Shown piece by piece: positions 1 through 55,040 of a stretch of 55,040 bases of DNA. This DNA is from Prorocentrum cordatum (lineage: Eukaryota). The DNA lies in the NCBI GenBank assembly GCA_963575745.1, contig CAUYUJ010000189.1:62001-117040 (forward strand). The letters are read 5' to 3'. The notes under the pieces were generated by a model. It was not told the DNA's origin, did no database searches, and saw only the letters and a list, made by a program, of their open reading frames with translations. The position numbers and the translations under genes are program-made. Position 1 is the stretch's first letter. Each line of letters opens with the position of its first letter.

Positions 1-1440
1 AAAAAACATGTCTGTCCCGCAGGCGTTTGAACAATCTTGGCGGCTCCGCATGTTGCGCTTTCCCGACGCTGCAACACGCCCCAGGAGGCTCCGAGGATCG
101 CCCCAAGACGGCCCAATGGACTTCAAAAGCGCCCCAGGACGGCCCAATAGGCCTCAACAGCGCCGAAGAGACGTTCAAGGACGCTCCAAGAGACGTCCAC
201 GAGGGCTCCAAGACGGCCCAAACGCGCTCCAAGAGAGCCCAAGACCGCACAAGAGCGTTCCAAGATGGCCCAACATGGCTTCAAGACAGCCCCAGAGGGC
301 CTCAAGACGGCCGCGAGGCCCTCAAAGGGAGTCCCACGGAGCCCTCAGGAGGCGAAACAACTGTTTTTCTGTTTTTTGAGGTTTTCCGTGTTCTGGTTTC
401 ATGCTTCTGACGGGCCAAGGCAGGCCATGAGGCCCCAGAAGTCGGCCCAAGACGGTCCAAGCGGCTCTCAAAGAGTGCCCCAGATGGCCCAAGATAGTTC
501 CAAGACGGCCTAAGGGCGCTCCAAGACGGCCCGAAGAAGGCCTAGAAGTTCCCACATGGTTTCAAGAGAGATCCAAGAGGGCCCTAAGAGCCCTCCAAGA
601 GGGACCCAGCACGACCCCAAGACAGCCAAAGCCTTCAAAAACGCTCCAAATGGGTTCCAGTACCTCGCGAGAGAGCGAGAAGTAGTCCAAAATTGCCCCA
701 AGAGGGCACCCAAGAAGGCCTGGAGACGCTAAACGCATGACTAGATGTTCGTCTGGCTCTTGTGTCGTTTCACGTAACGAGTTCCAAACACCAAGGATCC
801 TAAATGCGGACGGTGGTGTGAGCTCAAGACGACCCAAAGAGATCCCCGAGATGCCGAACAAATTGTTGCTCCAACGGCTATTGATGCTTCTGCCTCCTCA
901 TCTCCCTCCCCGTCCTCGTCCTGCACCTCGGAAAGGAAAGCACGTCGCTTCGAGATGCGTCCAGCCGCGGTGACGACGAGACCCCACGAAGACAAAACAA
1001 CTTCGGACCTCGATCCTCGCCTGGGGGCCTGGCACCTCGCTACTATCTCGCCCTCTTTTTTGATACCCCCTTCCCAGGGCCTCCAAGAGGCCTCCAGTCG
1101 GCCCAATCGACTTCCAAGACAGCCTAAGGTACCCCCGAGACCGCCTAAGGAGAACCAAAATGAACCGAAGATGGCCCAAAAGGGCACCAAGAGCAGGATG
1201 GCCTCAGCACGGCGCAAGGGTCCCCAGGACACCCCAGGAAAGTACCCGGCGCACCCCAAAGAGGCCTGAAGGATTTTTGTGTGTTCGCGCTTCCTGGCTT
1301 CCGACCGCCCAAGACGGCTCCAAGACTGCACAAGATGGGCCCAGGACGGCCTCAGCACGGCCCCAGGAGGGCCCGACGACAGCCCAAGAGGCCCCCAAAA
1401 CGTCCCCAAGGGACTTCCAAGATGACCATGCAAGCCCCGT
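1..1440 (+). repeat. Degenerate satellite with ~11-bp unit (CCAAGACGGCC-like), interrupted at ~735-1060
   Basis: Recurrent ccaagacggcc/ccaagagggcc. Relatives occur at 44910-45260 (reverse strand) and 46895-47160. Confidence 0.8.
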
Positions 1441-1505
1441 GAGAGGGTTCTGAAACTGCCCCCAAAGACATAAGACCGCGTCTCCAGCATGCGTCCGTCC
1501 AAGAG

Positions 1506-1579
1506 GCTCGAAGAATGCCGAACGAAAGCTGGAGGTGGCTCGAAAGCTCTTCAGCAATGATCAAATCATCGAGTTTGAG
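1506..1579 (+). CDS. Candidate orphan exon or coding relic
   Basis: ag|GC TCG AAG...TTT GAG|gc; SKNAERKLEVARKLFSNDQIIEFE. No partner exons confidently joined. Confidence 0.25.
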
Positions 1580-2329
1580 GCCCTGCCTGTGCGACCAGGA
1601 GGTGTTTTTGCACGCGCTCCGCCAGCTGGCGTGACAGCGCATGCATTTCACGGCAAACTACGGCCTCGACATTTAGATAGCCAGTCAATAGAGTCAATGA
1701 CCCAAGTCTGGTCAGCGATCTCCCCGACGAACCCGCAAGCTAAGACTTGCGTCCTGACAACGATCTGGCAACCCTAGCCCAAGACACCTGCCGCCCCAAA
1801 CACAGCGCCTGAACAGTTCAAAAGCCAGTCCAAGGAAGCCCTGCGACATTCCTTAACTGGCCCAATTCGGTCGCAACCCCTCTCAGACAGCGAGTCGCCC
1901 GCAAACCCCGACCTTGGTGTCATCACAGCGCCATGGATTGGGCTAGAATCTAAGCGCGCGAAGCGCGCGTGATTCTAGTACTATATCTTATGGAAACACA
2001 CGTTCGCATAATGTGTGCGAGGGGGTTGTGCGGGGGCGGGGTGTGCAAGGCGGTTGTGTGCGATGTCATTTGCAGGGGTATTGACAGTTCTGGTGCGCTC
2101 AAAAGCTCAAGTCTACTACTATCCTTCAGCACACTGTCATCATCATCCTCGCTCCCTTTCTGTACTTTTGAACAATACAAGCAGCAACAACAGCAGGAGG
2201 GGCCAGAGTTGCGGCATCTGCAGGGCCTTTGAACATCAACGTAACCGAGGAGGCGGTGGATAGGTAGAAAGCAGGAGAGTTGTTTCTTTCAGCAGACACA
2301 TTTACACATCGTGGTAGTTCTAGGGCCAC

Positions 2330-3720
2330 AGGTCGCCTGACCTGAGGCGGTCAGACTAGTTCGGCCTGAGGCATCCTGGAAATTCTGAGCTCGGAGACCC
2401 CGCGCGAGAGGTGGTCTGGTCCGTTTCGGCTTGCGAGATGCTGCGCGCGAGGTAGCCCGGCCAGTTTCGCATGAAACATCCTCGCAACTGTGGGCTTCGA
2501 GATACCGCGCAAGAGGTCGTCCAGCCCGACTCGCTTGGAGCACCCTCGCAGATATGGTTTCTGGATGCCACGCAAGATATCTAGCCATTTTCGATTCTCG
2601 CAATTCAGGGCCCAGGGATGCCCTGACCTGAGGTGGTCCAGCCCGTCTCGCCTGAGACTTCCTCGCAACTCTGGGCTCGGAGATGCCCTGGTCTGAAGTG
2701 GTCAGCCAGCTTTGCCTGACACATCCTCGCAATTCTGGGTTCGACCATTTCGCCTGACACTTCTTCGCAATTGCTTGCTCACAGATGCCCTCACCTTCCG
2801 TAATCAGCCAATTTCAACCCAGTTCGCTTGAGACATCCATTCTTCCAACCGCGGGCTCACAGATGCCCTGACCTCACGTGGTCTGAGCCCGTTTCGCCTG
2901 AAACATCATCGCAGTTCTGGGCTCGGAGATGGCCCGACCCAGCCCGTTTTGCTTGAGACGTCCTCGCAACCGTGCTCGGAGATGCCTTGGCCTGAAGTGG
3001 TCTGGTCAGCTTCACCTGACACATCCTCACAATTCATGGTTCATAGGTACCCTGACTTCGCATGGGCAGGCCATGTCGCCTGAGACATCCTCGCAACTCC
3101 TGCTCACAAATGCCCTGGCCTGACGTGGTGCAGCCGATTCCAGCCTGGTTCGCCTGAGACATCCTCGCAACTTGGGGCTCATAGATACACTAACCTCACG
3201 TGGTCTGGGCCCGTTTCGCCTGAAATGTCAACACAATTTTGGGCTTGGAGATGGCCTGACCTGAGGTGGTCCAGTCGATTTCGCCAGGGATATCCCCGCA
3301 AATCTGAGTTTAATGACGCCCTGGTTCGATGAAGTGGTCTGGACGGTTTCGCCAGAACCATCCAAATCTGGGTTCGGAAGTGTCACGCGGAAGGTGGTCG
3401 GGCGGGTTTGGCCTGAGACCGTCTCATTCGTCTGGGCTTCTGTATGCCTTCTCCTGAGGTGGTCCAACCAGTTTGGCCCGAATTATCTTCGTAACTCTAA
3501 GCTCAGAGATGCCCTGGCCTGAGGTGGTCCAGCTACCTTCGCTTGAGACATCCCCACATTGTTGGCTTCGAGATGCCGCGAGAGAGGTCCAGCCAGTTTT
3601 GCTTACGATATCCTCGCATTTCTGAGCTCAGAGATGCTCTGACCTGAGATGGTCCCGCGAGTTTTGCATTGGACATCCCAACAACTCTGGGACATTCTAT
3701 GCCCGCAGTTGTGAGGATGT
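2330..3720 (+). repeat. Diverged ~64-bp tandem repeat (GACATCCTCGCAA...GATGCCCTGACCTGAGGTGGTCCAGCC)
   Basis: Motif acatcctcgcaa recurs at about 64-bp spacing (e.g. ~2657/2721, ~3021/3085). Confidence 0.85.
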
Positions 3721-4189
3721 CGATGCCACGCGTGCCTTGGTGAAGGGGGGTGGCAACTGGGCTCTCGCACTCTACGATTCCGACCCGACACATTCTGGTC
3801 AAAAACACACGGGCGGGGAGACTCAGCACCACCACGGCGGCAATTGCGACCCTTCATATGAAGAATAGCCGCGTCGTCGGCGGCTGCATCCTCATGGGGT
3901 GGAGTTCGGGGCGGTCGAACGACATGCGGATGTTCAAGTGTACTTTCGGTGGAACCGTATGGTTGACTACGGCATCCCGCGCGCAAGCGGGAGGCTAAGG
4001 TTCTGTTCGCAATTGTCGCTCTGTCCAGGGAGCGGTTGCGCGCGCACCTCGACAGCCCCAATACTGCGATATGCCACAGGGAACACTACCGGCCAACTGG
4101 GCTGGGACAGCTCGCCCAGCAGGCGAAGCGGGACATTGAGCAGGAGTTCGGACATCGCAAGGGATTGTGTTGAATTTGGACCGCGCCCG

Positions 4190-5560
4190 TGTACAGTTGA
4201 GATGGTGCAGCTGGCAGAGGATCCGGGGAATGCTGCAGCGGCGGAGAGCCGCTGGCGAGGCGACTCCCTGGCTCGACACGGCCATGTCGGACGCGATCCG
4301 CGCGTGGCCGAACGCGCGCGCGCCCGCGAGCCGGTCAACGGGCAGCAGGCCAGGCAGCGCCAGGCGGAGGAGAAAAAGTGGCAGCTTCTCTGGGAGGTTG
4401 CAGCGCTGCAGCGGCGCGGGTGCGGCTGCGGGCTGAGGTTCGGTTTTTGGGAGCCAGCCCGCCCCCGGAGCCGGCCAGGAGGCGTGGGCCGACAGAGGCA
4501 CGTGGCACAGGTGTGCGCAAGGAGATCTGCGATTGTCGACCTCAGCGCACGGTAGAGACGCCGCGGTGCCGCGCGGAGCTGCGGGAGCGCGCGCAGGCGC
4601 AACTGAAGCGACGCGCGGCCCCAATCCGGCGCGGAAGGCGTCTGCGTTGAAGCTTTGTCTCGAGGCGGACGCAAGGCAGTGGGGCTCCCCTAGGCGGCGC
4701 AAGATCGTCCAGTGTTCTCCAGCGGAGGGCGCCTGGATTCAGAAACGAGAGTGGGTTGCGCAAGGGTGGGTGCGAGGGTATCCGCGGGGCTTGTGCGGAC
4801 CTCCGTGCCTCCTGGTGCATTTTCGCGCCGCGCGCGGCATGGATTTTCGCTCGAAGCGTCCGCGAAGAGCGCAGGCCGCATTCCGAGCCAGCGGCCCCTT
4901 CAGGGCTGCGCGGCCGAAGCACGCGCGCCTGGGGGCAGAGCAGGATTGTAACGACAGCGGATGCGACAAGGGGATATCAGGAAAAGGCGGCGAATGTTCT
5001 TGGGGCCCATGCGCACCAGGAGGCCCACACGTCCACGCGAACCTTGCACGTGCCCTCGCGCATGCCCTTGCGCAGCTCCTCTCTCGTTTCTCGATCCAGG
5101 CGCTTTCCAGTCGGCGGCTCCCGAGGAAGTGCAATTGCCGCTCGAGGCCGCATGCCGTCGGAGTGCGACTCTTGCGCAAGGTTGAGGGCGCGCGCGTCTT
5201 GGCCAGCTTGGCGTTGATGGGCTGGCGTTGAACCTGCCTCCTTGCCAGGCTGTCGGCAAGAGCGGCCTCCCGGACCTGCTGCTGCAGCGATTCTTGTCCC
5301 CCTCGCTCGGCTTGGCCTGGTGCTCGTCGACAACATGGGCCGCTGCGTCAATGGCAGTCTTCCGCGCTCTCGCCTGCCTGCTTGGCCAGCGGGGCCCCGC
5401 GGGCAAGCCGGGCGGCGGCCCCGCGGCCTGCGCAGTTTCGCAAGCGCGCGCGCGATTGCCCACGGTCTCCGCGCATTCGACGCGCGACCGTCTCGCGCCA
5501 GGGCGCCATCTGCGTTTTCAGGGCCCTCTGCCGTCTGCATCATCTCGACTGGCTGGCCTG
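4190..5560. pseudogene. Two inverted, diverged copies of a decayed coding sequence (probable TE relic)
   Basis: + strand VEMVQLAEDPGNA..LARHG and RLDSETR..LRKG..EG..ASWC versus - strand VEMMQTAEGPENA..LARDG and RLDRETREELRKGMREG..ASWC; frameshifted. Confidence 0.55.
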
Positions 5561-5799
5561 TCACGAGCGCAGCTTCTGCTCGCCACAGCCCCGTTCGGCG
5601 CTGGAGGTCTGGCCACTTTTGAGATACATCTCGCGGAGTGCACGGTGTGTGCCTCTCCTGCGCGCTCAGGTGTTCCAGCCCCGCTTTCCAGTATCGTTTC
5701 TTCTGGCAGTCCTGGAAACCAGGCGTCCAGGGCGTGCGCGCATTCCCCCCACAAGCAAGTCGATTGTTGCGAGCGCTGTGTTGACATCCGTGTGTGCGC

Positions 5800-7865
5800 G
5801 TGGGGATATACTTGGGAGGCCCACAGCTGCGAGGATCTGTCTCGGGCGGCCTGGCTGGACCACCCAAGACAAAAGCATCCCTAACAGGAGTTGCGAGGAT
5901 GATCTGGGCCAGACTGTTTGGACCACTTCAGGCCTAACCGTCAGAATGTGTCAGGCCAAGATGTCTCACGCCAGAATATCCTAGGCCAAACTGGTCGGGC
6001 CGCCTCTGCGAGGACGTCTCAGGCGAAACTGGCCGGACCACCTCTGGTCAGGGCGCTGTTTCATTTTGATGCGCGATGATTTTCCGAGCGAGGGTGCCAG
6101 GAGCACGTCAGGCCAGGACACATCCGAGCTTAGATGTTCGTGGGTGTCCCTGGCAAAACTAGGTGTGCCACCCGAACCCACACTTGCAGTGATCTCTCAT
6201 GCGAAATTGGTTCGACCACGTCGGGTTGGGTATTTTCCGATTCAGGGGTTTTCCGATTCCAGAGTTTTGGGGGTATCTCAGGTGAGCATGGCTGAATGAA
6301 CCCAGAATTGCGAAGATTTCTGGAGCGACGCCGCCTGCACCGCCTCTCGCTTGCCATCTCCGCGTCAGAACTTCGAGGATGTCTCTTGCCGAAGGGGTCG
6401 TGTGTGTATGCGTGGATGTATACAGACGATACTGGCGGGACCACCTCAGGCCGCCGCATTGATGTTTCAGGCGGTTACGATTGGACCGTTTCATGCCATG
6501 GCATGTGTAAACCCAGAGTTGCAAACATGTCTCGGCCAAACTAGCTGGATCACCTCAGGTCAGGGCATATCCGGGCCCATGGTTGCGAGGATGTCTCAGG
6601 CCAAGCTGGCCTGACAACCTCAGACCAGGTGATCTGTGAGCCCAGAATTGCGAGGATGTCCCAGGCGAAAGTGGCAGGACCACGTCGGGTCAGGGCAGTT
6701 GTGGGCCTGGACTTGCGAGGATGTGTCGGGCGGTTTTGGCCAGGCCAATTCAGACAGGGGCATCTGACATCTTTGAGACCAGAGTTGCGAGGATGCCTCA
6801 GGCGACACTCGCTGGATCGCATCAGGCCAGGGCATATCCGAGCTCAGAGTTGCGAGGATGCTTCAGGTTAGACCGGCCAGACCCCCTCTGGTCAAGGCAT
6901 CCGTGAGTTCAGGTGTGCGATGATTTCTTGGGCGGAATTCGCCAGACCTCGTCATGGCGAGGCATCTCCGAGCCCCGAAAACGTAGATGCCTCATGCGAA
7001 AATGGCTGGACCACCACGGGTCAGAACTGCGAGGATTCAGGATAGGTCGGGTCACATTAGCTGGACCACCGCACGCCAGGGTATCTCCAAGCCCAGAGTT
7101 GTGGAGATGTATCAGACGAGCGTAGCTGGACCACCTACGGTTTGGGCATCTGTGAGACAAGAGTTGCGAGAATGTCTGAGGCGAAATCGGCCATGCCACC
7201 TCAGGTCAGGGCATTTTCTGAGCACTAGAGACAATGATGGCTCAGGCGAAACTGTCTCGACCGTCTCAGTTCAACGCATCTTCAAGTCCAGAGCTGCAAT
7301 GTCCCAAGCTAGACTAGCTGGATTACCTCAGGCAAGGGCATCTCTGGATCCAGAGTTGCGAGGATATTTTTGGCGAAATTGGCCAGATTAGGGCCTTTGT
7401 GAGCCGGGAGTTGCGAGCACGTTTTAGCCGATTTTTTTGGACCATCTCAGGCCAAAACAATTGTGCCCCCTAGGGTTGCGAGGACGTCTTAGACGAAACG
7501 TGCCGAACCAGCTCAGGTCAGGGCATCTGTCTGGCAAGAGTTGCGAGATGTCTCAGGCAAGATTTGCCATTCCGACTCAGGTCAGGGCGCCTCCGAGCCT
7601 AGAGTTGCGGGGATGTCTCAGGCGAAACTGGCTGGACCACCTCAGGCCAGGGCGTCTCAGAGCCCAGAATTGTCGGGATGTCTGTAGTTACATTTGCCTG
7701 GTCGCCACACAGCAGTGTATCTGCAAGCCGAGAGTTGTGAGCATATGCCTGGCGAAATTGGCCGGACCAAGGCACTTGTGAGTTGGGAGTTGCGAGGATG
7801 TCTCACGCGAAATTGGTTCTACCACCTCGGGCTAAGGCCAGAATTACGAGGATGTCTCAGGCGCG
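5800..7865 (-). repeat. Same ~64-bp tandem family in inverted orientation
   Basis: Recurrent ttgcgaggatgtctcaggcgaaactggctggaccacctcagg, the reverse complement of the 2330-3720 unit. Confidence 0.85.
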
Positions 7866-8227
7866 GGTGGGAGATGGCGAGTGGCAGTTGGAGAATTGGA
7901 GGGAGGGAAGGAATAAAGGAACTTAGGGTACGACGAGATCAATGAGGGAGGATTGATGTATGTGAGTGACATGTGCTGGATCCCTGATCCTTGGCGATGA
8001 TTTGTTGAATCTTGAGCGGGACATTCTTGAGCTCCTTGTCTTGGACACGACTGCTGCTCGAGACACGATCATCGATGCTCTAGTGCCGACATTGGTTCCC
8101 GCGTTGGAGGTCCTCGCATTTCCTGGCTTAGACGGACTGTGCGGGTTGTGGGGGGGGGGTTGTGGAAGGTGTTTTTGTTGGATATTGTTTGCTTTCCCTC
8201 AGACATCGTATCAGTATCTGATCCCCC

Positions 8228-8406
8228 TCACCCCCCTTCTCCTCCTCCTCCTCCTCCTCCTCCTGCTCCCCCCTCCCCTCCCCCTCCTCCTCCTCCTCCT
8301 CCTCCTCCTCCTCCTCCTCCTCTCCTCCTCCTCTCCTCCTCCTCCTCCTCCTCCTCCTCCTCCTCCTCCTCCTCCTCCTCCTCCTCCTCCTCCTCCTCCT
8401 CCTCCT

Positions 8407-8437
<31 letters not shown>

Positions 8438-8545
8438 TCCCCCTCCTCCTCCTCCTCCCTCCTCCTTCTCCTCCTCCTCCTCCCTCCTCCTCCCCTCCTC
8501 CTCCTCCTCCTCCTCCTCCTCCTCCTCCTTCTCCCCCTGCTCCCT
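8228..8545. repeat. (CCT)n microsatellite
   Basis: Direct reading. Confidence 0.95.
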
Positions 8546-8711
8546 CCTCGGGGGCCAGCAGTGGCGGCCCATAGCTTTTGGCTGCGCTGCCTCGGGCCGC
8601 GCGGCGGCCACTCTGCCCCCGGCGGGGGAGGCGCTCGTCCCATCGCCGTCGTTTCTGCTTTGATTTCGAACTTTTTGATCGAAGTGTGAGCATGTCTTCG
8701 TCACCCCAAAG

Positions 8712-8925
8712 CAGGGCTCATTTCGATTCCTCCGATTCGATTCGATTCGATTTCGATTGATTCCGGTTCCGATTCGATTCGACTTCGGATTCCGATTTGG
8801 ATTCCGATTCCTCAATGGAGGCCTACCAGCCCGCCGATTTCTGCCGAGTCGGCTTCTCCGATTTCCGCCGATCCTTTCCATTCGATCGCCGATCCGATTT
8901 GTCGATTCGATTCTCGGCTCTCGTG
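8712..8925 (+). mobile_element. CGATT-rich dispersed element, copy 1
   Basis: Aligns by eye with 22798-23025 (agggctc..cgattcctccgattcgattcg..tggaggcctac..gccgatttctgccga..ggctctc). Confidence 0.7.
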
Positions 8926-9067
8926 CCCCAAAATATATCACCATCACTTCGTCGAAACGTTTCACACTTATTCACCAAAAGCTGATCAGCGTTCCATTAC
9001 TCTTCGCCCAAGGATCGGTAGTTTCACCGTCTTCGAGATGGTGGAGTATGCAGCCTGCCACACGCAA

Positions 9068-9236
9068 TTTGTTGTTGTTGTCGTCGTTGTTGTTGTGATG
9101 TGGTTGTGGTTGTGGTTGTGGTTGTGGTTGTGGTTGTGGTTGTGGTTGTGGTTGTGGTTGTGGTTGTGGTTGTGGTTGTTGCTGCTGCTGCTGTTGTGGT
9201 TGTGGTTGTTGTTGTTGTTGCTGCTGCTGCTGCTGG

Positions 9237-9267
<31 letters not shown>

Positions 9268-9302
9268 GGTGTTGTTGGTGTTGTTGGTGTTGGTGTTGTT
9301 GG

Positions 9303-9338
<36 letters not shown>
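9068..9338. repeat. (GTGGTT)n/(GTT)n microsatellite
   Basis: Direct reading. Confidence 0.95.
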
Positions 9339-9770
9339 AAAAAAAGTAAAGTGGACATTCGCGCGCGCAAGACCAACAAAAAACACGACGATCTCAGGAA
9401 CTTGCCCCAAAAATGTGACCAACTCCGCTCTCTCTGTCTCTCTCTCTGTCTGCTCTCTGTCTCTCTCTCTGTCTGTCTGTGTCATGTATTGTATGTCACA
9501 ATTGCAGGATGCTGGGCACACGCGCGCCCCGAATAAGTGACCAAGTTCTGTGGGTGTGTACCCCACGCCAGTGTAGTAGCCACGGTCGTCCGCACGCCAC
9601 GAAGTGAAGTGTCCCAACGTCATAGGGCGGGAAGCTGGGTTTGGGTGGTCGCGAAGAGTCGTTTGGATATTTGGTAGAGCTTGAACTGCCCCCCCACGAA
9701 GTGGGGGTATTGTCTCGCGTCGCATGAAAACCCTGGCACTGGTGAGAACACTGAGCGTTCGGGTAAAATG
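9338..9770 (+). mobile_element. Partial copy of the unit of the 12567-16120 array
   Basis: Shares aaagtggacattcgcgcgcgcaagac and the ~240-bp 3' block; flanked by (GTT)n. Confidence 0.8.
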
Positions 9771-9818
<48 letters not shown>

Positions 9819-10014
9819 CGCGAGGACACTACTGGAGGCCCGTTGCTCGACCCCCCCCCGAGCAACACCACGGGGCCACGCACGGGCCCTGCAGGGCACC
9901 TGCTCCGAGCAACGCCACGAGGCCTCGCCAGGCCGCTGCGGGGGTCTGCAGGGCCCAGCGGCGTTGCTCGGAAGGTCTTTTCGGGACTGCTGCGGAGTCC
10001 CATACAGGCCCCAA

Positions 10015-10240
10015 AGGGCGCACCCCTCACGGATCGTGGCCCTGGCCCCACAGGGAGCTCAACCGAGGTTTGATTTCGGCACACCTCTCTCGAGGATCGT
10101 GGCTCAGGGAGCTCCACCGAAACTTGATTTCGGCGCACCCCTCTCACGGATCGTGGCCCTGGCCCCACAGGGAGCTCCACCGAGGCTTCATTTCGGCACA
10201 CCCCTCTCGAGGATCGTGGCCCTGGCCCCACAGGAAGCTC
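10015..10240 (+). repeat. ~52-63-bp tandem repeat (GGATCGTGGCCCTGGCCCCACAGGGAGCTC), about 3.5 copies
   Basis: Direct reading. Confidence 0.85.
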
Positions 10241-10379
10241 GAGGACGACAATGATGGGGATGTTGATCGCTGACAGATGATGAGGCTGAACATGCCGACG
10301 AAGATGAGGGTCATGCTGATAATGGTGAAGGCGATGCGGACGAGGAGGAGGATCGGGGTGATGATGAGGGTCACGAGCA

Positions 10380-10675
10380 GGAGGAGGATGATGAGGATGA
10401 GGATGACGAGTGAGGATGGTGGGGACGAGGATGAGGACGATGACGATGAGGATTGTTGTGACGATGATGCTGATGATGATGATGACGATTATGATGATCA
10501 CGATTACGATCGTGATGCTGGTCATGCTGATGATGATTATGTTGGCGATGATGATGATGATGATGATGATCATGATGATGATGATGACGCACAGGATGGC
10601 GATGATGAGGGCGATGAGCGCGAAGAGGCGGACGATGATGATCATCATGATGATGACGATGATGATTATGATGGG
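10380..10675. repeat. Degenerate (GAT)n microsatellite
   Basis: Direct reading. Confidence 0.9.
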
Positions 10676-10689
10676 ATGGTCGTCGTCGT

Positions 10690-12195
10690 CAGGGTCCTAC
10701 AGGATTCCATAGGATTCCTATGGGAATCCTACAAGATTCCTATAGGATCCCTACAGGGTCCTACAGGATTCCGTCGATTTGTTTTGAAATTTATAGGATT
10801 CCTACAGAGTCCTACAGGATTCCATAGGTCTCCTATAGGACTTCTTATGGGATCCCTACAGGGTCCTACAGGCTTCCATAGGAACCTCACAGGAATCCTG
10901 TTGGAATCCTATAGGGTCCCTGCAGGGTCCTACAGGAGTCCATAGGCAACCAATTGGCATCCTGTAGGAATCCTATAGGATCCCTACTGGGTCCTACAGG
11001 ATTCCATGGTAATCCTCTTGGATTCCTTGAGAAAATCTCTAGGGTCCCTGCAGGGTCCTACAGGATTCCATCGGAATGCGATTGGAATCCTATTGTAATC
11101 CTATGGGGTCCCTACAGGGCCCCAGATGATTCTATAGGCGTCATATTGGAATCCTATTGGATTTGTTTCGGATCCCTACAGGGTCCTAGAGGATTCCATA
11201 GGAATCATATTGGCATCCTATTGGAAGTCCTATAGGATCCCAACAGGGTCCTACAGGATTCCATAGGGATCCTATTGGAATCCTGATGGAAATCCTATAG
11301 GGTCCCAACAGGGTCCTACAGGATTCCATCGACATCCTATTGGAATCCGAGTGGACATCCTACAGGGTCCCTACAGGGTCCTACAGGATGCCATCGGAAT
11401 CCTATTGTAGTACTACTGGATTCCTATGTGATCCCTACAGTGTCCTACAGGATTCCATAGGCATCCGATTAGAATCTCATTGGGAACCCATCGGGTCTCT
11501 ACAGCGTCCTACAGGATTACATAGGAATCCGATTCGAATCTCATTGGAAAACCAGAAGGCCCCTACAGGGTCCAACAGGATTCCATAGGAAGTCCATTGG
11601 AATCCTATGGGGCTCCTATTGGAATCCTATAGGATCCCTACAGGGTCCGACAGGATCCCGCAGGATTCCTATAGGAATCCTATTTTGGGTCTTATTGGAT
11701 CCCTACAGGGGCCTGCAGGATTCCATAGGGTTCCAATAGGAATCCTATTGGGGTCCTCTTGGGTCCCTATCGGATCCCTTCAGTGCCCAACAGGATTCTA
11801 TAGGAACCCTGTAGGAATCCTAGAGGATCCCAACAGGGTCCTACAGGATTCCATAGGAATCCGATTGTGATACTATTGGAATCCTATGGAATCCCTAGCG
11901 ACCCTATGGCAATCCTATAGGAATCATATCGGAATCCTATTGTAATGCTGCAGGATTCCATGGCAGTCCTATAGGAATCCGAGGGGGGGGGGCCTATAGG
12001 ATCCCTACAGGGTCCTACAGGATTCCATCGGAACCCTATAGGGATCCTATAGGATCCATCCTTTCGGGGTCCTACAGGATTCCATCATAACCCTATAGGG
12101 ATCCTATTGGATCCTTGCAGAATCCTACAGGATCCCATCGGAACCCTATAGGAATCCTGTAGGATCCTTACAGGGTCCTGCACGATTCGTCCTAT
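10690..12195 (+). repeat. Satellite with ~64-bp higher-order unit built from 10-11-bp subunits (CAGGGTCCTACAGGATTCCATAGGAATCCTAT)
   Basis: cagggtcc recurs at 10923, 11051, 11179, 11244. Confidence 0.9.
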
Positions 12196-12530
12196 TGGGA
12201 GGAGGAGCTGGCCTCGCTGGCGCGCGGTCGGTTTTCGGACACAGGAGTGCGTGGGGAACAGTAAGGGAGCCCACGGAGATTTGGAAACACATATAGATTT
12301 ACGTTAGCGTATGCCAGAGGTGTTGCGCGTTGCTCTCCCCCCCCCCGGGCAACAACTGCAACGTGTGGCCTGGGGGAGTGCGCTCGCCCCGGGGGCGAGG
12401 ACACCGCCACGGGCCTCGCCGGGGTGGCCTGAGAGGGTGTCCTTGCGTTGTTGTTGTTGTTGTTGTGTTGTTGTTGTTGTTGTTGCTGTTGTTGTTGTTG
12501 CTGCTGCTGCTGCTGTTGTTGTTGTTGTAG

Positions 12531-12565
<35 letters not shown>

Positions 12566-12566
12566 G

Positions 12567-13438
12567 AACATTATTACTTCTAAAGAATAATTATTGTTGG
12601 GACCCCTGGTGCACGGCCCCCTCGCCGCGCCTAGGCCGCAGCCACATTTTCATCATTTTCGTGAGGAAGTCTCAGGTAAAACGATGTGATCCAGATCCGG
12701 TTGTTTTGTTACGGGCGGTTTTCCCTTGCAAAAAATAAGGCAAAGTGGACATTTCTTGTTCTAACATAACCAAACTTCAAGAATCCCTTGCAAAAAATAA
12801 GGTAAAGTGGACATTCGCGCGCGCAAGACGAAATCCTTCCAAAACCTTAGTGTTCGTAGCGATTTTAACATAAAAACATAAAAAACAATGGTTTTTCAAA
12901 AAAAAATGTCAAAATTTCATCCCGCGCGCTCTTGCGGATTTGTAGGAAACCCAACACTTTTTAAACATTTCTGTCAAACGGGCTTTTGCGAGCAACTTTT
13001 TCGAACTTCTGCCAACAACGGTTGCGCACCTGCCAGGGCCATCATCCCTGTCAAATAATACCATGCGGGACACATTCGTTTTTTCTTCGCGCGCGCACGC
13101 CGAAATCTTCAAAAACCATTGGGTTTCTTAGGATTTTAGCACCGCGCAACATAAAATCATACGAATCGCACCGTAGGTCCTCGAAAAACATCAATAAGAA
13201 AATGTTACCACAACAAGTCACTGTACCCATGCGCCAGTGTAGTAGCCACGGTCGTCCGCAGGCCACGAAGTGAAGTGTCCGAACGTCATAGGGCGGGAAG
13301 CTGGGTGTGGGTGGTGGCGAAGAGTCGTTTGGAAATGTGGTAGAGCTTGAACCGGCCCCCCCACAAAGTGGGGGTATTGGCGGGCGTCGTATGAAAACCC
13401 TGGCACTGGTGAGAACGGAGTGTCCCCACGTGCTAGTA

Positions 13439-13519
<81 letters not shown>

Positions 13520-13575
13520 GTTGTTGTTGTTGCTGTTATTGCTGCTGTTGTTGTTGTTGTTGTTGTTGGTGTTGG

Positions 13576-13606
<31 letters not shown>

Positions 13607-16118
13607 GAACACTATTACTTCTAAAGAATTATTATTGTTGGACCCCCTGGTGCACGCCCCCCGCCCAAAACCTAGGCCGCAGCTACATTTTCATCATTTT
13701 TCTGCGAAAGCTTCAGAAAAGTGGATTACCCCCGGATCCGGTTTTTTGTTGACGCTCGTTTTCCCTTGCAAAAAACAATAGAAAATGAAAATTCTTGTTC
13801 TTAGTTGATCAAATTTCAAGAATCCCTTGCAAAAAATAAGGTAAAGTGGACATTCGCGCTCGCAAGACGAAATCCTTCCAAAACCTTAGGTTTCGTAGCG
13901 ATTTTAACATAAAAACATCAAAAACCCAATGGTTTTTTAAGAAAAAATTGTCAAAATGTCCTTCCGCGCGCTCTTGCGGATTCATAGGAAACACACCACT
14001 TTTTAAACATTTCTGTCAAAAGGGTCTCTTGCGGATTCATAGGAAACACACCACTTTTTAAACATTTCCGTCTGGCTGTGCACGCGCGCGTTGGGCACTG
14101 AGAGTTAGGATCATAGCGCCATGAGTCTATGAGCAATGCATGCGTCATCCTTGGGACTGTATAACATCAGTGTAACACATGTACTTCTGTAATCGCATCC
14201 CCACGAATTTGCCCCAAAAATGTGACCAACTATCTTGGCACTGCGTACCATCTCACGTGTACCGTGTACCACATCATATGTAACAGATGTGATCAACCTC
14301 TGTGGGTGTGTACCCCACGCCAGTGTAGTAGCCAGGGTCGTCCGCACGCCACGAAGTGAAGTGTCCCAACGTCATAGGGCGGGAAGCTGGGTGTGGGTGG
14401 TCTCGAAGAGTCGTTTGGATATTTGGTAGAGCTTGAACGGCCCCCCCACGAAGTGGGGGTATTGGCTGGTGTCGCAAGAAAACCCTGGCACTGGGGAGAA
14501 CACTGAGCGTTCGGGTAAAATGATTGTTGAACATTATTAATTCTAAAGAATAATTATTGTTGGGCCCCCTGGTGCACGCCCCCCCCGCCGCGCCTAGGCC
14601 GCAGCTACATTTTCATCATTTTCGTGAGGAAGCCTCAGGTAAAACGATGTGATCAAGATCCGGTTGTTTTGTTCCCCCCCGCTTTCCCTTGCAAAAAACA
14701 CTATAAAATGAAATTTCTTGTTCAAATGTAATCAAATTTCAAGAATCCCTTGCAAAAAATAAGGTAAAGTGGACATTCGCGCGCGCAAGACGAAATCCTT
14801 CCAAAAGCTTAGTGTTCGGAACGATTTTAACATAAAAACATCAAAAAACCAATGGTTTTTCAACAAAAAAATGTCAAAATCTCATCCCGCGCGCTCTTGC
14901 GGATTCGTAGGAAACCCAACACTTTTTAAACATTTCTGTCAAACGGGCTTTTGCGAGCAACTTTTTCGAACTTCTGCGACAACGGTTGCGCACCTGCCAG
15001 GGCCATCATCCCTGTCAAATAATACCATGCGGGACACATTCGTCTCTCTGTATTATGTATTGTATGCCACAATTGCACCATGCTGGGCACATGCGCGCCC
15101 CGAATAAGTGACCAAGTTCTGTGGGTGTGTACCCCACGCCAGTGTAGTAGCCACGGTCGTCCGCACGCCACGAAGTGAAGTGTCCCAACGTCATAGGGCG
15201 GGAAGCTGGGTTTGGGTGGTCGCGAAGAGTCGTTTGGATATTTGGTAGAGCTTGTAATGCCCCCCCACGAAGTGGGGGTATTGCCTGGTGTCGTATGAAA
15301 ACCCTGGCACTGGGGAGAACACCACGCGTTCGGGTAAAATGTTTGTTGTTGTTGTTGTTGAACATTATTAATTCTAAAGAATAATTATTGTTGGGACCCC
15401 TGGTGCACGGCCCCCCTGCGCCGCCTAGGCCGCAGCTACATTTTCATCATTTTCGTGAGGAAGCCTCAGGTAAAACGATGTGATCAAGATCCGGTTGTTT
15501 TGTTCCCCCCGCTTTCCCTTGCAAAAAACATATAAAATGACATTTCTTGTTCTAATATAATCAAATTTCAAGAATCCCTTGCAAAAAATAAGGTAAAGTG
15601 GACATTCGCGCGCGCAAGACGAAATCCTTCCAAAACCTTAGTGTTCGTAGCGATTTTAACATAAAAACATCAAAAAACCAATGGTTTTTCAACAAAAAAA
15701 TGTCAAAATCTCATCCCGCGCGCTCTTGCGGATTCGTAGGAAACCCAACACTTTTTAAACATTTCTGTCAAACGGGCTTTTGCGAGCAACTTTTTCGAAC
15801 TTCTGCAACAACGGTTGCGCACCTGCCAGGGCCATCATCCCTGTCAAATAATACCATGCGGGACACATTCGTTTTTTCTTCGCGCGCGCACGCCGTCGTC
15901 GTCGGCCGCGGGGCCCTGAATAGTAGCCACGGTCGTCCGCATGCCACGAAGTGAAGTGTCCGAACGTCATAGGGCGGGAAGCTGGGTGTGGGTGGTGGCG
16001 AAGAGTCGTTTGGAAATTTGGTAGAGCTTGAACCGGCCCCCCCACAAAGTGGGGGTATTGCCCGCCTCCTATGAAAACCCTGGCACTGGTGAGAACGGAG
16101 TGTCCCCACGTGCTAGTA

Positions 16119-16120
<2 letters not shown>
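12567..16120 (+). mobile_element. Four head-to-tail copies (760-1040 bp) of a non-coding element separated by (GTT)n; possibly rolling-circle (Helitron-like)
   Basis: Units start aaca(t/c)tatta at 12567, 13608, 14530 and 15361. Each has a subterminal hairpin CCCCCAC-(G/A)AA-GTGGGGG, and two units end CTAG|T. Confidence 0.7.
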
Positions 16121-16191
<71 letters not shown>

Positions 16192-16519
16192 TCAATTTCG
16201 CACTCTCGCCTGGGTGCCGCGCACACTTGTCGAAACATGATGTTCTCGCTCGCCTCGGCGCCGTGCACATGACAGTGGGGGGAGGGGCACGTACCGCGCG
16301 CTGCCTCTGACGTGCCGCGTGCTGCACGTGCCTTACAACTACTTCTTGTCGCAAGGCTTCCTTAGCAATGATGTTTGCAGTAAGGCATCCTGAGCAAGGA
16401 GTCCTTTAGGAGGGAGTCCCGAGGGAGGAGGAACTGGGAGGAGGGCCTGGCTGCTCACCCACACAGCCCACAACACAGAGGGGGGAAGCGGCAACAGGAA
16501 ATGGTTGCTCTCTCTCTCT

Positions 16520-16554
<35 letters not shown>

Positions 16555-16609
16555 CTCTCTCTCTCTCTCTCTCTTTTCATTTCTCAATTCGACTCGCCTC
16601 ACGGGCCCT

Positions 16610-17190
16610 AACTTGGATAAGGAGTGGTGTCTCGGGGTGCTACTCTGCCCGTACCTCGGCGGGTTCCCCGGGTTCCTCGAGTTCCCGGGGCTCCTCGCCC
16701 TCGGTGCCTCGGAGGGGGCCGCGTGGCCCGTTCCTCGGAGGCTCCTCGCCCCCGGTCCTTCGTATGCCCCCCCAGGCACTGCCAAGCGATGCCAAGCAGA
16801 GCAAGGCGATGCCAAGCAAGGCCAAGCAACGGCAAGCAATGGCAAGCGATGCGAAGCACTGCGCCCGTGCAGCGGGAAGCTTTCCCCTCCGTGGGGTCGC
16901 GCCAGGCTCATTTTCCCCCAATCAGGCTTGCCTAAGGGGATCTTACTTGGTTAGATATTGGTGCCTCCGGGTGCTACATTGCTCGTTCCTCGGAGGTTCC
17001 CCGGGTTCCTCGGGTTCCCTGGGTTCCTCGCTGTCGGTGCTTCGGGGTTTCTCGAGTTCCTCGGGTTCCCCGGGTTCCTCTCCCTGGGTCCCTCGTATTT
17101 CCCCAAGCAATGCCAAGCAATGCCAAGCGATACCAAGCACTGCGCCCATGCAGTAGGAAGCTATCCCCTAATTGGGGTCGCGGCGGGTTA
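16610..17190 (+). repeat. Tandem dimer of a composite element with (GGGTTCCYC)n and (GCCAAGCRAT)n
   Basis: acttgg.ta..ggtg..gggtgctac starts at ~16611 and ~16945; both units end ...ggggtcgc. Confidence 0.75.
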
Positions 17191-17199
17191 GTTTTTTTG

Positions 17200-17240
<41 letters not shown>

Positions 17241-17761
17241 CTCTCTCTCTCCTTGTCTTTCTCTCTCTCTGGCTCCTCCCCTTTACACATTCATGCGAGG
17301 CCCAGCCAATGAAGCACCGATAGGACGCCATGCGAACGCCTCTACTGGGACCATTGCTGGAGATCCCGAGTAAGGATGCTTGTAAGAAGGACTCTGAGTA
17401 GGCACTCTTTCCAGTGAGGGTTCCTCAGTAGGGACTTGTGGAATCCACATTCATGAATAAGGATGTCTGTGCAGGAAACCTGAGGAAGGATCCTGTAGTG
17501 AGGAATCCTGAGTGAGGGCGCCTTTGGAAAGCATTCGTCAGTAAGGGTACTTCTGCCAAGGAAACCGAAGTAAGGCTTCCTTTAGTGCGGGCTCCTAACT
17601 TTTGACGCATTCAGGACGGATCCCCTCAGTGCGGATCCGCCAGGCAAAGGGTTCATTTCTCATTCTGATTTTCACAAGGCTCAGCTACGAAAGACGCCTT
17701 CCGTAAGGGGCCCGTGGTACGGATCGTTTCAGTAAGGGGTCCTGAGTAATGAGTCCTTTAT

Positions 17762-17925
17762 CAAGGGCGCCCTCGAGGGCGCGAAGGTATCCGCGCTTCG
17801 CGCTTCGCGGTTCGGCTCCGGTTCCTCCTCATCCTCCTTTTCTCCCCTGGGAGGCGGCGCGAGAGCGCGAAGTTAGTCGCACTTCGCGCTTCGCGCAGCG
17901 CGAAACGCGAGGTTGGGAGCCCTTG
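17762..17925. mobile_element. MITE-like element, 164 bp, 5-bp TSD TTTAT
   Basis: TIR CAAGGGCGCCC / GGGAGCCCTTG; TTTAT at 17757-17761 and 17926-17930. Confidence 0.7.
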
Positions 17926-19611
17926 TTTATTTAGACAGGAGTCCGCGGGGACGAGGTAGTGGGAGGGGAAGCCGGGTGCTCTCTCGCGCAGCCCACAGCA
18001 CAGAGGGGGAAGTGGCAGGAGGACACGGTTGCCCTCTTTCTTTCTTTTTCTCTCTCTCTCTCTCTCTCCCCCTCCTTCCTTCTCGTGCTTCCTCTCGTTC
18101 TCTCTCCCTTCTCCCACTTTCACATTCGCGCGAGGCCAGCCAGTGAAACACCGATTGGACGCCATGCGAACGCCTCCACTGGGGCCTTCGCTGGGGACCC
18201 TTAACCAAGATGTTAGTGGTAAGGGGCTCTTAGGCAGCGTTCCTTTTTTAGTGAAGGGTCCTTAGTAAGGATTTCTTAATGCACACTTTCGAATGAGGAT
18301 GTCTGCATCAAGTGAGGAGTAGGGGTGCTTTTTCTTGGTAAGCATTCGTCAGTAAGGACATCTTCACCAAGGCATCCATCGCACGGATTGTTTCGTGAGC
18401 GGCCCTTAGTGATAATGCATGTGGTAAGCATCCTCTCAGTATGATCCCCTCACTTGTGTTTTATTCAGCCTGCTTAATGTAACATTGGCTGCTTCATGTA
18501 ACATTCAGTATCCCTGCAGACATGCTTCTTTATCACGGCTAACTTTTGTACTACCTTTAGTGATGGCTCTTTACTAACGATGCCGCCATCTTAGTATGCA
18601 TGCATTAGAAGGGCTGTCTATTTTATCAAAGGGCCCTTGGTAAGGGCCCCTTCCGTTTGGAAGCTCGGATTCGTTTCGTGAGGGATCCCGAGTGGTAATG
18701 CGTAACCATCCTTTTAACTAATGTTTATTGTACTATGGTTTCGTTATGCATGCTTTCTTTAACAGGGGCTGCTCAGTGCGGTTGTTTTCAGTAAGGAGTC
18801 TTTCAGTATCCTTGCGGAACTGGTTCCTTACTACGAATACCTTTAGTATTAGTTTTAGTTATTTCACGATGTATTCAGGATGCCGTCAGCTTAGTAAGCA
18901 CTTGGAGGGATGCCTTTTATAAAAAGGGCTCTAAATCTGGAAGCTCGCATTGTGAAGGCATGTGTTTCGCACATGTTGGAAAGGATGCCGTTTCCAAGGG
19001 ACGTGGCTGGTCGGAAAGACGTGGCCGTGTTCGGTAGAGCCAGTGCATCAGTTTATCCGTGGCAACATACAAGGAGGGAGGGGGAGGTGGTAGAGGGAGG
19101 AGGGCGGAGGGAGGTGGTAGTGGGAGGAGGGCGGGGGGGGTGGTAGAGCAAGGAGGGAGGAGGAGGGAGGAGGGCGAGGAGGGGGAGGAGGTACAGGGAG
19201 GGGGAAGTGGTATCGGGAGGAGGGAGGAGGAGGAGCGAGAGGAGGAGATAGTGATGTTTGCGTGTGTGTGAGAGAGAGGGACAATGTTCGATCGCAGTTC
19301 GCACCTCCATCTGCTGCCCGCGCCTGAGGATCATCTGCGCCGCTGACTTACAAGTGTATATCTGTGTGTGTGTGTGTGTTTTGGTGAGGATGGCAAAGCA
19401 AGAAAACAACCAAGCAACGCCTTGTTGCCCCCCCACCCAACACACCGCACCACCACCGCCACTGGACTGGGATTGCGGGGGCGCTCTGCAGCATTCTAGC
19501 CCTTCGGACCCCCCCCAGGCGCCACCACGGGCGGCATCGTGGGCATCCTTCCAGGGCCGCTCCCTCTCCCGCAGTGCCTTCCCTCCCCCTCCCTCCCTCT
19601 CCCTTCGGTGG

Positions 19612-19972
<361 letters not shown>

Positions 19973-20383
19973 TTCGTCGGGTTTTCGGGGGCGACAAACA
20001 AAACGAATTGTTGCCCCCATAACAATTTCCCCCCCCCCCAACACACCGCGCCACCACCGCCACTGGACTGGGACTGCGGGGGCACTCTGCAGCATTCCAG
20101 CCCTTCGGACCCCCCGCCCCCAGGCGCCACCATGGGCGGCGTGGTGGACGTCATTTCAGAGTCGCTCTCTCTTTCCTGCCCTTCCTCCCTCTCCCCCTCC
20201 CTCCCCCCCTCCTCTCTCTCCCCTCCTCTCCTCTCTCTCTCTCTCTCGTGCGCGGCGTGGTGGACATCCTTTCAGAGTCGCTCTCTCTCCTGCCCTTCCT
20301 CCCTCTCCCCCTCCCTCCCCCCCTCCTCTCCCCTCCCCTCCCCTCTCTCTCCCCTCCCCCTCCTCTCTCTCTCTCTCTTGCTC

Positions 20384-20420
<37 letters not shown>

Positions 20421-20602
20421 TCCTTCCCTCCCCCTCTCCTATCGTCTTCCTCTCCCTCCCGGGCCGCGTGCTCCGCAGCGGCCCCCCTCCTCCCCTCGCC
20501 AGAGGGCCCCGCCCCCTCGCTCGGCACTCCTCGCCTCGACGACGCCGCGCGCCGCACCTCGGCGAGCCCTCGCGCGCCGCTCCTCCTCCTCCTCCTCCTC
20601 CT

Positions 20603-20633
<31 letters not shown>

Positions 20634-20725
20634 TCCGCCTCCTCCTCCTCCTCCTCCTCCTCCTCCTCCTCCTCCTCCTCCTCCTCATCCTCCTCCTCCT
20701 CCTCCTCCTCCTCCTCCTCCTCCTC

Positions 20726-20758
<33 letters not shown>

Positions 20759-20940
20759 TCCTGGCCCAGCCCGAAGCCCCACCCCGAGGGGGGGGGGGGG
20801 CGCCCCCTCCGCCGGGCACGGCGGCCCCCCCCCCCCCCCCCCGAGGAGCGCGCACGGCTCCGGCGCCGGCCCTCGGGCGACGGGTGCGCCGCCGGCCCGC
20901 GGCGGCAGCAGCTCGCCCCGGGGGGCGGGGCGGGGCGGCC

Positions 20941-21090
20941 ATGCGGCGGCCGAACCACGCCTCGCGCGCCGCGGCCAGCTCCGCCCTGGCGGGGACGGCG
21001 CGCGCGGCATCCGCGGACCCCCAGGGCGAGGGCGGCGGCGGCCTGGACGGCCTGGAGGAGCCGACACGGAGGAAGCGGGCCCTTTTCGAG
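20941..21090 (+). CDS. MATH gene exon 1 (start and donor tentative)
   Basis: gccATG start, open frame to ...KRALFE, GA donor running into a (GGA)n tract. Upstream exons cannot be excluded. Confidence 0.55.
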
Positions 21091-21111
21091 GAGGAGGGGG
21101 AGGGGGGAAGA

Positions 21112-21142
<31 letters not shown>

Positions 21143-24100
21143 GAGGAGGAGGAGGAGGAGGAGGAGGAGGAGGAGGAGGAGGAGGGAGAGGAGGAGGAGG
21201 AGGAGGAGGAGGAGGAGGAGGAGGAGGAGGAGGAGGGAGGAGGAAGGGGAGGAGGCGGCGGAGGAGGAGGATGAGGAGGAGGAGGAGGAGGAGAGGAGGA
21301 GGGCGGGGGCGGACCAGCTCAGGGGGGGAAGCATCGACCTGGAATCGGCGATGCATCGCCGACAGATCGGCGAGATAGGCCCCGTTGGTGGATGCGCACG
21401 CTCCAACAAAATGGGCCTGCCCCGAGGCACCTCCCTGGGTTTTTCGGGGACGCGCAAACATGGATTTGCGATCCATGGATTTGGCGCGAGGTCGCCAAAT
21501 CCATGGATCGGGGGAGGTGCCCTCCCAAAAATGCGGACGCTACCTCCTCCTCCTCCTCCTCCTCCTCCTCCTCCTCGTCCTCCTCCTCCTCCTCCTCCTC
21601 CTCCTCCTCCTCCTCCTTCGCGTTGCCCCTTCTGGCACGCTCCTCTGAGCTTTTCGAGTTGGGGATCGACTACATACTTGATTTACCCCCACATTGATTT
21701 TTCGTCGAACCTACGGGAAATACTAGGGGAAATACGGCGAATACTCCGTAGATCAATCGAACATTCTATGTATTTTTCGTGGATTCGACGGATCAATCAA
21801 TTTTGGGGTAAATCAATTCTGTGGTCGATCCCTTACTCGAGCTTTCCAGAGCGCTCTGCGATTGCCGTGGCGACCGATACGTCCTCCAGCACCGCCAGAC
21901 CTCAGAGACCCCCGATCTGCACTGGTTCGATTTTTGTTCCAGTCCTGGCTTCGTCCTGCGTTTTTGGACGCGATAGAACGGGGGGGCGAGAAATGGGGGG
22001 GGGCGCGGGCTGCTGAAAAGGGTCCGGGCCCTTTGGGGCCCCTAAAGGGGCCCTTCAGGGCCCCAGATGGGGGCCTTTTAGAGACCGAAGCGGCACCTTT
22101 CTCACCCCCTTCTTTTTATCGCCCCCCGTGATTTCGCGCCCAACGTTTCCCTCGGGAACCCTTCTCCTTGTGCAAGAGGAGGAGTTCCGCGAGCTGCAGC
22201 ATGCGCTCGAGGGCGAGCGCGCGGAGGTGGCGGCGCTGCAGAAGAGCCTCGGCGAGCTGTTCATGAGGATCACCACCCACCAAACCACCCCAACCCCAAC
22301 CCGAAGGCCCCACTTTGCCCTCCATTCCCAGTGGGGGGGGCGTTGGGGAAACACATGTGGAACCTGTCCCCCCCCAAACCCGCATTGCGGGTCTTCGGGT
22401 TAGTTTGGGGTGGTCTGGTAGGTAGCCAGAGGAACGCTTGCGAGGAGTACCTGAATAAGCTGGAGCGGCGCATCCAGGCGACCGAAAGTCCTCCTCCTCC
22501 TCCTCCTCCTTCTCCTCATCCTGCTCTCCTCCTCCTCCTGCTGCTCCTCCTCCTCCTCCCCCTCCTCCTCCTCCTCCTCCTCCTCCTCCTCCTCCTACTC
22601 CTCCTCCCCCTCCTCCTCCCCCTCCCCCTCCCCCTCCCCTCCTCCTCCCCCTCCTCCTCCCCCATGGAGGCACTGGCACCCGCGGACCTTCTCTCGTGTT
22701 CGCCCTTCCTCGGCCTCCCTGGGGATCCTTGCCCGTCGCCACGGCGGGGTTCGCCTCGAAGGTCTGGTCAGGCGGCACCCTCGAGGGGTCCAGGGACAAG
22801 GGCTCGTTCCGATTCCTCCGATTCGATTCGATTCGACCTCGATGGCTGCCAATTCCGATTCGATTCGACTTGGGATTCCGATTCCGATGCCGATCTCTCA
22901 GTGGAGGCCTACTGGCCTGCCGATTTCTGCCGATTCGACTTCTCCCGACTTGGCTGCCGACTGACGCCGATCCGATTCGTTTCGATCGCTGATCCGACTT
23001 CTCGATTCGACCCTGGGCTCTCCTGCAGGGAGTATGGTAGGTTTGCGTCGCGTTGACGCGGCAGCGACTCCAGCGCGGGCGCTCGAGGTCAAAACGCCGC
23101 CAGTGAGTCAGAATCGGCCGATGCCGAGCGATCTGAGCTGTCGGGAAGCGGAGATCGTTCAAAATTGAACGATCCACGCGGTGTCAGAAATCAACGCCCA
23201 GGTCGTCGCCGCACGAACCTGCCGTAGCGGTATCGGTACCTCCTGGTTTCCCGAGTATGCGCGGAGACACCAACCGAGCAATCACGCGTGTACCCGCGCC
23301 ACGGATGGGGGAATCGTCCCACAAGGGGCATGCGGGGCAATGAGCTTGGCGGAGCAGACCAGAAGGCCAAGGAGAGAGGGAGTCTTGTTGCTGAGTCCTT
23401 GCCTTCAACTCGATGCGGCAGCGTGCCTTCCTTGAGCAGCGCGCCAGCCGCAGTCTCACCTCTCTGGCGCTGCCTGGGTGGCGAGACGGCGCCCCCTTGA
23501 ACGTCACACGGGCTATGGATCACGAGTCAAGGAAGGACCAGAAGAGATTGCGTTCGAGACGCGTTTTTTTTTCCTCGTCGACCGGGAGCGGCACAGCCCA
23601 GACGGACGCCACGCCCGGGAGGCCGGCACGCGGGGGATCTGCGCGAAGAGCCAGCTGCTGAAGCCGGCCGGCCTCCCGCCGACCTCCCGCCCGACCTCCC
23701 GCCGGCGGAGCTGCCCTCGCGTTTCCTGCGCCCGCCTCCGCGGGCTGCCGGCGGTGGGCGAGCGATCGCGCTCGTCGATGCCTCGCAGGCTTCCCGCATC
23801 ACAGAGGCAACCACGGGCATCAGGCTTGCTCCGCGCTGTCGTGTGCGTGTGTGTACGTGTGTGTACGTGTGTGTGTGTGTGTGTGTGGATTTTCAGTGAC
23901 GGAGCGAGTCTCTCCCCTGTGCCGGGCTGAGCTGAGGTGTGACAGGAGACAGGGTGGAGGCTGTGCTTGGCGTGAAAAGGATCGTGGAGCGCCCCAGGTG
24001 ATTGAGAACAAGGAGGTGGACACCGTGCAGTGGCGCATCGAGAACGTGGAGCAAGTTCGATCCAAGCACGTGAAGGGCCAGTTCCTGGCGTCCCCAGAGT

Positions 24101-24242
24101 TCTCCGCGTGCGCCGTGGGGGTGGGTGGGTTGTTGGAGGAGGCGAGGGGTGAGCGGGATTGATGATGATGCAAATGATAGTGACGATGATGATTGTGATT
24201 GTGATGATAATGATGATGATGATGATAATGATGATGATGATA

Positions 24243-24303
<61 letters not shown>

Positions 24304-24556
24304 CGATGATGATGATGATGATGATGATGATGATAGTGATGATGATGATGAAGCTGCTGCTGATGATGATTATGATGATGAGTATGATGATGCTGATGCT
24401 GATTATGATAGTGATGATGATGATGATTATGATGATGATGAGGATGATGATGAGGATGCTCATGATGATGTTGATGATGATGTTGGCTGATGATGGTGAT
24501 GGCTGATGATTATGATGATACTGTTGGTGATGATCATGGGGGTGTCGGGTATGATT

Positions 24557-24637
<81 letters not shown>

Positions 24638-27600
24638 TCGATGATGATGCTGATGCTGCTGATGATTATGATGATGGTGATGATGATGGTGGTTGTGATG
24701 ATGCTGTCGATGATGCTGATGGTGATGATGATGAGGAGGAGGAGGAGGAGCAGGAAGATGACCAGAGTAGACCTAAGATGCGTCAGCGGTGCTGGAAGAC
24801 ACCGTCCCGTCCCAAGTCCTCTCCTCAAGCTTTTCTTTATAAGAAGGGACCCCTAGAAAGGCCAGCATCCCATGGGTTTGCAATTTAGGCGATAATCCCG
24901 TTTGGAGCAGCAACTGCCCTGCATCCTCCCAGCGCGTAACCAGGAATGCGAATAGGTATGATCACACAAGTCAACGAGGTGCCCTATTCTGTTCTCTTTT
25001 GAAAAAGGGCCGCCCCTATTCGCGTGCCTGTTGCAGTAATCTATTTATCTGGTCATGCGCTTCGAAGACGTTTCAAGTGAGAGCCCCACTTTGAAAAGGA
25101 ACCACCCTCCAATCTTGACCACTGCGCTGTAGCCTCGCCCAGTGCGCTTTGCCCAGTGTGCTGTAGCCTCGCCCGTGTACGGGCCCCTTTTGGTTTGACC
25201 GGTCTTCTGTCTGTCTGTCCTCTAATCTTGCTTTACAAACCAGGGCTCGACCTGACAGTGTTTTTTTGCGATTACGTGGACCGTTTCCGTTTTGATTTCG
25301 TTTCGCAGCGAAGACAGAACGAAAACGTAATGAGCAACAACGATGACAAGACGAAAACGAGAAAACATTGTTTAGCTCGAGCCTTCTTACAAACTTGCAA
25401 GACGAATGTGCGGTGCCAGGGCGAGAGCTCCATTTTACAAAGAAGCCACCCTCCATCCCTCTAACGGTTGCAAGCTTTTAAAAGGCGGCAGTGTGCGGCG
25501 CTACAGCGAGAACCTTATTTGGAGAAAGGAGCCGCCCTCTATCTTTGCAGTTGCTGCAAGCTTGCACATCGAATGTGCGCGGCGCCAAGGCGAGGGAGAT
25601 CAGCTTTGACCCCCTTTTCTCCGCATCCGTCTAGCTGTCGCAGTCTTTGAAACGACTGTGCGCGGCGCTAAGGCGAGAGCTCCATCTTGAAACCAACTGG
25701 CTGCATCCTGATACATGTCTTGAACCTGGCTTCATGATACTAACGGTGAGGTGGTATCAGGCGAAACATTTGGCCCGCCCTACCAACACGGTTGGGTGTG
25801 CGATGAAAGGAAGTTGCCTGTCAGGACGTCGGATGGTGGAGAACCTGAAGTGATGAATTGCGGACACCTCATCTATATGAATGGGCCCGGGTTCTTGGTA
25901 CCAACGCGCTGTAGAGGACGGAGGTCACAAGCGCTCATCGTGTTTGCAGTATGGGGTGGCAGTTCCTCCCTTGAGAAAAAACAGGAGCATTACATGAGCA
26001 GGGGGGAGGGTAGGGGTGTTTTCCCCCAGGCCCCCCACCCACCCACCCTCAAGGGTTTTTTTTGGAGGCAGCAAGCCTCAAGGGGTGTTTCTGGTGGGGT
26101 CAGGCTGTTTTCTTTTTCCCCGGATCCCCCCGGAAACCTTGAATCTTCCTTAAGAGGGGTTCGGCCGGGGGGGAGCTACTGTCCACCCGCCCCGTGGGGC
26201 ATCGCGTTCCTGATCGCTGGCCCCGCCGCAATGGCTCCATAGGCAACTGGGGGGAGGGAGGCGTTCAGGGGCGGCGAGTGCGACCAGAAGTGCTTCCCCC
26301 CATATGGGGCGCGAGGATTGGAAGGACCACGGGGCCGCGGGGCCCAGTCGGAGTGGGACCCTTTCACCACCCAGGGGAGCTTGGGGGACATCAGCTACGA
26401 CGCCCACTAAGCGCACTCTCACTAGCGTGGCGCAGCAGGCCTACGAGATCAAGGAACCCCAGGAGCAATACCTTGCGCGCGAGGCCACGAAGGGCACGTT
26501 GGCAGCTGGCCCGCGCGACAAGGAAGAGCCTCGCACCCGGCAGGATGGGCGCCGTGACGATCTGCAGGTGAAGCGGTTTCTGAGGAGGTCGGCCGCAGCC
26601 TGGCGCCACCCCGCCACGTTGATGCACGGCGAGGGCGCGGCCAAGAGAGACTGGCCAGTCTGGTGCTAAACGCGCGTGCAGAGCTTCACGCGCCACCCCA
26701 GCTTCGGCCACATCGTCGAGGGGCAGGCGGCCGACTGCGGCTGGCCTCAGGAGGCGACACGGCAGGCCATTGCGCTGCAGGCGCGCGACGACGCATGGCG
26801 CAGGAGTAGGGCGGGGGGGGCTCGCGCTCCAGCGGGACTTCAGAGCCCCCGCGGTCCGCGGCACCGTCCCTTGACATCGGAGTCGGATGCCCCATGGGTC
26901 CCGCTGGGCCCCGCAATCCCTCTACGACGACGAATGCCTGAGCGCGGTGCAGCACTGGGAGCAGCGGTGCATCTCCCACGTCCGCGCCCAACTGCATCTG
27001 CCTGCCTTCAACCGCGTCTTCCAGGGTTCGCGCGGCGACGCGCGCCCTTTAGTCATCCAGCGGCTGGCCGAACACACGTGCCAGAACGCGCGGGGCAAGG
27101 GCGAGCGGAGGCGCACTGCTCTCATCGGCGCCATGATGGGGCTTCCGGAGGAGGACCGTGGAAGGAGGTGTCGGCAGCAGCGCGGGCAGTGCGAGCGGCG
27201 GAATGGCCAGCGCCCTCGCGTCGTGCTCGCGCCGCGCCTATGCTCGGCATCAGCGGCTGTCCCCCTTGACATCGGCGTCGGCACCTACGTCTAGTTGGAA
27301 GGGCCCGACCTCGGGCAGCTCCCCCGCCTCGGAGGCGGGGCGGTGGGGGGCGCCGAGGCTAGCCTGGGCAGTGGCCGCGGTGGCGGCGGCGGCAGCGGCA
27401 GCCGCAGCCATTGGCGAGACTGGCAGACCAGCGGGTGCTGCGGCTACATCTTCAGCATCGGCACCCAGCCCGACAGGACCTACCTCTCCGAGGGACGGGC
27501 GGTCGCCCGCGGTCGCGCCCAGCAGGGGTGAGCATCCTACGGGGGTTGGCAGAAGGGTTCCAGTGGTGGAATGCGCCAAGCCTGCCAGTTCCCATGCGAC

Positions 27601-30600
27601 CTTGTCGGCCCAGCCCAGTAGGCGGGTTCGGAGGTGGTCCTGTGTCGGCGCTGGCTGCCATCGGCACCGCGGCGTGGGGTCCTCTTTCCGCGACGGCGGG
27701 GGCGGCGCCAGCGGGGAGGCAGCCGCGGCGGCGGCCTCCCCGTCCGCGGCGAGGCTGGCAGGAACGGCGGCCTCATCTGCTCCAGCCTCAGCGGCAAGCC
27801 CGACGTCGGCGCGCTCGAGGCAAGTGGCGCCGCCTCTCGCTGCGCTCAGAAGGCGCGGCGTCTCACCAGCGGGTGCCGAAGGTTTCCGCGTGCGCGCGGA
27901 GAGGCGCCGCCTGGCCCTCCGCTCCCAGGGCGACCCCGACGGCGTTCACCAGGAGGGCGGCCCCAGTGGCGGAGATGACCTCTCAGCGTGAGTCACCATT
28001 CAAACTCTCGTTGCGATCGTTGCGCTTGGCTCGCGCGCGCCCGCCTCGCCCTTGGCGCAGGCCAGGGGCGAGAGCGTGGATGGCCCGTCGGCGATTTGGC
28101 CACGGGCCAGGACTGCCCCCCCCCCCCCTGTGGGGGAACCTGCCGTATATCCGTGGGTACTCAAATCCGATTCTGCTGTTCTAGGATACCCTACTGTTCT
28201 TTATGTCCTCTTCGCTCCTCTCCTCTGCTCTATTCGGCTCTGCTCAGCTCCACTCGGATCAATTGCTCTTGTCTACCCTACTCTACTTTATCCTCTTCTC
28301 TTCTACTCTACTCTGCTTCTGACTTTGACGAGTATTAGCTGCTTATTGGGGCGCTATTGGAAAAGGCAACGGGGAACCACCGCAATAGCCACAACCAACG
28401 ATTGCCACAGCAAAACTAAAAGAAGTCAACGCAACCATTCGGTGCAAATTAGGGGGGAGCCATCGCAATCATTTGAGGCTCAATAAAAGGGAGGGACCCG
28501 TGGGCAAGTTCTCTATGCGCTTGAGCTCTGGTTCTTGAAGGCAAATCTATATGGGGAGTCAGGGAGAGGGTGGGGGGAGGAAGAGGAGGAGAACTGTGAA
28601 ACAAGTAAGACGGAAAACAAGAAGCGTAAGGATGATCATCCTAGTGAAAGTATTCACTGCGTGGAGCTCCCCATCGGTGCATCAATTTGCATGGACCTTT
28701 CCGCTGCGAGTGCTCAGGCGCAAGAGATTTCGACTATAAACGGTTTTGAGTATGAATAGATTGGGAGTGAGTCTCAGAAGTTCGGGTGAGTCTGTGCGCA
28801 TGAGCCTGGGGCCTCCTGGGGCCTCCTGAGAAACATCCTGGGGCTTCATGGTGCCTCCTGGGGCCTCTTGGGGCTTCACGTGACCTCCTGAGACCTCCTG
28901 GTGTGGCCTCCTGGGACTTCCTGGAGCCTCCTGGGGCCTGATCACAACGAAAACTGCTTGGTTAATACTGGTGTGACGTGGTCTGCTCACAACGAAAACT
29001 GCCAGGACACTATGTTCAGTCGGTGTGGTTGCTTGGTTTTGTCTGGTAGCCTTGAGCCGGCTCGGAAGATACCACACAAGTCACACATGAAATTGGAAAA
29101 TGTGTAAGAGTGTCTGGACAGCTCGAGCACGGCTGCGGGTCCAGCCGGGCAAGACAAGGATGAGCAGGAGGGGGCGAAGGCGCAAGAAGAGTGCTGGGGC
29201 ATGCGGGTACAGCTTTGGACGAAGTCCTGGGGCCTCCTGGGGAGGATTCGTGCCCCAGGATAAACCCAGCTTATGGGAACAGACGTGCACAAAACACTGC
29301 GGATTGGAGCCGCAGGAGAAGGGCAATCCATAGAAACACGCGTAAATCACCAAGGATTCGTGCCCGATGGGGAGGCCCAATCTACAGGAACATACGTAAC
29401 ATAGTTAGGATTGGATAAGCAAGCGCAGGACAATCTATAGAACAACACGTAAAACACTAAGGATTCGTGCTCCAGGGGAGGCGCAATGTATGGAGCATAC
29501 GTACAACACATGGGATTGGAGCCACTCCTGTGGCCTTCTGAGGTCTCCTGCTCCTGTGGCCTCCTGGGGCCTCCTGGTGTCTTCCGGGGCCTCCTGGTGC
29601 CTCCTGGCGCTTCCTGTGGCCTCTTGGGGCCTCGTGTGGCATCCTGTGGCCTCCTGGAGCATCCTGGAGCCTCCCGAGGCCTTCTGGAGCTTCCTGGGGC
29701 CTCCTGGAGCCTCTTGGGGCATCCTGTGGCCTCTCGAGTCTTCCTATGGCCTCCTGATGCCTCCTGGGACCTCCTGTTGCCCTGCTGGGGCCTCCCGGAG
29801 CCTGCCGGAGCCTCCTGTGGCATCCTGGGGCGGATCCGTGCCCGCGAGTTTGGCCACCAAAACAGGCGAACCGATCGAGACATCTTCAGATTCTGGCCCC
29901 ACTTGGGGGCGAAAATGGGCGCCTCGCTCTAGACATCCTCAAAATCTGTTCCGAAAGCGAAGGATATTGCGGCACCGAAACAGGCAAACCGCCTGAGACA
30001 TCCCCGCTACTTTGGCGCGAAAGGAAGCCGTGCAATATCCCCTGGCGGCTCCCCCTTGGCAGTGCTGAAATCCGCGCCTCGCTCGAGACATCCTCAGAAT
30101 CTGCTCTGAACGCAGACGAGCCGGGCCCCCCAAATAAGCAAACCGCTCGAGACATCCTCGCCATTTGGGCCCCTCTGGGGTGCGAAAACCAGCGCCTCAC
30201 ACAAGACATCATTTTTCATCAGTATCATGCATCGTCTGCATCAGCATCGTCGTCATCACATTCTTATCGCCATCATTCGGTATCATCATACTCTGAGTGC
30301 GTCATCATACTCTGAGTAGGATGGGGAAGAGAGGGATGAGGTGAGGAAGGAGGTCCGCGCGGTCGGTAATACCACACATCCATCTTTTGGATATGGGGAA
30401 TAACATAGCACATCAGAACATGACATACCAAACCATACCATAACATGGTATAGCATACTCTGAGTGAGATGGGGAAGAGAATGAGGAGGGGAGGAGATGT
30501 GAGGAAGGAGTCGGCGCGGTCAGGGTAATAACAAGAACCCCATCCTTTGGATATGGGGAAACTGCTACGACGAACAAAATTAATACGATTACGAATAATA

Positions 30601-31239
30601 ATGCGAACACGACTCATAGCACTAATAAACATGTTACTTATAATTATACGTATGTTACAACTGATACTGAACATCGTACTACGAATGCTAAGAATAATAA
30701 TCAGGCGGGGCGGAGGAGGACGAGCAGGTGTCCGAAGAAACAAGGGAGGATCAAAGGGGATGAAGGTATTTGGGGTGACCGTGATGATGGGAACGGTAGG
30801 GATGACGAAGGAACTGTTGCTGATGATGAAAGTTTTGACGTTCGCGATGTTGGCGTGGATGTTGATAGCGCTGGTGATACTGTGATTGTTGCTGGTGGTG
30901 TGTTCGATGATGCTGTTGGTGATACTGGCGGCGACAACGATGATGGTCATGGTGCTGACGTGATGGAGGTGGCGGTGATGATGGCGATGCTGCTGATGAA
31001 CATGCCAATGGCGATTCTGATGATGCGGGTGAGGATTATGTGAGGGTGATGATGGTGATGAGGACGATGCTGAAGTGGTTGATGGATGTGCCAGCGATTG
31101 TGATGGTGCTAACAATGACGGCGTTGCTGATGACGATGGTACTGCTATTGTAGGGGTTGTTGTTGATCATGATTGCGATAATGTTACGACAGCTGGGGAC
31201 GACGAATCTGATGATGAGGATGCTGATGATGACGATGAC

Positions 31240-31281
<42 letters not shown>

Positions 31282-31655
31282 CATGATCATGATCATGATC
31301 ATGATGACGAATGTGGTGGTCATGACGACGCGGCTGATGATGATTCCATCCACGATTCTGATGATTATGATGACGGTGGTGGCGACGCCGGTGACGATGA
31401 TGATGGTAAGTGTGATGGTGTTGGTGTTATCGATGATGATGGTGGTGGTGATAAGTGCGATTTTTATGGCAAGAGTGATACTGAGGGTGGGGATGGAGGC
31501 GTTTATGATGATGGCGTTGCTGTTGATGCTGGCGGTCAATGGTAATTCGTAGACGGTAGATGGATGTTGGTAATGATGGGAAGGAGGAGGAGGACAAAGA
31601 CGATGACGACGATGATAATATGGATGATGATGATGATGCTGATGATGATGATGAC

Positions 31656-31689
<34 letters not shown>

Positions 31690-31774
31690 ATTGTTATGCT
31701 GATGATGAGGGTGGTGATGCTGATGCAAATTATGATTATGATGTTGATGCTGTTGATGATGAATATGATGGCGT

Positions 31775-31815
<41 letters not shown>

Positions 31816-31878
31816 GTGATGATGAAAGTTATGATGGTGGTGATGATGGTGATCATGATGATGGCGATGCTGATGAAA

Positions 31879-31941
<63 letters not shown>

Positions 31942-31993
31942 CTGGTGGTGGTGGTGTTGCTGTTGATGATGGTAAGCATGACGAACATGATGC

Positions 31994-32040
<47 letters not shown>

Positions 32041-35000
32041 CTCATGGTGTTGATGATGCTGATGATGCTGCTGCTGCGGCTGCTGCGGCTGCTGCGGCTT
32101 CTGCTGCTGCTGCTGCTGAGGAGGAGGAGGAGGAGGAGGATGAGGAGGGGGAGGAGCCCCAGTCGCGAGCGGCACATTCACACGCAAGTTGCTACGAGTC
32201 CTGACTTTTCGCATTGCAGGCGAATTTTCAGCCAACGACGGGTTTTGTCGCAGGAGGGGCAAGTGAGGAGGGGCGAGCCAGGGAGTTGCGAGCATGTCTG
32301 GGCGAGCAAGCGGCTTGGAAAAGATCTGGGCAGCCCAAGCTTCTTGGACGGTGTCAGTCCCCCCCCCGGTGCGATAGGACACCTGAGAGGAGGAAAGGTA
32401 AGGCTTCGGGGTTGCACACAAACAGCCCCCTCCACACTGGCTGTCCACAGCAGGCCTTCCCGCTGGCTGTCCACATCAGTCTGGGGCTGGTTGTCAGCTG
32501 GCCTAGAGGGCGACGGGGGACGCGCCAGAGGAGGCTCGGCTCGGGGGGCAGGCGGCTGGGAGCAGCTGCGTGGACGAGGGGGGGGGGACGGCTCGAGGAG
32601 CGCTTCTTGCAGAGCGCGCGTTCTGGTGAGCTTACGGGATCCTATCCCGTTCCGCTCCTCCCGCGCGCCATGGGCCAGGTGTGGTCTGGGCGGCTTCAGA
32701 TTTCACTTCTACCCGCGCGGAGACGACTTCTGTGACGAGGCGGCCTCGGGTCGTTTTGCTCGGCCTTTCTGGCAGCTGACGCCGCCAGGTGCCCAACGCA
32801 GAGAGGCAGGGTCGCCTGCACGGATGCCGGCGCGTAAGCTGCCCGCCTACGTAAAGTCGCGCGTGCGCGCCCTCGTTTTCAATGCGGCGTGCCGCGCTGG
32901 CGGACTGTGTCAGCCGTGTCGCAAATGTCGCTCTGTCTTTCCGCGTAAGGCCCGCTTTTTGTTCGTCGATCGGATGCTGCTCTGCTTCTGCCGTTCGTTC
33001 GTTCGGAGTGCTTGCTCCGGCCACGAGCTGCCGCCGACAGAGTGCGGAGCGGCCCTTCCCATTCGTTCAGCCCTGCCCCGCGGGTTCTGTCGATGGGTGC
33101 CATTTCGTGAACCCAGCTGACAGTCCGTGCTAACACTCCTCCTCCTCCTCCTCCTCCTCCTCCTCCTCCCCCTCCTCCTCCTCCTCCTCCTCCTCCTTCC
33201 CCTCCTCCATTCCTTCCTCCCTTTTCCTTGTAAATGTCTCATCCCCCCAGGCGTGTCGGTAGAGCTGGCCATGCATTTCGCCACTTAAGATCTCGAAGCG
33301 TGAAGGTTTCAACTGTTTCATGGATGGAGGGCGGTTAGATTTCAACATGCGGTTCTAACCTTAGCGGGCGTGCATTCGTCTTAAACGTTTGCAGCAGTTC
33401 CAAGGGTGGAGGGCGGGTCGTTTCAATGTGTGGCTTTCGTTTGATCGCCGCGCACATTCGTCTGCAACTTTTGTAGCAATTTCAAGGATGGAGGGCAGGT
33501 CGGTTCAAAACGTGGCTCTCGCTTTAGCGCCGCACGCATTTTGGTTTATATCCTACACTTTCGCAGCAGTTTCAAGGTTGGAGGGCATGTCATGTTCAAA
33601 ATGTGGTTCTTCCCTTAGCGCCGTGCACCCTCGTCTTGGAAGTTTGCAGCAGTCTCAAGGATGGTTGGATGACCGTTTTCAAAGCGCGGGTCTTGCCTTA
33701 GCGCCACGCGCCCTCGTCTTAGTTTGCAGCAGCTTCAAGGACGGAGGGCGGGTCGTTTTCAAATTTAGTTCCCCACATGTTTGGTGGGGTTATGGTTTTC
33801 TTCCCTCTCGCGTCCCACCCGCGTCTCACTCACACACTCACCTCCCTCCCTCCTTCCTCCTCACCTCTTCCTTTCTCGCCTCGTCCACGCGCAGCACAAC
33901 ACATGCACGACACGCACACGAGACACGTGTCTGCAGCCGCACGCATGCACACACTCGCACAAACACACACACACACACTCACAACGCCAGTGCACGCCTG
34001 ACGTGTTCACGGCATCACACACCCACGACGTATGCACCACATACTGGGCACCCACGTGAGACACAAGCCCCGATACAGCCGCGCACGCATCATACACATG
34101 CCACATACTGGGCACCCACATGAGAGACACATCCAGATGCAGCCGCACACGCATCACAGACATGACACGCACCTCGCAGCACACGCGCGCAATATTCGCA
34201 AGGCGTGGCAGGCGTGGCATTTTCTCGACACCAGAGGGGGTGCGCAGGGTGGTGGTCCCTCACCGCGGTCTCTATCCGTCCCAGGGTCGCGGGGCGTGGC
34301 AGGCGAGGCACTTTCTCGACACCAGAAGGGGGTGCGCAGGGGGTGGTCCCTCACCGCGGTCTCTATCCGTCCCAGGGTCGCGGGGCGTGGCAGGCGAGGC
34401 ACTTTCTCGACACCAGAAGGGGGTGCGCAGGGGGTGGTCCCTTACCGCGGTCTCTATCCGTCCCAGGGTCGCGGGGCGTGGCAGGCGAGGCACTTTCTCG
34501 ACACCAGAAGGGGGTGCGCAGGGGTTGGTCCCTCACCGCGGTCTCTATCCGTCCCAGGGTCGCGGGGCGTGGCAGGCGAGGCACTTTCTCGACACCAGAA
34601 GGGGGTGCGCAGGGGGTGGTCCCTCACCGCGGTCGCTATCCGTGCCAGGGTCGCGGGGCGTGGCAGGCGAGGCACTTTCTCGACACCAGAGGGGGGTGCG
34701 CAGGGGGTGGTCGCTTACCGCGGTCTCTATCCGTCCCAGGGTCGCGGGGCGTGGCAGGCGTGGCACTTTCTCGACACCAGAGGGGGTGCGCAGGGTGGTG
34801 GTCCTTCACATCGGTCTCTATCCGTCCCAGGGTCGCGGGGCGTGGCAGGTGTAGCATTTTCTTGACGCAACGGGTGGTGCGCATGGGGGCAGTTCTCGCC
34901 GTTGCATTCCATCAGTGGCACTAGCAGGGGTTTGCACAGCATCCAGATCGCCAGGGTACCCAATCGAAGGTCGCAGTTGCTTGTTGCTTGGTGCGCACAT

Positions 35001-38000
35001 ACCATAACATAGGTATGTGGGGGTTCCTCGGTAGTGCATTTGCCGTCTAAGCGCCGCCTGCATTCGTTTCAACTTTTACAGCAGTTTCCAAGATTCGATT
35101 GATCGAAGTCCAAGTGCCGGCTTCCTGGCACCATTTACGATGTTTCGGACGCAGCAATAAAGCTTATTCGCGGTGTTGAAGTTCCAGGAATGGTGTTCTG
35201 GCACGATGCAGGACTGTCAGGACGCGATCGTCACGTTGATTCGCAGGAATGCTTGCCGATGCTTCGTAGGCAGGGCGTCCCCGTGAGAGACTCGAGGTAC
35301 TACAGGCTTCGCAACCTCATGCGAGGTTGCCATCCGCTTCGGTCCCGCTTGTTTGTGGGCCCTCCGATTTTGCTGCGGAAGCGACGGCTGCTGGAGTCGG
35401 CCGAACTGCCGCCTCTGCCTGCTCTCTCTCCTACGGTCGGGACTGGGAGTGGGGGGGTGGGGGTGGGGTGGACGGGGCAGGAGTGCTCTCCGCCGCCCGC
35501 TTTACAGGCCGACCTGGCCTTGTGGGACGGCCTCTCAGGCTTTCCCATTGCCAGCGCAGAGGAGGACGACGACGACCCATCCCGCGGTGCGTGGGATCGG
35601 GTCGAGTGCGTCCCCTGCGCTGGTTAGGGGTTTTTTCGAACAAGGCTGGTTCGCTTGCGGTCAGTCTCTATCAGTAAAAAAAAGAAGTCCCTGGAATGGC
35701 GTTCTGGTGCGATTGAGTATTCTCGGGCGGCTGTTTCTCCACATGGCATTTCCGCAAGAAGTTGAAATCCCTGCAGGGACCTGTGGACACGAAACTTGGG
35801 GGAACGGTTTCTTGCAACGTCGTTGATGCGTCTTGGGTTTGCTGTTGTCCTCCGTCCCCCCCCATCACAGTCTAGGACCAGACGGGCTCGAGTCACGAGA
35901 GAGGCCTGTCCACGACCCTGCGCCAGGAGCGCCCTCGGGGCAACACGCACGCCCAGGTTCGCTCACCCGCGCAGCCATCCAGACGAGCAGGTCAGCCCAG
36001 CAGCACGTGCAGTCAACCCGCATAATAAGGATGGGCAGCCTTCCCAAGGGTACCCTTGCATCCTTGCCTCCTCGGCTCATCCTTGGCCACTCTCGTTGGC
36101 CGCGCCCCGCTCGAAAAGCTTCGAAATGGGCGTCCAAGGCCCTTACATCCTTATCGCGCATCATTCTGATATGGGCCGACTGCAAAAGGGGCGGGCGGGG
36201 GTGCTCTTGTGTCGAGTCTCGTCGTCGTGGTGGCGCCTCCCTCGTCTTCCCCAGCCTGTCTTGGCCTCCGAATTCTCGGCCGCAGGGAAGCTCTGCTCCG
36301 AGGGGGGTCACTCCGGCGTGGACCTCCCGCGTTTTTCCGCTTCGGGGATCCGTGGATCCAGCGGTTCTGGAAGGTTCCGCGGGCCGGCTTGTCAGTCAGC
36401 CTCGGGTTTTGGGCGTTGCGTAATGGGGGGGTCGTAAATGGGGGGGTGGCGAGGGTGGTCCGAAAAGGTACCCAAACGGTACCTAAACGAGCCCCCTGGG
36501 GCTCCGGAGGGGCCCGAAAGGGGCACGAAAGGGGACCGTTTCTGACCCCCCCATTTATGACCCCCCCATTAAGCCACGCCCAAGGGTTGGGAGCGATGCA
36601 GGGCTTTAGCAGTGCTTTGGAAGGCTGGAACTGCTCGGAGCGTTTCTTAAGCAAGGCCACCACAGTCAGCAACCCTACTCCCCCTCTTCCATCCGGCTCC
36701 AGCTTCATTGGTCATCTCTTCGGGTCTGGCTCCCGTGCTACTGACTCTTATTTCTGCGTGCTCGTTCGTTTCGCGTGGCCACACGCGACACCAACCTCGA
36801 CCCATCAGTGACCGGCCTATTGCCCATAGTTCTCCTTGCATGCCGGCCCCCCGACGCCAACCTGCTGATGCCGCATAGGTGCTCCATGCGGGACTGCCGC
36901 CTACACTGTTTTTTTCGTCGCAGCGCGGCAGTGGCAGTTCGCACGCGCGGTCAGGCGGTCCGGGCAACGGAACGCGCATATCAACCGGCGGCAGGAGGAG
37001 GGAGACAGGCGAAAGCGGCCGCGGGAGGAGGGAGGCGGGGGGGCACGCACATTGCGAGGTCCGTCGCCGTGGAGCGGACAGGGCGGCCAGCCAGTGCGCT
37101 TCCCCCTACACACTGAGCGTGCGAGACACACACACACACACACACACACTTAGGATGGTTGCTGGGGCTTCGTGGCCGACGAGAGCGCTATCTGCTCTGC
37201 TCGAACCGCTACCCAGAGTGCCCACTCATTGACTCCATCCTCCCTCCTCTTCCTTCCACCCTCCTTCCCTACTCCCCCCCACTTCTTCTTTTCCCTCTCT
37301 CCCCCTTCCTTCCTCTCTTACCCTTGCCGAGGAAGTGATTCTTCCTGGCTTCGGAGAAGTAGCCCCCGAGCGAACTTGCTGAGTGGATGCCAGGGGACAC
37401 GCAAAAAACGTGGCGATGCAACCTGAGGGACGCGTGGCCTGGTCGGCAAGGGCACCCGTGGCTCCTGCCAAGAGTTGCTGCGACTGACTCATCGCCGACA
37501 GTCCTCATAATGCAATAGGTGCTACAAGTGGCTGGACTGAGCAGCCGAGGAGGAGGAGGAGGAGGAGGAGGAGGAGCAGGAGGAGGAGGAGGAGGAAGGA
37601 GGAGGAGGAGGCAGGGGAGAGCCTTCAGAGATCGGGAACTGCTCAGGACAGCCAAAACGGAGATGATCGAGACGCGTGCCGATACGTGGCGATGCCTGCG
37701 CGTTTTGCATCGATCGGCTCGGCCGCCTAATGTCCGAGGTGCGGCCACCTATGTCCCCACTGGGTTTCGACCCGATCGGCTGGGTTTTAACGGTTTTGCA
37801 GGCGGTGTGATCGATCCGCGGTCTAGTGCAGTCGCCAGACAGCCTCGGGCGAGGAACTCCCCGACATATTTCTTCCGGTCAGGGACTTGTGATCAGCGTG
37901 TCGCTCAGCTGGTTCTGGCCCGCCTCGCTTCGACGCGACACGCCAACCACTTCCTGGTCTCCAGGTGTCTGCGTCCCGAGCTTTTCCCAGCCTCCCGCTA

Positions 38001-41000
38001 TGCGGAGCGGAGCGACACGCTACCCGCTTCCAGGGCATGGCATGTCGCCCAGGCCGCCGCCGCGACACGCTAAACAACAGTTCCTGACCGTAGGACTTCC
38101 AGCACACGCCGACACATGATAATCAACCCGCACTCCCCCCTACCTCCCTCAGTTCGCCCGCCTGGCGGTTTGGAAGAATTTGCCCCATCGCGCATGCCTT
38201 GGGTGAAGGGCCTCAGCTCAACGGATCATAGATGGCCGTGCCGTGCGCGGTCGGTCGCTACGAGGCTCCTAGGTCGGAGATGGCCAAGCTTCAGGATGCA
38301 CAGTCAACATCCATAATAAGGACGCGCGCCTTTCTCTAGGGTGCCCTTGGGTCCCTGCCTGCCTCTGCCTCTGCGACCCGTCCTTGGCAGCCACATCGCA
38401 CGGACATGCAAGGATCTTTGACGAATCATTTGGAGGAAGGGGAGGCCAGTCCCCCCCCCCGATTTCCGAAGGCGTAGATTTTTCCCGACTTGTCCCTTCG
38501 GGCTTCGCAGCTTCTTCCCAAAGACCAGCTCCTCACCCCAAGCCGCCTTCTGACGGCCCCCGGGCCCAGAAGCGGCCCTTCCGGAGGTTGAAGACGGCGA
38601 ATACGTATCGTTCCGTGGAATTCTCGAGGACGAGGCGAAACACGCTGTGACACGGAGGCCGTCTCCCTCGACGAGGCAACCGTTGGAAAGCGTTGCACAC
38701 GGCGAAAACGGCGCAGCAGCCGGCGCGATTTTCCATCGAGGCTGCCCACCGGGCCCGCCGGAGGGCTACTGCTCCGTCTATTTCCACGTGCCCAGCGAGA
38801 CGTCGGTGACGAGGACGCTCTTCCTGGGGCGCGCCCGGCACGGCCCCGCCGACGCCGACGAGATCAAGAACTGCGGTGGGGCAGTGGCAGGGCCGCCTAC
38901 GACCTGGTCCGATGCGGTGCGAATCGATTCGCCCGTTGGGTTATGTCGGGCCTGTCCCCCTACAGGGGGTTCTTCGACGAAAAATTAAAGATACCCCCCA
39001 AATACTCCCAAAGGCAAAAAATACAAAAATAGTCCCAGGACTATTTTTGTATTATTTTTGGACTATTTTGGGGGTATTTGTTACTTTTCGTCGAAAATCC
39101 CCCTGTAGGGGGACAGTCCCGACTTACCCGTTGGGGCCGCGATTCCTACTCGATTTGCTTCGAGTCACCGGCATCGGCTGGGGCCAGCCGGAGGGAGCTG
39201 GGCGCGGCGAGCCGATGCCAATGTCGATGCGGGGGCGATTCGTTGGCGGTCCGATCCGCTTTCGATGCGTTTTCGATGTCGCGATCCGATCCATCAGAGC
39301 CCCGAATCATCAGGGGTAACTCGGGTCAGGGATAACTCGGGTTCGTTTTTCGGGAATCCAAACCCGAGTTACCCCGGACCCGAGTTACCCCGGATAACTC
39401 GGGCGCCCAAATCCAGCTCAGGCCCGAAGGGTGCCAGGAGGAGCAGGAGGGCAGGCTCGAAGGGACGTCGATCTCCAGGATGGAAGGGGGCGACGTGGGA
39501 AGTGGAGGGGAAGACAGTGGACAACTCTTTTCGGGTGTTGCTAGGAGTGCCCCTGGCCCAAAGTGCCCCTAGCTTTTCGTTCAATTTTGGAGCCCCTGGG
39601 GCCCCCTGGGCCTCGTGAGGGGTGCTCTGGAGGCCGCCTGGGCCGCCCCGAGAATCCTGGGGGCACCTTGGGCCAGGGGCACTTCGATAGGGGAACAAAA
39701 AGTGGCATAAACATACAAACTCGGAGGTCCGCGCGGATTCCTCGGATCGGCGCTGGACCCGGCGCCGGAGGCGCCGCCGGGGGGCCCCAGCGCCGATCCG
39801 AGAAATCCGCGCGGACCTCCGAGTTGCTACGCTTATGGCGTTTTTCGTTCCCCTCTTCTAGCAGCACCCGATCTTTGGGCTCCTCGGATCTGTGTCCACT
39901 CCCGTGGGCCTCCCTGGGTCACTGGCGTGTGGGCTGGCGGGGTGTTCCGGCACCTCGGAGCAGCCTGGGCGGCCGAGCGCGGGGCTGCCCGCGGCCACTG
40001 CCGCAGAGGCCTGAGCGACGTGCCCCACTGGCCCTGGGCGGGAGCGGGCGGGCGGCAGTGGGAAGGGTCGGGAGGAGGAGGAGGAGGAGGAGGAGGAGGC
40101 GGCGGAGGAGGAGGAGGAGAAGGAGGAGGAGGAGGAGGGATGGGGTCCTGAGGGATGGGGTTAGGGGGACGAAGAATAACATGAGCACAAGAGCTCGGAG
40201 GTCCGCGCGGATTTCTGGGATCCGCGCTGGCCCCCCTCATGTCTCTGTTTCTTTTCCTATGGGAAGGGTCGGTGGTTCAAACATGGGGTCCTGAGGGATG
40301 GGGTCTTGAGATTATGGTGGTCCAACACGCTTTGGCCTCGATGGCCAGGACTACGGTCGAGCACCAAGGGGAGTAGTTACCGAACCTGGAGGGCCGTCGG
40401 GCGTCGGGCCCTGGGAGGCGATGCTCGTGCTGCACTCGGGCAGCATGTCGGACAGACACTGCTTTGCTACTTTTTTGGGGGACCCTTAGGGCGAAGGACC
40501 CCAACTTTGAACCACCGGGCGAGGGGGGGCGGGAGAAGCTGCTCAGCCACGCGCAGAGGGGGGTATGGGGGAGGGGGGAGCGCTTCTTAGAGGCACTCCC
40601 GCCTCTCAGAAGGCGCGGGCCTTGCCTGCAGATGCAAGGCCGCCACCGATCAAGGAGCGGCTTGCCTCTCGGAAGCAGTCCCGCCCTCCCCCCCCTGCCC
40701 CCTTTGTGCGCGTCGCCAGGGTGTCGGGGGGCGCGGGAGGAGCGGGGCGCGCGAGGCCCAGGGACAGCCGCGAGGCGAGGCTGCGAGCAAGGGGCAGCCG
40801 TGCCAGGGCGGGCCCTCGGCCGGGGGAGAGGCGTGTCCGAGATGTGCGTCCTGACGAACGAGATCGACAAGGCCGCGGGGGAGGCACGGTGCAGAGCTTG
40901 GCATCGCTCGGACGTGTGCATTTTTTCTCGGCGAGCACCATCGAGGACCATCCTGGACCATCGAGCAACAAAAAACACGCACGAAACCGAAACGTGCACG

Positions 41001-41609
41001 GGAAACGGGCGTCCGAGCGACGGCAAGAGAGGGGGTTGCTGCCTCCAGGCAGCTCCTGGGAATTCGAGTCACGCCTCGAGGGAAGGGAGGGCCGACGCAG
41101 TCAGGCGGAGGGCGGGGCGACGGGGACGGACTGACTTGGTGCGAGAGGGAGTGAGGGGAGGCGGAGGAGTATACTGAGGAGGAGAGGGGGAGTAGGAGGG
41201 TGAGAAGGATAATGGAGGAAGGGGGGGAGTATACTGAGGAGGATGGAGGAAGGAGTAATGGAGTGACTGGAGGGGAAGGCAGGCGAGAGAGAGAGAGAGA
41301 GGAGGGAGGCAAGGCGAAGGAGGGATGAGGGAGGAGGACGGAGGAGCGACGAGGCAGAAGCGAAAGGCGAGGAGGAAGGACGGAGGCGGAAGGAGCGGAG
41401 GAGCAGGAGTGAGCGTGTAGGGAAACGACTCCGTCGTATAATGCCTCGGCAACCCCAAGCCGCGCAGCTGGCGTCAGAAAGGCACGCCCCGCTCCTCTCA
41501 GTGCAGAAAGGATGCAACTCTGGTCTGCGCCCTCCGCGCCGCACCTTTAACCAGCGCGAAAGGGTTGCCCAGTGGCTCGGGAACAAAACAACTGCAGGGG
41601 AAGGAAGAG

Positions 41610-41661
<52 letters not shown>

Positions 41662-42577
41662 GAGCAGTGCAGCAGCAGCAAGCAGTGCAGCAACCACAGA
41701 GTGCGCGCGGCGAGGGCTTTGGATCTGCTGCGGCAGCCCGCCGCCGCGGCGTCCTGGAAGCTCACCCGACGGAGCAGGGCGGCAGACGACCGAGCGCCTG
41801 CGCCTCGACACGCCGCCGGCAGGGCAGAGCATGGTGAGCGCGTCCGGCCACCGTACGGCGCCCTCCAGAGGGCGATGCACGGCCGCACGCTCCCCCCACC
41901 GAACTGTGAGCTCGGCAACCCACCACGAAGCTGAATCGTGAAAGAACCTCTCGGATTCCCTTCGATCGGCCTTGGCCCCCCCAAACGACAGGGAGAGGGG
42001 TCCAGCGCAGATCCAAGAGTTCCTCGCGGAGCTCCGAAAGTTTATGGGTACAACTTTTCCTCTTCCTCTATTGGAGTCGCCCCAGCCCCTGTGACGGATG
42101 CCGATCAGCGCGTTTGGGAAAGGACCGAACTTCGAATCGATTGTAATATTCCATTCTCCACCATTTCCCCCCTGCACAGTCGCTCTGGACGCTGGGCTCG
42201 TCGTCCTCCTCGTCCTGCTCCTCCTACCTTTCAGGAGGGAAAAAAACACAGACACAATTAATCGTCGATTCCCCCGAAACTATTGGAAACTATGGGAAGT
42301 GTGGGGGAAGACGAAAACCCAGAAAATATTGAAACATATGGGGAATCCTGGAATTTGTGTGTATTCATATGTGTGTGTGTATGTGTCCCTTGGCACCCTC
42401 AACCTTCTCCTGCCTCGTGCTCCTCATTGTTCTCCCTCCACACTCTTCGTCGTCCTCGCCTTTGCCATCATCCTTCCCCCTGCTCGCTCTCCTCCCTCCC
42501 TCCTTCTCCATCCCGCCTCGCTTTCGTCGTTGTCGTCGTCGGCGTCGTCATCGTCGTCGTCGTCGTCCTCGTTGGCT

Positions 42578-42651
<74 letters not shown>

Positions 42652-45600
42652 CCCCCCTTCTCTTTTTCTCCCAGTCCTCCTCGTGTTTCGACTCCTTCCC
42701 TGCGGCTGCCCCCTCGGGGCGCAGCCGCACGCTCCGGGCCGCTGCTTCTCCCTCCGCAGTGGGGAGCCTGCCGCCCGCCGAATCTCGGCTGGCCTTTCGA
42801 GGCGCGGGGGCGTCGATCCCCCTCGGCAGGGGAGGATCGAGGAGGATGGGGATCGACGATCAAGGAGCATCGAGGAGAGTCGAGGATCGAGGATCGCTGA
42901 TCGAGGATCGAAGGATTGAGGATCGAAGCTCGAGGATTTGGGATTGAGGTGGATCACTCGCGCGTCGGTGACCACGGAGGGGAGGCTCGAGGATTGAGGT
43001 GGTACAGGTACCAATACTGTTATGTCGGGCCTGTCCCCCTACAGGGGGATTTTCGACGAAAAATTAAAAATACGCCAGAAATAGCCGAAAAATAGCCCAA
43101 ACATGGTCTGGGGACTATGTTTTGAATATATTTTTGCCTTTTTGACCATTTTGGGGGTATTTTTCATTTTTCTTCGAAAATCCGCCTGTAGGGGGACACG
43201 CCCGACATAACAATACTGCTACCCCTCCTGCGTTTTCCCCTTATGGGCCTCCTGGGCGGCCCTCATCGCCACCGCTGCATTCGCCTCTAAAATCTGGCCA
43301 GAACGCACCCCGTGAGATGTCCTGGATTAGCGGTGTCGGTATTTTTGGGGTTTGTCCCACAGAATCCCTCCCTCGCCGTCCTGGTCGAGCGCTGGCCTTG
43401 GCAACTCCCGACGTCAGGCCACCGGCAGCATAGTCATCGGCGTGGACGGCCTCAAAGCCTTGCCCTCAGGCTTGCAGGACGCGCGGGGAACACCAGCTCC
43501 GGCCTCGTCCTCCCATCCCTGGCCTCGTCCCACAGTTCGTCATCCTCGTCTTCCTCTCAGACCTCTTCTCGGCCTCTCTCTTCTTGTCCTCGTCGTCCTC
43601 CTCGCCGTCCTCACCCTCGTCCAGCTGCTTCTGCTGCTGGTGCTCCTCTTTCTCCTCTCCGCTTCTCTCTCTAGCTCTCTCTTTTCCTCTCCTCTCCTCT
43701 CCTCTCCTCTCCTCTCCTCTCCAGTCCTCTCCTCCCCTCTCCTCTCCTCTCCTCTCCTCTCCTCTCCTCTCCTTTCCTATACAAGTCCAGAAGGTGTTAC
43801 ACCGTCTCCGCGTAATGCTTTTCACACAGGATTTCATTATTAGGTCTTTGCTATGTTTTCTAGCATTCCGAATTTGCTTGTTTTCAAAACCGTGCTTTTG
43901 CTGCAGTGTTGGCCTCATTTTCAAATCGGTGGTTTGCTCCCGTCGTTCAGAATGTGGCGCTTTCGCCTCAGCGTGGGCCACTTTTCTGGATCTAGGTGTC
44001 GCAGGTCTCACATGTCGCACAGGTCCGAGAGGCCTTACAGGTCCCAGAAGTCTCACAGGTGTCGCAGGTCTCACAGGTCCCACAGAGGTCCCCCAGGTCC
44101 CACAGCTCTCGTAGGTCCCGCGGGTGCCACAGCTCTCACAGGTTTGGCAGGTCTCGCAGGTCCTGAATTTCCCACAGGTCCCACAGGTATCGCAGGTCTC
44201 ACATGCTGCACAGGCCGAAAAGGTCCCCCAGGTCGCACAGGTCCCGCAAGTCCCGCAGGTCCCGAAGGCCCCACAGGTCCACAGCTCGCACCTGCCCCAC
44301 AGGCCACAGGTTCCACAGGCCAGGCCATTGAAGTCCCACATGTTCCACAGGTCCCACAGATAGCACAAGTCCCACCAATCCCATCTGCCACACAGGTCAC
44401 ACAGGTCAGGCTATGAGACGCGTCCGCGTATAGAAGGGACGGGAAGGAGGGATATGATGTCAGATGTGGCGCGAGCGCACCTAGCTTGCCACTCGTCTTC
44501 TCTCTCTCTCTCTCTCTCTCTCCTTTTCTCTCCTCTCCTCTCCTCTCCTCTCCTCTCCTCTCCTCTCCTTTGCTCTTCCTCCTCTCCCCTCCCCTCCCCT
44601 CCCCTCCCCTCTCCTCTCCTCTCCTCTCCTCTCCTCTCCTCTCCTCTCCTCTCCTCTCCTCTCCTCTCCTCTCCTCTCCTCCAGACGAGTTATCGAAGTA
44701 TTGGAAAGGCCATGCCCGATTCTGCTGACCCTGAAGGGGGCTCAGGAGGCTCCTCGAAGGCTGCGAGGGCAGGCCGTTGATGATCCCAGAACGGCTCGAA
44801 GAGCACCTCGAGAATTGAGCAGAACACTGTGCCACCTCTGTCTAGAGGACTTTCGGTCCATCCCGTCACCACCGTGCCTGGGTGGTGGACAAGAGTCCTT
44901 TTGAAGTGCAGAGGCCTCTTGGAGGGCTCTTGGGTTCCTCTTGGGGGCCTCCTTGGGGCCTCTTTGGGGCCTATTGGGGCCTCTTGGGGGCCTCTGGTAG
45001 CTCGCTTGGGGGCTCCAGGACCATGTTGGGGCCAAGGGCTTGAAATGCCAGTTCGTGTTTCCCTTCTCAGGCCTTTTGATGGACCCTACTGGGCCGTCTT
45101 GGGGGCCTGTTGGTCCCTCTTGGGCCATCTTGGGGCCTTCTTTGGGGCCTCTTGGGCCGTCTTGGGGCGATCTTCGGGTCCTCTTGGACAAACAAATCTT
45201 GCAAACACCAGAGGAAATCAATAACTCCACGTCTTGGGCCGTTTTGGGGCCATCTTAGGCGCTTTTGACTTAAAAAGCCGAAAGAGGGTCAAACTCCAGA
45301 AGATAATTTTCCTCTCCCACTCTCACTTCCAAGCAGCACCAAGTCACGCCGCGCACCTCTAGTTTGGTGGTAGTACGCGAGTCAGTCCCCCCGCCGCATC
45401 GCACTGCCAAGCCGCGGGATTCCCAGATACCGTCCCACACTACCTTCGGCATTGTGCCAGGATTATTTGGTACCATGCAGGGACAACTTGAGTCGCACTG
45501 GAATGCGATAGAGTTTTGGGGAGATCGGTGGGCATGAGGATCGTTTGCTGGCGCACGAGGTCACGGTCACGCTTCCCGCGAGCATGTTGGTATTGCTGGG

Positions 45601-47583
45601 CTCCCATTTGGAAGCGAGGGTGGTCGAGCGCGAGGTTGGCTTTCCTTCTTTTAGTTTTGCGCTCGAGCCCGGACGAAGTCATCTGAGGCGCCGTGGGCCA
45701 GCTCGGAGACCTCCTGGGCCGCCTTGGAGCCTTCTTGGGCCGTCTTGATGCCCATCCTCGGCCGCGCTCGGACGCTCACGAGGCCATCTTACCTGGGCGT
45801 CTTGGCCTCGGTCGACGCCGGGCATGTGCAGGTCGCCGCTGGGGGCCGGCGTCGGCTCCGCCCCCCCCGACGCCGCGGCGTCTGCTCCACGCGGGGCCCT
45901 GCCGCGGAAGGCCGACGAGGAGGAGGAGGAGGAGGAGGAGGAGGGAGGAGGAGGAGTGAGGAGGAGGGGGGGGGAAGGAGGAGGAGGAGGAGGAGGGAGG
46001 GGAGAGGAGGACGGGAGGAGGAGGAGGAGGAGGAGGAGGAGGAGGAGGAGGAGGAGGAGGAGGAGGACGAGGAGGAGGAGGATGAGGGCTCGAGGGAGCA
46101 GCGTGCCTTCTGCTGAGCTCGGATCCGGCTACGGCGCGAGAGAGGGCTCGGGAGAGCCGCGCGCGCGCTCGGTGGCATCCCGCGGCGCCGATCGCGGATG
46201 TCGTCGGCGAGGCTCTTCGAGCGATGCGCGCAACACCCCCCCCTGGGGGCTGTGCCCCCTTCTTCAGGAAAGGAAGCAACACACAGACACAGTTCATCGT
46301 CCACTCCCAGGAAAATATGGGAAAGTAGCGGAAGTGGGGGGGCAGACGAACACCCAGAAGATCACGGAAAATATGGAGGACCCTGGGCTTTGTGTCTACT
46401 CTTAATTCGGGCCTGTCCCCCTACAGGGGGATTTTCGACGAAAAATAAAAAATACCCCACAAACAGTCAAACAATAGTCCTAAAATAGTCTGGGCCGCTT
46501 GGCCCCCCCCACCCCGCATTTCGTGGGCTCCGCGCGGACCTTCTTGGGGTCGGCGCCCGGCCCGTTTCGGCGCCCTCTCTGTTGGGCCTCCGGGCGCCGC
46601 TCGGCGACACGACTGGACTCTGTTCGAAACAGTGATCGCCACGCCTCCCAGCCTCCTCCTCTTCCCTCCTCCTCCTCCTCCTCCTCCTCCTCCTCCTCCT
46701 CCTCCTCCTCCTCCTCCTCCTCCTCCTCCTCTCTCCTCTCTCCTCTCTCCTCCTCCTCCTCCTCCTCTTCCTCCTCTTCCTCCTCCTCCTCCTCCTTCTC
46801 CTCCTCCTCCTCCTCCTCCTCCTCCTTCCTGTGAAGCGTGTCCGGGTCCTGGAGGATTCTCGTGTGCTCGACTGTGCGGGCTTCGGAGACAGCTCTGGAC
46901 GGCCCAAGGTGCCACCCGGGCAGGCCCGATATACGGCCTAGGAGGTCCTCGAGGCAGCCCTACGCCTCCCCTAAGACGGCCCTTGAGGGATCCCCCTAAA
47001 CGGCCCAAGGTGCACCCAAAAAAGGCCCAAGACGGCACCACGCCGCCTCTAAGATGGGGAAAGCGCCACGCCGCCCCTAAGACGACCTCGAGACGTCTTG
47101 AAGGATCCCCCTAGACGGCCCAAGGTGCACCCCCAATAGGCCCAAGACGGCGGCTAGATGGGGAAATCCAAGGGGGAAACATTTCTGGATGAACAAAAGC
47201 TGTCTTGGGGAAGTCCCGGGGTGCGCAGGAGCCGCTTCCCTTAGGGCCGTCTCCCTCATACCAGGAAGAGGAGGAGGGGGAGGAGGACGAGGAGGAGGAG
47301 GAGGAGGAGTAGGAGGAGGAGGAGGAGGAGGAGCAGGAGGAGGAAGTGGAGGAGGAGGAGGAGGAGGAGAAGGAGGAGTAGGAGGAGGAGGATGAGGAGC
47401 AGGAGGAGGAAGTGGAAGAGGAGGAGGAGGAGGAGGAGGAGGAGGAGGAGGAGGAGGAGGTGGTGGCGGAGGTCCTGAAGACAGTGGCGTATGAGCCAGA
47501 CCCATGCAGCGTCTAAGGTCCTCAGCTCGCCGCACGTGGTAGAGACCAGGACCAAGCTGAAGTTGGCGCCGCTCACAACTTGA
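20941..47583 (+). CDS. Spliced gene, coiled-coil + MATH/TRAF-domain protein, about 237 aa; join(20941-21090,22179-22267,22432-22477,23998-24107,32679-32739,38764-38875,40831-40871,43418-43456,47518-47583)
   Basis: Phase-consistent join reads MRRPNH...KRALFE|EEFRELQHALEGERAEVAALQKSLGELFM|RNACEEYLNKLERRIQ|VIENKEVDTVQWRIENVEQVRSKHVKGQFLASPEFSA|CGLGGFRFHFYPRGDDFCDE|GYCSVYFHVPSETSVTRTLFLGRARHGPADADEIKNCG|VSEMCVLTNEIDK|ATGSIVIGVDGLK|VLSSPHVVETRTKLKLAPLTT*. The motifs WRIEN, SPEF, FxFHFYPRG and GYCSVY match the MATH pattern. All acceptors are AG|G; donors are GA, GA, GC, GT, GC, GT, GC, GC. Confidence 0.8.
21654..21840. mobile_element. MITE, 187 bp, long TIR, 5-bp TSD GCTTT
   Basis: TCGAGTTGGGGATCGACTACATACTTGATTTACCCC.. 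/ ..GGGGTAAATCAATTCTGTGGTCGATCCCTTACTCGA; GCTTT at 21649-21653 and 21841-21845. Confidence 0.88.
21964..22143. mobile_element. MITE, 180 bp, termini TTGGACG..CGCCCAA, 5-bp TSD CGTTT
   Basis: TIR ttggacgcgatagaacgggggg / ccccccgtgatttcgcgcccaa; CGTTT at 21959-21963 and 22144-22148. Confidence 0.8.
22179..22267 (+). CDS. MATH gene exon 2 (coiled coil)
   Basis: ag|GAG GAG TTC...TTC ATG AG|ga; heptad-like EEFRELQHALEGERAEVAALQKSLGELFM. Boundary may slide by 3 nt in the GAG run. Confidence 0.8.
22268..22431 (+). mobile_element. Intron 2 = TIR element with 5-bp TSD GAGGA (Introner candidate)
   Basis: Inverted repeats 22273-22310 / 22389-22425 (about 31/38 matches); GAGGA at 22265-22269 and 22429-22433 overlaps both splice sites. 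Confidence 0.7.
22432..22477 (+). CDS. MATH gene exon 3
   Basis: ag|G AAC GCT...ATC CAG|gc; (R)NACEEYLNKLERRIQ. Confidence 0.8.
22798..23025 (+). mobile_element. CGATT-rich dispersed element, copy 2
   Basis: Similar to 8712-8925; CA..TG ends flanked by CAGGGA on both sides. Confidence 0.7.
23998..24107 (+). CDS. MATH gene exon 4 (start of MATH domain)
   Basis: cag|GTG ATT...TCC GC|gt; VIENKEVDTVQWRIENVEQVRSKHVKGQFLASPEFS. Confidence 0.88.
24160..24750. repeat. (GAT)n microsatellite
   Basis: Direct reading. Confidence 0.95.
25070..25710 (-). repeat. Diverged ~84-bp tandem family, reverse orientation (interrupted)
   Basis: gaatgtgcggcgc..ggcgagagc..accctccatcc is the reverse complement of the 33300-33770 unit. 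Confidence 0.65.
28800..29830 (+). repeat. Two ~10-bp satellite blocks (GGGCCTCCTG)n at 28800-28940 and 29530-29830
   Basis: Direct reading. Confidence 0.8.
30820..32150. repeat. Degenerate (GAT)n grading into (GCT)n and (GAG)n
   Basis: Direct reading. Confidence 0.9.
32679..32739 (+). CDS. MATH gene exon 5
   Basis: cag|G TGT GGT...GAC GAG|gc; CGLGGFRFHFYPRGDDFCDE. Confidence 0.88.
33300..33770 (+). repeat. Diverged ~84-bp tandem repeat, about 5.5 copies
   Basis: g(c/t)agca recurs at 33391, ~33474, 33563, 33646, 33726. Confidence 0.8.
34203..34860 (+). repeat. Young 91-bp tandem repeat, about 7 near-identical copies
   Basis: Unit GCGTGGCAGGCGAGGCACTTTCTCGACACCAGAAGGGGG...; the ORF track repeats every 91 bp. 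Confidence 0.95.
36409..36583. mobile_element. MITE, 175 bp, termini TTGGGCG..CGCCCAA, 5-bp TSD GGGTT
   Basis: ttgggcgttgcgtaatgggggggtcgtaaatgggggg / ccccccatttatgacccccccattaagccacgcccaa; GGGTT at 36404-36408 and 36584-36588. Confidence 0.85.
38764..38875 (+). CDS. MATH gene exon 6
   Basis: gag|GGC TAC TGC...TGC G|gt; GYCSVYFHVPSETSVTRTLFLGRARHGPADADEIKNC. Confidence 0.87.
38941..39127. mobile_element. MITE, 187 bp, 8-bp TSD CCGTTGGG
   Basis: Long TIR TTATGTCGGGCCTGTCCCCCTACAGGGGG..; TSD at 38933-38940 and 39128-39135. Confidence 0.92.
39294..39410. mobile_element. MITE, 117 bp, ~50-bp TIR with GTAACTCGGG subrepeats, 5-bp TSD ATCCA
   Basis: ATCCA at 39289-39293 and 39411-39415; right end CGCCCAA. 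Confidence 0.82.
39688..39855. mobile_element. Fold-back MITE, 168 bp; deleted second copy at ~40162-40259
   Basis: aactcggaggtccgcgcggatt.ctcggatcggcgctgg / ccagcgccgatccgag.aatccgcgcggacctccgagtt; flanks TTCGA/TTCTA (4 of 5 match). Confidence 0.8.
40543..40719. mobile_element. MITE, 177 bp, same family as 47804-47964
   Basis: gccacgcgcagaggggg..cccctttgtgcgcgt; TSD degenerate. Confidence 0.7.
40831..40871 (+). CDS. MATH gene exon 7
   Basis: gag|GC GTG TCC...GAC AAG|gc; (G)VSEMCVLTNEIDK; phase matches exon 6. Confidence 0.78.
42231..42401. mobile_element. MITE-like element, 171 bp, 5-bp TSD ACCTT; truncated copy at 46264-46400
   Basis: Ends TCAGG..CCTCA; ACCTT at 42226-42230 and 42402-42406; the second copy aligns by eye. 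Confidence 0.72.
43020..43210. mobile_element. MITE, 191 bp, 8-bp TSD CAATACTG (same family as 38941-39127)
   Basis: TTATGTCGGG..CCCGACATAA; TSD at 43012-43019 and 43211-43218. Confidence 0.93.
43418..43456 (+). CDS. MATH gene exon 8 (last beta-strand)
   Basis: cag|GCC ACC...CTC AAA|gc; ATGSIVIGVDGLK. An alternative in-frame GA donor lies after 43477. Confidence 0.75.
43995..44410 (+). repeat. 9-bp satellite (CAGGTCCCA)n between (CTCCT)n tracts at 43685-43772 and 44525-44682
   Basis: Direct reading. Confidence 0.9.
46402..46494. mobile_element. Left half of the 8-bp-TSD MITE family
   Basis: ttaattcgggcctgtccccctacagggggattttcgacgaaaaat. Confidence 0.85.
47518..47583 (+). CDS. MATH gene terminal exon 9
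   Basis: aag|GTC CTC...ACT TGA; VLSSPHVVETRTKLKLAPLTT*. Confidence 0.65.
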   Translation, partial: VLSSPHVVETRTKLKLAPLTT

Positions 47584-47803
47584 GATCGCGGTACGCTGAC
47601 TATTCATCTTCGTGGGCGGAAGACATATCTGTATCCACGGCCTCGCAGGCTGGGCCCCTGGGCAGGGACCCCGTGGATACGGGGCGTTCTTTCGCGGATG
47701 CCCCGCGCGGGACGCATCCACGCGACAGCTTGCCCTCGTGATCGCGTCCCGGAGTCCAGACCGACGGCGTGGATGTGGACACGTTCGCCGCTCGTGACAT
47801 CTA

Positions 47804-47964
47804 TCGGCCACGCGCAGAGGGGGGTAGGGTGAGGGGGGGAAGGCTTCTTCGAAGCACCCCTGCTTCTTAGAAGGCGCATGCTTTGTCTGTAGATGTAGGA
47901 CGGGTTCCTTCTAAGAAACAGCCTCCTTCTGCGAAGCCCTCCCCCCTCCTGTGCGCGCCACCAA
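47804..47964. mobile_element. MITE, 161 bp, 5-bp TSD ATCTA
   Basis: tcggccacgcgcagagg / cctgtgcgcgccaccaa; ATCTA at 47799-47803 and 47965-47969. Confidence 0.78.
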
Positions 47965-48309
47965 ATCTAGCTGGACGTCGGGGGTGCCGCCACGGTGCGG
48001 CGCTGCACAAAGCAGCCGCCGCGCGCGAGCAGCACCTGCGCGGCCGCCGCCGCGCCCGAGCTGCCCCTCTGCGCGGCGGCCTGCGGCGGCGGTCTCGGGG
48101 CCGAAACGGCCCCGCCCTCCCCGCGGACCGGCCGAGCTTGCCGCGCGTCGCGCCGCGGCAGCCTCCGTCTCGCCGGGGTCTCCTCGGCCCTCGGTCTTCC
48201 TCGGGGCCTCGGGGCCGAAACGGCCCCGCCCCCGCCCCCTCCCCGCGGACCGACCCAGCGTGTCGCGCTCCGTCTCGCCGGGATCTCCTCCGCCCTCGGT
48301 CCTCGGGGC

Positions 48310-50307
48310 TCAAGCGACGGCGGTCAATGCAAACGAGGGCCAGCCAGAGGGCCGGATCTTGCAGAGCCAGGGTCGTACTGACCCCGGTTTGGGTGCAGGA
48401 TCTTGCGGAATGGTGCAGGACCCGGCTGACCCGGATCTGGATTGACCCGGGTCCACAGATCCCCGAGGTCGTCGTCTTGTCGCTGGCACTGCTGGCTCCA
48501 GTGTCGCATGCGATGCAGCCGTTCCCCCCGAGGCCCCTGGGGGAGGAGGTTGATTAAAGTGGGTCATCAGTGGAGGAGGTGGGAGAGGAAGCCGTGGGCT
48601 CGCCCACCCCCCCGAGGGGCGGAGCAGCCAGGTCCTCTGACGCCCCCTTGGGTGGGTGGGAGGAGAACGACAGAATGGCAACGATGGGTGGCTGCGCCTA
48701 GCCCTGTATAGAGGACGAGTAGGTCCTTCTGCTCCTCGACCTCCTCCTCCTCCTCCGCCTCCTCCTCCGCCCCCTCCTCCTCCTCCTCTGCCTCCTTGGA
48801 CCTCGGTGGCATGATTGCCAGAAACAAGGGCGCTGCCATCCCCTCCTCCTCCTCCTCCTTTTTCTCCTCCTCCTCCTTTGTCTCCTCCTCCTCCTCCTCC
48901 ACCTCCTCCTCCTCCTCCTCCTCCGATTGCATACTCCCTCCCTGCTTTCTCCTCCCGACTCAGGACTGGCGGGCCGCCCCCCCCTGGCGGGTCCGCGCCA
49001 GAACAACTCCGTTCGCGCGAAGAGGACTGCGTGCACGTGCGCCAACCCTGGCCAGGCCGCCGAAGCGGACATGCGGAGCCCAGAGTCAGGGATGGGAGGA
49101 GGAGGAGGAGGAGGAGGAGGAGGAGGAGGAGGAGGAGGAGGAGCAGGAGGAGGGGGAGGAGGAGGAAGAGGAGGCGGAGGCGGAGGCGGAGGCGGAGGCG
49201 GAGGCGGAGGCGGAGGTGGAGGTGGAGGCGGAGGCGGAGGCGGAGGCGGAGGCGGAGGCGGAGGCGGAGGCGGAGGCGGAGGCGGAGGAGGAGTAGGAGG
49301 AGGAGGAGGAGGAGGAGGAGGAGGAGGAGGAGAAAGGAGGAGGATGAGAAGGAGGAGGAGGAATATGAATAATATTATTCTTAGTATTATTATTATTATT
49401 ATCATTATTAATAATAATATTAAGATTATTAACAATAATAATCATCGTAGTAATAATAGTACTAATAATAATAACAATAATATTAATAATAATACTAATA
49501 ATAATAATACTGATATTACTAGTAATAATGAAGCTAATATTAGTAATACTACCAATAATAATACTAATTAATAATAATACCCATAATAATAAGAATACTA
49601 GTACGAATAACAATAAGAAGAATAATATTAGGAATGCTAAGACGAAGACGAATACTAATAATCATCATAAGAAGAATAGTAATATGAATAATAATAAGAA
49701 TACGAATGCTAGTAGTAATAAGAATAATAATAATAATCATACTCAGAATACTAAAACGAACACTACTAATAATACGAATAAGAAGAGGAGGAGGAGGATG
49801 ACGAGGAGGAGGAGGAGGAGGACGACGAGGTGGAGGTGGAGGTGGAGGTGGAGGTGGAGGTGGAGTGGGGGTGCAGGAGGAGGAAGTAGGAGAGAGGAGA
49901 GGAGGGGGAGGAGTGGAGGAGGAGGAAGGGGGGGGAGACACGGAGCGCTATCTCTTCACAACGAGGGCCCAACACCACAGCATGGCAGGGAACAACGCAC
50001 CCTCGGAGATCCAGGTCCGTCGTGGCGAGCCGGTGCCACCTCGCCGCCGCCGCCGCCCTCGGCCGCCGCACTCGTCGTGGAAGCCTCCTCGCCCTCGTCG
50101 CCGTCGTCGTCCGCCGTGGCCGCCGCCAGCCCGCGCCCGCGGCCGCCGTGGAGTCGTGGCCTCCGCCGCAGCCATGGCCGCCCAGGCGGAGGGTCGGGCG
50201 GCCCGCCCGGGGGCCCCCCCGGCGCCCAGCGGCCCTCGGGGAGACCGGGCGCTCCAGCGCGGGCACCTTGCCCGGACGTGGGGCGACGGCGTGCAGGCTG
50301 GCACGGC
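48310..50307 (-). CDS. 3' part of a spliced - strand gene, hypothetical protein; complement(join(48310-48536,48698-48725,48999-49047,50001-50039,50267-50307))
   Basis: Five unique islands between microsatellites, each with an AG|G acceptor and GT, GT, GC, GC donors. They join in phase to AVPACTPSPHVRAR|WHRLATTDLDLRG|VGARARSPLRANGVVL|DLLVLYTGL|GASGGTAASHATLEP...LTAVA*. The reading frame and the last donor (48698 vs 48703) are ambiguous, and the 5' exons were not found. Confidence 0.5.
49095..49935. repeat. (GGA)n/(GGAGGC)n, then degenerate (AAT)n, then (GGA)n/(GGAGGT)n
   Basis: Direct reading. Confidence 0.9.
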
Positions 50308-50314
50308 CTTGGTG

Positions 50315-50793
50315 GCGAGGAGGAGGGAGGAGGGAGGAGGGAGGGAGGGAGGAAGGGAGGAAGGGAGGAAGGGGAGGAGGGAGGAAGGGAGGAGGGAGGA
50401 GGAGGAGGGAGAGGGAGGAAGGGAGGAGGGAGGAAGGGAGGAGGGAGGAAGGGAGGAGGGAGGGGAAAGAGGGAGGGAGGGTGGAAGGGAGGTGGGAGGG
50501 AGGTGGAGGGGAGGAGGGAGGGAGGGGAGGTGGGAAGGGGGAGGAGGGAGGAGGGGTGGGGGGGAGGGGTGGGGGGGGTGGGAGGGGGGGCGGGGGGGGG
50601 GGGGGGAGGGAGGGGGGTGGGGTGGGGGGGGTGGGGGGGTGGAGGGGGGACGGGGGGAGGAGGAAGGGGAGGGAAAGCAAGGAGGAGGGAAAGAGGGAGG
50701 AGGGAGGGAGGAGATGGAGGGAGGAATGAGGGAGGGAGGGAGGGGGGAGGGAGGAGGGAGGAGGGAGGGAGGGAGGAGGGAGGAAGGAGAGGG
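50315..50793. repeat. G-rich polypurine low-complexity tract
   Basis: Direct reading; many G3+ runs. Confidence 0.9.
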
Positions 50794-50799
50794 ATTTTT

Positions 50800-53749
50800 A
50801 CCTAACAGCGAAGACTGATAGGTTTCTAGTAGGGTCAAAAGACAGCATCATGACTCCCCAGGGGGGTCTGGGCGGGATCCAGACAGGGTGCCCCGGGAAA
50901 CCGGGGACTCCTTTTTTAGCCAACACTAACGCACTTCGTGGTCCTCGAGTTCCCAGAACTCCATTCCTGGGCATGATTTTGAATGCCCGGAGCCAACTGT
51001 AGGCCACTTCGTGGTCTTCGAGTTCCCAGACCTCCATTCCCGGGCATGATTTTGAATGCCCGGAGCCAACTGTAGGCCACTTCGTGGTCTTCGATTCCTG
51101 GGCATGATTTTGAATGCCCGGAGCCAACTGGTCTTCGAGTTCCCAGAACTCCATTCCTGGGCATGATTTTGAATGCCCGGAGCCAACCGTAGGCCACTTC
51201 GTGTTCTTCGAGTTCCCAGAACTCCATTCCCAGGCCACATTTTGAATGCTGAGGCAGGCTGATGCTGAGGCTGAGGCAGGCTGAGGATGAGGCAGGCTGA
51301 GGCTGAGGCCGAGGCTGAAGGCAGACTGTGGCTGAGGCTGAAGCAGGCTGAGGCTGAGGCTGAGGCAGGCTGAGGCTGAGGCTGAGGCAGGCTGAGGCTG
51401 AGGCTGAGGCTGATGCAGGCTGAGGCTGAGAGGCTGAGGCTGAGGCTGAGGCAGGCTGAGGCTGAGGCAAGCCGAGGCTGAGGCCGAAGGCGCAGAAGCA
51501 GTACTGAGGCTGAGGCTGAGCATCTGAGCTGAGGCTGAGCTGAGGCTGAGGCAGGCTGAGGCTGAGGCTGAGGCCAGGCTGAGGCTGAGGCAGGCTGAGC
51601 TGCGGCTGAGGCTGATATTGCAGGCTGAGGCCTGAGGCAGGCGGAGGCTGAGCCGAGGCTGAAGCAGACTGAGGCCGAGGCTGAAGCAGACTGCGGCTTG
51701 AGGCTGGAGGCAGGCTGAGGCTGAGGCTGTGGCTGATGCTGAGGCAGTCTGAGGCTGAGGCTGAGGCTGTACCTGAGGCTGAGGGCAGCAGGCTCAGCTG
51801 AGGCAGGCTGAGTAAGGCTGGAGGTCGAGGCTAGCGGCCATGACTGAGGCTGAGCTGCAAGCAAGGCTGAGCTGAGGCTGAGCAGGCTGAGCTGAGGCCT
51901 GAGACTGAGGCGAAGGCTAAATGCGGGGGCCAAGGCCAGATGAGGCTGGCGGCTGAGGCTGAGGCTGAGGCTGAAGCAGGCTGAGGCTGAGGCAGGGTGA
52001 GGCTGAGGCCGAGGCTGAAGGCAGACGGAGGCTGAGGCTGAAGCAGGCTGAGGCTGAGGCTGAGGCAGGCTGAGGCGGAGGCTGAGGCAGGCTGATGCTG
52101 AGGCAGGCTGCTGAGGCTGAGGCTGAGGCTGATGCGGGCTGAGGCTGAGGCAGGCTGAGGCTGAGGCCGAGGCTGAAGGCAGACTGAGGCTGAGGCTGAG
52201 CAGGCTGAGGCTGAGGCTGAGGCAGGCTGAGGCTGAGGCAGGCTGAGGCTGAGGCTGAGGCAGGCTGAGGCTGTGGCTGTGACTGCGACTGCCGTTGCCA
52301 CTGCGACTGCCATCGCGAATGCGACTACGACTGCGAGAACAGCAGAATTCTAGAATTCTACAACTGGATTCTCATCTGAATCTTAAGGGGAATGCTTCCA
52401 GATATGCTCCTACACATCGCTGTTAGGTTGCTTTGCCAGGATATTTACCTAACAGCGAAGACTGACAGGTTTCTAGTAGGGTCAAAAGAGAGCATCATGA
52501 CGCCCCAGGAGGGTCTGGGCGCGATCCGGGGGAGGGTGCCGGGGACTCCTTTTTTAGCCAACAGTTACACACTTCGTGGTCTTCGAGGTCCCAGAACTCC
52601 ATTCCTGGGCCACATTCTGAATGCCCGGAGCCAACTGCAGGCCACTTCGTGGTCTTCGAGTTCCCAGAACTCCATTCCCGGGCCACATGTTGGATGCCCG
52701 GAGCCAACTGTAGGCCACTTCGCGCTCTTCGAGTTCCCAGAACTCCATTCCTGGGCATAATTTTGAATACCCGGAGCCAACTGTAGGCCACTTCGTGGTC
52801 TTCGAGTTCCCAGAACTCCATTCCTGGGCATGATTTTGAATTCCCGGAGCCAACTGTAGGCCACTTCGTGTTTTTCGAGTTCCCAGAACTCCATTCCCGG
52901 GCCACATTTTGAATGCTGAGGCAGGCTGATGCTGAGGCTGAGGCAGGCTGAGGCTGAGGCCGAGGCTGAGGCTGAGGCCGAGGCTGAAGGCAGACTGAGG
53001 CTGAGGCTGAAGCGGGCTGATGCTGAGGCTGAGGCAGGCTGAGGCTGAGGCCGAGGCTGAGGCTGAGGCCGAGGCTGAAGGCAGACTGAGGCTGAGGCTG
53101 AAGCAGGCTGAGGCTGAGGCTGAGGCAGGCTGAGGCTGAGGCTGAGGCAGGCTGATGCTGAGGCAGGCTGAGCCTGAGGCTGAGGCTGATGCAGGCTGAG
53201 GCTGAGGCAGGCTGAGGATGAGGCCGACGCTGAAGGCAGACTGATGCTGAAGCTGAGGCAGGCTGAGGCTGAGGCTGAGGCTGATGCAGGCTGAGGCTGA
53301 GGCAGGCTGAGGCTGAGGCCGAGGCGGAAGGCAGACTGAGGCTGAGGCTGAAGCAGGCTGAGGCTGAGGCAGGCTGAGGCTGAGGCAGAGGCTGAGGCCG
53401 AGGCCGACGGCAGACTGAGGCTGAGGCTGAGGCTGATGCAGGGTGAGGCTGAGGCAGGCTGAGGCTGAGGCCAAGGCTGAAGGCAGACTGATGTTGAGGC
53501 TGAAGCAGGCTGATGCTGAGGCTGAGGCTGAGGCTGAGGCAGGCTGAGGCTGAGGCTGAGGCAGGCTGAGGCTGAGGCTGAGGCTGTGACTGCGACTGCC
53601 GTTGCCACTGCGACTGCCATCGCGAATGCGACTACGACTGCGAGAACAGCAGAATTCTACAACAGGATTCTCATCTGAGTCTTAAGGGGAATTCTTCCAG
53701 ATAAGCTCCTACACATCGCTGTTAGGTTGCTTTGCCGGGATATTTTTTT
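50800..53749 (+). mobile_element. Head-to-tail dimer (50800-52446, 52447-53749) of a Helentron/DINE-like non-autonomous element with 73-bp tandem repeats and (GCTGAG)n
   Basis: ACCTAACAGCGA at 50800 and 52447; its reverse complement TCGCTGTTAGGT at 52417 and 53716; T-runs at all three junctions. Confidence 0.7.
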
Positions 53750-54699
53750 GAATTACGCTCTGATGCGCCGATGAGACGGTCAGCTTGGTACGGCACTCAC
53801 TAGCTGCTGGCAGAAGCACGCGGTATCTAGCAGCACGGGCGCCAAGGTGTAAATGATCCGCCCGACCATACCCATACCACCCCACTCTTATCGTTATACA
53901 GCGCACATGTCGCAACACAACGCTGCAGGAGAAGGGAGTGGGTACGAGGAGGCATAACAAGTAGGGGAGCAGGTGAGATGGGCTTGCGGAGGGCCTAGAA
54001 CCATTAGCATGGGCTTGTACAGGTCATGGGCCATCGGGAGTGCACGATATTCGCACGTTCGACCTGTGGCCTCTGTCTGCACCAAGCACCAACGCGTCAG
54101 TCACGAAAACGCGCACTGATCACAAGGAAGAGCGGTGTTGCCAACAAGAATGTCTGGGGTAACTCAATCAGAGAGAGCATCACCAATATAGAGAGAGCAG
54201 TGGCATCGGTTCTACGTCACCATGCCGTCGACGTGTAAGGAAGGGCATCGACATCACAAAGCAAGTCAAACACGGCGGCTGCGTGGAAACGACATCATCT
54301 GACTGTTCTGACTTCCATCAATGTCATCGTCGCGAGCGTCATTCGAGCAGGCATACTGTGCCAGGAAGCCAACGGTACTAGACGATGGAGAAAGAGGCAT
54401 GGCCCAGGATGTTGTGTGGATGGCGGCGCCACGACAATGGGAGAGAACACTGCGTCCTGCCACTGGGCCGCGAGCAATGCTGCTAAATTCTTTACGCTTC
54501 GCGTATCCCCACCAGCCCATCTCACAGCAGCAACTCTTGCGAAGCATGCCGACAGTCGTGTTTTTCAGGCGTGTGTCCGCTTGGCCCCGCATATCTCCCC
54601 TGTTCCTCCTTCCTCTCGCCTCCTTGTACATCCTCCTTGTGGGGGGAGCGGGAGAAGGACGAGGCGGAGGAGGAGGGAGAGACAGCGCTCCTCGTGATT

Positions 54700-55040
54700 T
54701 GAGTCGTTTGGGGTTTCTCGTCCTGGTGTGAGTCGTTCGGGCCCTTCTTTCTGGTGTGAGTCGTTCGGGCTCTTCGTGGTGTGAGTCGTTCGGGCTCTTC
54801 GTCCTGGTGTGAGTCGTTCGGGCTTCTCGTGGTGTGAGTTGTTCGGGCCCCTCATCCTGTGTGAGTCGTTCGGGCCCCTCCTCCTGGTGTGACTCGTTCG
54901 GGCTCCTCGTGGTGTGAGTCGTTCGGGGCCCGCGTCGTGGTGTGAGTCGTGCGGGCTCCTCGTGGTGTGAGTCGTTCGGGCGCCACGTCCTGGTGTGAAT
55001 CGTTCGGGCCCCTCCTTGTGGTTTGAGTCGTTCGGGCTCT
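54700..55040 (+). repeat. 25-29-bp tandem repeat (GGTGTGAGTCGTTCGGGC...), running off the window end
   Basis: Direct reading; the short variable part is similar between units. Confidence 0.92.

What the first reader, a model, noticed from the sequence alone, without database searches (positions are those of the whole stretch)
22265..22433. Intron 2 is a transposon whose 5-bp TSD supplies both splice sites (Introner-type gain with a GA donor)
Seen: the 164-bp intron has ~38-bp inverted repeats starting a few nt inside each end, and GAGGA is duplicated across both junctions (AT-GAG|GA-tc ... ca-GAG|GA-AC). Removing the element plus one GAGGA restores FMRNACEE exactly. Known: Introner DNA transposons create introns by co-opting TSD sequence as splice sites and are described in dinoflagellates. 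Inference: tolerance of GA/GC donors would let an element with a 5-bp TSD be spliced out precisely when it lands on an AGG(A/C/T) target, without carrying its own splice sites.
Basis: partly seen in the sequence, partly recalled or inferred. Interest (0 to 1): 0.8.

Follow-up and report, generated by a model that had tools for sequence, protein, structure and literature searches.

The report
Transposon-made intron with GA donor
A 159-base miniature transposon sits in a dinoflagellate-type gene and is spliced out exactly because the 5-base target it duplicated supplies both splice sites; this way of making introns is already published for dinoflagellates.

Summary
GAGGA stands at 22265-22269 and 22429-22433. 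Between the two copies lies a 159-nt element (22270-22428) with 36-nt imperfect terminal inverted repeats.

- **Splicing:** Transcript contigs from 3 of 4 runs laid (3 studies) skip exactly 164 nt. Of the six equivalent cuts, only 22268-22431 reads G[TCA]..AG, so this is a GA-AG intron.
- **Reading frame:** Removal gives ELFMRNACEEYL, and M-R-N is invariant in five transcriptome homologues.
- **Inverted repeat:** None of 500 shuffles reaches the terminal inverted-repeat score of this intron. The gene's other seven introns give 121-192 of 500, and one gives 4 of 500.
- **Other copies:** Contigs at 85-100% identity match only the element. Five of the eight listed begin exactly at 22270.

Two caveats apply. 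The 5-nt boundary repeat is weak evidence on its own. Four of this gene's eight introns have boundary repeats of 5-6 nt, and 26% of random AG|GH...AG|G pairs in the window do. No genome was held, so I could not tabulate target duplications of other copies or check for the intron in orthologues.

The mechanism is already published: Polarella introner classes 12-14 (Roy et al. 2020). Introner elements are also reported in Prorocentrum cordatum, the likely source. This is a new member of a known kind, of low to moderate interest. The public gene model mis-splices this intron.

The parts
22179..22267 (+). Exon 2 of a coiled-coil plus MATH-like gene (...EEFRELQHALEGERAEVAALQKSLGELFM, then AG of the Arg codon)
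   Evidence: Transcript contigs cover 22176-22264 with 0 other letters. Translation. The upstream intron 21058-22178 is the only G[TCA]..AG cut.
22265..22269 (+). Upstream copy of the duplicated target GAGGA. Its last two bases (GA, 22268-22269) are the 5' splice site and its bases 2-3 (AG) end the exon.
   Evidence: The joint has 'both = 5'.
22268..22431 (+). Intron 2 as spliced: 164 nt, GA..AG, phase 2 inside an AGG (Arg) codon
   Evidence: Joint 22264->22429 skipping 164 nt in X1 (depth 117), X2 (9.5) and X9 (13.8). It is the only one of 6 equivalent cuts that reads G[TCA]..AG.
22270..22428 (.). The 159-nt MITE-like element itself. It has no coding capacity of its own.
   Evidence: Five of 8 listed element-only contigs begin their match exactly at 22270. 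The inverted-repeat arms lie symmetrically 5 nt inside both ends.
22275..22310 (+). Left arm of the terminal inverted repeat
   Evidence: 31 of 36 columns matched, one gap; 0 of 500 shuffles reach the score.
22389..22423 (-). Right arm of the terminal inverted repeat
   Evidence: Contig X5 record 16 matches 22377-22425.
22429..22433 (+). Downstream copy of GAGGA. Its bases 2-3 (AG, 22430-22431) are the 3' splice site and its last two bases (GA) begin exon 3.
22432..22477 (+). Exon 3 (G of Arg, then NACEEYLNKLERRIQ), followed by the 1,520-nt GC-AG intron 3
   Evidence: Contigs cover 22429-22478 and then continue with the letters of exon 4 (table 7). Those letters lie at 23998 onward.

Best explanation
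A non-autonomous DNA transposon with terminal inverted repeats (a MITE, 159 bp) inserted into the coding sequence TTC ATG AGG AAC of a coiled-coil/MATH-like gene. Insertion duplicated the 5-bp target GAGGA.

The target has the form N-AG-G-H, so each copy carries AG|GA. The upstream copy supplies an exon-final AG and a GA 5' splice site. The downstream copy supplies the AG 3' splice site and an exon-initial GA. The spliceosome of this organism accepts GA and GC donors. It therefore removes the element plus exactly one target copy (164 nt, 22268-22431), and the mRNA is restored to its pre-insertion sequence.

**Shown:** the exact 164-nt splice, the GA-AG reading, the inverted repeat, restoration of a conserved peptide, and the existence of related copies whose similarity starts at the element's first base.

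**Inferred:** that the insertion created the intron rather than landing in an older one, that the duplication is 5 nt rather than 4 nt, and that the inverted-repeat hairpin brings the two splice sites together.

**Unknown:** the transposase family.
For: 1. **Splicing.** A joint skipping 164 nt with 5 nt of ambiguity is seen in 3 of 4 runs laid, from 3 studies. The same contigs run on into exon 4 across the 1,520-nt intron 3, so they are spliced transcripts.
2. **Splice sites.** Only 1 of 6 equivalent cuts reads G[TCA]..AG, and it is GA..AG.
3. **Frame.** The intron is not a multiple of 3 and has in-frame stops. The spliced product reads ELFMRNACEEYL. M41, R42 and N43 are invariant in an alignment with five transcriptome homologues.
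4. **Inverted repeat.** Score 40 against 14.0 +/- 2.3, with 0 of 500 shuffles reaching it. Introns 1 and 3-7 of the same gene give 121-192 of 500. Intron 8 gives 4 of 500, on a low-complexity match. Fold z-scores are -3.64 and -3.58.
5. **The element fills the intron completely.** The arms lie 5 nt inside 22270 and 22428, and the GAGGA copies abut both ends.
6. **Multi-copy.**
   - Eight listed contigs in X1 and X5 match only element sequence at 85-100% identity.
   - Five begin at 22270. One of these has 44 unlike letters before that point.
   - One contig joins 22296 to 22403 through 29 other letters, which is a shorter relative.
   - A 1-nt deletion at 22294 is shared by 4 contigs.
   - P0011 and P0012 look like translated relatives.
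7. **Size contrast.** The gene's other introns are 1,121-8,571 nt; this one is 164 nt.
8. **Published model.** Roy et al. 2020 describe a 5-nt NAGGH target duplication giving both splice sites, and find GA donors more often in recently gained introns.
Against: - The 5-nt boundary repeat is common here: introns 1, 2, 3 and 7 of 8 have 5-6 nt. It is expected in 26% of AG|GH...AG|G pairs. Repeats of 2-9 bp at intron boundaries are a general dinoflagellate feature (Mendez et al. 2015, passages read).
- Only one copy lies in the 55-kb window.
- None of the 71 metagenome loci sharing the 19-mer core of the inverted repeat is a copy.
- A word-based protein search with the element's translation found nothing.
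- The outermost 5 nt of the two ends match in only 2 of 5 positions (sequence).
- No DNA run held the stretch. An empty site or a processed DNA copy could not be examined, and the other copies' flanks were not visible.
Confidence: 0.8

Rival explanations
1. An older, ordinary intron that happens to consist of, or was overwritten by, a MITE. On this reading the GAGGA repeat is the usual dinoflagellate boundary repeat (AG|G consensus at both ends) and not a target-site duplication.
For: Boundary repeats of 1-6 nt occur at all 8 introns of this gene, and 4 of 8 have 5-6 nt. A repeat of 5 nt or more occurs in 26% of random AG|GH...AG|G pairs. Identical repeated intron boundaries of 2-9 bp are described for dinoflagellates in general (PMC5032977). 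MITE-like palindromes do lie inside other introns, for example about 21653-21845 in intron 1.
Against: No intron sequence is left outside the element. The similarity of other copies starts at 22270, directly after GAGGA, and the arms are symmetric to both ends. A MITE landing in an existing intron should leave older intron sequence on at least one side, as it does in intron 1.
Confidence: 0.12
2. A hairpin-forming intron that is not mobile. On this reading the similar contigs come from duplicated copies of the same gene, or from chance C-rich/G-rich low-complexity matches.
For: The arms are C/A-rich and G/T-rich, so composition helps weak matches. Only one copy lies in the window. The public collections searched gave no full copy.
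Against: The element-only contigs do not continue into exon 2 or exon 3. One has 44 unlike letters before 22270. tblastn finds no paralogue of the gene in the window. Shuffles that keep composition do not reach the inverted-repeat score.
Confidence: 0.05
3. The joined form is a processed (retro-copied) DNA copy or an assembly effect, and not evidence of splicing.
For: All runs laid are Logan contigs. The kind of X1 is unknown, and X2 and X9 are only guessed to be RNA. No DNA run was available as a control.
Against: The same joint appears in three studies. It matches an ORF from a Logan contig (P0003) and the conserved peptide of five transcriptome homologues. The runs hold only about a tenth of the sampled words, as expected for exons and not for genomic DNA.
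Confidence: 0.03

Closest known systems
Polarella glacialis introner-like elements, class 12 (Roy et al. 2020, bioRxiv 10.1101/2020.10.14.339549; published as Curr Biol 2023, seen only as a reference)
   Same: A 5-nt target duplication of the form NAGGH, from which both the 5' and the 3' splice site are taken. The spliced-out piece is the element plus one duplication (text read).
   Different: Class 12 elements begin with C and mostly give GC donors. This element begins with T on both strands and gives a GA donor. The likely host is a different, GC-rich species. Sequence similarity to class 12 could not be tested because bioRxiv supplements are closed.
Polarella classes 13 and 14 (4-nt target duplication AGGH)
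   Same: All four splice-site nucleotides come from the duplicated target AG|GH. AGGA is contained in the GAGGA seen here.
   Different: The symmetric position of the arms favours 5 nt here, though one copy cannot exclude 4 nt. Class 14 prefers GT donors.
Symbiodinium introner-like elements and Aureococcus/Micromonas Introners
   Same: A DNA transposon with inverted repeats and a target duplication creates a precisely spliced intron. GA donors are enriched among young introns.
   Different: In those families one splice site is carried by the element and only the other comes from the duplication (4-nt GHNN or 8 nt). Here the element carries neither.
'Introner elements' as scored in Amoebophrya (PMC7789003) and Prorocentrum cordatum (PMC10666404)
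   Same: The operational pattern is inverted repeats of 8-20 nt and direct repeats of 3-5 nt within 30 nt of the intron ends. This intron fits it. The supplementary note of PMC10666404 reports such elements in 2.4% of P. cordatum introns.
   Different: Those surveys are pattern counts. They do not describe this family, its target or its splice-site use. Many Amoebophrya elements have non-canonical ends of many kinds, whereas this one is GA-AG.
Identical repeated intron boundary (IRIB) of dinoflagellate introns (Mendez et al. 2015, PMC5032977)
   Same: 2-9 bp around the 5' site are repeated at the 3' site and occur once in the mRNA, with AGG at the core. All eight introns of this gene show it.
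   Different: IRIB is a description without a mechanism. Here the repeat flanks a recognisable transposon.

Membership tests
Introner / introner-like element (Roy et al. 2020; Gozashti et al. 2022) | It is a spliceosomal intron that is removed precisely from the transcript. | tested here: met
   Joint skipping 164 nt in 3 of 4 runs laid. The GA..AG cut is the only G[TCA]..AG option. The conserved peptide is restored.
Introner / introner-like element (Roy et al. 2020; Gozashti et al. 2022) | Similar over its whole length to many other introns of the same genome (Roy et al.: blastn E < 1e-10, with similarity beginning and ending near both splice sites). | tested here: inconclusive
   No genome was held. 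Eight listed contigs match parts of the element and five start at 22270. Two ORFs look like translated relatives. Whether those copies are introns is unknown.
Introner / introner-like element (Roy et al. 2020; Gozashti et al. 2022) | Splice site(s) recruited from the target-site duplication. | tested here: met
   GA donor at 22268-22269 and AG acceptor at 22430-22431 both lie inside the two GAGGA copies.
Introner / introner-like element (Roy et al. 2020; Gozashti et al. 2022) | A gained intron: absent at the homologous site in relatives. | not testable with these tools
   Homologues P0005-P0009 are transcript ORFs without genomic DNA.
Introner element, operational definition (Farhat et al. 2021; Dougan et al. 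2023) | Inverted repeats of 8-20 nt and direct repeats of 3-5 nt within 30 nt of each intron end. | tested here: met
   Direct repeat GAGGA overlaps both borders. The arms start 7-8 nt inside the intron ends. Definitions read.
MITE (non-autonomous DNA transposon with terminal inverted repeats) | Short, non-coding, with terminal inverted repeats and a flanking target duplication. | tested here: met
   159 nt, 36-nt imperfect arms, 5-nt flanking repeat. That the repeat is a true duplication rests on one copy.
MITE (non-autonomous DNA transposon with terminal inverted repeats) | Many dispersed copies, and a related autonomous element that encodes the transposase. | tested here: inconclusive
   Copies are seen only as contigs of RNA-type runs. 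No second copy in the window. 0 of 71 metagenome loci is a copy. The autonomous partner was not sought, because no genome was held.
Polarella class 12 introner-like elements | 5-nt target duplication NAGGH or NNAGG, and an element that starts with C. | tested here: not met
   The target form is met (GAGGA). The element starts with T at 22270, and with T on the other strand at 22428. It works like class 12 but is not filed as a member.

The most novel reading that the evidence does not exclude
This would be a so-far undescribed MITE family of a GC-rich free-living dinoflagellate, tolerated in exons only when it lands on N-AG-G-H. It would give GA-AG introns that carry no splice signal of their own and rely on the inverted-repeat hairpin to bring the weak GA donor next to the acceptor. 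Gene predictors prefer GT-AG, so such introns would be mis-modelled genome-wide, as this one is, leaving frame errors in the public proteome.
Probability: 0.25. Interest if true: 0.45.

Novelty: new member of a known kind. Interest (0 to 1): 0.25.

Why it matters
This is a clean single-locus example in which every step of intron creation by a transposon can be read off the sequence. The example shows the target, the duplication, both splice sites taken from the duplication, a GA donor and the restored conserved codons. Transcript evidence supports it.

It adds nothing new in principle. The mechanism is published for Polarella, and introner elements have been counted in the likely source species.

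Its practical value is for annotation. The public gene model at this locus chooses a GT-AG intron one base shorter and so reads exon 2 in the wrong frame. That suggests GA-donor introners are a systematic source of errors in dinoflagellate gene sets.

Tried and rejected
- **Whole genome:** none is held. Copies, their target duplications and an autonomous partner could not be searched.
- **Second copy in the window:** blastn of 22265-22433 found only the element itself and its own inverted arm. The next best hit was 20 nt, E = 0.025.
- **Metagenome scan:** I used the 19-mer shared by both arms and got 71 loci.
  - BLAST and local alignment show none is a copy. The best local score is 28 of 159, and 0 of 71 reach 40.
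  - 36 of 71 belong to one unrelated repeat family that shares only the 19-mer.
  - L062 matches 30 nt but has no inverted partner.
- **Word-based protein search** with the element's translation (28-90 aa): no candidate.
- **Representative search:** P0010 was rejected as an unrelated repetitive protein.
- **Whole-window inverted-repeat list:** dominated by (CCT)n/(AGG)n microsatellites. A self-BLAST with the low-complexity filter on dropped this element.
- **X5:** it gave no contig across the joint. This is lack of cover, not evidence against splicing.
- **No DNA run** held the stretch.
- **4-nt duplication (AGGA):** considered and not excluded. I prefer 5 nt because the arms are then symmetric.
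- **Intron 8:** its terminal repeat (4 of 500 shuffles) is a low-complexity CTCC-rich match.
Full report
**What is in the sequence.**
- The pentamer GAGGA stands at 22265-22269 and again at 22429-22433, with 159 nt between the copies.
- Upstream, 22176-22265 reads EEEFRELQHALEGERAEVAALQKSLGELFM in an open frame.
- Joining 22267 to 22432 gives ...GELFMRNACEEYLNKLERRIQ. Reading through the insert instead gives 44 unrelated codons and a stop.
- The insert has an imperfect terminal inverted repeat.
  - The repeat finder reports arms of 19 nt (89%) and 22 nt (77%).
  - A gapped alignment joins them into 36 columns with 31 matches and one gap, 22275-22310 against 22389-22423. Both arms begin 5 nt inside 22270 and 22428.

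**Is it more than chance?**
- For the inverted repeat, yes.
  - The score is 40, against 14.0 +/- 2.3 in 500 shuffles of the two 80-nt ends, and 0 of 500 reach it.
  - The single-strand DNA fold has z = -3.64, with 1 of 200 dinucleotide shuffles as good.
  - The RNA fold with 20 nt of each exon has z = -3.58, with 0 of 200 as good.
- The same test on the gene's other introns serves as a control.
  - Introns 1 and 3-7 give 121-192 of 500.
  - Intron 8 gives 4 of 500, but on a CTCC-rich low-complexity match.
- For the GAGGA repeat alone, only weakly.
  - Random pairs 164 nt apart in the window have a boundary repeat of 5 nt or more in 1.8% of trials.
  - Random pairs that already satisfy AG|GH...AG|G have one in 26% of trials.
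  - The eight introns of this gene have boundary repeats of 6, 5, 5, 3, 4, 2, 5 and 1 nt.
  - Repeats of 2-9 bp at intron boundaries are a described general feature of dinoflagellate introns (Mendez et al. 2015, PMC5032977, passages read).

**Transcripts.**
- No run held more than about a tenth of the sampled words of 21650-22490, and no DNA holder was found.
- I laid four runs from four studies at 85% likeness.
  - X1 (depth 117), X2 (9.5) and X9 (13.8) each have a contig that lies on 22176/22178/22240-22264 and 22429-22478 with 0 other letters. Each skips 164 nt, with 5 letters fitting either side.
  - X5 has no contig there.
  - Behind 22478 the same contigs continue with the letters of the next exon, which lies at 23998 onward in the window. 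They are therefore spliced transcripts and not an empty genomic site.
- Of the six equivalent cuts, only 22268-22431 reads G[TCA]..AG, and it is GA..AG.
- All runs were Logan contigs. The kind of X1 is unknown, and X2 and X9 are only guessed to be RNA.

**The gene.**
- A Logan-derived ORF (P0003, 199 aa) carries ...GELFMRNACEEYLNKLERRIQVIENK....
- It maps to nine exons between about 21054 and 47580.
- The introns are 1,121, 164, 1,520, 8,571, 6,024, 1,955, 2,546 and 4,061 nt.
- The donors are GA, GA, GC, GT, GC, GT, GC and GC. All eight acceptors read AG|G.
- Its C-terminal part matches Pfam MATH_2 below the curated cut-off (27.2 bits against 32, E = 5e-6).
- Five homologues from transcriptomes are 68-74% identical overall, and all keep M-R-N and C-E-E-Y-L across the junction. 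The 164-nt removal therefore restores a conserved peptide exactly.
- P0004 carries the NCBI source name 'unnamed protein product, partial [Prorocentrum cordatum]' and is 95% identical on the exon-4 query. This is my only basis for naming the likely source species.
- The window's GC content and its GA and GC donors fit that species as described in PMC10666404 (passages).

**Is the element mobile?**
- The window holds no second copy.
- In one search, contigs that do not belong to this locus match element sequence only.
  - In X1: 22270-22343 (3 other letters, 1 gap), 22270-22320, 22270-22311, 22295-22340 and 22295-22337.
  - In X5: 22270-22308 (0 other letters, 1 gap), 22270-22296 (0) and 22377-22425.
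  - Five of these eight begin exactly at 22270, the first base after GAGGA. One of them has 44 unlike letters in front.
  - One X1 contig joins 22296 to 22403 through 29 other letters, which is a shorter relative keeping only the ends.
  - Four contigs share a 1-nt deletion at 22294.
  - The middle of the element (22346-22374) has no such cover.
  - Eighteen further pieces were not listed by the tool.
- A search of 1.84 billion representative proteins with the element's 51-aa translation gave 3 hits at E <= 0.001.
  - One is an unrelated repetitive protein.
  - Two short ORFs look like translated relatives. P0011 is 51% identical over 49 aa and P0012 is 69% over 29 aa. Both end ...LGWS[AG]R where the element's arm supplies a stop.
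- Against this, three searches found nothing.
  - The metagenome scan with the 19-mer core found 71 loci, none of which is a copy.
  - The word-based protein search found nothing.
- The family is therefore shown to be repeated. Its copy number, the flanks of its copies and their intron status are not known.

**Most likely mechanism.** A 159-bp MITE inserted at GAGGA within TTC ATG AGG AAC and duplicated the target. The target reads N-AG-G-H. The upstream copy therefore offers AG|GA as exon end and donor, and the downstream copy offers AG|GA as acceptor and exon start. Splicing removes the element plus one copy.
- The element carries no splice site of its own.
- It fills the intron completely, which argues that it created the intron and did not land in an older one. 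The MITE-like palindromes in intron 1 (about 21653-21845 and 21970-22130) sit well inside a longer intron.
- The hairpin would bring the two sites together. This is inferred from the fold only.

**Comparison with what is known.**
- Roy et al. 2020 (bioRxiv 10.1101/2020.10.14.339549; main text read; supplements closed) describe the following in Polarella glacialis.
  - Class 12 has a 5-nt duplication, NAGGH or NNAGG. In the NAGGH case both splice sites come from the duplication.
  - Classes 13 and 14 have a 4-nt AGGH duplication.
  - GA donors are commoner in recently gained introns.
- Dougan et al. 2023 (PMC10666404; passages, supplementary note) report introner elements in 2.4% of P. cordatum introns. 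They used the pattern of Farhat et al. 2021 (PMC7789003), which this intron fits.
- The present element works like class 12. It begins with T and not C, gives GA and not GC, and lies in another host, so I do not file it in that class.
- My searches found no description of this particular family. The supplements of the Roy preprint, which list the elements, could not be seen.

**Verdict.** Its evolutionary part, gain and absence in orthologues, is untested. The mechanism is already in print, so this is a new member of a known kind. Interest is low to moderate.

**By-product.** The public model P0004 uses a GT..AG intron at 22259-22421 (163 nt), which puts exon 2 in the wrong frame. No contig shows that junction.

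Noticed in passing
window 22259-22421, and exon 2 at 22179-22267: The public gene model (P0004, NCBI name 'unnamed protein product, partial [Prorocentrum cordatum]') uses a GT..AG intron of 163 nt here instead of the transcript-supported GA..AG intron of 164 nt. Exon 2 is therefore read in the wrong frame (RRSSASCSMRSRASARRWRRCRRASASCS). No contig laid shows that junction.
   Followed up: yes
window 21058-22178 (intron 1): Intron 1 is also GA..AG, with a 6-nt boundary repeat GAGGAG and no inverted repeat at its ends (192 of 500 shuffles). Inside it lie a strong palindromic MITE-like element at about 21653-21845 (75-column arms) and a weaker one at about 21970-22130. Contigs of X1 and X5 match 21653-21689 with 5 other letters at high summed depth, so that element is repeated too.
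   Followed up: partly
window 21054-47580 (whole gene): All eight introns have AG|G acceptors. Donors are GA x2, GC x4 and GT x2. Boundary repeats are 6, 5, 5, 3, 4, 2, 5 and 1 nt. The long introns 3, 5 and 7 keep 4-5-nt repeats (CCAGG, GAGG, AGGCC) without terminal inverted repeats. These could be decayed older insertions or simply the splice consensus.
   Followed up: partly
P0011 and P0012: The two ORFs that look like translated relatives of the element are filed in EukProt under a green-alga transcriptome name (Pyramimonas sp. CCMP1952). This points either to cross-contamination or mislabelling of that data set, or to a wider distribution of the family. Not resolved.
   Followed up: no
L001-L071, e.g. 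L002 1501-1519: 36 of the 71 metagenome loci that share the exact 19-mer ACCCACCAAACCACCCCAA belong to one abundant, unrelated AT-richer repeat family, concentrated in a few metagenomes. The 19-mer is embedded in a conserved context on both sides.
   Followed up: partly
window 21041-21054, and P0003 residues 1-11: The X1 transcript contig joins exon 2 to an exon ending at 21054 (...LDGL|EEEF). The ORF P0003 begins MRGAQPRPQPR|EEEF, which was not found next to it in the window. This may be an alternative first exon.
   Followed up: no
window 21540-21620, 22490-22660, 24150-24800, 31000-32200: Long trinucleotide microsatellites and low-complexity tracts, (CCT)n and GAT/ATC-rich runs, fill much of the introns. 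They dominate the inverted-repeat and ORF listings.
   Followed up: no
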